NCBI GenBank assembly: GCA_004022145.1
Contig: RCNU01000003.1
Strand: one strand, 5' to 3'
DNA: 64,000 nt
Origin: Paecilomyces variotii
Taxonomy: Eukaryota
Position numbers and translations under genes: made by a program. This document shows positions 1 to 64,000 of this stretch, one piece after another. A model generated the notes under the pieces. That model saw only the letters and a program-made list of their open reading frames with translations. It did no database searches and was not told the origin of the DNA. Numbering within the stretch: the first letter of the stretch is position 1; each line of letters begins with the position of its first letter.

Positions 1-3000
1 GAGGTGGACAGGATCGCACACGCGCGACACAGGGCAAGGGTCCACGGCTGGCGGAAAGCGGAAGGCGGGAAGACGAGGGTGGGAATCCTGCTAGGATAGG
101 AAGGGTAAGAATCATAGGATAGGAATCGTGGGCAGGATGGAGATGAGTGGGTGGGAAAGAGGGAATCCGGTCATTAAGGGGGGTCGATGCGAAGTCGAAA
201 AGGAACGGTCTGTGTTGCCAGACGACGCCAAACGACCCATGGACATGGACGGGGGCCCTTGGGATGGATCACGGTTCCATGGGGGGGATCAGCTGGAGAC
301 GCTTCGGGTTGGGCGCCGTTTGGGGAGGGCCGGATGGCGAAAAAAAGGGAGAACAAGAACCAGCAGGCGAGAGAGAGGGGGAAAAGCGCGAGATAGACAG
401 AGACAGAGACAGACAGAGACACGACAAGACAAGACAGTCAAGAGCAGTCAAGAGGTTGCAGGTACGGGTCCGTAACGGGTTGCCCGTACGCCCCGTGACA
501 GGGCTGGCCCCGACAGGTGGGTTAGCCTGTGGGTATCGGGTATCTTAGTACCGTCGTACTCTAGTCCTCGAGACTGCTGCACCCGTAACGGTACCAGATG
601 TCCCCGTATGGCCAGCGTACTGATGCATCTCGGTATCGATACCGTACCGTCCCGACCCGCGTACCCTGTATCGCATCCCCATACCCTCGTATGTCCCCGT
701 CCACATGCCTCTCTCTCTCTCTCAGTCCCTCCCTCACTCACCCTCCCCCCCTTCCTCCTCAGCTCAGGCCTGGAGAGAAGCAAGTGCCAAAGACAAAAAG
801 AGAAGTAGAGTCCTCACCTGAAACGGGACGCCGTGTGGTCAGCGCCAGTAGCAGAGGCCTAGACGCCTCAAGATTTGGATGCTAGTCTCACGAGTACAAA
901 CCCAAACGAGGCAAGACAACGAACGCACGGAGAAGCGGTGCTCGGACGACGCGGCGGTGGTCAGATGGCTGCAGAGGCGGTGAGAGCGGCAAAGACAGGG
1001 GCCCGGCATGCAAGGATGGGCGAGCATATTGTTGTTATAAAGACCAGGAAGGTGACCAGCTGGCTTCGACCAACTGAACCAGACATCTTCTGGGGGGCCC
1101 ACGGTCTCGTCCGTCTACCCTCCAGGAGGGGCCACGGCCCGCGAGAGAGGGACGCAAACCATGGATGCAGAAAATTTGGGTATTTGAGGCTATAATAACG
1201 CTCCAGATGATGACTCTGATTGCCTGGTCGTCACTCACTCTTTTTCATCCTGAGAAAGCCGGAAAAAATTAAATATCTACGTCACTCTTCCTGCGGTGTT
1301 GCGGTGTGCGCCCGGGCGTCGTTCCAGTCTCTCTCCTCTATAATGGGTACCAATATTACCTGTGTCCCTACCTGATGACGGCTTACGCTGGTGCACATGT
1401 TCCTGCAGTGACTCGACGCGCTTTTTCTTGGGAGAGGGGGGGAGGGGGCTTTTTGCTTGTGGTCTGTCTGACGCTCTCCAGTCTTCCTGTTGCCCGTTGG
1501 AAGCACTACGGGAAAGCGAACCACGGAATCATGCTCAAGGCCGATTATAGGTCCCAGCGACATTCTCCAATTCTCTGGCCGTCATATAGTGTACCAAACT
1601 CCGGAGTGCTGTCTCCCGCCGTTTTCTTTTCCCTTCTCTTTCTCTGGTAGCTTGACGCCTGCTCCCCCGGGTCACATTCTTCTACATGCCCTTTCTCCTG
1701 GCAACTTGGTGGCTGACAACCGCTCGAGTCTCTGGAGCCTCTCTGGACAGAGCTTGGATACAACAGCAGCGTCACGATGCAAGCAAGCGAGGGAGGAGAA
1801 AAAAAGAAAGAAAAAGCACAAGGGTAAAAACGGGTCGGTAGGTGCTAGCGGTCCCTAAGCTGGGGCGCTTCTCCATTTCCCGTATGTCCCTGCCGCTTGA
1901 GTTTTTTCTGCAGCCAGGGGAGCAGTCTTCAGCCGGGTCCGGCTCGCTGCATAGAGCGCGGTAGTGCCCGCGTGGCCGCAGACTGCCGCCCGGGACGCAT
2001 TGGCGTTCTCAGCGACTATTGAGTCTTGACCATGGAGCCAGAGGTACAGGGTGCGGAGAGCAAGCCTCTTTCTAGCATAGTCTGACTGCTTCTGTATCTA
2101 TGCCGCGGCATCTCACGTAGGAATCTAGACGCTGTTCAGACCCGTCAGCGACTCAGCGCTCTCTTGCGGTCTCTCACCTCGGCACGATTGAGGTCGGTCA
2201 GTTGTGCACAAGCATCTACCCGTTTAGTGGGTAGTTAGATAGTGTAACCATGTTTCGGCCCCCCGAGGAGTAAGCAGCAACGGATGATAGATTTTAGCAT
2301 CGCACGGCCCTCTCATAGCTGTCTGCAGGAGTAGTAGTTACTACTACTAGGTCTTATAAGACTCTGCTAGTAGAACAATACCTCCCCAATCCCGTGTTGC
2401 TGTGGTAAGACATCTTGATATCGATGTCAGGACGATTCCATTACATCAAGACTCCTCTAAGCAGTCTAGGGATTGAAGATGATCGTAACGGCACCAAAGG
2501 TTCCTCTGTAGCACTGGTGCGTTGTTCTGGTAGACCAGATCTACAGGAGATATACCAGTAGTGGTATGTAGAGAGACCAAAGTGCCTGGCCCCTGCATTG
2601 AAGTCTTTTCACTATTAAGTAGACAATAATAATGACAGGGGCCGTATGACATACAAGGTACAGGCCACAGAAGACAGACGGGGAAATCCATCAGACGCGC
2701 GTACAGTCCAGCTTATGGATGGATATCAGGCGTGCTGTCGTCTCCTACGCTGAAGGAATTCCGCAGTGTCACGGTCGCTTAGCGATGATGGTGATGGTGA
2801 GAACACTCGGTTAGCGTGGTATGAAACAAGAAACAGGTGGATGCGATCTGTACCCCGCTGGCGACGAGTTTAGAAAATAAGCCAGAAACGGGCCGTCCTT
2901 GCAGGATGCAGAGATGCTTGGGTATAATCCCGGCTTCCATGGCGGGCTTGGATATTATGGTACCGCACATAGATAGCGATTCAGGATCGCTGCATGTCAT

Positions 3001-6000
3001 CTTTCGCCTTGTCCATGTGGGGCATAGGCGAAAAACTGTTGCAGGTCAGGATCCGGCCCGCTGGATCTTTCCGCTGGCGCGAACGGAGGCGGTTCGGAGA
3101 GAGCTGAAGACGACTACGCGGACCGCTGCCCCGTTACGGGCAGGGAACGCTCCGAACCGTGGTTGTAGAAATGGTGATTGGTGCAACCGGAAGTTACCTG
3201 TTCGTTGGGTGAATCGTGTGGCGAGTGCAAGGGAGCTGGGAGCTGAAAGCTGAGGAAATGGCTTGAAAAGACGGAAAAAAGGGAACTGCTAAGAGCCATG
3301 GAATCAGTGAACTTTAATCGACTATGGCAACGAGCTTCGCGGATCCGGACTGCTTTCCAATAAAAAGGGGAAAAAAAGAAGAAAATTCAGAACAAAAGTT
3401 GGGTCGGTGAGGATCTAAAACGTACCTGGCATCCTTGGAGATCAAAATGGTAGAGTACGAGTACTGCCTGACAATGGTCTAGGCGGTGAGGGCAGAACAG
3501 GCGCCGTATCGTCGTAGTCTCAATAATGGAGCCCCAACCGAGGAACATATCTGAAAGAAAGTCGGCAGTTAGGATAGATCTTAGGGTTGATTATCCACGG
3601 ATAGCGCCTTTGCAGATCATCCGGACACAGATCTTGAGTCATTATTTTCTATGGAAATTGGTCACGACATCAATCCTCAATTCGAGCTGGCAGCCGACAC
3701 AATGGAATGACGCTTTTTCTTTTCCGGCCTCGATTGTTCGATTCAGCTACTAGAAGTGACTGGCAAACCTCGATGCGACAGAGCATATTTCTAAAGCCCG
3801 ATGGTACGACAAGGAAAATATAAAGTGGGGAGTGAATGAAGCATAACGGCCATGGTCGTTTGATTGATGGGTTCAGAATTGCCGACTGGCGTCAATCCCA
3901 ATAGCGAAAGACGATGCCACAGGGCTAGACGCGAATCCACGGGGACCTGGGGGTCCCTCAAGCGGGTGTGCAAAGAATCATCGGTGGCTTCGTGTCGCCG
4001 TCTCGTGGCCGCCACGGCAGTGGATTGGCTGCGCGTTAAAAATTGACGAAGGAGCCCGAGTGTGATCTAACGTTTTGTGCAGGACGGCCTCTATCATCCG
4101 CGGGCCCATCGGGGAACGTGTGGAGTGCCCTAGAGTCCCAGTGCTGCAGTCCTGGGACCACGCCAAAGTCAAGAGCGCTTTTCCAGACTGATCTGTGCCC
4201 GCCCCCAAATGGCCTGGTGCATTAGCGTCCAAGTCGGCATTGAAGAAGTGAATCACAGCCGTAGCCAAGCAGCTTTCAGATGTCAAACTCCCTAGCATCA
4301 CCGCGCAGGAGACCGGGAATGACTGTAATCCGCTATGAGGGGCGGGTATTCCTATAGTGCAGCCCATTAATGACGAAGGCACAAGCGTGTTATGATGGCA
4401 GGCAAAACGTTCGAAGTAGTAGGTAGTAGTGACGGGCTTTTGACGCTTGGCCCAATCGGCTCCACCGTTGTACTGTACATTGACCGCGATGTCTTGGGCC
4501 CGGTCCGTCGCAGAGTAGACTCTAGTTGACAAACGAGGCCTCCAATCGAACGTGTTCAAGTGACTCTCAGTGCTGGTTGGCCAAGTATCCAAATTCGAAG
4601 AGAGACCAGCGTATGAAAGAAGTGTTGGTTGTTGGTGGTGTTGTTGCGTAAGCGATGAGAGTCACGCGGCATCCATTTTTGTCGTCCCGTCAGACTGACA
4701 GAGGATGCCAGATTTAGATTCGAGCAGGGAGCTAGAGTATAGTACATAGTAGTAATAAGAACACACTGCTGTACCAGAGTCAGAAAAAGTCCGTTTGTGC
4801 CAATGCTCCTTCCCTGCTGGATACCAGCGTAACATGCCTCGTCTACGCCACATGCTGTGGCGGTTATGGCGCCCAGTTAGCTCCCTGTCTAAGCATATCT
4901 ACCCTCCATTTGTTGCCAGATGTGACTTAGAGTATGCACTGTGCTCTCTAGAGTAGCGTCACTATCATGCCGCGCAAGCTGGTTGCATATTCTTAGCATG
5001 TCCACTGATGCTGGAAATGGCGGTGGAGAGTCAATAATTGTGCACTGAGCCGGGACCCTGAGCTGCGAAACATTGCCGAAATGGCATGCAAGGACCGCCA
5101 GGACAGCTGCAGTAGTGCTCTGGGTGACTAGGTAAGTAGTGTACCCTCGAATGCGCATGAGAGAGCATCAGGGGAGCTTGCTTGCTGCTCTGTTTGACCG
5201 AGTACATGTGCTGATGTACGTCTCAGTCGACCCAGATACTCTCGACTGTCCAACACGGGTACTATGACCAAATCAAATCCACACGGCCGTGTTCTGCATG
5301 CTGCTGGCGGCGTTGAGGGATTGCCCCATCGTATCAATGGCGATTTTGCGGGGTGGAAGCGCGAGTCTTGCCTCCTGAAGCGGTTAACGCACAGCGCGGC
5401 TGAGTCTACTGCAGTACTGCTACTGTAAGGCGTGCAGGCATCAGTCCATGACTCCATAGCAGTACTCTAAACAGGCGCATGGGCCCATCTCGAGTTAGCA
5501 ACTATACTTATTAGTGTGTGCAGCTGGCTTGTTGGCACATGTTCATCTATTACATCTGCTGAATTTGCTGCTTCGATTCGTCCCAGTTGGGACTGGTTCG
5601 CATACTTCCCAGCGCCATACTAGGCCTCCGTGGGGGCCGCCTCAGTCAAGGATAACCGGCAACATGATTGTTGCTGTATGCGGGCGCCTCTTCACGGGTC
5701 TTTCGGTTGCATCCTCCTTGCATGAGAACAAGCGCCAACCATGAGGTTGTCGCGTCTCTGTGGTCGCATCGCTATGTCCGGCGTTGTCGACGACGGCCCG
5801 CGCCGACCACTCCCGCCGATCTCATGCATGAGTGCTACCATAGCCATATAGCTATAGCCATGGCCATTTAGCTGCGGCCCACGATCGAATTTGGCTGCGA
5901 TTCGCGATCCCGGTTTGCTCTGGCAAATCCGGTCCTGTTCGCAGCCGCGGTCGATGTCTTACCGCTACTACTGCTGCTCCCACCCCATCCAAATCTGTTT

Positions 6001-7921
6001 CGATAGGATTCCTGCTTGAGAGCACAAACCGCAGGTTGGTCTGCAACCCTGTCTGCAAACGGTTGAATTCTATCAGCAAAATTGACTAGGATCTGCGGAA
6101 CTTGACCGATGCGGTGTGAGAGAAGACATCTAGACTTTTCATCCGCGGTTGTGCCTGTGAGCTGACATTGTCAGCCAAGCCAAAGCAAGGCGACCCGATC
6201 TAGCCATGGCAAGAACTACTATTAGTAGGCTCTCTGCAACGAGGAATAATCAGCTGATGTACTGTACTTGGAATCAGAAACCTCGCATGTTATTATAGGC
6301 CTCTTGACTGATGCTGCTACAGGTATATCTAGGTACGTGGTAGTTCACTAACTCGATCCATTGTTACAGTACAGCCGTCGGAACAGGTTTGGTATTTAAA
6401 CGGCGAAATACCAATACAGTAATATACACAACCGGCCACGGACACCGCCAAGCCTCAGCCTCTTCTGCCCGCCACGTTTTTTCGGGACCCAATCGGCGCC
6501 TCTGACCAGATGGCGTCGACGGCCGTTCCTCGCCGTCGCCCACCACCGGCGACGCCGGCACCCAATGAACGGGCGCACAGTCAGCTCGAGGGGGTTTTTC
6601 TTCCCCACAAGCAGCGCTTCTTTCCACGGTTCACCAGCACAAGGCTCGGGGCTCAACCGCCGTCCGGCGGCCCAACCTTCAGGCTGCAGCGTTGTGGCCG
6701 CCGCAGAACCATGGAGCACCCCCGGGAGTCGGGACAGCCTGGGCTTATTGAGGCGATCCCTGCTTCCCGCTGAGACCCGCATACGCTAATGATCACGGGA
6801 ACCGGGCTGGGCCTATAGCCATGCGCAACGGCATCGCCCCTTGCCAGAGTCCCCTGGCCACAGATCCCCAATCAGGCGCGCGCGTGGCCATGCGCGTCTG
6901 CGCTCCACTATTTCTGGAGGTCCGGCAGAAGGCGCGAGTGGCTGTATGACAGCAGGCCATGACCGCCTGGTTTCGGGCATCTTGTGAAAAGTGATGCATG
7001 CTCAGTAAATATCCTGGACAGGGCATGTATAGTGCCAGGATTCGGAATATGTATGCATGTCCATCCAACCCCCCTTTCGTTTGTTGATTGTTGACGTGGC
7101 CAATGCACAACAGCGTCTGCATTCATCCGGCTTTTTTCCTCGATGAACCACTACTGTACGGCCGTCGCGTGACTGGAAGGACATAGGTACATACAAAGTG
7201 CAGTGGTTTGCGCATTCGCATACCATCCGTGTATGCCAGGGGAAGATCGCACTTTTTCGCATGCTGTATCAGGAATCCAACCACGTAATATGGATGGATT
7301 CTGTACCAGCAAGCCGTGCTCTGTATCATAAAGTCGAGTTCCTTTCCTGGTAATACTACCGGACTATTATCTGATCCTGGACGTTGGTTCCAGGGTCAGG
7401 AAAGCGTAGCTCGTGCGCCACAATTATTTTCTATCTGTTTCCGCCGGGTAAGAGATCAAGCCACGTCTCCCGGGATGTGGCGCAGGGATCGAATCCCTTC
7501 AAAGCGACACATTGTTATTTAATCCTCTATCGAGATGGCTTGTTTTCTCGGAACCGAGCGAAGTGGGTCGCTTCCGTTCTCGAATCTCGATTGTCTCGTG
7601 CCCTATCCCCTTGTTCTGGAGTGGACGCGGGAAGATCGGGTCCCTGAGATGCAACCCCTACCTAGTAAACGCGGGAGGAAATAAAGGGAGCTCCTACTCT
7701 GATCGCGAAGGTAATGTATCACATTATTACTGCCCCGATGCATTTTCTCTCCTAGCCCTGCGCCGTTCTAGATCTGGTTCTTTTCTATCAGGTAAACACA
7801 CTACATTTGACGATGACACCCGCCGTCACGCTTATTGAACGTGTTCGTAGCTGTCAACATTGCAGCTTGGTAGCAAACAAGACTGAGCTATGATACTCTA
7901 GATAGTGAAAATTCGAAGGTA

Positions 7922-8267
7922 CAGTAAAACCTGCCTATAACGAACCCGGGTATAACGAATACCTCTAGATTACGAATTTGACAGCGTGTCAAAATCAAAT
8001 TCCCATACAAAATTCGTTATTCCTACCTACTACGAAATTCGTTAATTTTTTCAGACCTTTCCCATACGATTCGTTATAGAAAAGTACAGATTTACCTTAT
8101 TAGTCAGTAATTACATCATCATAAATTACCAATTAAGGAAATTTATTAGAAAATTTCACTACCAATACGTATATTACTAATATAGACCCACTTTTCATAC
8201 AACGAATCCTCTATACAACGAATTAGACTGCCTGGAAAAAATGATTCGTTATAGACAGGTTTTACTG
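7922..8267. mobile_element. Non-autonomous miniature inverted-repeat transposable element (MITE), Tc1/mariner-pogo type, 346 bp
   Basis: 23-bp terminal inverted repeats cagtaaaacctgcctataacgaa (7922-7944) and ttcgttatagacaggttttactg (8245-8267), 1 mismatch. TA on both flanks (7920-7921, 8268-8269) fits a TA target-site duplication. Interior is AT-rich, non-coding, with repeated (TA)YAACGAA/TTCGTTA motifs. Confidence 0.92.
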
Positions 8268-8617
8268 TAGTATCCGAATGTCTAAACGGGCCAAACGACA
8301 TATCTCCCTTGCATTATCCTGTCAAGATACATCAGATCTATAGCTCCATCGACGACCAGCCACAGCAGTTCAGCTTTAATCAGATGGCTGAGCTACATAC
8401 CAAAGATCTAGGCGGTTCCGGAGACGTAATAATACCTCCCTAGGACATCTATGACTGTTTCGCCGAATACATACAGTACACACTCTACAGAAGCACGGTA
8501 CTTTTGTCTAGTCGGTATAACTATTACATACTAATCAAATTCATAATGCAAGCCGCAGTTTGGTTTAAAATCCCAGCGAAGGAAATCAGTGGCTAGCATG
8601 CATTCCTTAATAAATGC

Positions 8618-8688
8618 AGCACAGCACAGCATAGCATAGCATAGCATAGCATAGCATAGCATAGCATAGCATAGCATAGCATAGCACA
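8618..8688. repeat. Pentanucleotide microsatellite (AGCAT)n with AGCAC variants at the ends
   Basis: Direct tandem repeat agcac agcac agcat agcat ... visible in the sequence. Confidence 0.95.
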
Positions 8689-9376
8689 TAAAATTAATTA
8701 CATTATTACCAACTTATCCTTTGTGTTACCTGACTACCTATAGTACTGGTATGTAGTCACACCCGGCCCGAGCCGCGCAGATTCTACCTACATAGTTCGC
8801 CAGGTTATCATGCATGTGTCCTATTTTTCGTTTCTTCTCCATAGAGAATCTGACAGCATGCAACAACGCTCAGATCAATCAATTGAGCATCCCTACCTAA
8901 CATATCCTAAAAAAACAAGTCTTCAATAATCAAGATTGTAAAATCCACTAGCTGTGCTCTGTATCATATTCCGGTTTCTCGTTAACTTTCTTTTTTCTGT
9001 TCCCACCTCCGCCCCCCTGCGCCTCTTCCGGCGGGAAGTCGCAGTACTCGTAACACCCAGTGGACCCATTTGACGTCATGCCATAGTCTAAGAGGGGAAA
9101 AGAAGCAATAGTGAGTTCGTGGGCACATCCATCGAATATACCATACTGGTATATGGTATCCCTATGGTACGGCCCAGGGGAAAGGAAAGGAAAGAAGGTT
9201 CTACTTGATTTCCTTGTTCTTGTTACTTTTTCCTCAGCTTAACATGGCAAAATGGTAAGTAGATCTATCTCACTAGTGTTTACTATGATCTTTTGTTTTA
9301 GTTTAAGGAGCTTTTTTAGCCGATCTGGTCTTTGCCAGTCGTGATAGATTCGGGGACAGTGACTAGGGCCGATCGG

Positions 9377-9402
9377 TTATTATTATTATTATTATTATTA
9401 TA
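9377..9402. repeat. (TTA)n microsatellite
   Basis: ttattattattattattattatta run. Confidence 0.9.
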
Positions 9403-11236
9403 GGTATCTAGAGAGGTTCTGATGTTTAGCTTGTATAGGAAATAATATATGAGGTTTAGCGAACTATATAGTAATTATTACTCGATGCAGTCCTTGATAT
9501 TATTGTCAAATGGAGGAGATTTTGTAGTTGAGGGATCTAGATTATAGCTACTATACTCTAGTATCTGCATTCTCATCCAGAGTATAACTGTGTTTCTTCG
9601 ATTTCCCTCTTCGCTGGTTCATACTGATGACAATAGCGTTTGGACTGACTACTACTAGTAGTAGAAGAACACTGTTATCTACGAACTAACTACTCTACGT
9701 TGTTGTTATTCTTCAAGATCACGTGTTCGCAAGACAACGGAACCAGGGTCGGAGCAAGAACGTCAAGGTTCGTAACTCTGTAATTCAGCGATATGTATCT
9801 GGGGGGATAGAGCTTCTAATTAGCACATATCGAAGACTCTTGAAAATGTAGGTGAGTTGGTCCCCGTTCATGGAATTAAGATATTACGAGTATATACTTC
9901 ATAACTCCTTTTCTTTTTAACTGGAGAAATACAGCACTCTCTACTTGCATACCACAAAAACGAAAAGTGCGTGATCGTTATACTCTCTTCGCCTATCTTC
10001 CACTGCTGCTTCGACGGAATAATAGCCCCCGACGTATCAACTACGGTTCGAGGACGAAAAGCAAAGTATCCTCGTATCGTTGTCCTGGAGAGAGTATCCG
10101 ACGAATTAAAACGGCGACAAATGTACAAGTATATAGTTTGTAAGGATATGAGATCCTTGATCATGCATGTGCACTGTAGAATATGGTTCTAACCGGTATA
10201 ACTAGATCAGGAGGTGACTATAAAGCGTGACCCTCAAGCAATGCGGTTGTTGTTTCTTGGCATCTCCTAGGATCTAATGGTTCGACATCGACGAGGATCG
10301 AACGCCTCGCATACTGCATGTATGCTAGTCTACATCCCCTAAAACACAACAGGAGCAAGAGAAAGCCCTCCAGTTCCTAAGGCAATAGCGACCCGCCCGG
10401 TTTGATTTCGGGCACTGATGCAGAAAGTTCGGCGTTCGGCAGAAGAGTGGTAAATACGAGATGGAAAGATAGACTGTATCGACAACCTGCGTTTTATTTC
10501 GCGAATTACCTGGACTGTTCCTCTGAAAAACAGGGCGAGCAGAGCCGGCCCTGACGACGAATAACATCTATAATCAGACAGATCTGCCCACATAGCAGTA
10601 GGAAATGGGGCCCCTTGATTCCTCATAGTTAGCTTTTAGATCGACCGATAACGCTGCGGAGTTAGAACCATCGTTGACGGTGCCGACTTCAAATGGCATA
10701 GTACGCAGGTCAATGGGTAATCCAGATCGAGGACCACCACGCTATGCTCAACAAACAGTCTCTAACACCAGTGACACTCCATCATAACACGGAACTGGCG
10801 GTAATGGTAAGGAGACTACTGGGAGAAAAGCAGCTATCGCGTCAGACACACATGCATATCCTAAAGCCTGCGGGGAGGAACGTAACCGCCTGGGTGACAG
10901 TCAACGCACAGGAGCAACTAGCAGCAGAAGAAGCCGGAGATATTCCCGTCCTGAGTTTGTGGAGACCGCCACGCATGCTGCGCATATTTACATGGTCGAA
11001 CGTCGGTAGAGTAATCCACAGAAGCCGAGTTGAACCAGGTTGATAGCTAAAAAGCAAAAATAAAAAAAAATTAAAAAAGAAGTAAAGGTTCAAGTGGTCC
11101 AGCGGGTCAGATCTTCCCGAGAATATCGAAATACGAGTGGGTTGCATCCGTCGTAAAAATCTGGAAAAAAAAAAGTAATATCATATAAACTATTGCAGTT
11201 AGCGGGTCTTCAAGGTCCAGTTGCCGTCCTGTCTTC

Positions 11237-14200
11237 TCAATCAACATCCTCGGTAGCCCCGTCGGATCCTGTTGAACCTTCCGATTCATCATCGTCAGGA
11301 TCTGGCATGACTATGCTGTTCAGATAAGTTACCTGTTCGAGATACCAGCGATCAGCAATAATCATCACAAACTGTGACTCCAAACTCCAGCAAGCTGCGG
11401 TGAGGGGTACTGTCGGCCAAGTGGCAAGACGCAAGCCAGCACGAAACGGTGACACGGTCAATCCCTGAAGAAGACCGTAGAACAACCGGTTGGGACCAAC
11501 GAGAGGCCTCTCAGCAACGGACATACCGCCCCAGACTGTGGGTATGGGCGGGAGATGAGAGGGCATGGGAAGGAGGGGTTAACTAGCTACAGTGACTAGC
11601 TGAGACGGCGTGCAATAATCATTCAACAGACCTGGGCCGGACACAGAGACATAGGGACCACCGGACGGCGTGGGACGACGGCTTTGGAAGACTTACAAAC
11701 GGGACCATGATTCCAATGAGCTCTGCGATCTTGTCCTGTGCGTTTGCATTCAAGAGCTCCGCGTCTGGTAGCGGCTTTCCTATGGTAAAGTTGCGCAGCC
11801 GCAACAGCTCGATGTTTTCGTGTTCTTGGTTGTAGCCCTGGGAGCCACGTCGAATAGAGTTTGTCAGTACCAAGCCCAGCCAGGAGCAGACTTCATAGCG
11901 TCGGGGTAGATGAACCGTGGACCTGGAAAAGAACGGCGTAACTCAACGCAATTTCAATGCATCTGACAGAGTTCCATGGGTAATCAAAAGCAGAATTCAC
12001 TGGGGAGTCTGGAAAGACATCCGCTGAGTTGCGGGAAGGGATCGGGCCAGCAGGGTCGGGGCGAGCGGGAAGCCTCCATCTGTAACTTCACCCGAAAAGA
12101 CGCCGTTTGCGGCTCGGTTGTCACCGCCAACAGGCTTAACTTTCGCCCACCTCACCCAGTGCAAGACGCTGACAAGTCTCTTCGATCATGGTGATGATGA
12201 TGATAATGATGACAATGATGATGCTGTTGAGGATGATAATGATGCAAGAGATTCGTGGGGATGCGGTCCTTCTCCATGACCCCTGACAGATCCTCAACCA
12301 CTGCGTCGGGGGCAGCTTGATGTGCTCTCTCAGCTTCTCATGAGGAAAGATGACATCCTCAGCTAACGAGACATACAGTCTGAGCTAACAAGGTTCCTGG
12401 AAAGGCTTGCAATACCCCAAGGAGCTGGGAAACGGGAGGCGCTCTCGTGACGGAGAGGCACGGAGAAGAACTGACATCGAACTGGCAGACTTGACCACTT
12501 CCCACATCAACCGGGAAGCGATGCCAAATCCGCGGATAACAAGATTGGAGATATCCTGAAGGGAGTGGACTGCGGTGCAGCAATTATACAATGGAGGGCA
12601 TTTGGTGGACGTACAGGGGCTGTGACAGTTGGTGATATCCCCTGGAACTCCTGCAAGGACGAGGGCGAAATTGGAACAGAATACTGACCTTCGGTTTGGT
12701 TTTTAGAGCGTTCTCGCGGTTTTGGCTGACAAAGGCCTTTACAGCTCTACTGTCGTCGTCTGAAATGCCATTAAAGAACTCCCGACGTATGCCGGCATCT
12801 CGCAACACCGTTTTTATGCGCTGCGGGTTTCGATCGATATCCTCGCGGAGGAGCGCGAGCCTGCTAGCTTCTGGCATCCACAGACCCGATCCTGGGAAAG
12901 AGAGAACGTAAATAGTCAGCCCTGCAGGAATCGTATTTCGGAAAAAAAGAAAGGAAAAAAGGAACTGTGCGCTGCTCTTCAGCAAGCGCTCTCTTCTGAC
13001 CGCCAGCCCTAGATACGTCACTGCGGCCTGACCGTCCCGCAGGACAGGAAACGGTTCGCGCCCCAAGCGACGCATATATGCAGCAGGATGGAGAAGCGGA
13101 AAGCAAGCGGAAGCCCATACTGTCGGGTCCAAGCTGGACGCTTGACCATTGTACGGGTCAGGAATAGATTGGGGTTTAAATGGTCCCACTTCATGAATTG
13201 AGTGGACACCGTTATAGACTACATACCGACAAAACAGGACCCAGGCTGCAGATGGACATAGTAGGCTGCGTAGGGCCCTTTCCTCCCGGTGCGAGACCTA
13301 TGGGCGATTTAGCTAACTTCATTAGCCGCGGTTTTCTAGGAGAACCACCCACCAGGCGGCTGAGAAATGAGTCTTCCTGCCTAGTCAGCCACGAGAATCT
13401 TATCAAATACATGGAAGCTGCAGCGCGAGGCGTACCGGCCTCCCGGGAATGAAGTGTAAACTAGACATACCTTATATGGTGTTGGATCGTTGCTGAACCT
13501 GATGTCGCGGTGAATGCGAAAGACCTGCGCGATCGTGCCCCATTAATATCCGCGGTGACCATTGTATCTGCCGCAGGGACTCCCTTACCAAGTCCTTGGC
13601 AGGCAATTCGGGTATTGTCTCGTCCTTTTCAATGACTTTTTCAGTGAGACTGTCGACGAACGAGTCCCAGTCCTTTTTTGCCGCACGATAGTCCGCATCA
13701 TGGGCTTTATGCACTCTAGCGTCAGATCATCCGTCGCGGACATATAATGGGATGCTCTTTATAACTACCTTTGAGCCATTGTCTCTCATTGTTCTCCTTC
13801 AGGTCTTGGAGAAACAACATGGTGTTGGGATGGATCGTCTGGTCCTGGTAAGGCGTGTTTCCCGGATCTCTGGCCTTGGGCTTTTTGATGAAGACTTGTT
13901 TGCCTGGCCCCAGTCCAGTGCGCACTCCTTCCCTCCACAGTTCCTTACCTTTGGTGGCGGCCAGAATTTCATCGTCTTCTTCTTGCTCATGAGTTTGCGC
14001 CTCAGGCTTTTTGCCTTTCGCGGATCCGCGCCTTGCCTGTCCTTTCTTGCTTTGCTTTGGAGCGTCGTCCTCCTCGTCGGGTGTCTCGGAATCCTGCTCT
14101 GAGGACGAAGACTCGACATTGTATGCGGAGCCCGATTCCTCCGGCGCAGAATCTGATTGTGACTCCGTTGCGGTCCCAGGCCGTTCGGAAACAGAATCCT

Positions 14201-14387
14201 GGAAATACTTGCTGGTCTTCGCAGTGGACCTGATGGGCCTTTCCCCGGCAGCAGGAGACCCAGCTTTCTGTCTCTTGGAACTCGACGCTGCGGCAGTAGT
14301 GTCGAGGGGCGCGGACGGGCGCCTCTTAGGCGTCGGCGCGGCAGCCGCAACTGACTGGGGCACCACCCGCGACGATCGACGAGGCAT
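11237..14387 (-). CDS. DUF2461 (TIGR02453-like) conserved hypothetical protein with a low-complexity charged N-terminal extension; 8 exons
   Basis: Exons approx. 14387-13769, ~13704-13589, 13524-13471, 13372-13353, 13297-13227, 12891-12689, 11837-11697, 11332-11237. They join in frame: FLQDLKENNERQWLK..HDADYR..VFRIHRDIRFSNDPTPYKTHFSAAWSRTGRKGPYAAYYVHLQPGSCFVGSGLWMP..LKTKPKGYNQEHENIELLRLRNF..VPFVTYLNSIV. FRIHRDIRFS..PYK and LKT.PKGY match my recollection of DUF2461. The intron 1 acceptor is uncertain by 9 nt. Confidence 0.88.
12186..12245. repeat. Imperfect (GAT/ATC)n microsatellite inside DUF2461 intron 6
   Basis: gatgatgatgataatgatgacaatgatgatg...gatgataatgatg. Confidence 0.85.
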
Positions 14388-15169
14388 GACAATGTTTTAA
14401 GATGCGTTGTGACGATCGACTGGGCTGGAAGCTTCGAAGCTACAGTATCCGTGATCGGACGGATAGCCAAATCCTATACAGTCGACTGCGGAGCGCAGCG
14501 TTATAAAGGCATGCGCCAAAACAAGGAAGCTTGACCACTGGACGGGATCCAGTGCGGGAGATGGACAAAGGGACCGCGGAGCGACCAGGGAACCGGTAAC
14601 TCATTAACTTACGGGGCGGGAGACCTTTTCGCGTGGCAGCCTCGAGTCCCTCTTTTCTGCTTGCGCCGGCGTCGACACCGTCAGGGAGCTTAACTAGCGC
14701 AATCTATATCCCGCCGTAGCTATCACGTCTGAAGAACGAAATCGGGTAATTCACTAGGCTTACTTCCGACGAGGGGATGTCCCAGCAGTAGCAGACCACC
14801 GCAGGAGAAGAAGTAACCAATTGCAGTCTGGAAGGGAAAGAATAGATATAGTAATCCTCTAGGTCTCTAATCCAAACATCAGATGAAAAGAACACGCCTT
14901 GACGCGCAGAATGAAGTTGGCGCGCTCTTTCGGGCGTAATGAAGTGATCGTTTAATGATTTAGTGGCCGCGCTTGAACCCTAACCAATCAGAACGCCGTC
15001 TTCCCCACAAAACCACATTTTTATCTCTATCGACCCCTCCAGCCAAAAATCCAGAAGCCCTTGGATTTGCGCTAATAATAACAATAACTACAGATCATTC
15101 TTATTACTATCACTATCATTATTATCACCATACATAATACAATAATAATATGATATGACATGAAATGAA

Positions 15170-16513
15170 ATGAACACTCACGCCACCCCCACCCTCCCTG
15201 GCGCCAGCCAACCTCTCCAGAATACAACTAAAATCCCCGCGAGTTTCGAGTCGCGCAAACGCAAAATCCTTGCGGAACTCTCCGTCCCAGATGCAGAGTA
15301 TACAGATCTCTCCCCCAAGGGCTCTGTCGATGAGGGGATCAGGGACCTCATTCGTAACATCAATGGCTTGTCAGGTCTGGTTACCACGAGCAGTTGTGCG
15401 GGTAGAGTGAGTGTGTTTCTGGAGGGGCGGAAGAAGAAAAAGGAAAAGCAGAAGAAAAACATTACTGCTGCTACTTCGAATATGAAGACCACTGATGATG
15501 AGGAGGAGGGAGATGAAGATGATACAGAGCGCCAATTTGCATCTACTGGAGGAAAAGGAGGCGGGCGATGGCTCTATGTCTCTCATGATCCGGTCAAAGT
15601 GACAGAGGCGGGAGATTCAGAGGAATCTCGATCGTTTCACGAGCTATTTGGAATGGCTCCTAGAGATGGAAATCTTACTTCTTCTTCTTCTACAGATCAG
15701 AAGAAGAAGAAGAGGGATGGGCTGCGTCTTGTTCATTTCCGTTTCGAACCTATGGTATGTTTTTTTTTCTTCTTCTTTGGTATAGTTCAGTTAGAAGATT
15801 ACTGCGTGGATTGGAAAAGAAATTGATAATTTGCTTTTTTTCCCTTGTTGTTTTGTATTTTCTTCACGTGGTTCTATCTCTACCCTGCATTTAGCACCAT
15901 GCAATAACCCAGTCTCGATATCGTCTCAACTTGAAAAAAAAATCAGCTATACTAACTACATCTCCAGATCCTCCACATCATGACCGCCACTCTCCATCAC
16001 GCACAACCCATCTTAACAGCCGCATTCAGCGCCGGGTTTCGTGAAAGCGGTCTCCAAAGCCTCCGCTGCCTGTCAGATGATATGGAAACAAGCCCTATCG
16101 TCGCGGTCCGATCATCAGGCTTATCTCTAGAATCTATCATCGGGTATTGTGACGACAGTAGCAGCAACGACGACTCCTCACCCATCATCCGTAGCCTTGT
16201 CACGGAAGAATACCTCCGCATGCTGGTCGAGATTGCGAATGAGCGGTTCAGCGTGAATACGGAGCGAGTAGAGCGGTTTCGGACGAAGTTGCTGGATTTA
16301 GGTTCTGTCTCGATGGGTGACAACTCGTTGTCGAAGGGAGGAAAAGGACGGGCAAAGCCTGCGGGGTGGGAAGATGAGGCGACGAGACGGGAGAGGAAGA
16401 GGGCTGAGGGCCTGGCCAGGCAGAAGGCGTTGTTGGAAGCAAGAGGTGTAGCACGAGGAAATGACGGTCTGGATCAAGCTGGTGATGAAGAAATCGCAAC
16501 TGTTTTCGAGTAG
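15170..16513 (+). CDS. TYW3: tRNA wybutosine-synthesizing protein 3 (tRNA-Phe methyltransferase)
   Basis: Exons 15170-15754 and 15968-16513 (intron gtatgt...ctaac...ccag). Motifs DLSPKGSVD, TTSSCAGR, FRFEPMILHI, GFRESG and IVAVRS are TYW3 hallmarks. Confidence 0.93.
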
Positions 16514-17362
16514 AAACATTTCCCGCTCACGAGAGAAGAATTGTATGTATAAGCGATGAGTAGATCTCCCAGCAGATATATATATTTTGCGTCGCACGGG
16601 GATACACCCCAGCATGATAGGATTTGGATGGAAAAGTGTTAGACCTCTTCCTCCCCGCGCGCTTTTAGTTTTTCTTGACTCTGAGCATCTGATCCGAAGT
16701 AAAGTAAAATCTCCTATAAACCAATTGTCCAGATCCCATCTACTATTACAACTGCTGCGAGAGAGAACTGAATAAAAGTCTCCCCTTGGAGGGGGAAAGG
16801 AAGTAAGAATAAAACAAATCTCCGCATCAGGTCATCCCGACTAGCGAGCGGCTCATTCCATTTTTTTCGCAATTAACTGCTTTCAAGTAAAGACAAACCA
16901 AGTGGTATCTTCTCACTTTTCATTTTCATTCCAAGTCATCACCCATGACCGTCACCGTCAACATTCACTCCCTTTTTTGGTATTTTGTTCCATAAAGAAA
17001 AGCTATTCAATCCAACCTTGCGATGTATGTACATACTTTTGTACATCTAGTAATCGTGAAAGGCGGAGATAGAGACGGTCAAAATGGTAGAAAGACAAAA
17101 CAAACAGCACACGTGAAACGAACCCAAGAGGAAAACGGGGGAAGGCGGCAGCCATGAAAAAATCGTTCTTCAACCACTTTCTGTTCCTGAAGAGGCAATA
17201 GAGAAATGATCACTAATCTACGCTACTGGAACCTAGAGAGACGAAAAGGTCCTGGCGGACACCTCCATATCATCTGATCTCCGATTTGATACTCGGATGA
17301 CTCCGGTTCAGGAACGGACCTGTTGCCTGGCTGGGAAAGTAGCAGTGAATTGAAATCGAGGT

Positions 17363-20290
17363 CTAGCCGGAGTATGGGCCCTGAATATGGCGAGGGTCCC
17401 GGTCCAGGGGGGCCAGTCTACCTTCCTCGTATTCGGTCTCGATAGGAGGTGGGAGACGAGCAGGAGATGACATGGTCAGATCCCCGCGGTGGGAGGCGAA
17501 TCCACTGGCTTCCAGAAACGCTGGGAAGTTGAACTCAGCACGAGTCTCGTTGTGGTGGTGACCACGGCGCTGGTTTAGAACCTCGCTGGGGCGACGAACG
17601 GAGCTGCCGCTGCTGCTGAGACTGGGGACCGCAGTCGGCTGCATCGGCTGACCGTTGACTATGATCGATCCTGATCCATCGGTAGAAGCGCGGCTGTTGT
17701 TTGAGCCTGCACGAAGTCCAGACAAAGAGTCAGGAGTGGAAGCCGGGTGGCCGCCGCTCCTGTCTTGCTCAGCCTTGGCCCAACCATTCAGGACCAGGTT
17801 GGTCAGGATGTTCATCTCGTGCTGAACGGCACTTTCCCATGACTTGCGCTTGGCAATATCCTTCTTCCACTCGAGCCAGAGGTGGCCGTAAGGGGATTCA
17901 AACGGGAAACCATTGGCAGGATAAGTGTTGGGCAGTTCCTCGGTACCTGGATCCTCCCGGAGGAGACCCTTGGAGATGAGGCGGGCATAGTACTAATAGT
18001 GAAGGATCAATGATCAGTTCAAAAGGCCTCAAGTGAAAGGAAAGTGACAATATACCATGAGGGTTGGCTCATCAAAGCCAGGCATCTTGACCAGCGTGTC
18101 AAAGGGGAAATATTTTCCGGAGTTGGGGAATCTAACGACATCACCGCAATGACCCGAATGGGCAGCAAGTGTGAATTTCATGCGTTCATTGAAAGCGGGA
18201 CAGTTCAGACCAGCAAAGAGAAGGTCCTGCACCAGTCTGTAGTCAAGACCCATAGTGCGGGATCGTCTGACTCTAGCCACCAACACCTTCAGTTGGCGAT
18301 GGCACGCATTGAACAGGGTGTTGCGGTCATCAACAGTGTAGAGCCCTGCAGTATACCATGGGAACTATAGCTGTGTGAGAATACATGTGTATGAAGCTAT
18401 TCTGGGAAACGCGCTCACCTTATAAAGAGTGCTAATCATGCACTCATAAGTGCGCTGAGGGCACTTTGATGCAAAAGGTGACTGATGATAAGATGGTTCA
18501 GCGCTATGCCTGACTACTGCCAGCATTCTATTGCAGCAATGAAGTGGCACTTACACGTTGGGGGGTCTCTGCATGACGAACCATGCCCACCATTTCCTCT
18601 CCAGTGAAGAAGCCCTGGAACCCAGTTGAATAGGGGTCGGTATTCGGCATGACTTGAGGGCTCCCACCCCTCCAAACAACGCACTTCGCACGGGGAAACA
18701 GCTCCTTAAGAAGGACATCTTGGCTGCTAATCTCGACATCGACGTGACGAGCACCCAGGCGGGGCGGACGGCCAAGCTCCTGCACACGATTGATACGAGT
18801 CACTGTGTCCTGCACGTCTTCAGGTGTCTCAAGCTCGACATAGCAGTCCATAGTCTTTGCAGTAGAACGTTCCATGATGATGTGGATAGCAGATCCTGGA
18901 TCTCCGCGCAAGATACGGGTCTGACGACCGAGAAACTGCATGATTTCCTGTTTGGTGATCCCGTAGGGAATCTGGGCTTCCAATCAGAAACATACTTTCC
19001 AAGACTTGACATAAGTGAATGAGAAGAGTCACTTACATTACCGATTTTCATAACACCTGCAGTAGGCGGTCCCTGAAAATGGACAAGACTGCCAATAGGC
19101 ATCTCAGTTGGAAACGCGACAGTGTCAACGCTAGCTGCGCTGGGAGGCGCGATGACAGTCAAGTTCTGATAAGGGAGTTCTGGAGCTTGCGTTTGCTCAA
19201 TGGCCTGAAGCACCTGAGTCTGCTGAGAAGGTGCCACAGATGAGATGAAGGACGCGGGGCTTTCCAAAATATTGTAAATATTCGGCTGAGGACTTGACGC
19301 AGGGCGAGTAGGGTGAGACAGGTGCAGGGAAGCCGGCATGAGACTCGCATGGAACTGCTGGTTCATGGGAACAGGTCCAACGGCAGAGGGAACGCAGAGA
19401 GTTCCATTGGCAGTAGGGTGAAGGTTCATACCCCATGGTCCCTGGATGTAACCATAAGGCGCCATGTGGTTTGGAGGCATGTAATGATGAGTAGGCACAG
19501 CGTACAAGTTCTGTGGGATCGAGTGCGGCAACGGATTTCCGTAAGAAGGCAATTGTGGTGCACGGGGAGGGGGAGGGGGAGGAGGAACTGGAGCTGGAGC
19601 TGCAGCAGCAGGACGTCCTGGGATGGTGAAGGGATCGTCTCTCAAGACAGACTGATCCATGCTGTATCCAGTCACTAACCGTCGAGAGGGGGAGCAGTAG
19701 AGATTGAACAGCTTTGTGAGAGAGGAAACGGTAGGGGACTCTGGTGCTGTAGGATCACTGGGAGTCTCTTTCACACGCGGATATCTCGTTGGGGTCTGCC
19801 AAAGCATTGAATCACTTCCAGTGTTGTTCGATACTGGACATGAACCAGTGAGCGTACCAACGGCATCTTCTCCGTTTTCATTAACATGCTCACCATGAAC
19901 AGTGACATCCCCCTTTCTTCTTTCAGAAGCGGACTCCCCAATAGCAAAGTCTTCGGGATATGGGCGGCTCTTGTCAACTACATCTGAGAAGCGTCTCCTA
20001 GATATTTCCGCATCGAATTTCCCAATTGTGATAGGGCTATCGATTCTTTGAAATGTGTACTCTTTCCCTGCTGTCTCAATCATAGCCGCACAGCATTCAG
20101 CACGAGTATAATGATAAGGAGATATGCCCAGCTCCGTACAAACAGTACGGCTGCACCGCAGGCCGGCAATGTGACTAGGGTGTCTGGTAGGCCTAGAACC
20201 GAGATAGTAGTCTCCTGGCTCGCTTGCCGTGTCGGACGGCATCGGCCGTGGCCTAGAGATCCAGTCTGCCTTGTCGGTCAGAGACTCCAT
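17363..20290 (-). CDS. Uncharacterised fungal RRM-like (quasi-RRM) domain protein with long Pro/Ser-rich N-terminus; multi-exon
   Basis: ORFs 20290-19037, ~18971-18554, a short exon SPFASKCPQRTYECMISTLYK, ~18365-18057 and ~17993-17363 join through GT-AG introns. Core VMKIGNIPYGITKQEIMQFL..IHIIMERSTAKTMDCYVEL..RLGARHVDVEIS has RRM-like beta-alpha-beta spacing. The start codon is uncertain; another intron lies just upstream (~20355-20420). Confidence 0.8.
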
Positions 20291-21582
20291 ATCAATCTAA
20301 AGACAGGTTGCTCCCGGCTCTAGGATTCCCTTCCTGACAACACCGAGACAATTCTGTAGGTTCGGACCACAGTGAGCCTAATATTAAGCATACAGCAGGA
20401 TCTTGGATCAGGAGACTTACAGCAGCGTGTCTTCAGCTCCAGTCGCAGACGACAGTGACTGTTCCACCAAAAGAGAGGCTAATACTCCTAGAAAGGGTGC
20501 AATGGAGATTCTTTCGTGGGAAGGAGAAAGTCTGTTGACGTGTAAAGTCTCATGAGAAGTCTGTTCCTTGAAGGTAACACGGATTTGCCTGAACGTAACG
20601 TTAGATATCTCGGCGTCACCCTACTATGACGCCTCATATATGAGTAAGCGATGTATAGTGAGAGGGTTCACGAATATGAGAGCATCTCCGAGCCAGTATC
20701 AGTTGTTAAGAATAGTTCTGTAAGCAACCCTTATCAAAAAGTGGCTTGATATAATCAAGCTTCCCCTTTGGAATAGGCGATGAGATATATGAACCAGAGA
20801 AGACAAATAAAGGATAATAACCATCAAAGACACAAATATGCAGAGAGCAGGAAAATGTATGTAAATGAGAATCTTAACAATGAGCAGTACTAGGCCATAA
20901 GGTTTCTCAAACAGCATAAAGCAGACATGAGCTATAAAGCACCGGTTGAAAGGAGATAGGAAATGACATATAGCAGTAGATTAGTATAGATGAAGTACAG
21001 ATAGACCAGAGTAATATAACATGTCTTCTTCAGAGTATAGATACAAAATATGCCCAAAGGCAGAATGACTATAACGGAAAAGGGTATCTGCCTTGCCACT
21101 ATGCATGTCCCATATTGACTCCTTTGGATACCGTACCCACAAGATGCTGTACGCAATAAAGCAGCTATTTGATGAGAGAACAGACGAATCTGGAACAGGA
21201 ATGGCAGTATGCTCAAAAGCTCACCTACTCACCAGAAAAGACATACAGGAAGGGATACGGATTGGCCATCGTCACGAGAAGGATGGGTACTGTCGGATCG
21301 TCAAGACTCGGGGTTGTGATATTTAAGGGATGAAAAAGGCTAATACGAAGATATAACGACTTGCTGATTCCTTCTCCAATCGGTAGGTGCCGCCTAATCT
21401 GGCCTATGAATGACTCGCCTAGGCAGGGCTCCGGTTACAGGATGGGGATTGATGCTAGAAGAAGCCGCACCTGCTGGAAACTTTATGCCAGCCTAAAACT
21501 GTACACGAATTGTGACTGAAATACATTGAAAGTCATGTATTATTCATTCGCCAGGAAATACGGACAAAGGCAAACCAGCGCC

Positions 21583-22338
21583 TTAGTCAAACTACAAGCG
21601 GCAAGTCAGTGGACATTTTATACCTTGAGCAACAGATAATACGTACCGGAGTCAAGAAAGATTCTGCTACGAAACGGGCACGCGCGTTCAGCTGTACATA
21701 GTCAGCGTCTAATGTATGGACATCGTCATCGGGCCTTTGGGCTCGCCAATGATAATTGGGTCGCGACATACGAAAAGTTTCATCTCTGAAATTTCCTTGT
21801 CCACCTCCTCCATGAACTGAATAATAAAGTCCACCAGCTTGTGCTTCAACATGGCTTCCGTGTGGAAGTTGGTGATCAGGAAGGAGATATCGTATCCCTG
21901 CAGCAAGTCAGTAACAGTGGCAATGCTTTGACCAATTATCAAACACACCTTGACCGGCTTCCGTCTCAAGATGAAAAATGACTCTGCGCGCTGCGTCAAG
22001 AATCGGGTAAACTTATGTACGAGGATATGTTCGATCTCGTCTGCCTGTTTTATTCGGATGCTAACTCGGACACTGTTGACACTAGGCTCGATGAGGACTT
22101 TCTCATTCTCATTACGGGCGACGGTAAGAGGATTCAGCAAAAGCTCTGGAGAGGTTGCAGCTTCGATTTCGGGCACATTGTGTCTTTCCGACGTCTGCGA
22201 TGCGAAGTTGGAAGCAGTGAGTGCGGCGGTCAGGGACGACCGGACACATTGAAGGTAGGGTCGCAGCGACTGAGACTAAGAATGGCTCAGTATTGATATA
22301 CTAGAAGCAGTGGTTGTCATTGCAATTTCACATACCAT
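21583..22338 (-). CDS. ARC19: Arp2/3 complex 20 kDa subunit (ARPC4/Arc19)
   Basis: ATG-only first exon (22338-22336, then gtatgt). Protein [117 protein letters not shown]. Confidence 0.97.
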
Positions 22339-22737
22339 GTCGAACAGCGCAGGAGAGGGGCCTTGTGTATTTCCAAGTCGATGTAGCTACCGTTGTTTTA
22401 AGTAGGCCAATACCACCGATGACGATTCCTTGACCCCTGGACTGGTTCTTCGAAAGTCTGAGAAGCGGATAGCAGCCTCGAAGAGCTCCAACCTTGCATG
22501 CAGGTATGAAGAACAGAGTTGCCCGATAAAAGCTTCAAAGACTGGTGCTCCAAGACACGTCGTCCTGGATGATGCTGTGTCCGCCGTGGATGTCGGGGAT
22601 GTTTGTGCTGTTTGCATTGGCTGCCCCACGATCTCGCCCAGGCTGCCGTAAGCTGCGGTGGCGCTTGTTTATGCCACCATCTTGCCCAAACCTCCGAAGG
22701 ATGAGCTCTTTGCCTTCTTTCAACTCCAAATTTCACC

Positions 22738-24609
22738 ATGGCGACGATCCCAGGTATGTCTTTCGAGGTATTAGAAGCTTGTGTGGAATGCAACTGTTGC
22801 TGACAGCATGTGCGTAGTCATTGTCAAGCACCAAGGCAAACGTCATGAGGTCGAGCTCGACCCGACGTCAAATGGCGAGACTTTCAAGTACCAGCTCTAC
22901 TCTTTGACTGGTGTCGAGCCGGACAGGCAGAAGATCCTGGTGAAAGGTGGTCAGCTTAAGGATGACACCCCCCTTTCTTCTCTCAACGCCAAGCCCGGAC
23001 AGACCTTCATGATGATGGGTACTCCGTCCGGAGCCCAAGGCGAGGCCGCTCTCGGACGGCCGAAGGATGCGATCAAGTTCCTGGAGGATATGACGGAAGC
23101 TGAAGCAGCTAGAGCGGATGGTGCTACTCCTGCCGGTCTGCAAAACCTTGGAAACACTTGTTACTTGAATGCCACGCTTCAGACGTTGAAGGGCATGCCT
23201 GAACTTCAGGAAGAACTTATGAAGTACAGTTCCTCCTCCGGCGCCGGTACGGGCTCTGGTGGGCTCTCGGATCTCAGCACATTTGGCCTGGGAGGGCTGG
23301 GTGCATCGATGGATCTGACAGCCTCTCTACGAGATCTGTATAAGCAAATGTCTGAGACGCAAGAAGGGTTCCCGCCACTCATGTTCTTGAATGCCCTACG
23401 GAATGCTTTCCCTCAGTTTGCACAGAAGGCCGAGCACGGCCATGGATATGCCCAGCAGGATGCGGAAGAAGCGTGGTCGCAGATCATCAGTCAGTTGCGC
23501 CACAGGCTGATAATCAAAGAAGGCGAAGGCGACATCTCGTTCATAGATAAATATCTTGCTGGTCAGATGGAATCTGTTATTGAGTGTGATGAAGCGGCGG
23601 CCAAGGAGGCAGGCGAGGAACCCGTGAAAACTTCCGATTCCTTCTTGAAATTAGACTGTCACATCAACAAGGAAACCAACCACCTCCGTGATGGCATTCT
23701 GGATGGTCTCGAGGAGAAAATAGAGAAAAACTCGCCCACACTGGGCCGAGACGCAAGCTATACGAAGCGATCGCGCATCTCTCGCTTGCCTAAGTACCTG
23801 ACTGTGCACTTTGTCAGATTCTTCTGGAAGCGTGAAACCAAGAAGAAGGCTAAGATCATGCGCAAGGTCACTTTCCCTGCAGAGCTCGATGCTGTGGAAT
23901 TCTGCACGGAAACGCTCCAGAAGCAACTTATCCCAGTTAGGGACAAGGTCCGCGAGATTCGCAAGGATGAGCAGGACGTCGAGCGAGCTAGAAAGCGACA
24001 AAAGATTGCTCACCAGCGCGAGGAAGCCGCCAACGCCGGAGCAGGTGGCCCTGTCGAGCCATTACAGAAGAAGGCGGCTGCGGAGGAGCAGAAGGAGTCT
24101 GAGAAGAAGCCTGAGGCGAAGGATATGGACACTGGAATGACTGACGTCTTCAAGTCGGACGAGGAGTTTGAGGCTGAGAGAACAGCTTCGATTCTCAAGG
24201 CCAAGAAAGAGCTCTTTGAACTTATCGACCCGAAACTTGCCACGGACGAGGGATCGAACAAATCGGGCCTGTATGAACTTCGCGGAGTCATTACCCATCA
24301 AGGAGCCAGTGCCGATAGCGGCCACTACACCGCGTACGTGAAGAAGCAAGGACGCCTTGTCGACGACCCTAGAGCTCCAGGCGGAAAGAGACGCGAGGAA
24401 GATGGCAAGTGGTGGTGGTTCAACGATGAGAAAGTGACGGAGGTAGAGGCTGATAAGATTGAGACTCTTTCTGGCGGTGGTAAGTGCTTTTCGATTCCGA
24501 CCTATGTCTGTTTACCATTGCTGATATCGTTTTAGGTGAGTCGCATTCTGCATTGATCCTCCTTTACCGCGCCATTGATCTCCCGACTGCCGAGGAGATC
24601 CAGCAGTGA
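22738..24609 (+). CDS. UBP6: Proteasome-associated ubiquitin C-terminal hydrolase Ubp6/USP14
   Basis: MATIP|VIVKHQGK start with an N-terminal UBL domain (LYSLTGVEPDRQKIL). Cys box GLQNLGNTCY, QQDAEE, His box HQGASADSGHYTAY, WWWFND. Introns at ~22754-22818 and ~24480-24535; ends ESHSALILLYRAIDLPTAEEIQQ*. Confidence 0.96.
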
Positions 24610-25057
24610 TCGCCCCATTATGCGCTCTTCGTCGTTTCAGCAATGCTGCAGCATGATTTGATTGTCGCTTTCTTGAGAAATCCACTGCAGATTCACCTCA
24701 CCATGATATGATGCGTTTAGATGAACCAAAATCACGAGTTAGAACATACGAACTTGATTTAGATTATGATCCAACCATGTTGTATGGTAATAAAGAAATA
24801 CTTCTACGAGGAGTAGCCTTTATATCTTAAAGACACTCATTCGTAATTTGTTAGACTTGGCCCTCAACTATAGCTAATATGTTCCAATGTACCGAGTAGA
24901 TCAAGGACCCATTGACAATATTCCCCGCGATCTCCAAATCCACGCCACGTGACCTTGGGCATTATGCCTCGGTAGACTCTCCGAACGCTCGTCAGACAAT
25001 ATCTCAGTCCTCCGCAGGCGACAGCGACCAGCAGCATTGACGATACTCGCAGCAAAG

Positions 25058-26023
25058 ATGCCCTTTGCACGGAGCTTTCAAGCTCCATTATTAAAGCAGA
25101 TATATCCACAACGGCCGTTGGCATTATCACTAAGACCAACAAGACAGCTACTCTCGAAAAGATGCAATAGCTCAGCGACACCCCCAATTGCACCGCCCTC
25201 ACAATCGCAATCGCAAAAATCTACTCGATCGCGTCGCCTCCGCAACTTACTCTACATCGCCATATTTGGTGGTCTGGGCCTATCGCTCGGTAGCGGAATA
25301 GAGAAGCTAATAGCCTCCCCTCCGGTACCTGATACGGAAGAAGACATTACGTGGAGAAAAAGGATAGAGAGGGAATATGAATTTCTACCGGTCGTGCAGG
25401 CATTAAGAAATGATCCGGACCTTGGAGGAGAGTGGACGGCCTATAGCAATTTTTCAGATGAGGAGAAAGAACATCGGTTGACGTCGGGGTCGTTGAAGGG
25501 GAGTAGGGGGTTGGCGTTGCAGGTTAGTTATAGGTTCATCTTTTCTTTCCGATTTTCATGTCGCTGCTTTTGTTCCATTGAAACACTGCTTGACGACGGG
25601 GAAAAAAAAGAAATGAACGGATTGAGCTAACATTGGTAAACCCAGAAACTCTTCTACAACGACAAGAAAAAGAGCATCATAAACGTCGTCTATTTCGGCG
25701 GTGGTCTAGAAGGCTGGCCCACCGTTGTGCACGGCGGCGCCCTCGCAACTGTTTTAGATGAGACGTTCGGCCGAGTCGCTGTTCGTAGCTTCCCTGCCAA
25801 AACGGGTGTTACGGCCAATCTCAACATCAACTACCGTGCTCGAGTTTCCTCGGGATCTTATTACACCATTCAGGCGACGCTAGATCCGATATTGAGCACG
25901 GATCGCAAAGCTCATATGACGGCTGAAGTTCGTGATCAGACAGGAAAGCTCTGTGTTGAGGCTACGGCGCTTTTTGTTGTGCCGAAGAATATACCGTTGA
26001 GGGCGATAGGTGATGGATTTTGA
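25058..26023 (+). CDS. Hotdog-fold thioesterase family protein (THEM4/Fmp10-like), probably mitochondrial
   Basis: Arg/Ser/Leu-rich presequence-like N-terminus and one hydrophobic segment. Intron ~25523-25645. Motifs GWPTVVHGGALATVLDE and TANLNINYR are typical of the 4HBT/PaaI thioesterase fold. Confidence 0.88.
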
Positions 26024-26630
26024 GTGCGTCAAATTTTATGGACTATGATAATATATTTTTGTATATATGTGTAAGAAGGGTGACTATCGTCTAGACTCTG
26101 TTGGGTTGTGTACATATACAGGATGATAGCCGGATATATTTGACAGAAGATAGAATATATATTTTCGGTTACTGATGACAGCTAGGTCCAAATCTACCCA
26201 GCATAGATTAAGACTACAATATTACTGTCTCCCAGAATGCCACTGGTCCAACGTATGCAACAGGACGAGACCAATAATATCAGCATTGGCTTCGTGTTGG
26301 TATTGAACCGGGCTTCGAGATCTAATCGACACGTCATCCTGCAAAACCACGATTCCGCAATCACGCATATTCCAATCATAGGTATCATCAAGCTCACTAA
26401 TTACTGTACATATGCAACATAGACCTAACCAGAGATTGACAGTACGTCGATAGTACATTAAATTATCCAGTGGTTTGCTCTTCCGGTGGTAAGGGCCAAT
26501 CCAACGCCGCGCTAAAAATGCAAGATAGAAGAAATGAAAGCGTAAAGCAGCTCAATTGAACGACCAAAGAACCACGTCTATAAAGGCTGCATGTCATGTC
26601 TCACTGTGTAATTGTAGCAATGATTAACTA

Positions 26631-29600
26631 TTAGCGCATCGTTCGCGTTGGTCGGTGACTGCTCTTCTTTTCCTTAGTGGCGTTTGGTGCTGAAGATTCC
26701 TTCTTTTCATCCTTAGAAGTCAGGCCGCGGCTTAATCCAGCACCCAAGCCTCTCGCAAGAGATGCAAATGGTGAAGAACGAAAGATTTCTAGGTCATCTT
26801 GGTCATGACCAGCGTTAAGCGACACCCGAGAAGAACTGCCAGGGGCAATTTCAGTCCACCTGCGACGAGATCTGCTTCTCGAGCTGTGTCTACTATCGCC
26901 CTCATGCCCGGGAGTAAGACTGGGAGGGAGAGACACTTTGTACACCACATGTTCAGAACAGTTGCAGCCACAACCGCTGGGGCAGAACTGCACACCGGTG
27001 CTGTCTTTTTGTTCTATATTCTGTGTGCTGGCCCCCGTCAACTCGTCAGGAGGCCTGGAGAACCATAGCTGGTGACATTCGAAGCAGCTGAGATGCCCGC
27101 AGTTGAGACATGGCGTAAACATCCCGTCCACAATCTCACCACATATGATGCATGGGAGTCTCGTGGGCAATGGCTGTACTGGCTTGCAGTTCGGACATTT
27201 CAAGGCCGACTGGTTCGTAGCGGTCTTGCCATTTGCCGCATTCTTTTTTGAGGAAGTAGCAAAAACAGATAGCTGTAGAGCAAAACCACAGTTGGTGCAA
27301 TGTTTTTGAATGTCCAACCCCCGATTTGCTTCAGTAAGGAGAGGTGCAGGTGACTCCTTGCGCTTAGAGGACGGGAGGGAGATGGACGCCCGAGGACTGC
27401 GAGAGCCATGACGGCTGAAGCGTGGAGTAGCACTGTCTGTTATCCTATTTATTTTAAGCACTTCACTGCGCTGAATTGGCAGCCCCCAAATAAACAACAA
27501 ATGAGCGTACGCAGCGCGATAGGAGCCATAGAGCCAATCTTTCCTATTGTCAAGGAATGTGTTGTGACTATTTCCATCGCTGTCGAACGAGTCTTGGTTT
27601 TTGAACGTTATCTTCATTCTCATAGGCTGTTTCGCGAGCTGGGGACGTCTCTCACTCTCGGTATCAGACTGAGCTTGTGATGTCATCGTGCCAGATGTTG
27701 TCAAATAATCAGGAATCGCTGACGCAGCCCGACTGAAAAACCCGCTAGTAGTCCATGCTCCTGGCCCAGCTGAAGTGTTCAGGCTGCCATTGGGACTTGG
27801 CCTCTTTTGCTTGAGAGTGCTTGCGGGAGGTGAAGCTGATGATGGTCCGAAGGTAAAGGATCGCGATAGGGATGATGCCAGGGCCGACCCGATACCAGAG
27901 CTGCTTCGGGGAACCGAGTGCTGGTCTGGAGAAGCTGAAATCGAGAGACCTTGGATGTTACTTTTCCTGTCTGCCGTTACAGCCCCTGCACGAGACGCAA
28001 CTGGAGGCGTTGTACCGGTGGAATAAGGTGGCGTGAAGTCACTTCGCAAGAATTCTGCAGATGAACGACGAGGGCTCTGGACGCCCGAGGTATTGTGGCT
28101 ATCTCTCGACGCAATTGTAATCGGAGTCGTGACTTGTGATCTATGGGATGTTGGTTTGGAATAGTTGAAGTCCAAAGAGAAACTAGGGTCCTCTATATGG
28201 GCAGATGTTGTATTATCTCGGCGATGCAGTCTAGGAGAAGCATTCCTCCTAGTCCCAGATTCATGGAAAATGGAAGAAAGCATCGCAAGCATTTGCACAT
28301 CTCCGATCCTTTCGAAGTGATCAAAGAGGGCAGGAACAAGCCAGCGACCACCGAGCGGGTGTTCTCCCCATCGGATATTGCTAGAGGTTGCAACATCTGG
28401 TGAGGCCTTGGGGTTATCGTAGCTCAAATCGACCCCACTATCCTTTCTTTTCATGTCACCAGTAGTTGCAAGTCTTGCGATCGTAGGAATATCAGCCTGA
28501 AGCTCTGGCTCGTTGGGGACCTGATTGTGCAGTATCAGTCTAATCAGACCCCAGACTTGAGCTAGGTCGTGGTATCCTGCATCTGCGGCCACAGCTGCGT
28601 TATGAGCACAAACATCAGCACCCTTCCCAAAGATACGATACTGGACAGCCAACTCCCTCTTTGCTGGCAACAGGTAGTTAAAATCGTGGATCGAAATGAT
28701 GTTCTGCGGTGCATCCGATGACCTCTGAGGACCACCGCCATTCGTAGATTTCTGGGAGTTGTCTGTAGAACGTGCCTGACGGAATCCCAGACTTCCGGCA
28801 CTACGCCAGGTTTGGGGCGCCGGAAAACGACTTGGGAGGCCTGTAAGAAGGCCCGAGGACCCGGATGAACTCGATGATGCGACGGAGGAATCGTCGGAAT
28901 AGTCTGAGGTGCCATCGTCTGTGATGGTATTCGTTCCCGTGCCCGTGCCCGTGCCAGTACCGGTCGTTGTCCTTGGACCCGGTGAGCTCGTTTGAAGGCG
29001 ACCGAACCCTTCAAAGACTTTGTCGGCTCGAGACAGCCTGGTCATGGCGCTGAAGCCAAGGGTATCAAACACAGCACTCTGCCTGTCCTTTTTGGGTGGG
29101 AAGAAGCAGACAAGTCGACCATCGTTGGCCCAAAGCGCACCACATGCCTTCGCAACGGGGACCATGACATTCGCGTTCACCGGTCGAAGAAGCTCGGAGC
29201 TCATACCCAGATCCTGGTTCTGGAATTGGCCTACCTCTTCATCTTCGTCACTTGATTCTTCGCCTTCCACTGTGCCCGTGACTGGCGACTTGACTGTCTC
29301 TGCAGTCTCACCGAGAACCCAGGCGACGCTTTCTTCGAGATTGCACTCTCCTAGTAGATATCGCAGTACGCCTTCTAGACAACCACGTTTCTTCGCAAGA
29401 TAAATTTCTGCGATCGTGCGTAGCTCTGAGGCAATTTTGTTCGCCAGCTGATCAGTTACCGATGTCGTCCTTTGAATATTGAAGGTCGGGATAGCACTTC
29501 GGGGATATTCGCTGGGAAACTTGATGTCCACCTTCAAGAATAGAGAAGCTCCTTCGGGCCCCCATGGCCCATGGAGTGAAACCGTTGTCTTGCGCTGTCT

Positions 29601-31076
29601 GATATCGACAGACTCAAAGACAACTTTAGTGAATCTCTCTCCTACATGTGTTATTTCGTCACCGAGAGTCTCGATGTCCCAGCCGGATATTTTTACACCC
29701 CGCATCCAAGCGATGGGATTCGTATCGGCCCTGATATTGGAGCGTGTTTGCATGCCGACTCTTGAATCCAGCTGGCCACCCTGTGTCCACGGACGAGCAG
29801 AACGCAGCGAGACATTATTCATGGCTATGCCTCCGCCGGTCCGTGGGCGATGTTGACCTGTAGTCCGAGGTCCTGACGACAGGGCAGGCTCAGACTCAAA
29901 TAATTCGGTAAAATCCTGGTCCAGAGGCTCATCACGGTAGGTCTTGTATACGGCACCTTTGCGCGTGATGTTCAAGGTCGGGACAAACGATTTTCCTTTC
30001 TCATATCCAACAGCCCTTAATACCTCCGGATCGACCCTGTGCAAGCGGAGTTCCCTGTCAGTGCCCCAGGAGACAAGTTGGAAATCTCTGTGGTCGATGC
30101 CATCCATGACAGATCCACGAGCTCTCCATAGAAATTCCTTGACTTGGCCCTTATGGCCGGGGAAGCTATGGACCAAAGAAAGGGTCTGGTTCGGGTCAAA
30201 TATTTGGTTTCCTTCAGGCGTTCGACGACTATATAGATGGAGATCACTGTTTCCACGCTGCGGCATAGCTAACACCCCCCAGCCGAAAGGTGTGTTCCTA
30301 GCCCGCCAAACCGGAAACGGTGTCTTGATTACCTTTTCGGGGACTTCACCTTCAGCAGTGTAATCCCAGAATTTGATCGTTTTGTCTAGGGAGCAGGTAG
30401 TAACCGCCCCAGGACGAACTCGGTTCCAGTCAACGCCGTAAATCGTTGTGCTGTGCGCCTCAATAGACTTGATCGGCGTTGCACCCATTCTCTTGTCCCA
30501 GATTCTGAGGAATTTATCGTGAGAGCTTGCAATTACATGGGGGTCCTGTCTATTCCACTTGACTTGAGTTGCACCAGCAAACCAATCAGAGAATGATACG
30601 ACAGGTCTTGCAGGAGTCCGGAGATCCCAACAATGCACGAAACTATCAACACCACAAGTAGCAAGCGTGTCCGGATGATGAGCCGAGAAGTTGATATCCG
30701 TGATTGCGCGGGAATGAGCGTGTAGTACATGTTCAATGGAGTTCTCATGCGACTTCATGGCCAAGTTCCATACCAGTGCCTTCTGGTTCGACGTACTCAC
30801 AACCCAGTAATCGCGCACCGCGAACGGTGACCATTGTACGTCTGCAACCTCCCAGGGTGTATGATGAGGGAGATATCGAGGGGGCGAGTAAGGAGAATCA
30901 AGGTCGATGATATGGAGGCCTTCCTTCGAGGCAAGAACGACATCGCGCCCACACGGAGATATTGACGCGGAGCCGACTGGCTGCTCCACATGGAACGAAC
31001 TGTCTTCGCCAAAGGTTGGACTCTCAAAGGCTGAAGCCACCGTCTTCGACGTCTTTGAATCTGCCGGGCTAGACAT
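26631..31076 (-). CDS. MTC5: SEACAT/GATOR2 subunit Sea3/Mtc5 (WDR59 homolog): WD40 repeats, RWD domain, C-terminal RING-like Cys/His cluster
   Basis: Uninterrupted 1481-aa ORF. N-terminal WD repeats (HSRAITDINFS..WDLR, WNR..WDKR), RWD motif FPSEYP, GDVQMLAML segment, C-terminal CIICGE..CLNCGH..CH..W..CPSGCGCNC. Confidence 0.93.
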   Translation of the reverse strand: MSSPADSKTSKTVASAFESPTFGEDSSFHVEQPVGSASISPCGRDVVLASKEGLHIIDLDSPYSPPRYLPHHTPWEVADVQWSPFAVRDYWVVSTSNQKALVWNLAMKSHENSIEHVLHAHSRAITDINFSAHHPDTLATCGVDSFVHCWDLRTPARPVVSFSDWFAGATQVKWNRQDPHVIASSHDKFLRIWDKRMGATPIKSIEAHSTTIYGVDWNRVRPGAVTTCSLDKTIKFWDYTAEGEVPEKVIKTPFPVWRARNTPFGWGVLAMPQRGNSDLHLYSRRTPEGNQIFDPNQTLSLVHSFPGHKGQVKEFLWRARGSVMDGIDHRDFQLVSWGTDRELRLHRVDPEVLRAVGYEKGKSFVPTLNITRKGAVYKTYRDEPLDQDFTELFESEPALSSGPRTTGQHRPRTGGGIAMNNVSLRSARPWTQGGQLDSRVGMQTRSNIRADTNPIAWMRGVKISGWDIETLGDEITHVGERFTKVVFESVDIRQRKTTVSLHGPWGPEGASLFLKVDIKFPSEYPRSAIPTFNIQRTTSVTDQLANKIASELRTIAEIYLAKKRGCLEGVLRYLLGECNLEESVAWVLGETAETVKSPVTGTVEGEESSDEDEEVGQFQNQDLGMSSELLRPVNANVMVPVAKACGALWANDGRLVCFFPPKKDRQSAVFDTLGFSAMTRLSRADKVFEGFGRLQTSSPGPRTTTGTGTGTGTGTNTITDDGTSDYSDDSSVASSSSSGSSGLLTGLPSRFPAPQTWRSAGSLGFRQARSTDNSQKSTNGGGPQRSSDAPQNIISIHDFNYLLPAKRELAVQYRIFGKGADVCAHNAAVAADAGYHDLAQVWGLIRLILHNQVPNEPELQADIPTIARLATTGDMKRKDSGVDLSYDNPKASPDVATSSNIRWGEHPLGGRWLVPALFDHFERIGDVQMLAMLSSIFHESGTRRNASPRLHRRDNTTSAHIEDPSFSLDFNYSKPTSHRSQVTTPITIASRDSHNTSGVQSPRRSSAEFLRSDFTPPYSTGTTPPVASRAGAVTADRKSNIQGLSISASPDQHSVPRSSSGIGSALASSLSRSFTFGPSSASPPASTLKQKRPSPNGSLNTSAGPGAWTTSGFFSRAASAIPDYLTTSGTMTSQAQSDTESERRPQLAKQPMRMKITFKNQDSFDSDGNSHNTFLDNRKDWLYGSYRAAYAHLLFIWGLPIQRSEVLKINRITDSATPRFSRHGSRSPRASISLPSSKRKESPAPLLTEANRGLDIQKHCTNCGFALQLSVFATSSKKNAANGKTATNQSALKCPNCKPVQPLPTRLPCIICGEIVDGMFTPCLNCGHLSCFECHQLWFSRPPDELTGASTQNIEQKDSTGVQFCPSGCGCNCSEHVVYKVSLPPSLTPGHEGDSRHSSRSRSRRRWTEIAPGSSSRVSLNAGHDQDDLEIFRSSPFASLARGLGAGLSRGLTSKDEKKESSAPNATKEKKSSHRPTRTMR

Positions 31077-31911
31077 TTTGACAGTCTGCCTCCTCTAGAT
31101 ACAATGCCGTTCCGTAAGGCCGCAGTTGTGAGTACGGGGACCCTCAAGATGCCGATCGATCGCCACGGCAGAGCGAATACGAAGGTAGAGAGCCGTGGAA
31201 AGAAGCCATGTGCGGCTGTCTCATATCGATTATCCGTTGCAGTATTCGATAGTGAGGCTAGGCTGATCCTGGTATCCAGTCGCTTTGGTGATGGGTTTTC
31301 ATCGTGCGGCCCAGAAAATAAAACGGAAGATGCGTGGTACCTAGAAGAACATGGGGAGATCAGATATTCGCAAGTGCATTGGGCAAAGCTATGGTGCAAT
31401 TGAGTAAAAGGAAATGGTTGATCTAGTCAACATAACCTTTTTGAAGATGAAGTCCGAGCTTCAGCGATTGTATGGGGATAATCGGTCAACATTGTGGAGA
31501 AGGCATGGATCACCGCACGTGATATCTTCTGCACATAAAGCTCGTATCGGCCACCGGATAGATAGTGGGCTGTACTACGGGAGGCGGAACAGACCAGAGC
31601 TGGATGCCCCTCCTCTGTTACGTTCCTCACCTTGAAGAAGTCTGGCGGAGCTGCTGTTGGTAATATCTTATCAGCTTCACGTCTGCCATCTATTCACCAT
31701 AATCCATAACTCACTCTTTTAGAAAGAGCTTAAATTGCACCACAACTGGTGACGTCCAGCACATTCGGAGGTGCACTGCTTCTCTTGCAGAGTGGGGACA
31801 AAATCCGCAGCTTCGGAAGGGAAGAACTTGTTGCTTTATTGTAAAGCAACATTCGCTGTCTTAACAGCTTATTCGTTCTAAGCTGTTTGAACCGTCCTTT
31901 ATACCGACAAA

Positions 31912-32535
31912 ATGGCCTTGCCAAAGAGAATAGTGAAGGAGACGGAACGCCTAATGGCGGAACCGTGAGTTATATCCAGTATCAGCAATCATTCTAGGAG
32001 CTTTTGCTCACTGACGGAATACTCACAGGGTCCCTGGAATCAATGCTGTGCCTCATGAAGATAATCTGCGATATTTCGACGTCACGATCCATGGACCCGC
32101 GCAGTCTCCTTACGAAGGTAGGTGTTCCAATGTAGAAATTCATTGGGGGATTCCAGCTGACCCCGATGCAGGAGGTATCTTTAGGCTTGAGCTGTTTTTG
32201 CCAGACGACTACCCTATGACTCCTCCCAAGATCCGCTTCCTTACGAAGATCTATCATCCCAACATTGACCGACTCGGTAGAATCTGCTTGGATGTGCTGA
32301 AGAGTAAGACTTCCGGTAATTGTTCTTGTTCCAGTGGTATGAGACTAACATCTATCAAGACAACTGGTCACCGGCTTTGCAGATCCGCACTATCCTCCTT
32401 TCTATCCAGGCTCTGCTTGGAGCTCCTAACCCAGATGATCCTCTCGCAAATGACGTTGCCCAGCGTTGGAAGGAAGACGAGCCTGCAGCCATTCAGACTG
32501 CTAGGGAGTGGACGAGGACGCACGCTATGACCTAG
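31912..32535 (+). CDS. UBC13: Ubiquitin-conjugating enzyme E2 Ubc13 (UBE2N)
   Basis: [88 protein letters not shown]; 3 short introns. Confidence 0.97.
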
Positions 32536-34669
32536 AGCCCAGACTATTGTTCTTCTTAAACCAGTCGCGACTACTAGAAACATATCGACGACCTCTGATG
32601 TGATCACGAAAACAACCAAGACCTATCCGGTTCCAATTAAGTGAAAGACATTTCCTCAGCGCCTTCTGAACCATTCTACTTTCTATCTACATACTTTGCT
32701 ACGCTTTTAGAGTTATCGAGTACGCCATATGGATGGTCATCTTTTTTTGCTGTGGGACGGGGCGGTGTTAAAAAAAGAGTTGAAATTTTCTTTTACTTTT
32801 GCTATTTTGCCCATGTTCCCCGACCTTGCCGGCTTGAGGCGTTAAGCAGGAAATGTCCTGTTTTGCTTCTCTTTGTCTCGTAAATCGGGCATATCCTCCC
32901 AGAAATTTCTAGCCTAAACCTCGATTCCGAACTTGCACAGTACCAAGAGCTGTTGGGGAGCCTTGCGGTTTAGTTATGTTATGTAGCTAGTTTCATGGTT
33001 CTCACGTAGAATCTACCGGTCCATGTTTACAATATCTTGTCCAGATTCCCATATAAGGGAATGTTGTTGGGGATGGCCATAACTGCACCTTCTCTTTTCT
33101 GAGAGTTAGAGATACCTAGAGTTGTAAGATGACGTCGTATGACTCCGCGTAGAACCGTAGAGCTCGAATATATTGATATAGCAGAAGTTACCAGTGCTGG
33201 AGAATGAGCTGTATCTAAGATATTACATCTCTAGATCATACACACTTGCCGGTTTACCTCCTTAGACTATTTCTTCTGGGGGTTTCATCCCACGATACAT
33301 GATAAGCTTGCCTTACTTTCTGTGTGAAGGGTTCCTCTATTTCCCGTAGACTCCTAACCTCCATGGTTCTAGATAGATGTTATTGTTCCGTTACCCCAGG
33401 ACAGTAGTACTTTTGATGGCAGATAATACCTACCTATAAATGAAATAAATTGCCTGTGTATAGAACATTTTCAAACCAGAAAAACTACGAATAGTGACCA
33501 CTAATTCAATGAGGATTCTGGATTCTGGAATAGCGCGCCGACCCAAGTCATCTAGAGCAATCTTGGTGACTGCATACCAGACTATGGTATAGAGACCATG
33601 GCTAAGATAGTAGATAAGCAGTCTTATGGTACCAAGAAGCTACAAGACGCCATGAGGAAGTGTACGAAGTGGACGCCTATGGAAAACTGATATGATATGC
33701 TGTTGCTCGCTTGATTTCGTCGGTGTCCCAGATATGCCATGCTCAAGCTTTCTCTATTTCCTTCCCCTAAGTCCTGACTCTGGAAATTCTGCATGCTAGG
33801 ATGATTGATCTGATTCAATACATGTAGAACTCATCCTACATTGACGATCATCTGTGCTAAATGCTATTCCAGTGGCATTAAACTGCCAATGCTGACAAAG
33901 AGACAATCCTACGCACGTCAGTGTCATCTGTAGTGCATAAATATCGTTCATTTCCTGGATTTCTGGCGTGTGGTGTTCGATATAGAGCTAGATTTGACCT
34001 CTCTATGAACAACAGTAGGTATATATAGGACTCCTTTGTTCCAGTTAGTGCATTTCGGTCCCCTGTAATGTGAAACTGTTATATGGATCTGTATTTTCTG
34101 GATTCACCCCGGTCGTTTACGCACCTGAGATCACGATCTGCCGCTTTGTATACAATCTGTTGACCCCGATGATATCGACGACATAATCGATTGACGACAT
34201 AATCGATGCTAACCCTTATTGTCCACGTAGATCCACACGTAGGACATCTAGGCATGAGTGTTCCTCTACCCCTCCGCCTCTGTTCTTCTCTCCCATTTCT
34301 CCTCAGGGGTCTCTTTCTCTGCATACAGCTAGGCTTGGCCGCAGTCTGCATCGGACTCGCTCACCTCTGACGATTGTTATCTGCATTCAGACTGGATATA
34401 GAGTCATATTTCATGCGGACTTATCTCCAAATTCTGGCAGACATCCTTGAACTCAGTTGGCCTCCAGAATAGACAGGTCTTTCTGGACGTGTGTCGTGAA
34501 CGAACGTGTAACGCTCTTTCAGTCTCTAGTTTTTCTCTCTCTCGATCTCAAATCCCTTGACTCCTTTCGGTCAGTGAGCCTTGAGTACGTGTCACGGTAC
34601 TGAGGAACAAGAGGAACAAAGATCTATCTTCGCTTCGGACAATCACTTCGAGGAGACCTCCGACTGCAT

Positions 34670-35506
34670 ATGAGCGTCATGGATCAAGGTACCGAGGAGC
34701 CCGCCGAGTATAGCAAAGGCTATATTTCCCCCTTTGCCCATGGCCAAATGATGTGGACTGACTTCACTCCATTTAGCCCATGGAAATACCGATATCAGCG
34801 AGGGAGAACGAATCACTGCTCTGCCGCCGACTCCTGCAGTTTTCGACTACCCTAATGCTAGCGTGGTAGGCCAATAGTTCCCATATGATGACTGACACAC
34901 GATTGGACTAACGCTATAAATAATCAGGGGGGACTCCGCGAGATCAGATCCGCTCGCCGTTCGAGGGATCGTCGTCGCCGTATTCGTGCCGCACGTCTCC
35001 AACTTGAGTCCCTAGAAGGCAGACAACGCGTTTACGAACGTTTCTTCTCTTCTCTCGGGGAAGCTAGAGACCCAAGCTATGATGATTGTGGATGCGGGAT
35101 AACCGGCAAATTTGCCTACCAGCTGGGCAAATGGAAGCAGAATTGCAGTGAATTGCTGATCCGTATCCTCGCAGCAATCAAGCACAGAAGCTCCCCCGAA
35201 GAGCATATGAATTTCGAAAATGCGCCTCGTTCAGTGTTAGTCAGACTCTCAACCAAAGATCAGGGAAATTTAATAACCAATTCTAGTCACCCAAGCTCAA
35301 CCCCCTCATTCAGTGTTGTACGCAACGGTAAGTTTAGGCACCATTATGACCATGATATTGAAATGAGAGTGAAGCTGAGCGCCGTGGAACCAGAACCTCC
35401 CAATGACGTCCTTGAGGAGAGAGGACGCCCGCGTCATCGTCACCTTGGATCGCGGCGGAGAGATAACAACAGTCTAAGTGTCAGGAGACGTCGCAGTGTT
35501 GGTTAG
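34670..35506 (+). CDS. Hypothetical multi-exon protein (no recognised domain); 3' end uncertain, may continue into the gene at 36283
   Basis: Exons 34670-34688, 34777-34865 and 34928 onward join in frame through introns with CTGAC/CTAAC branch points: MSVMDQAHGNTDISEGERITALPPTPAVFDYPNASVGGLREIRSARRSRDRRRRIRAARLQLESLEGRQRVYERFF. Further probable introns at 35236-35286 and 35328-35393. Confidence 0.5.
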
Positions 35507-36282
35507 AAGGTCAACGCACCGGCTTCTTCGGCATGTTACTCGAGCCAGCGGAACAAACCTACGCATAAAAACGTCTCTTCAAACTCCTAGGAGCGATTCG
35601 TGTGCCAGTTCTTCCCGTGCAGCTAGCACGCGAGTTTTCCACGGGCTTTACAGTCCACTCTCCAGCAAGACATAGGTCCTTTATCTGCACTGGATCTAAA
35701 TCCAGACAAACTTTTGGACTTTCCGTCAACTCGAACGCTTTTCTTCAAGGTTAGGAATATTCACTTGGTATTCACAGGGGTGGTAACGCCAACGTCACTT
35801 ATTCGTTGTGACAAACATATGTATCGGCGTTGTCTTTGCACCTTCTGCTCCTCTTTCTGAGGGCTCATTCTTCTTATGAATTCTTCTTTTGAATTTACTT
35901 TGTGAATGGCAGTAAGCCTTCTTGTGTCTGGTCCAAGGGTGGCTATCCCAGAACTCCAAAGAGACTTGCTTCTCGGGATACAACCTAGATCAGCTAGATA
36001 TTAGTACTACTCGTTCATTTTCCTATGAACTGCACCTTTGTTTAATCAGCTTGGAATTCACACCTCGACACTGAAAGTCATATCTCCTGAGTTCAAGAAT
36101 CAGAATAGTTGTCCCCGTAAAGGCAGCTTTCCAAGTATTCATATCTGAAACACTTCTTCTTGACACTGTCCTTCAACAGTAACGCATCAGACAACTGTCG
36201 ACAGACCCCGGAATGCGAATCGTATCGCTCCTGGTGGCAGTCTTGGAAATTTGGACATAAATTCCACTCCATTAAAGGGGAC

Positions 36283-37817
36283 ATGGAGACTCTAAACAGA
36301 TCAATTGCCATTGATCCTGGTCCAAACAAGGAATTCCCACGCAATATGGTGAGAAAAGGGTCACGATTTCATCGACAGAGCTTAGGAAATACTCAACCTG
36401 CGAAGACAAGCACACCAATTCTACAATCGAAAACAGAAATAGCGGAACCGATGAAGAAAGGCAGCGAAGCATCCGCGAGAAGGCACAATCATGTCCAGAA
36501 GAGCTCCCCTGTTCATCACAGCCTCTCAAATAGATTCATGAAGCACGTGAAATCACCGGAAAGCCTTCTTCCGAAGTTTCAGTCGTTGAGACTTCGTTCA
36601 CGTACGACCGATGGGCGCTTCGAAGTTCTCGGCCAGACTACCCGTACAACAGCCCCAAATATAGTTGGAGAAGTGCCATACTCAAGGGTTCCTAACCGCC
36701 AAAGGTTTACTTTCCCCTTTACTAACAGGGCTGTGTCTGAAGGCGGCAACACACGTCAGCAACAATTTCCAGGATCATGTCAAAGGCCTTCTAATACAGT
36801 CATCGTACGTCTTCCTTCTGGGGACCTCGTCCCAGAATGTCTCAGACGATATTATCAACAGGGCTCATTGAAGTCTGATGCTACAGATGACATACGACCA
36901 TTAGGCTTCACTCAATCAGCATCATGGAGGGTTCCTGGATCCCGTAAGCTGATCTTGGAGACGAGGAAGACCGAAGCCGAGGGGCAAGGTGATCTGTCAC
37001 ACAGAGGGATACCCTCGAACCCAGGAGATGAAAATACGTCGGGCATACCTCTAAATGCCACAGGGGGACAATTACTTGCGGAAATGGCCCGCAAAAGGTT
37101 GGAAAGGGGGAAGAAGGTCACAAAGGACAAAATGTCAATAAAGAGGCGCAGCTTCGGGGGAAAGACAAAGCATGGTGAGTTCCTACAATGAGAATACTAT
37201 CACGTATTATCTGACCGGCCAAGGCCAACTTCTCTTAGGGGAGGGTGACGACACTTTGCAGGGCTGCGCACTCCAAGGAAAAGTAAGTCTTGCATCTACT
37301 TTTCCTGCCCTGTACTTTAGTAATAGGATCATAGCTGGAGTACGTCCGACAGGTCACCGGGACCCAGGTGATTCTACACTCGCTGGACGGCGACGAGCCC
37401 ACGCGCGGAGTTCACGATGACCGGCATTGGTATGCCAAAAACCTGAGGTGTATCGTATGTACCTCGCCGTGTGCGGTATGCCAGAGGCCGTGCTGTATAT
37501 ATGAAGCAGCACGTCGCACGTATAACACCAAGGCCAGCTGGATCAGGAAACGGGAGGATGCACGAAAGCTCCTCGCTGTTATCGACTGCTTTGGTCCCTT
37601 GGCCAAAGATGTAAGCACATTTTCGAAGTGCTCCATTCCTGGGGGCTGCGGCAAGTTCGTATGCCCCGAGTGTTGCGGCGCTTGCCCGATAGTAGGATGC
37701 CGGGACATCCAGTGTAAGGTAGGTTGGAAATGGTCTTTAAAACATAAGAGGTAGATCTGACAGTGCTTATAGGTGTGCAAGCCCGATCCGTGGGCACCTT
37801 GCGACTGGCACGAGTAG
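36283..37817 (+). CDS. Hypothetical protein with basic disordered N-terminus and Cys-rich (zinc-finger-like) C-terminal domain
   Basis: Long exon to 37175 (gtgagt), exon ~37239-37282 (gtaagt), exon ~37335-37718, last exon VCKPDPWAPCDWHE* ending 37817; frames are consistent. C-terminus CIVCTSPCAVCQRPCC..CSIPGGCGKFVCPECCGACPIVGCRDIQCKVCKP..CDWH. Start codon uncertain. Confidence 0.7.
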
Positions 37818-38235
37818 GTGTCAGAACCCAAACAGCCAGTCGCAGTCAGTGCTATCTTTGGATGGGTGAGCACATACTTAGAGGAATGGGAAGAAGGGTG
37901 AAGAGATTGAGGATACGACGAGAACATAGATGTGTGGAGAGTTTTAAGAATAATACATCAAATGCATCAATAGATGATCTCCAAAATCCTGTTTGTAGAA
38001 TCAACGACAGCACCGTCTACTACTGTCTTCGAGTTGTCAGTATAGCAGATGGAAGTTGATGTCAGTCGACGGCCAAGGGCAGACGGGGTCACGTGCCGCA
38101 CTTTAGCGAGGCCCGCACCGCACCACAATTGTGTCAGTCTCACGATCGGCTCGCCGCAAAGACGATTCGACTCAACCACCCAACGCCAACCGACAACAAC
38201 TCGTCTCGAGCGGCTGCGCATCTCCAACATTCAAG

Positions 38236-39036
38236 ATGCGTACCTACGACGATAGCTTCAGCGGTGAGAAGATCTACCCTGGAAAGGTGCGTTTTCCCTC
38301 GAAACATTCGCCAGTGCACGCCTTCCGACCGGACATCGAATCCGCAACGAGGACGCGAGATGGACTGCTCCTGCAGCAGCTAGTGATATGGAGGGACAAT
38401 TCGTTAACAGTTCTGTCTTGATTACAGGGTAAGCTGTACGTCCGTGGCGACAGCAAGATCTTCCGCTTCCAGAATGGAAAGTCCGAGTCCCTCTTCCTCC
38501 AGCGCAAGAACCCTCGCCGCATTGCCTGGACCACCCTATACCGTCGCCAGCACAAGAAGGGTATCTCTGAAGTCAGTACAATCCGATCCTTTTATGATTT
38601 ATTTGTCGATATTATGCGAGGAATGGGAAACGTGCAGAGGATATGGAATTGTTGTGGGATTCGGGAAGGACCGCTTACGATTGGAGAAATTGGAGGATGA
38701 TGCAAAGCATTGTATCGGACAAAAGCTGACGGGATATCTTTCAATTTACAGGAAGTCGCTAAGAAGCGTACCCGCCGTGTCGTCAAGAGCCAGCGTGCTA
38801 TCGTCGGTGCTTCTCTCGATGTGATCAAGGAGCGACGAAGCCAGCGCCCCGAGGCCCGTGCCGCCGCTCGCCAGGCTGCCATCAAGGACGCCAAGGAGAA
38901 GAAGGCTGCTGCTGAGAGCAAGAAGAAGGCCGAGAAGGCCAAGAACGCCGCCAGCGCCGCCCAGGGCAAGATCCGTATCCAGAGCAAGCAGGGTGCGAAG
39001 GGTGCCGCTCCCAAGGTTGCCGCCAAGTCTCGTTAA
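38236..39036 (+). CDS. RPL24: 60S ribosomal protein L24 (eL24)
   Basis: [87 protein letters not shown]; introns 38287-38427 and 38572-38751; strong codon bias. Confidence 0.97.
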
Positions 39037-39737
39037 ACGAACTTGTTGTCTGTTCTTGGGTGGGGTATGATGGAGAATTGAGTAGCATATGCTGGGATTT
39101 TCTGGAGCTGGACTGATTTCCTCACGATAAAAAATGGGATGAACACATGGGCGACGGGTTCTTGCGGATTGAACATCGCGCTCGGCTCTTAGAAACAGGC
39201 CTATCATCGCGCGCCATACTATTTTCGCTGGAATGGAATGGATGTGAAATGATGGCTTTTCATGGCTCTGGCCAGTAGATTCCACGAGGAGTTTACGGAC
39301 TGTCTCCAATTGACTAATGTCATCAATATATCCGTTCTATCGACAGTGCATTTTCTTTCCTTCCTGTGGATGTAGCGAGTATATGGTAAGGGATCGTATC
39401 TAGTAAAGAGACCTCGTAACCTGTTCGATTTGATATTATTCTATGTCCTTCTGATACCATTACTTCAACGTCACTACTAGTGACATCTATGGATCAAAGT
39501 AGCCGCATACTTGCCTGTTTTGCACCGAATCTTGTAAGCGGATCTCTGTATCTATCTATGAGTACGGGCTATATTTATTTCTCTAGAGATCATTTGATAT
39601 TCAGTGCATACGTGTGTTCATAAGGCAAGAATAAGTAAGTACACTTACCACCTAATGCCCTCCGCATACGTCGGTTTTTCCAGTTAAGCCTAGGTGACTC
39701 TTCTAGGCTTCTCCGCAACTTGCAAGGCGCCGCTTAC

Positions 39738-39773
39738 TAAACCCTAACCATGAGCTTCAGGGCTTAACCCTAT
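39738..39773 (+). promoter_or_regulatory. Pair of telomere-like AACCCTA motifs upstream of RPS30 (candidate Tbf1/telobox-type sites)
   Basis: taaaccctaac at 39738-39748 and taaccctat at 39765-39773, ~350 bp before the RPS30 ATG. Tbf1 binding TTAGGG-like sites at ribosomal protein promoters is established in Candida albicans; function here is inferred. Confidence 0.4.
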
Positions 39774-40111
39774 CATTCCCGGTAAGGCATCCACGTACAG
39801 GTGCGTTATACCTCCCATTAGAGGGCTCTCAACGTGGTGTTATGAAATAACTTTTGAGTATTCTAGAGTATACTATCATTTAGAATATATATTTCTCATT
39901 AATTCACGATATTTTATTACTTGAGTGGACAAAAACTCGTGTTCAAATTTCTTTGAACCCTCAGGCACCAACGATAAATCTGACATAATCCACTCGGGAA
40001 TTCGCCTCCGAACACAAGACTGCACCCCCATAGTGCAGATATCTCTCTCCCTCGACAACCCACCGTTCCGACAACCCATTTTCCATCACAACCCAACCGT
40101 CATAATCCATC

Positions 40112-40688
40112 ATGGGTAAGGTTCAGTAAGTACAACCTACTCCAAACCCTCGATCCAGGCACACTTCCTGAGATGAAGAACTGTGCCCGATTTCTTTTCG
40201 CGATGGGATTTGTGTGCTGACGATGACTCTAGCGGCTCTCTCGCCCGTGCGGGCAAGGTCAAGTCTGCTACTCCTAAGGTGCGTTAACGACTCTTTTTCG
40301 ACGATGAAAATCCGGTTGCAAAAGTTTTCAGCGATGGAATGATGGAATCCGAAGAGGACACGGGCAAGGACACGAAGTACTGATCGGGCTGGGAAATATA
40401 GGTCGAGAAGCAGGAGAAGAAGAAGGTCCCCAAGGGCCGCGCCAAGAAGCGTCTCTTGTACACTCGCCGCTTCGTCAACGTTACTCTGACTGGTGGAAAG
40501 AGAAAGGTACGTTCGGATAGTCCTCATGTCTCTCATCGATGAGACGGAGAGGCCATGCTGTATCATCGATGCACATGGGTCGTGATGCATCTTCCCTCCC
40601 GTCTCATCGGTGATGGGAGAACCTACGACAAAGAGGGGTCCGTTGCTGACAAAAATTCCTACAGATGAACCCCAACCCTACCTCGTAA
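40112..40688 (+). CDS. RPS30: 40S ribosomal protein S30 (eS30)
   Basis: Four exons missed by the ORF track: [62 protein letters not shown]. Canonical donors gtaagt, gtgcgt, gtacgt. Confidence 0.97.
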
Positions 40689-41844
40689 ACGACTCCATCC
40701 TCAGGGTTTCGAGAGAGGATGACACATCAATGACGGTCACGATGATGGGTTAAATGGGCAAATCTCTTTTTTCTCTACTGGCGGGACCGTGAAACACACG
40801 AACAACCGAGCGTGGTGAGGAATGGTACCGTCAGGGAAAGGGGAAAAGCAAGGCAAATCATCAGCGTCTAGGAATGGGCGGTTCGGAAAACAGGAGATGA
40901 TGGGGGGCGTTTTTTCTTGATGGAAACAAATCAAAGGCATTTTATGTCACTATTCTCCTTGTCTTTTCTCTGGATCAGTGTTTTTCCTTCCTAGCCAGTC
41001 CCGGAGTCCCTTTGAGAGAGAAATCTAGAAAGAGATTCCAAGAGCTATTGGTCGACCTCTGTATGATGGTCCTTTCCCTCCATATTCTTCGACGTAGGCT
41101 TAGGTGCGCTCTGCATTGCATGCCAAATCAAGCTCATAGCAACTTGCGTGCTGACATCTACGTAAATCTACTGTTATATCTGCGGCTCTTAGAAGATAAG
41201 TACGGGTAGCATTCTACTGCTGCGTGGCAAGCCGTTGACAAGACTGTCTTGGAGTTTCCTGCAATGAACTTCTATATTTCTATTTCAAAGTGCATAATCT
41301 AGGTTCTATAATCATTGAGTGAACCGGGAAAATGAAAATGAGACCTGCCACGCTGGTGAAGAAACCAGCGTGTGGCGACCTGCGAAGACCTTGTCCTGAG
41401 AGCCCATCGAGGGCCATCACTCCAGACAGCCCATCAGAAAAGCAATAACAAGCGATGAGATCGACGCCTATATTTTCCAACATGATAAAAGGGAAAAAAA
41501 GGTGTGGCGACCGTCCATAAGTTCTGGCCACCGGGGTTCCCCGCGAGGGAAAAAAAAGTTAAGCTTGTACAGAGAACGTCGCCGGATATGGAAAGCAGCG
41601 GCGCAACTGCGCTAGAAACCCACTTTCCCCCAAGACATGGAGCGATTCTGCAGAGATAGCATGTGCGATGAAGACGAAAAGATGGAATCAAGAGCAGAAT
41701 CTGAAACTCTTGTCCGTATGTTTTTGTATGATTTGTCCCGCAGGTGGTGCAAGGACAGGAAATGCAGCAGTAAGAACCGTGCGCCCAACGCCACGACGAC
41801 AGGTGGAATGGAAATGTATTAGACTCTCAGCTTTTCGTGATAGT

Positions 41845-42502
41845 CTAGTAGTAGTGTGCCATCTCCAGACCGGCACGCTTGAAGCCGCACTTGACATAGA
41901 ATCCTTCGTTTGCCTCGGAGCAGTCAAGGATAGTCTGTACAAAGATTTTGTTAGTTAAAATGGTCTAATCTTCAGGGAGTAAACAATGCCTGACGCACCT
42001 TGTAGCAGCCAACCTTCTCTGCAACGTAGTCCAAAGCCTGGATGATCCGCAGGCCCAGCTTCTTACCCTGTTGGCCCTTCTCAACGGCAATATCTTCGAT
42101 GTGGCCGACCATGCCCAGCGAGTGGATGAACTTCCGCTCCACAATCAAGCTTCCCGTACCGACAACACGGCCAGTTCCATCACAGATAACCAGAAGATAG
42201 TACTCGTCACTGCGGACGGACATCCAGTCGTATCTTTGGTTCCATTGCTCTACGGAAACGTCTCCAACGGTGGTAAGAACCCGGAGAACGTCCAGGTAGC
42301 CATTGTGGTAGTCGGAACGGCGCAGCGGTCGGACGGTATAGCCCTCCGGCAGAGCTGCAGCGACGTCGGGAGATATGAGGGTGGGAGAGAAAAGGGGCTT
42401 TTCGTCGACAGCCATGGTGGAGGGTGCAGGAGACGGTTCCGGGGTGAAATCGGCGGTGGTCAAAGGTGATGCCGCAATGGTAACAGCAGCGGCGCTGGAC
42501 AT
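41845..42502 (-). CDS. GNA1: Glucosamine-6-phosphate N-acetyltransferase
   Basis: LPEGYTVRPLRRSDY..LRVLTTVG..GTGSLIVERKFIHSLGMVGHIEDIAVEKGQQGKKLG..GCYK|TILDCSEANEGFYVKCGF..EMAHYY*; one intron near the 3' end. Confidence 0.96.
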
Positions 42503-43593
42503 TTTGAGGAAGAGCAATCGAACGTTTCTCGCAGCGGTACCGATTAGGAAGTCTTCAGGGAAGCAGTAGATCGATAATGAAGACCCAAGATCCAAGAGGC
42601 CTTGTCGATCCTTTGAATTGCGGTGTCTCAACCAGGCAAATTCAAAGGAAGCCGCGGGGTGCGAATGCGGTGAGAGTAGGGGATAAAGTCCGGAGAGCGA
42701 ACGACGTTGAAGCGGGACAACGAGCGACTTTAAGAGAACAATGGGATTGAAAGCAGTTGATCTACTCTAGATGATAAGCTCTGGAGGCGAAACTATAGGA
42801 AGAAAAAGAGGGCTTCAAGGTCAACTGGCCGCAAATATACAGCATCTCCGCCGGGCGCATGCCACGCCCGTGGATCCGCATTGGATCGGCTTGTTCCAGC
42901 CTGCGCCCTGTTCTCCCAGCCACAACGAACTTCGTCAGGAGAAGACGACAGACGGTACTGGACATTATTGGATCTTTGATTAGCATCCATGTCTCAGCTA
43001 GTTATCGATTGCTTAGCTATGTACTATTATTATGCGTTTGCACGTCGTTCTGCACACCATCCAGTTTGCTGTACCTGAAACTAATAATCCGACTCTTTGG
43101 GCCAGGACCAGGATCGCTTGCTTCCAAAAATAGTTGCTTGCTAAAGACAGAATACTCTAGCCAGGGCTACATTATTATCGCCAATCCTCTATGCAGTTCT
43201 TGACTCTTCTATCACCGTTCCCTGTTGTTAGTTTCTCACTAATCTTATCAATTATCAAATGTGCAGTTCTCTTCAACGTGAATGTGTGTTTTCGCGTTCC
43301 CAACAGCATTATGGAGATCTATGCGGGACTGGCTACTCTACTCCCCCACCAAGGCTACTGATTTCTCAATAGTTCATCTGTACGGAGTATCGAGTAGTAC
43401 TTTATAGTTGAAGACGATCGTGGCACCGGTCTACACGCCAAGTCTCTATATTGCATACAACAGCATGCTGTCACGGCGGTTTTACCAACCTTATCCGAAT
43501 CCAAAACAGTGAAAAAACAGATGGCTCAAGAACTTGTCAATATACAGGGGGCTGCTATCCTAAAACTACTATAACAGTGGTATGGAATCAAGT

Positions 43594-45602
43594 CTATTTC
43601 TTCTCCTTGGGGCTGATCATCAGCTCCGGGCGGACGTACTTGTCGAAGTCCTCCTCGCTCAGAGCCTTGAGCTCCATAGCACTCTGCTTCAGGGTCAGAC
43701 CCTTCTTGTGGGCGTTCTTGGCGACCTTGGAGGCCATGTCATAGCCAATAACGGGGTTCAGGCAGGTAACCAGCATCAGACTACATATCTCGTCAGTATA
43801 CACGTCTAGAAAGACGGTTCAGTTGTTTTAAGTACATACCTCTCGTGCAGAAGAGAGTCGATTCTCTTGCGGTCGGCCTGGAGACCTTCAACCAGGTGGT
43901 CCTGGAAACTGATCATGGCGTCGGCCAGGATGCGGGAGCTGTGCAGAAGGTTGCGGATCATCATGGGCTTGAAAACGTTCAGCTCGAACTGGCCGCTCAT
44001 GCCGCCAACAGTAGCAGCGACGTGGTTACCCATGACCTGGGCGCAGACCATAGTCAGAGCCTCACACTGGGTGGGGTTGACTTTTCCAGGCATGATCGAG
44101 GAACCGGGCTCGTTCTCGGGCAGGATCAGCTCACCCAGACCGCAACGGGGACCGGAACCAAGGTAACGGATATCCTGAGCAATCTTGAAAAGAGAGCAAG
44201 CCAGAGTGTTCAGGGAGCCGGAGGCCTCAACGATGGAGTCGTGGGCGGCCAGGACCTCGAACTTGTTAGGGGCGGTCACGAACTCGGTGCCAGCAAGCTT
44301 GGAGATCTCCGCAGCGACAGCCTCGTCGAAGCCCTTGAAAGTGTTCAGACCGGTACCGACGGCAGTACCACCCTGAGCAAGCTGACGGAGGTGAGGAAGA
44401 GTGGCCTCCACACGCTCGATGTTGCGGTCCAGCTGGGCAACGTAGCCAGAGAACTCCTGGCCCAGAGTAAGAGGAGTGGCGTCCTGCAAGTGAGTACGGC
44501 CGATCTTGATGATCTCGGAGAACTCGTCGACCTTCTTCTGCAGGGCGTCGCGCAGGCTGCGCAGGGCAGGCAGAAGACTACCCTCGAGCTCGAGGACAGC
44601 AGCAATGTGCATGACGGTGGGGAAGGAGTCGTTGGAGGAGGCGGACATGTTGACGTGGTCGTTGGGGTGGACGGGCTTCTTGCTTCCCATCTTTCCACCC
44701 AGGATCTCAATGGCACGGTTGGAGATGACCTCGTTGGCGTTCATGTTGGACTGAGTGCCGGAACCGGTCTGCCACACAACCAGAGGGAAGTGGTCAATGA
44801 GCTTGAGGTCGGCGACCTCAGCAGCAGCCTGCTGGATAGCCTTGCCGATCTTGGGGTCTTGGAACGACATGATTAGGACGCATCCTCGTAGATTTAGAGC
44901 GCTCTACAACTTACCAAGGCCAAACTTCATGTTGACGGTGGCCGCAGCTCCCTTGAGGATACCGAAAGCCTTCACAATCGGAGGAGGCATGCGGTCCTGG
45001 GGCTGGTTGATCTTGAAGTTACCCAGAGAACTACGCTCGAGTCAATATACAGTCTGCCTATTGAGTATCTGCTTGTCGACATACCGCTGGGTCTGGGCAC
45101 CCCAGTACTTGTCCGCAGGGACCTATTGCATGTTTTTGTTAGCTTTATCCTCATTCCGCGATCTTTTTGCGCTGGACTATCAAGAAGCAGACTCACCTGG
45201 ATCTCACCGAACGCATCGGTCTCAGTTCGAGTTTCCTGCGCCTATACAACCCGTCAGCCTCTTTTCCCAATCGCTGATGTCATCCCAACTCCCGCAGGTC
45301 CTCCTGCTAGAGACACCGTAAGAGCAACACCTCCATTTCGCAAAACCACATACCATTCTAGCGGTCGTGCTGAAAGCTCTGGAGCTCAGGTTGATGGACT
45401 GAAGGCGAGTAAACTGCTGCAGAGACCGGCCATTGGAGCTCAGCGCCCGTCGGCTACTGATCGCGAATGAGGGGGAGTACGAGCGGGCAGATGCCGCGAG
45501 CAAGCCCCGGGCAACTGCGGGGGAGCTCAAGGTAGAGCTTCGAGTGACCGCATGTGAGGCCATCGAGCGCACCGCGGCCCGAGAGGAGGCTGGATTCATC
45601 AT
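43594..45602 (-). CDS. FUM1: Fumarate hydratase (class II fumarase) with mitochondrial presequence
   Basis: Signature [15 protein letters not shown], plus [43 protein letters not shown] and [25 protein letters not shown]. Several short introns; Arg/Ser/Ala-rich N-terminus. Confidence 0.97.
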
Positions 45603-45801
45603 GGTAGATTGGGGTTGTTGTGTGTCTTCCTAGTCAGACGAGGATAATGACCAACTTGGAGACTCCAATGCCTCACAAGCAACTTTCTGGAGAGGAGAGG
45701 AAGGAGAAATGCCTATCCAGGTAAAAAAGGACTTTGGATATGGATAATAATATGAGTTGGTTTCCGCCCGTCCGCTTCTGCGCGTTTCCTTCAACGGCCA
45801 G

Positions 45802-45814
45802 CCGAGATTTCCCG
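45802..45814. promoter_or_regulatory. CCG-N7-CCG motif in the fumarase promoter (candidate AcuK/AcuM site)
   Basis: ccg agatttc ccg, 200 bp upstream of the FUM1 ATG inside a dense CGG/CCG cluster. CCGN7CCG is the described Aspergillus AcuK/AcuM gluconeogenic element. Confidence 0.45.
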
Positions 45815-46148
45815 TCTCCGTGTATCGGAATAACCGTCCGTACGGCTGTTCGGCAAGCCTTTGCCGTAACTGCGGAGGGTGCGGCTGTACCGTACGGTAC
45901 CAACGGACCGCGACCGCTGGTAATCGATTATCCAGCTGTTTACTTAGTAGTTACTCTCCGTTTTGCTAACTAACTAGTCATTATTATTATTATACGAACA
46001 GTTTCGTCGTTGGAGTCCGTCTACGTCAATTGCTGATTGGTTGCTTGGTCGGAGTGAATCACTGCTTTCGTACATATTTACAGCTTCATGTCTGGAGTAT
46101 GTACTACTGTACTTGAAAGATAACTCTCTGCTAAGATAAACTCCCAAA

Positions 46149-47383
46149 TCACTCGCGCAGCTTCTCCTTCAACACGGCAATTGTCCTTTCATTATACAGC
46201 TTGCCCGAGGCTAACACACCATCCAAATACGCAAAAGTATGCGGCGCTCCAAGCACACGGATCGACTGTACCTCACAACCGGCTGCCTTCATTTTTGCGG
46301 CGTACGCTTCTCCCTCATCGCAAAGAGGATCCATCTCAGCTGTGAATACAAGCGCCGGAGCTAGGTTCGCGAAATTGGGAGCCAGAATCGGGGAGATTTT
46401 CCAGTCCTGGACTCCATGTCAGCGGAGAAAACAAGTCCAATGATGCATATTTGCTGCTACGTACGCTTTCTGACTTCTCAGGTCGTGGCACGCCCAGGAA
46501 ATGCCGGTGAAAGTATGCCATTCTGGCCATCGGAAGCGCTGGTGTGAATTCCATCATCCGATACGATTCGTACGGGCAGTTCTCGCGGTCGAATTGTCCT
46601 TCTGGTGTGAAGGGGCTGTGGAGGTCACATACGGGCACACAGAGAATCTGCAGGCGCAAGGGGATGCTCTCGTCGCGGCACAGATGGGCAACAACTGCTG
46701 AAAGATGACCTCCAGCAGAGATGCCACCTACCGCGAACCTATCGCGGTCGAGGTTGAACTCCTCTGCTTTCTCGTTCCGGACCTTCGCCAGGTTAGCACT
46801 CATAATGAGACTCGGGGTTTGTGCTTACCCAGTTGAATGCTGCCCAACAGTCGTTCACCGGTATAGGATACTTGTTCTCCGGTGCCAGGCGGTATTCGAC
46901 ATCAAAAGCCACGAGGTCCCCATCGAGAGCGTCCACAATCCGTTTACAGAAATCGTGGTCTTTAGACAAATCTCCGAAGACCCAACCCCCTCCATGGAAG
47001 TTAAGGTAGGCAGCTCTCTTCTTCGCATTGCCTTTCTCGTCCACCTTGGGAGCTGGTTCGAAGATCCTGACAGTAATCTCCCCTCCTTCTACAGGGCACT
47101 TCTGCTCCGTGATGCGGTAGATATCCGGTCCTGCAGCGCGTCCCCAGGAGACAGTATACTTGCCAGGGTTCTTCCTATATTCTTCAATCGGAACCTCGTG
47201 CGTATGTAGACGGCCGGCATTGTATTTATTATATAGTTCCACGTATTTTGGATCAAAACGGGGCAGCAGCCTTTCGGGGATGCTGTTGTGTAGTGGTTGT
47301 AGAATATCTTTGGGACGAAGAGCATGCAAAGGACCTTTCGTTGATGCATCCCCCGATGCTGCAGTCGTGTTTGTATCTGCCAT
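46149..47383 (-). CDS. Alpha/beta hydrolase fold-3 (HSL-family) esterase/lipase
   Basis: NFHGGGWVFG oxyanion motif, VEYRLAPENKYP, nucleophile GISAGG, AEMDPLCDEG (Asp), GAPHTF (His); two introns (~46777-46828, ~46410-46463). Confidence 0.92.
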
Positions 47384-50301
47384 TGTGCGAGACAAACCCT
47401 TAGTCAATAATAAACGAGAAACAAGACTACCAGGCAATAATAAATCAGATAGTCTAACAACTAGATCAACTCGAAAGATTCTCTCTGAGGTTAATAATGA
47501 AAAGAGTCGTACTCTTTCTCTAGACGGATCATTACGACTCCGCTTACTTCGGCCGACAAGATCTAACTAATTAACTTGTTTTGTCCCTAGGCCGATCAAA
47601 CCCCCAGTCTCCGGCACATCCACGCCCACTTGGCCGAAGCTTGCGATTAACTTGCCCCTCTCTTAACTTCTATCCTATCCAGATTACCTCCCCATCCCCT
47701 TATCTGAGCAATAGATCGGACTTTTCCGCGTGACGTCGGATGATCCGACGCTATGTTATTATTTCTCGATCGCAAATGTTTAGAACAGTGCTGCGATATA
47801 CATGCACTCGAATCATGGGTTTCGGGTGAGATACGTTATGCCCACGCTTCCTCTATCAGGAAGTCATGACGGTTAATGAGGCGTCAGAGTTTTGAACATC
47901 ATTCAATAAGCTGGTCTAGGTCATATGTATGGAATAAGCGTTTACAGTATAACAGGTCCATCAAGCACGGGTGGTGTAGGATGCTATCTACTTCATTCTC
48001 CCTAGTAACTCTTTTCCTCCTAAAGATACAACTTCTCTACAGCGAAACCTAACTCTACATGTCATTTCCTTTACTTCGATCAACAAAATTTCCTATCAGA
48101 TAATACTGACAATAGCAGAATTAGTTTCGAGTCCGGCATGATAGAGATCGGCATTATCGTATGCGGATAGCATGTTCTTCATCTTTCCTTGTGCAGTATT
48201 CCTGCTGCTTTTATTGAGACAGCACTAAAATAAATAGGTAATATTTCAAGAATATGACTTAAATCTATTTCTTATCAAGTTCGTTGTCGCTATTACTGTA
48301 AGAGTGTATTAGGGGCGTGCGAAAAGAGATAGCGATATTATATTATATTTACCCTCCTGAGCTCAACACAACTAATTCGTGGATGACACGAAACCTACCA
48401 TTAAAGAATAATACTTACTATCCTCCCGTTGTATAAGTCCAGTTTACTATCTTCTGTGTATTCTCCTTAAAACAAACCATCTGAGGTAGGACTCGCATAT
48501 CCGAAAATAATATCACACTTTCCTTAAAAGGAAATCAAAACATTAACCCGTGGACTTCTCCACAACCAGCAAAAAGCTCACATCCCTGGCCTCCCGCATG
48601 CCCTCAAGGGGGGGGGGGATTCTACCAAAACCCCACCTTGCTTTCGGCGGGCAGCTTTTTCCTCAGCTTTTTCTTTTTCTTTTCCCTTTTTTGTCCAGCC
48701 CTGGAGGCACAAGTATCATTTGATGTCTTGAATAAAAGTCCCGGGGGAATATGGCTATGTCACGTAGATGTGTTAAGGGAATTCTGGGGTTCGAGGAGGT
48801 GGTCTTTGTTGCGAGAGAGGTGTAATGTTGATAGACATGAGGAATTTTGATATGTGGATGGTATGCTAAGTCAGCTTTCCAAGGCATTGGTTAGTTATAT
48901 ATAATCAGCCAGCTTATGTATGGAACTTATATGTATCGATTTTCTCCACCCCGGTATTAACGAAAGTGACTCACGGTATGAAATTCGATCATCAGCAGAA
49001 ACATGGATTCGATAGGACCCCTTGCAAACGCATATTAACTATGTGTATAGCTTAACATCGAAAAAAATACATCAAGATCGACACACCTACGGAGACAACC
49101 AAACTAATAATCTAGAAAGCGAAACATACCATTTCTAGTCTCTATCTGCGCTGATCTGCATTTTCTCGTGATCAAGTTCTCATGCGTGCTTAGCTGTCAT
49201 CAAGAACTAAAACCCCTGCAAGGTCAAGGATCTGGCTTGTGCAAATACGAGTGGTGGAGGCAGACCAGGGTTCAAGATGCAGGCTCATCATACCTAGTTA
49301 TGCAGGTAGTCCTTTATAGGAATAGGATTCCGTATTACACAACCAGGGAGGGGAATTAGATTGAATTATTGTCGGGTTTTCCAGTTTTGGTGTTTCTTTT
49401 TGCGAGGATGTATGTATGTACTTTTGAAAACGCTTTTCTTTTATGCATTTTGGAACAGGCTGTAGTGGCTGTTATTGGCATTGCAGATAGACTAAATCTG
49501 TAGACCGATCTGCTGCCAGAAGCTTATATCGCAGAATATAGCTTTGATGTCTTAAGGGAAAGAAGGGCAATTTGCTCAATAACGTCTACCATTTTCTGGG
49601 TAACTAAATGGGACTACTCTATATCATGCATACTTCCAGGAGAATTATGCAACCTGACGAGCTATATTATATGAAACCAGTTCTCGAAGCGGTAGACTAT
49701 GGTCTCGACTGCTGATCCAGATGTCGCCTCGTCTTTGTCCTAGCTCATTTCTGCAGGTGTTCGAATATGGCAATAGCGGCGTTCCGTCGGTTACAATGAT
49801 TATGCACACCTAAGTTAAGTACCTAGGTAGTTAACAGAACGCCATACTAGGTACTTATGCTGCCCCGCGCTACTTGATAATGCTTTCCCGTGCCCCTCCA
49901 GTCGCTTTTTGCTTTGTGATATATAGACGGAATCAAATAAACTATTCTCATCGAGAACTCTAGGAGGAGTTCTTTGTTTGGCTTTATTGTTAAAGAAGCT
50001 TCACCTCGCATCTACTCTAGAGCATTATTATTTAATCGCGGTGCGAATCATCCGGATGCTGAGCATTATTTATGGCGCTGCGATCTCGGATGCGGAAGGG
50101 GGCAAGATGGTCCAATCAATACGCCGTCCGCAATCGTTACTAAGCCCGCCGTCGGGGTAAAAAGTGAATAGAGCGGAACCTTTGCGAGTCATATCTACCC
50201 CAGGTTAAATTGTGTTTCCTTTGCGATTATTATTGCTCGTCGTCGCCGTATATGATTACCTGCTTGCATAAAACACAATTGGAACGTTCTGTTTAGAAAG
50301 A

Positions 50302-51704
<1,403 letters not shown>

Positions 51705-52019
51705 ATCGAAATAGTATAACTATCCCCTTATTATCTTTTTGATTTTGAAAGCATTCAGCGGGGTTTATGAAAAATTAAAGACTATCCACTCGGTTTCTTT
51801 TTCTTTTTATTTCTATATATAAGAGCATAGATTCTCACGAAGCGAAAAGAAGCGATTTCCATCTTATACTATGGGTAGTTCTGTCATTATGTTACTTGAC
51901 ACAACAAGGACAATCACAGTAAAATCAGAATACAAAGTGAATAAATAAATCACGCTTCTGAATAGTTATCGATAAAATATAATCATCCTGTTTACATTGC
52001 GCTTAGATGATAATACACG

Positions 52020-52022
<3 letters not shown>

Positions 52023-52050
<28 letters not shown>
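52023..52050. repeat. (CT)n microsatellite
   Basis: ctctctct... run. Confidence 0.9.
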
Positions 52051-53064
52051 TGCAGGTAATGGAGAAATTGTATATTACATCTACCTATCAAGAACAACCG
52101 TCGAGATCACCTGCAAGCTACCCCATTCTTGATAACTAGTTATCACTTGTCCTAATTACATAACTACAGCGTTTTCGCAATAACTCTCAGGTCCCATGAT
52201 ATGATAAGCCTTAAGGTATGGTATGATATGATATGACACGAGATGATGCAGTGGTTGCCTAGAGTCCAGTTCGGGTTGAATCTCCGATGGTTCTAAAATT
52301 TAAACCATACCACCACATACTCCATAGTATATGATAATGATAATAATAATATAGTTAGGTTGCCAACTACCTAGGTAGCAGTAGGAAAAAAAAAGAAAAC
52401 TCTTTTAGATAAGAAGATGGGAAGGTGGGCCTGTTGCCTTATGGGGTTCCTTATAGGGAAGCTTGAACCGTAAAGAGGTAGGCAGCGAGGATAGGTGATG
52501 GCTTATTATTAGCCACTACTGGGATTAGTTCGATCCCCGCACATGTGTCTGTAGAATTCTGGAGTAATAGTAACTTGAGGAGGTCATATTCTAGTTTACT
52601 CACGAGTGCCATATAGGTAGGTACAGTACAGAACAGTTAACTAAACTAAACGAATGAATGACCTCGGGATCAAGAACCTGACTCAGACCGTTGATCGTCG
52701 TTGCCACGTTTGAAGGTAGCCAGCCCTTATTTTTTTTTTCTTCGAATCTGACTTCTACATGTACCTGGAAAAAATCCAGTATGGATGGATAAGAGCGGGG
52801 ATCTCCTACTGGATGAATTGTGGCCACGTTGAACGACGTCTGGGTACCAGATACAGGGCGACCAGGTCCAAGGATGGTGCTGAGTTAGGTACTAGTTACC
52901 TGTACGGCAATATTACCATATGGGGACAGATAGCCAGCCAAAGAGATGAAAAGCCTCCGGACAAAGTAACTACTACTCTAGGTCATGCAGGAAGCAGTTG
53001 AAGTTAGAAGGAAGGAGATCATGGATGTTCGGTGACTTTCCATCCGGAAATGGAGGGAGGGAGA

Positions 53065-53189
53065 GGGGGGGGGGGGGGGGGGGGGGGGTCACGAAGTCGT
53101 GTAGAATTTTCCTTCTTTTTTTTTTTTTTTTGAAGAATAATATGCTTCTCGCCATCATCGTATTCTCTCTCTCTCTCTCTCTCTCTCTC
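53065..53189. repeat. Cluster of simple repeats: G24, T16, (CT)n
   Basis: Poly-G 53065-53088, poly-T 53116-53131, CT repeat 53164-53189. Confidence 0.9.
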
Positions 53190-55520
53190 GCTGGTTAAGG
53201 TCCGAGCTTGGTCTTTTGATTTTCCCTGCTCGTCGCTTTCGGTCAGGAATGCGAAAGATGACTGAGATTCTTTGGGGCGGTGGAACAGGCAAATCGTCAT
53301 CGCTGCCGGAATGGATTAATTATATGCCTGCTGATTGGCGGGTTGCGGCAGAAAAAGCCCTGGACAGCGTGGCGACTCCGGAGTTGCAGCCGGTTGTGTG
53401 GGCATCGGGAGTTTTTTTTTATTGCATTAATTTTATTCTAATGAGCATAATTAGGATTGTTCTTGTTAACTAGTTAGTTATACTCTCTATTATTAATAAA
53501 TTATTACATGAAATGAAGGTACGATCATAAAAATAGTCTCTCGATTTAACAAAGCAGGACGGGGAAAAGCATGACCCGAGAAGAAAAAAAACAGACCATC
53601 TTGGGTCCTTGGGATCCTTCTTTGCTCCACCCCTGCGCTGCACGCAATCCTACCACGGCAAGTGATTAATTAAGGTGTCCTCCGGGTTCTTATTCCATCG
53701 CGCGCTGTGTGCGGTGATCGTCATGATCCAGAATATGGTGATGAGCTCTAGAACCTGAACCGGAGGACACCCGGTAAAGAAGAGCACGAGGCAGGGAAAA
53801 GAGTTTTATCGGCAACACGGGGACCGTGCAGTGCAAGTCGTACTGCAGGTGATAATAATATTAAATAACTAACCCGGTACAGCAGTGCCTCGAGTCCTTA
53901 TTCTTTCGTAGAGTAGTAATACTCCTTCACTGTTCTTTCAGTATCGATATTTTTGGACGCGCTTAGGGGCTGGCCATGTTATCAGGGACAGACGAATGTC
54001 ATGGATCGGATCTGATCTGATCTGACGAGCGATCTGCTTGTTCCAGACTATGGCCCGTCTTGAACAGCAGCCACACCGTACGTAGCCTACGCCTTATAGG
54101 AGAACTAGTAGAAGTATAGCAGAATAGAATAGAATAGAATGCGGAGTTCAAGTTAATACCCTATAGTAGTATCCGGTCACAGACACAGAGGCTGAGACAA
54201 CAAACCCCAGACGATAGACGAGTTCAGACTTCTCCTACTCCTCCGTACTGAGGATGGGACCGCTATCCGGCCACTATCGCATAGTCTCCGTCTCCGGTGT
54301 CGGGTGGAGCAGCAGCATCTGGCCTCTTAGCCATCTTGTATTATTCTAAATCTACAGACAAGAATCTAAGATTATCATTCAGGTATCGACGCTGAAAAAG
54401 CTGGAGCTGTCTTTGGTTTGGTCGATCTCCTAGTCCCGTAGGGCTAAGTTCAAGTTACCGAGTCCAGACGCTGTGGGACAGGAACAGCAGAACGGACACT
54501 GTTCGATTGAAAATACTGTACTGGCAGACGGCGTGGACAGAGACTGGCTGGGGGGTGGCAGTTAAGTAGTTCATTCGTTCGATCGTTCGTCGAGGATTCG
54601 AGTAACCTGTACGATGATACGGAGTAATAGTAATAATACTTTGGACTTGAGTCGATTCGAGTCCAGTTAACTTAGTCTAATTAATTAGTTGGTTAGTTAA
54701 TAGGGAGATTATTATGCACATCATGCCCCGGGCTTCCCTGGCTGTGTCTCATTGCCTCATCCCGCTGCGAGTCGGTGGCGCGGGCTGGACAGGCGCACGC
54801 GGTGGTTGGCCCAGGACGGCAACACGGGAGGGAGTCACAGTCTGTCAGTCTGTTCTGCTTGCTGGGATGGTTGGAATGGTTCCCCAAAGGCAGAATTCTC
54901 CTGTAGACTCGAGTAATAGAAAACGCTGCTGCTCCCCCATGTTTTTCCTTCTTCTCCAGCCATCGTCGATATGTCCGGGCTACAGATCATCCGCGCGACC
55001 AGCCTCGAATAAGCGCCGTATCGTCCTCGGATCGTTCTCTCAATAATAATATAATAATATTATTATTATAAGTGATCGAGTTGGTCGATTGATGCTCTTC
55101 TTGTCCAACGTTCCCTAGAGTGTGACCACCGTTACTACCTGTTATTATTATTACTATTATTATTATTACACTGCACCACTTAACTACTTATTTACTTACC
55201 ACCGCCACTGTTGGCTCGTACAATTTTACCATTCCGATTGACTACTATTATATTATTATTTGTTCCCCTCATTCTCTGTACTTTCCCTTTGCCTCGAATC
55301 ACGCGCGGTCACGAAACCGCCCGTGTCGCTCTGCTGCCTGGTGGCAAGCGTCTCGCACTCTTTCGCTGTGTCTGGTTTAGGTGAGACAGCCCCGTTTTGC
55401 CCCCCCGTAAGCTCCTTGGAAGATCGTGTCTTTTTTCTTTCGTTCCCCCCGAAGAGTCACCGCCCGGGCAGCCACGAGTCCACTCGCGCCAAAGCAGCCC
55501 AGCTCAGCAGCCCAGCCCAT

Positions 55521-55760
55521 TCCCATCCTATCCTATCCTATCCTATCCTATCTCGGAGCCTGAAAGACTCATTTCCGTTACAGTCATACCTACTCGCCTC
55601 CCTCCCTCTCTGCCCTTTTCTTCCCCCCGGTATAAACTACTGCGAAGCAGACAGCTCTCTCTACGTGTTGACTCCCCCTTCTCCTCCCAACCCGTAGAGA
55701 AAGCTTGTCTTCCTCCCGTCGTTTCCTCTCTCTCTCTCTCTCTCGCTCTCTCTTCCTCTC
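55521..55760 (+). promoter_or_regulatory. Probable core promoter of the cyclin gene: (CCTAT)n, TATAAA box and CT-rich tracts
   Basis: cccatcctatcctatcctatcctatcc at ~55522-55548, tataaa at ~55631, then pyrimidine/CT tracts typical of fungal transcription start regions. Confidence 0.5.
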
Positions 55761-57007
55761 ATTGCGCTTCTTGTCCGCTGGTGGTCCGCTTCGCCTCCCT
55801 GGTCTGGTGAACGATCAGCGCGTCCTCTTGCTCTCGATTCTGTTGCTTCCCGCCACCTTGCCACGCTCTGGACAGCAGAACAAATAACGTGAGTTGACTC
55901 ACTGTTCCATCCTGTTCGTTCCATCCTTCTGCTCTGATCCACCGGCCCATCACTTGCGCTGCTGCTGGAGTTGTTACTGGACCTGAGTGACTACACATCC
56001 GCCGGTGACTGTTTGCTCCGCCGCCTCCCCCAGCCCAGTCCCCCGGCACCGCCAGGCCCCCGTCGACTATTCTTCGGTGCCTCCAGGGATAATAAAAAAG
56101 AACTCCCCGCCGACTGGTTCATGATCATTTTCTTTTGCCTGGAGAGAACTCCGCGCTAATCTCGTGTTTCCCGCCTCAGTTCCTTGCGGCTCTCCGCCTC
56201 CCGCCGTTCCCCTAATCTCGTTCCGTCGATAGACCAGCAGACTGCCTTGACAAGCGTCAGACCTTAACTGGTGCTGCCTGCTTGTTGACAGTCCCGCCGT
56301 TTATCGGCCTCCTATATACTCGATCGACACCCCAGTTTACAAGATGTACCCTGTTGTAGCGACCACCTCCGATCCGATCATCCGCGTTGCAGAATCCTCC
56401 TCATCAGATCTCCGAAAGACCAGCAAGGTTGCTGCGGGTGTCTGCGTCTAGAAAGCCTTTCGAACCGCAGTCTGCAGAGGAGTTGATGTTGTCCTGTTTA
56501 ATCAACGACGTTGCTCGTCTGCGCATATACACACCGCTTCGGTTTTCAGATCTACATTTGGACTCTACACACGGTGATCGGGATCAAGGTTCCTGATCTA
56601 ACTTTCATCCTTTTCTACGTTACCCTACCTTCATATCCGCTGTTGATACCGTGCCGTATCAACATTCACCCGCTCGACTCGATTTCGAATTGGTGATTCT
56701 CACACCTCATTCATCTGACTTTCCCGTCTTATCGATCAAGCTGGCGATCGCTCAGTATTAAGGGTCCCCCGTCGCCTGATCCCAAAAGACGGCCTGCTCT
56801 ACTCGGTTTCGTCTCCCCGGTTATCGCCTAACGGTCTATTGAAAATATCACGGTTTAAAAAAAAATTAACAAACGAACCCATCCTGTCGTCACATTCTCT
56901 GTGACACAAGACAATCGCCATCGATCTTTGCCACTAGTTCTTGTATGACCCCCTGACGATCGGTCGAGAGTCAGTCGCAAGTTACGAGGAAGGCAAACCG
57001 TCCGGCT

Positions 57008-59231
57008 ATGACAGGAATGGACGTTTTGGGTTTGACCTACTCAAACCCGAGCATTCAGCAGAAAGCGCAGAATGTTCACCCTTACACCTCATCCATCGCT
57101 TCATCCGCCTCATCATCGTCCTCATCTATCTTCTCCCTTGACTGCGTCTCCTCTCAGAGTTCGATCTCTTCATCGTCCACTCACATGGTAGATGTCATCT
57201 GGGAGAACGAAGCGTCTGGTGAGACGCCGGTGACCGGAAGAGGCCTGGCTCAATCAAGTGAATCGAGTTCCCGTTACCCCCGGGGAAGTGTGAGGGCAAA
57301 TGTTCCCAAAGTGGCTGACACGGCAGTGCCGCCTGAGTTGCGGAAGAACCCTCGACGTACCAACAGCCTTGGTGTCTCATCGAACGGTGCTCCCTCTTGC
57401 GTGCGCGCCCCGCCGTCTCTTGTTCGTCAATGTGAGCGGAAAGTGAACTTCGTCGATAATCTCGTCGGTAAGTCTCAAACTCTTGAATGTGGACACGTGA
57501 TAAGTTCATCCGCTGAGATCCACATTTGAAGATACTGCGGCGCAAATAGTCGAGACGATATGGCCGTTGTCGGTCGTCTCTCTTCGCGGCGATTCTACCC
57601 TGGGCTGCAAGGGAGTTCTGCCTCTGCGTACCTTCATTCAGGAAACGCTCAGGCGATCCCGCACAAGTTACAGTACTCTGCAGGTGGCGCTCTATTATCT
57701 GATCAAGATCAGACCCCATGTGCCCAAACATGATTTCACAATGGAACAGCCTAGGGATAAGCCGCTCGCACGCGCCATGCAGTGCGGTCGACGCATGTTT
57801 CTCGCCGCCTTGATCCTCGCGTCCAAGTATCTACAGGACCGCAACTACTCCGCCCGAGCCTGGAGCAAGATTTCGGGCCTCAACACGGTCGAGATCAACC
57901 AGAACGAACTGATGTTTCTCGACGCCGTGAGCTGGAGGTTGCACATCCCGGAGAGTACGTTCCAGCGCTGGACAGACATTGTCCTCAGGTACACTCCTGG
58001 TGCTGGAGCGCCGCCTCCCGCGGACGGTCAGTGCTGGCGCACGATCATTCCCAAGCTCACGCCTGAGCTTGATTTTGTCGATCCCGAACCCGTCAGCCCC
58101 TGGGGTTTCGGAAGCTTCGAGATGGACTGTGCTGCGGAAGCACCCTGCAGCGAGATGTCGACACCGAGTCTCTCGTCTTCCCACGAGCAGACCCCGACAT
58201 GCGCTCGCAACATCCCTCTCACTCTCGAGCCGACCCCTCGATTGGAGTATCACAACCCATCTCTGCCTGCGCTTCCCCGACCTGGCTTGCTACCGACTCC
58301 TCAGATGACGCCTCAGTCGAGCGCCGCTTCCACTCCTGCTGTGAGTGTCAGCGGTTTCTATCCGCGGAGGCCATCCATCTGTTCAGCGATGTCGCAAGCT
58401 CAGAGCCTGTGCACGGCGCGTTCGACGCTCGATCAGCGCCCGCCCCCGTCGTTTTCTGGCCGGTCGGTAACCTACGATGGCTACCCCACGGCGATGCGTC
58501 GCTCCTCTCTGGCGCGATCGACTTCGTCCGCCTCGTCTCCAGAGTCGATGGTCTCCGATGTCTCGTCGATGTCGTCGCGTTCTTCCCGCTCTTCCTCCAT
58601 CTCGTCGAGTGCGTCTGGGACTTGCGCGCCTATCCAGTCTCGGCTGGCTATCAAGGCGACTCGTCGCTGCGCCAACAACGCGCTGAAGGAGTGCCGGAAG
58701 AACCTGATCATTGCCTCTCCGATCGATGAGACAGCGCTAGCGGGAATCTACAACTCCCCGGAATCGTACGTTGGTTCTGCACCGCAGGTGCCGGATCTGT
58801 CCAATTTCTCGTTGAATACTCCCATCGATTTAACTGCCCACGAAGCCGCTCAGGGTCTCTGTGAGCTATCGGGCGCTGTACCCCGCTCTCACCCGACGCC
58901 GGAGCCTGTCCCGGAGACACGACGCTGCCGAAAGCGCGGTCGCACCGCGTCGGAAGACATGATTCTGCAGACCAACGTCCGCCAGATCATGGGCATCAAT
59001 CCGGGCAAGTCGGAGGCGGTAGTATTGACTGACCGCAACGTTGCTGAGTCCTTCATGCTTCCGCAGCCGAAAGGCTTGCAGTCACCGTCCACTTCTCAGT
59101 TTGGCTCGCTGCGCTTGCCGGTCCCTCTATCCGGTCCTCATGGCACGGGCAGCTTGAAGCGTGCATGCTGCGGCAGCGAGGCCCGGCCGTTTCTGCTGAA
59201 CGCTGCCGGTCGGTCCAAGACCTTTAACTGA
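57008..59231 (+). CDS. PCL5: Pho85-type cyclin of the Pcl5/Clg1 group with long Ser/Pro-rich C-terminus
   Basis: Exons 57008-57467 and 57532-59231: RKVNFVDNLV|DTAAQIVETIWP..LPLRTFIQETLRRSRTSYSTLQVALYYL..CGRRMFLAALILASKYLQDRNYSARAWSKISGL..INQNELMFLDAVSWRLHI (cyclin box). Pcl5 versus Clg1 orthology is not resolved. Confidence 0.88.
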
Positions 59232-61127
59232 AGAAGCGAAAAGTAGGTTTCTTCCTATCATATCTCTCTTTACGAAAAACAAAAGATACCTCTTTTTGAT
59301 TTTACTGCTTATGGCAATCTGCTTGCACCAGCAGATGGTGTTGTTTCCTTTTTATTTGCTTTTGCGGCAGAGGACCAGGTGGTGTCCGGCTGAGACCATT
59401 GACGTCCTCCCTTTCATCTTGAGTACTCTGAAAAGCATTGTCTTGTGTATATACCCTGCTGTTTCGTCGGAAAACGAAGGGAAAAAGCGACTGCTTTCAA
59501 GTCTCTGGTGCCTGATGCTTCTACTCTTGCCTGCGACTTTATCTGGTGGAGAGGGGACTGGGAAGCTTGTCCCGCTCTCATTGTATGTATGATGTACCGC
59601 ACAGGTGGCTCTTGTCGGAGCTTGCTCCTTTGATTTTTCCCTTTCGCATGTTGTTTCTTATCGGTTCCCGGCGCGCGGTCGATACGGATGGGGGTTTTAT
59701 TTTGTGCTACGCTCCATTTTTGACTACGGTCGAATGCACGGGAAGGAGCTTCCCCTAGCAAAGCGGGATCGGAGCGAGAGGAGCATCCTACGGCGTCCAG
59801 TCTTTCGTCTCTCTTTCGGCCGCTCGTGGTGTAAGTAGGAATAGGCATTCGTACAGTACAATAATGCAACCACCATAATATGATCACCTGTCTTCCTCTT
59901 TCATAGATTAGGGATTATCCGGCTTCCACCCTGTTGATCAATTCTATCACTTAGTATCAGATCGGTTTTTCTGATCAACCAATACCGCCAATACCTTGGA
60001 AATAAGTAGCTTGGATCTATCTCTCGATTTCGGAACTTTTTGAGAAACATCTGAGTTATTCTACTAAACCCCCAGTTGCATATATTCCCTATCTCCCTTT
60101 CCATCGCTAACTAACTAGGTCCCATTATTAATCATTAGGCAACCATCTCCTCGCGAGGATAGGCGGCAAGTCACCTAAGTTAGGTAGGTAGGTTGATGTG
60201 GTCATGAGGGCAATCCGACCTCTCTTCACACCAACGACGATAATTCTCTCTCCTACACTTGGCGGTCTGTTGGCGTGACGATTTCTGGAGGACCGTGGCC
60301 TCGTTACCTATGCTGTGACTCATACCGCGTCGTCATCACGATGTTGTTTTTTCCAGTTGGGAAGTGTGGTGTGGTCTTCTCGCTACCAGATCCTCTACTC
60401 GATATTGTGCGCGCCCCTCCTGACCCTTATCCATGGTTAACTGACAACAGGGCAAAAAAGTTCGCCTTCAGTTTTCTTGGATATAGAGTAAGTTACATTG
60501 CGCCGATCAAACTGTGGCGAAGCTCCTCTCCACCGCCAGACCGTGGACACGTGCTGGTAGCGTGAGTCACGTTGCGAGCTGGGCTGACGCTTTGCCGCAT
60601 GAAGTTAGCCGCATGCCACGTGGGGCTAGCTGGAGACAGGTTCTTATTGCCGGAGAGGGAAAGTGGGGTGGAGCGAGGCCGGAGGACATCGGGGCACTTG
60701 TCGGGTACGTTCGGGAAGTCAGGTGATGGGCCGTTTTGGAAAATCCGCTGACTTAGCATGAGCTAGTCTGATCTTGGGATAGTACATATCAGATAAGATC
60801 ATGCGGTTAAACTTGATAAGATCCGAGGTCCCCACTCAGACCCACTGGCGTCATGTCCTGTGACCGTCACCCGACACGCCGCTAGTCAAACGACATCGAA
60901 CGAACATCCTCGGACGCTGAACAGCCCACTGTGATTGTGATTGTTCTCTTTTGCCCTTTTTTTTTTTATTTCTGCTGTTGCTGCGAAGCTTCATCGGCAG
61001 TCTTCTTTGAAAATCTTCTATTAAGCAAACGGGTTGCGGTTCCCTTCTTCCCTAACCCCCCTCTGTCCGGACCTCCGATTGGTATTTTGGACGATCGAAT
61101 AAAAAACGAAGGTTCCCGTCTCCAACC

Positions 61128-62075
61128 ATGGAGCTCGATAGAGTCTGGTCGATTTCAAAGCTTCTCACAACTTGTCTTGTACTCGGCCAGGTCGCGCGTC
61201 CGGTCTTGGGCGTCCCTGTGGTGGATGCGGGTGATGCTCCGTTTCAGCATGCCGTGATAGGACAGGAGGTGCAGCCGGAGCGTATCTACGATGACATGGA
61301 TTTACTTCTGCACTCTTCTGCTGCCTCCGATGAGGATAATGCAGATACAGTGACGGTTGGAAGCCAAGATGGAGAGGAGAAGACGACCTTCCCCCGTCCG
61401 TCGTGGTGGGTATCGACGCTGAGAGCGCGTCGTCTCCTCGCCCTCGCCAAAACTGGAGTCGTCTCGACCGTCTTCCCAGATCGTATCCCGCCCAGTTCCT
61501 TCGCTCCCCCTGACGTCGCAGGCGTATCGGTTCCGCTGCCCGAATACGTCGCAGACTGCGACGAAGCCCTCCCCGACGGCAACGGCGGAGACGGCAGCCC
61601 GACATTTGTCGGTCTAAAAATCTCCACGACCTTCCGCAACACAGCCGCCGGATCGAACATCAGCCTTTCTCTCGACTGGTGGGATCACCTCGACGAGACG
61701 CGACCCATCTACCCTGGTTTCCCACTCAGTCCGGCAGGTCTTCCGCGCGTGACGCTATTCGGATACGTAGTTCCCTTCGAAACCCCCCTACCCAGAGGCA
61801 CGAAGAGGGCTCTCGAATCGTGCTATCTGGCTAAACACCCCGACGCGAGAGTCTGGTTACCGGACCAGAAGTTCTCTCCGCACGAGAGCTTTTGGGCCAA
61901 GATGGTTGTCACCCATGTGTATTGGATCGGTGGGTTTGGAGATACCCAGCAGATCGGTTGGATGAATATCACTGAGTGGTCGGGGATTCGTCGTAAGGGT
62001 AGTTTGCCTGGAGTCGGTGATGGACGTGGTTGGGATGATGTTAGGTTGCCGGGTGAGAATGGTTATTACTCCTAA
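61128..62075 (+). CDS. CREG-like / pyridoxamine 5'-phosphate oxidase-like split-barrel protein with signal peptide
   Basis: Single-exon 315-aa ORF with hydrophobic N-terminus (LLTTCLVLGQVARPVLG). ARRLL..GVVSTVFP..EYVADC..GSPTF..ISTTFRN..PRVTLFG..CYLAKHPDARVW..H..VYWIGGFGD resembles the CREG family. Confidence 0.82.
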   Translation: MELDRVWSISKLLTTCLVLGQVARPVLGVPVVDAGDAPFQHAVIGQEVQPERIYDDMDLLLHSSAASDEDNADTVTVGSQDGEEKTTFPRPSWWVSTLRARRLLALAKTGVVSTVFPDRIPPSSFAPPDVAGVSVPLPEYVADCDEALPDGNGGDGSPTFVGLKISTTFRNTAAGSNISLSLDWWDHLDETRPIYPGFPLSPAGLPRVTLFGYVVPFETPLPRGTKRALESCYLAKHPDARVWLPDQKFSPHESFWAKMVVTHVYWIGGFGDTQQIGWMNITEWSGIRRKGSLPGVGDGRGWDDVRLPGENGYYS

Positions 62076-62431
62076 CTTGAGCTTTTGTTTTTTCCTCTTG
62101 GCGGGCATTAGGAGTAGTATGTATGTATGTATGTACATGCTGGCGAGGATGACTGTCGGGTAAGGCATGATGAGAAACGAAAACGAAACATCTGATGCAA
62201 ATTGACGAATCATCGATGAGTACATACTTGCCATGGGCAGTGCGACTCGAATACACAACAGCATGAACGGTTACAATACATAGTATAAGCAATAGGCAAT
62301 GGCAATCACTCACCCAAAACATGTTCCTTATTCATAACATAACACCAAGTATCAACTAAGTAAACAGATCGTATATTCTCATACCTATCTACTTATATAG
62401 AACCGAAATAAAAAGAAAAGGGAGAACCGCA

Positions 62432-64000
62432 CTACAAAATCCGATCTATCCCCTTGACGAACCTCTTAAACCCACTCTTCTCATTCACCTCGACCGCCTC
62501 ACCCATGCTTGCCCCCGAACCAATCTTCTCCTCATCACTCGGCACTGGCTCCACGCCTTCCACGGCCATCTCCCTCGCATCATATATCTCATCCGGCAGA
62601 ACGGCGCGCTCAATCAGCATCGTCTCCACGGGGAAGAAATGCGACAAGGTGATATAAACAAGACTACTGGCCACGAACCCCAATAGCCATCCGAATTGAT
62701 ACGGATGAATACCCACACCGACTTCGATACTCGAATTGACGGAATTGATCAGACCTGGTAAATTGGGTCCGACGCCAACGAGGAACGCTACCACGGCGCG
62801 CCAGTTTACACCGTAGCGGCCATATTGGTATATACCTTGGGGCTGGTAGAGGGCCAAAGAGTCGTATTTTCTGCGTTTGATGATCCAATAATCCCACAAC
62901 ATGATGGCAGCGATGGGGCCGAGGAAGATCGCATACGCGGACATGAAGTTGAGGAAGTTTCCGGCGGAGGCGAGGATTTTCCAGGGCACGAGACACCATG
63001 ATAAGATGGCGCAGAGAAGTTGGCCGCGGCGGATGTTGATGAAGCGCGGAGCGAGCGCGGTGAAGTCGTTTGCGGCGGAGAGGGAGTTCGCGGAGATATT
63101 GACTCCCAGAGAGGCGAGGGCGAAGGTGAAGGAGGCGAAGAAGCGACATGCGCGGTTGTCCCAGTAGCTGATCAGGACGGTGGGATCCCACGGGAGGGAG
63201 CCGCCGTAGCGTGCTTGGCCTGCGGAGGAGGTGGTGATGCCGATGAAGGCGATGAAGGTGAAGACGATAGGGAGCATAGGGACGTAGAGGATTTGCCATT
63301 TTACGCTGACGCGGGAGTAGCGCGAGAAGTCGGACTGTTTTCGGGGTTGGATTAGATATATTTCATTTTTTGATGCTGATTTGGAAGAAAGGGAGAGAGT
63401 AGCGGGGGAGGGACGATTGCATACCTGGTTGACACTGAGAGTGGCATAGTTGCCAATGACCGAAGTCAAGTTAGCCAGGAACAACCAGCTGTATGCGGAC
63501 GAGCCTGGTTTCAACGTTGGTTGCTGGTCATAGATCTTTCCACCACCCTCTGAGACAAAAGCCCAGATCAACATGGCGATCCAGCCGATAGGAACAAAGA
63601 TCGACTTTGCCATAAACAACCAGCGGAGCTTGTCCGGTCTCATGTACAGGAAAGGGATCTGTGCGAGCCAGAAGAGGAAGAAGCTGACCATCCCGTTCGT
63701 CGTGATGCCCTGGTTCTCGGGAATGGTGTTTTTGATTGTCAGAAAGCTGGGCCAGATGGCGCCGATCATGACTCGGACGGCATTTCCACCGTTGACATTT
63801 TGAATGGCGAACCTGGTCAAAGTTAGAGAAGGGGGGATTTAGCTCCCAGATGCTAATACTGACCAGAACACTGCCAGAATGACACGAGATATGATGGCGA
63901 TGTAGGACCCCCAGAACCCCCAGCTGGCGCGCGCCAGGACCGGAAAGGGGACGTGATAGATGGACCCAATGGCACCGTTACCGGATATGACGAAAGAAAT
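62432..64000 (-). CDS. NCS1 family nucleobase/allantoin permease (Fur4/Dal4-like), 5' end outside the window
   Basis: GAIGSIYHVPFPVLARASWGFWGS, AIWPSF, TLSVNQ|SDFSRY, NISANSLSAANDFTALAPRFINIRRG, PWKIL, FLGPIAAIMLWDYWII, YGVNWRA; many TM helices; introns ~63336-63424 and ~63814-63863. Confidence 0.93.

What the first reader, a model, noticed from the sequence alone, without database searches (positions are those of the whole stretch)
11333..13226. Three consecutive oversized, structured introns in a DUF2461 gene: candidate intronic RNA / regulated-splicing system
Seen: introns 1-4 of this gene are ~55-100 nt, like most introns in the window. Introns 5, 6 and 7 are 335 nt (12892-13226), 851 nt (11838-12688) and 364 nt (11333-11696). 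They are GC-balanced rather than AT-rich, show no transposon ends, and contain many local hairpins. Each also has an internal AG-(3 to 13 nt)-GTATG cassette (donor-like sites near 13120, 12376 and 11526, minus strand). Established: enlarged fungal introns commonly host snoRNAs or other ncRNAs, riboswitches, nested (stwintron) introns or autoregulatory cassette exons. Inference: the same architecture three times in a gene of unknown function suggests a splicing-level control circuit or a host gene for uncharacterised RNAs.
Basis: partly seen in the sequence, partly recalled or inferred. Interest (0 to 1): 0.75.

Follow-up and report, generated by a model that had tools for sequence, protein, structure and literature searches.

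The report
Conserved long introns, overlapping antisense RNA
The last three introns of this fungal gene of unknown function really are unusually long and have stayed long in distant relatives, but they are ordinary spliced introns without folded or known RNAs inside, and the one extra RNA seen is an antisense transcript crossing one of them.

Summary
The gene is real: 8 exons on the minus strand (14387..11237), 439 aa, DUF2461. RNA contigs join all seven introns exactly, including the 335-, 851- and 364-nt ones.

The "structured RNA / splicing cassette" reading fails. Folding is no better than shuffled controls (z -1.4, +2.8, -0.1). Rfam finds nothing. The three introns share no sequence. None of the three internal AG..GTATG sites is spliced in the four runs laid, and none is conserved in the nearest relative.

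Two things are new. First, introns 5 and 6 are long at the same positions in all four other fungal lineages recovered (intron 5: 192-422 nt; intron 6: 588 to at least 997 where enough contig was held; one contig ends after 255 nt). Intron 7 is complete only in L001 (297 nt). Introns 1-4 stay at 54-143 nt. Intron sequence is hardly conserved.

Second, a plus-strand transcript with its own GT..AG intron (13261/13270-13325) and a poly(A)-like end at 13764 overlaps intron 5 to exon 2.

Best reading: canonical long introns kept long for a DNA-level or regulatory reason, possibly antisense transcription as in A. nidulans meaB. Interest is modest.

The parts
11237..14387 (-). DUF2461 (PF09365) gene, CDS from ATG to stop. 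Eight exons: 14387-13769, 13704-13589, 13524-13471, 13372-13353, 13297-13227, 12891-12689, 11837-11697, 11332-11237. 1320 nt, 439 aa.
   Evidence: Spliced by coordinates. Exon pieces hit PF09365 contiguously: profile 21-57, 109-157 and 159-205, at 25.8, 31.2 and 30.8 bits against a cut-off of 22.8. All seven junctions appear as contig joints; X17 record 6 spans exon 1 to exon 6.
12892..13226 (-). Intron 5, 335 nt, GTATGT..CAG, branch-like CTGAC near the 3' end. Also present unspliced in RNA contigs.
   Evidence: Joint 12890->13226 (skips 335) in X17 and X19. Unspliced contigs: X19 record 11 (12863-13255, depth 23), X17 record 5 (depth 8.7), X24 record 15. z = -1.37.
11838..12688 (-). Intron 6, 851 nt, GTCAGT..CAG, branch-like ACTGAC. 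Contains a GAT-rich microsatellite at 12175-12253.
   Evidence: Joint skipping 851 in X17, X19 and X24, from three studies. z = -0.08. Repeat family D1.
11333..11696 (-). Intron 7, 364 nt, GTAAGT..CAG. Its acceptor AG is directly followed by GTAACT.
   Evidence: Joint skipping 364 in X17 (side 144). X19 shows another pattern instead. z = +2.76.
13353..13372 (-). 20-nt microexon 4 (codes ..HFSAAW), conserved in L001, L003 and L005.
   Evidence: Joints 13372->13471 and 13295->13351 in X17.
13261..13325 (+). Intron of an antisense (plus-strand) transcript. Donor GTAGGC at 13261 or GTAGGG at 13270, branch-like GCTAAC, acceptor AG at 13325.
   Evidence: Plus-strand GT..AG joints 13260->13326 (X19) and 13269->13326 (X24), from two studies. 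Sequence read.
12863..13764 (+). Minimum extent of the antisense RNA seen in contigs. It keeps sense introns 2 and 3 unspliced and ends with a non-templated A-run behind 13764. The start is not resolved; it lies in exon 6 or intron 5, i.e. between 12689 and 13226.
   Evidence: X19 records 11, 12 and 13 and the loose end at 13764. X19 has no cover in 11840-12687 (table 2). The longest ATG ORF is 48 aa.
10839..11236 (-). 3' UTR of the sense mRNA, with the poly(A) site at about 10839.
   Evidence: T-run loose end before 10839 in X17. X19 record 8 starts at 10839.
13119..13175 (-). Conserved island in intron 5 (72% over 58 columns against L001). A second island lies at 13010-13040 (75%).
   Evidence: blastn E = 2e-8.
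12026..12067 (-). Conserved island in intron 6 (34 nt at 85% against L001). It lies in the 344-nt stretch 11838-12181 that has no listed difference to the strain in X15.
   Evidence: (E = 7e-6); table 3.
11516..11567 (-). Conserved C-rich island in intron 7 (about 70-78% against L001). It includes the GTATGT at 11526, which reads GCATGT in L001.
   Evidence: (E = 7e-7).

Best explanation
These are three ordinary U2-type GT-AG introns. Each is removed in one step from the mRNA of a DUF2461-family gene in a Paecilomyces-like (Eurotiales) fungus. They are old. Every intron position that could be examined is shared with the orthologues: all seven in L001, introns 1-6 in L003 and L005, introns 5-6 in L004. 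Introns 5 and 6 have stayed several times longer than the usual fungal intron in every orthologue recovered, while their sequence drifts almost freely. They hold no folded RNA, no known RNA family, no cassette exon and no transposon. So something other than an RNA structure keeps them long. The most likely reason (inferred, not shown) is that they serve as regulatory or spacer DNA for transcription on the other strand. A spliced, polyadenylated, non-coding antisense RNA starts in the exon 6 / intron 5 zone, just downstream of intron 6 on the plus strand, and runs back across the 5' half of the gene. This is the arrangement described for meaB in Aspergillus nidulans, where an antisense RNA starts at an unusually long (331 bp) sense intron. 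Shown: gene model, exact splicing, lack of structure, length conservation, existence of an antisense splice. Inferred: that the length is under selection, that the antisense promoter lies in these introns, and that the antisense RNA affects the sense gene.
For: Exact joints for all 7 introns, with the 851-nt skip in 3 studies. Exons map contiguously on PF09365, so no coding sequence is hidden in the introns. Intron lengths i1-i7: window 64, 64, 98, 55, 335, 851, 364. L001: 75, 69, 90, 54, 323, 783, 297. L003: 102, 57, 143, 55, 422, about 588, >=70. L004: i5 402, i6 >=255. L005: 99, 69, 99, 59, 192, >=997. In A. nidulans the median intron is 59 bp and 95% are 46-228 bp (PMC4046813, passages read). 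Public protein models of 120 relatives carry insertions of 8 aa or more at the i6 (12 models, up to 207 aa) and i7 (9 models, up to 104 aa) positions, against 1 each at i1 and i2 and 0-2 inside exons. This fits long introns there that are hard to predict. No excess folding in the window or in 8 orthologous introns (z -0.98 to +1.79). Rfam: nothing above chance. Antisense: plus-strand GT..AG joints in X19 and X24 with a GCTAAC branch-like site; the same X19 contig keeps sense introns 2 and 3; a non-templated A-run follows 13764; no ORF above 48 aa. Precedent for meaB: PMC4046813.
Against: Nothing links the antisense RNA to intron length. Its acceptor is not conserved in L001, and no RNA data exist for the relatives. 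The start of the antisense RNA is not mapped; contigs cannot give strand or ends except through splice-site letters and tails. The unspliced intron-5 contigs could be retained sense pre-mRNA instead. Only four other lineages were recovered, and two contigs end inside intron 6. The L003 intron 6 acceptor could not be placed in frame. Between the window and the strain in X15 the long introns differ at about 1.3% of sites (20 of about 1490 nt), like the downstream spacer (9 of 709) and the short introns (5 of 281). That shows no sequence constraint, and the count uses only the 40 of 74 difference rows that one search printed. Joints were laid at 92% likeness and several have sides under 30 nt, which the tool warns about. 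X15 is a DNA-like contig in an RNA library and says nothing about expression.
Confidence: 0.5

Rival explanations
1. Neutral relics. The common ancestor happened to have long introns at these sites, and they have simply not shrunk yet. The antisense RNA is transcriptional noise of the kind common in fungi and has nothing to do with them.
For: Near-neutral divergence of the long introns between strains (table 3). No motif shared among distant orthologues. Lengths vary widely (intron 5: 192-422; intron 6: 588 to >=997). The antisense acceptor is not conserved in L001.
Against: All lineages recovered keep introns 5 and 6 long where enough contig was held, while introns 1-4 of the same genes stay at 54-143 nt. 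The intron sequences are past alignability in L003-L005, so many indels must have happened without collapse to the usual size. Each long intron keeps one island that is significantly conserved against L001.
Confidence: 0.25
2. Regulated splicing. Intron 5 retention, which meets a stop after two codons, and alternative junctions in intron 7 tune the amount of productive mRNA, perhaps with nonsense-mediated decay.
For: Unspliced intron-5 contigs have depths similar to spliced ones in X19 (23 against 16-22) and X24 (36.5 against 33.6). X19 record 10 joins exon 7 to 11435 (non-canonical end), then removes 11332-11278 (GT..AG), giving another C-terminus. AG..GTATG sites: 3 against 0.39 expected.
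Against: None of the 3 proposed internal donors is used in the 4 runs. None is conserved in L001. GTATG occurs 0 times in 10 orthologous long-intron sequences, against about 1.5 expected. The intron-5 contigs are at least partly explained by the antisense RNA. The odd intron-7 form is one contig in one metatranscriptome with a non-canonical end. Contig depths cannot rank isoforms.
Confidence: 0.15
3. Host gene for a new small or structured RNA (snoRNA, riboswitch or other) processed from one of the long introns.
For: Long fungal introns often host snoRNAs (established knowledge; six intron-spanned snoRNA loci are mentioned in PMC4046813). Intron 5 has a hairpin whose stem letters are kept in L001 while the loop differs. 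One local window, 12468-12587, has z = -2.46.
Against: No Rfam hit at gathering score in the window or at E<=1 in the four loci. The only hit touching an intron is 16.7 bits against a gathering score of 60. No excess folding in any of 11 long-intron sequences. No 8-mer is shared among distant orthologues, though a conserved rRNA guide would leave one. The stem has no compensatory change. The z = -2.46 window lies in the most variable part of intron 6.
Confidence: 0.05
4. Complex or mobile introns: stwintrons (nested introns) or introner-like elements.
For: Donor-like hexamers occur inside introns 6 and 7. The intron 7 acceptor is followed by GTAACT, and a 55-nt GT..AG skip starts there in X19.
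Against: Donor, branch-like site and acceptor of all three introns are uninterrupted. The introns resemble neither each other nor anything else in the window. Their positions are shared with distant relatives, so they are not recent gains.
Confidence: 0.03

Closest known systems
meaB (AN4900) of Aspergillus nidulans: antisense transcript initiating at a long first intron (Sibthorp et al. 2013, PMC4046813; passages read)
   Same: A Eurotiales gene with an intron far above the 59-bp median (331 bp there; 335, 851 and 364 nt here). A non-coding antisense RNA starts at or next to that intron and runs back over the upstream exons.
   Different: There the long intron is the first one, it carries GATA motifs, and the antisense RNA was shown by northern blot to respond to nitrogen. 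Here the long introns are the last three, the antisense start is only bracketed (12689-13226), no regulator or condition is known, and strand is inferred from splice-site letters and an A-tail in contigs.
Cis-natural antisense transcripts of filamentous fungi (e.g. Neurospora crassa, PMC3951366; Ustilago, PMC3739942; search listing and abstracts only)
   Same: An independently spliced, polyadenylated, non-coding RNA overlapping a protein-coding gene on the other strand.
   Different: Nothing is known here about function or regulation. Conservation was seen only in a relative that differs by about 6% (X24).
Spliceosomal twin introns (stwintrons) of Pezizomycotina (PMC5639578, PMC6616335; abstracts only)
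   Same: Oversized fungal introns containing extra splice-site-like motifs.
   Different: A stwintron has a donor, branch point or acceptor interrupted by an internal intron. Here all three signals of each intron are intact, and no intermediate or internal junction at the proposed sites is seen.
snoRNA-hosting introns of Aspergillus (Rfam Afu_* families)
   Same: Larger-than-average introns in a housekeeping-type gene.
   Different: No match reaches a gathering score, there is no conserved guide-length word among orthologues, and there is no excess folding.

Membership tests
U2-type GT-AG spliceosomal intron | GT at the 5' end, AG at the 3' end, and exact excision in RNA | tested here: met
   GTATGT..CAG, GTCAGT..CAG and GTAAGT..CAG. 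Contig joints skip exactly 335, 851 and 364 nt.
U2-type GT-AG spliceosomal intron | Branch-site motif (CTRAY) a short way upstream of the acceptor | tested here: met
   CTGAC, CTGAC and CTGAT read within about 20-35 nt of the three acceptors. All three are kept in L001. The consensus itself is recalled knowledge.
DUF2461 / TIGR02453 (PF09365) | Match to the Pfam profile above the gathering score | tested here: met
   The exon 2, 6 and 7 pieces score 25.8, 31.2 and 30.8 bits against 22.8 and cover profile positions 21-57, 109-157 and 159-205. 120 listed homologues all carry PF09365.
Stwintron | A donor, branch point or acceptor of the outer intron is interrupted by an inner intron | tested here: not met
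   All signals are contiguous in the DNA. The definition is taken from the abstracts.
Introner-like element | Many sequence-similar copies at new, lineage-specific intron positions | tested here: not met
   No similarity among the three introns or to the rest of the window. The positions are shared with L001, L003, L004 and L005. Genome-wide copy number could not be tested because no genome is held.
Intron-hosted snoRNA or other Rfam family (including the fungal TPP riboswitch) | Covariance-model match at the gathering score | tested here: not met
   0 matches in the window at gathering score. 4 chance-level matches at E<=10 in 10500-14800, and only one touches an intron: 11330-11372, at the 3' end of intron 7, 16.7 bits against a gathering score of 60. 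0 matches at E<=1 in L001 and L003-L005.
Structured ncRNA (generic) | Folding energy below dinucleotide shuffles, and/or covariation | tested here: not met
   z = -1.37, +2.76, -0.08. Local mean z is +0.36, with 1 of 39 windows below -2. Orthologues give -0.98 to +1.79. Covariation could not be tested: only two sequences align.
Cassette or poison exon inside the introns | Junctions that use the internal acceptor and donor | tested here: not met
   No joint at 13120, 12376 or 11526 in 4 runs. Contigs drop rare forms, so low-level use is not excluded.
Cis-natural antisense transcript | RNA from the opposite strand overlapping the gene | tested here: met
   GT..AG joints readable only on the plus strand, in 2 runs from 2 studies. 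The same contig leaves sense introns 2 and 3 unspliced. There is an A-tail behind 13764. Stranded reads were not available.
Recursive splicing site | Acceptor AG directly followed by a donor GT that is used after the first step | tested here: inconclusive
   AG|GTAACT lies at 11333/11332, and a 55-nt GT..AG skip from 11332 appears in one X19 contig. In that contig the upstream part of intron 7 is kept, and L001 has GTTACA there.

The most novel reading that the evidence does not exclude
The block of long 3' introns is a conserved platform for antisense transcription, or another length-dependent DNA-level control, of the fungal DUF2461 gene. On this reading, selection across Pezizomycotina has kept intron length and position but not sequence, because the antisense promoter and first exon must sit inside the gene body. 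That would make this orthologue a tractable case of selection on intron length in compact fungal genomes.
Probability: 0.2. Interest if true: 0.5.

Novelty: new member of a known kind. Interest (0 to 1): 0.3.

Why it matters
Fungal introns are almost uniformly tiny, so a block of long introns that stays long across distant lineages while its sequence drifts is a small natural experiment on why intron length is ever kept. It also has a practical side. These introns and the 20-nt microexon mislead gene predictors: the closest named public model (511 aa against 439 aa here) reads through intron 5, and about a tenth of the 120 homologous models carry spurious insertions at these positions. Correct models of this widespread family of unknown function need RNA evidence. 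No new kind of RNA or mechanism is shown.

Tried and rejected
- Whole genome of the window: none is held. Dispersed copies of the introns and the genome's own intron-length distribution could not be examined.
- Rfam at permissive and gathering thresholds: nothing.
- Repeats or transposon ends and similarity to the rest of the window: nothing.
- tblastx among all long introns for a hidden or antisense coding gene: only the same short window-L001 blocks.
- Five-way alignment of intron 5: 49% mean column identity. Apart from the splice-site letters (GT, GT at 5-6, AG), only six scattered single columns are invariant, and none forms a block.
- Shared k-mers: none beyond chance.
- An automatic splice-model search for L003 and L005 crashed, so boundaries were read by eye. 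The acceptor of L003 intron 6 stays unresolved: the nearest AGs are out of frame with exon 7.
- PDB sequence search with the exon 6 peptide: no meaningful hit.
- Literature search for 'DUF2461': 4 papers, none by title on a fungal gene or its introns (listing only).
- Parts without contig cover (introns 6 and 7 in X19, most of the gene in X24) are not used as evidence of absence. X24 is a roughly 6% divergent relative, and many of its contigs probably fell below the 92% filter.
- X15 covers the whole stretch as one unspliced contig with an adapter-like end and is treated as DNA-like.
- The high summed depth over exon 6 in X17 was not interpreted, because other organisms' contigs may add to it.
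- The open frame through intron 5 (see Noticed in passing) was considered as an alternative coding isoform and rejected, because it is not open in L001.
- Supplementary files of the papers were closed. Supplements of PMC4046813 may hold intron-length and antisense tables that bear on how common such cases are.
Full report
**1. What is there**

Reading the minus strand and splicing by coordinates gives an eight-exon gene from the ATG at 14387 to the stop at 11237.
- The CDS is 1320 nt and the protein 439 aa.
- The introns are 64, 64, 98, 55, 335, 851 and 364 nt.
Intron 3 ends at 13373, not 13377, because exon 4 is a 20-nt microexon (13372-13353).
- Translated exon pieces match Pfam PF09365 (DUF2461) above its cut-off. 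They cover adjoining profile positions: exon 2 at 21-57, exon 6 at 109-157, exon 7 at 159-205. No coding sequence is therefore hidden in introns 6 or 7.
- The closest named homologue of exon 1 (85% identity) is an uncharacterised protein of Paecilomyces variotii. Thermoascus, Rasamsonia and Aspergillus follow at 50-58%. The window thus comes from a Paecilomyces-like member of the Eurotiales.

**2. RNA evidence**

The stretch 11000-14600 is held by 20 listed runs. Four were laid on 10000-15500 at 92% likeness; all are Logan contigs.
- X17 shows every sense junction: skips of 64, 64, 98, 55, 335, 851 and 364 nt, all CT..AC on the plus strand. Its record 6 runs from exon 1 to exon 6 through the microexon.
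- The 851-nt skip also appears in X19 and X24, and the 335-nt skip in X19.
- The sense mRNA ends at about 10839 (T-run loose end).
- X15 is a single unspliced contig with an adapter-like end. I treat it as DNA in an RNA library.
- Caveats: several joints have sides under 30 nt, the likeness threshold was below 95%, and contigs cannot rank isoforms.

**3. Tests of the 'structured intron / cassette' reading**

*Folding*
- Whole-intron z-scores against dinucleotide shuffles are -1.37, +2.76 and -0.08.
- In a 120-nt sliding scan, the 39 windows centred in the long introns average z = +0.36. One falls below -2 (12468-12587, z = -2.46).
- The 47 other windows of the gene average -0.14, with two below -2.
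- On the antisense strand, 0 of 39 windows fall below -2.
- Eight orthologous long introns give z from -0.98 to +1.79.

*Known RNA families*
- Rfam gives four chance-level hits at E<=10. Only one touches an intron: 11330-11372, 16.7 bits against a gathering score of 60.
- Nothing in the window reaches a gathering score.
- The orthologous loci give nothing at E<=1.

*Repeats*
- There is one GAT-rich microsatellite at 12175-12253 and no inverted repeats.
- The introns resemble neither each other nor anything else in the window.

*Internal AG-(3..13)-GTATG sites*
- They exist at 13120, 12376 and 11526. They are nominally enriched: 3 observed against 0.39 expected, P = 0.0064, and 0 of 5000 resamples have one in each intron.
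- The pattern was chosen after seeing the data.
- No RNA joint uses any of the three sites.
- None is conserved in the nearest relative.
- GTATG occurs 0 times in 10 orthologous long-intron sequences, against about 1.5 expected.

**4. Orthologues**

A metagenome scan with the exon 6 peptide returned five loci. L001 and L002 are identical, and L001's exons best match the Thermoascus aurantiacus protein P0002. L003, L004 and L005 are more distant: 63%, 61% and 57% identity in exon 6, with no close match among 120 mostly Eurotiomycete proteins.

Every intron position that could be examined is shared, including the 20-nt microexon in L001, L003 and L005.

| Locus | i1 | i2 | i3 | i4 | i5 | i6 | i7 |
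|---|---|---|---|---|---|---|---|
| window | 64 | 64 | 98 | 55 | 335 | 851 | 364 |
| L001 | 75 | 69 | 90 | 54 | 323 | 783 | 297 |
| L003 | 102 | 57 | 143 | 55 | 422 | about 588 (acceptor not resolved in frame) | >=70 (contig end) |
| L004 | - | - | - | - | 402 | >=255 (contig end) | - |
| L005 | 99 | 69 | 99 | 59 | 192 | >=997 (contig end) | - |

- In A. nidulans the median intron is 59 bp and 95% lie between 46 and 228 bp (PMC4046813, passages read).
- Introns 5 and 6, the two positions seen in more than one relative, are therefore long in every lineage recovered, while the first four stay short. Intron 7 is complete only in L001 (297 nt).
- Indirect support comes from 120 public protein models. 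Insertions of 8 aa or more occur in 12 models at the intron 6 position (up to 207 aa), 9 at intron 7 (up to 104 aa), 5 at intron 5 and 13-15 around the microexon. Only 1 model each has one at introns 1 and 2, and 0-2 at four mid-exon controls.
- The P. variotii model (511 aa) reads through intron 5.

**5. Sequence conservation**

Against L001, global alignment identity is as follows:

| Feature | Identity to L001 |
|---|---|
| Exons | 64-86% |
| Short introns (1-4) | 49-57% |
| Intron 5 | 61% |
| Intron 6 | 49% |
| Intron 7 | 54% |

- Away from the splice sites, only short islands are significantly similar: 13175-13119 and 13040-13010 in intron 5, 12067-12026 in intron 6, and 11567-11516 in intron 7. 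Local blastn E-values are 2e-8, 7e-6 and 7e-7.
- L003-L005 do not align and share no k-mer beyond chance. That argues against a conserved snoRNA-type guide.
- Against the roughly 1% divergent strain in X15, the differences printed (40 of 74 rows shown) put about 20 in the long introns, 5 in the short introns, 9 in the 709-nt downstream spacer and 6 in 937 nt of exons. This looks like near-neutral drift.
- Thirteen of the intron 6 differences fall in 12288-12665 and none in 11838-12181. That contrast was noticed after the fact.

**6. The extra RNA**

- X19 and X24, from different studies, each have a joint that reads GT..AG only on the plus strand: 13260->13326 and 13269->13326. A GCTAAC branch-like site lies 12 nt before the acceptor.
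- The X19 contig with this joint leaves sense introns 2 and 3 unspliced. A neighbouring contig ends at 13764 with a non-templated A-run.
- X19 has no cover between 11840 and 12687, so this antisense RNA starts within exon 6 or intron 5.
- Contigs covering intron 5 unspliced (X19 depth 23, X24 36.5, X17 8.7) may belong to the antisense RNA, to retained sense pre-mRNA, or to both.
- The spliced antisense model has no ATG ORF above 48 aa.
- X17 also shows plus-strand A-tailed ends at 14741 and 14889.
- The acceptor of the antisense intron is not conserved in L001.

**7. Other oddities in the RNA**

X19 record 10 joins exon 7 to 11435 through a non-canonical skip (GT..TG on the minus strand). It keeps 11435-11333, then removes 11332-11278 (GT..AG). 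The acceptor of intron 7 is directly followed by GTAACT. This is one contig in one metatranscriptome and stays unexplained.

**8. Interpretation**

- Shown: three canonical, exactly spliced long introns; no excess structure; no known RNA family; no use or conservation of the proposed cassettes; long length at the intron 5 and 6 positions in four other lineages, and at the intron 7 position in L001; an overlapping spliced antisense RNA.
- Inferred: selection keeps the length, and the reason is at the DNA or regulatory level. The most concrete candidate is the antisense unit, by analogy with meaB of A. nidulans, where an antisense RNA initiates at a 331-bp intron (PMC4046813).
- The main rivals are neutral persistence and regulated retention or alternative splicing. 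An intronic ncRNA and nested or mobile introns are unlikely.

**9. Comparison and novelty**

- Long introns next to antisense start sites, and antisense transcripts in general, are known in fungi (PMC4046813; listings and abstracts).
- Stwintrons are defined by an interrupted splice signal (abstracts), which is not met here.
- A search for 'DUF2461' found 4 papers, none by title about a fungal gene or its introns (listing only).
- Earlier notes of this scan concern bacterial DUF2461-McrB fusions only and were not tested here.
- I file this as a new member of a known kind, with modest interest. The conserved intron length is the part worth a follow-up.

Noticed in passing
window 13353-13372 (minus strand): A 20-nt microexon (..HFSAAW) is conserved in L001, L003 and L005 and confirmed by an RNA contig. 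13-15 of 120 public protein models of relatives carry insertions around it, so it is often mis-annotated.
   Followed up: partly
window 12584-13297 (minus strand): A 237-codon open frame runs from the first base of exon 5 through all of intron 5 into exon 6 in the correct frame. Skipping the 20-nt microexon and retaining intron 5 (-20 + 335 nt) would therefore stay in frame. The public Paecilomyces variotii model (P0001, 511 aa) follows part of this path. It is not open in L001, so it is probably chance.
   Followed up: partly
window 11278-11435 and 11696 (minus strand): X19 record 10 joins exon 7 to 11435 by a non-canonical skip of 260 nt, then removes 11332-11278 (GT..AG) starting right after the normal intron 7 acceptor (AG|GTAACT). 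It would give a different C-terminus. It is seen in one contig of one run.
   Followed up: no
window 14246-14889 (plus strand): X17 contigs end with non-templated A-runs behind 14741 and 14889. This suggests polyadenylated plus-strand RNA running out through the promoter of the DUF2461 gene, perhaps longer forms of the same antisense RNA.
   Followed up: no
window 11838-12688: Differences to the strain in X15 are very uneven within intron 6: 13 listed in 12288-12665 and none listed in 11838-12181. The quiet stretch holds the only island conserved with L001. Only 40 of 74 difference rows were printed.
   Followed up: partly
window 12175-12253: A GAT/GATGAT-rich microsatellite lies inside intron 6 (His-rich or Asp-rich if translated). 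Read laying skipped it as a repeat, and contigs break there.
   Followed up: no
L003 2908-3497: The acceptor of intron 6 in L003 could not be placed in frame with exon 7, because the nearest AGs are 1 or 2 nt off. The cause may be another microexon, a contig error or a decaying gene.
   Followed up: no
window 1-64000: No Rfam family reaches its gathering score anywhere in the 64-kb window.
   Followed up: no
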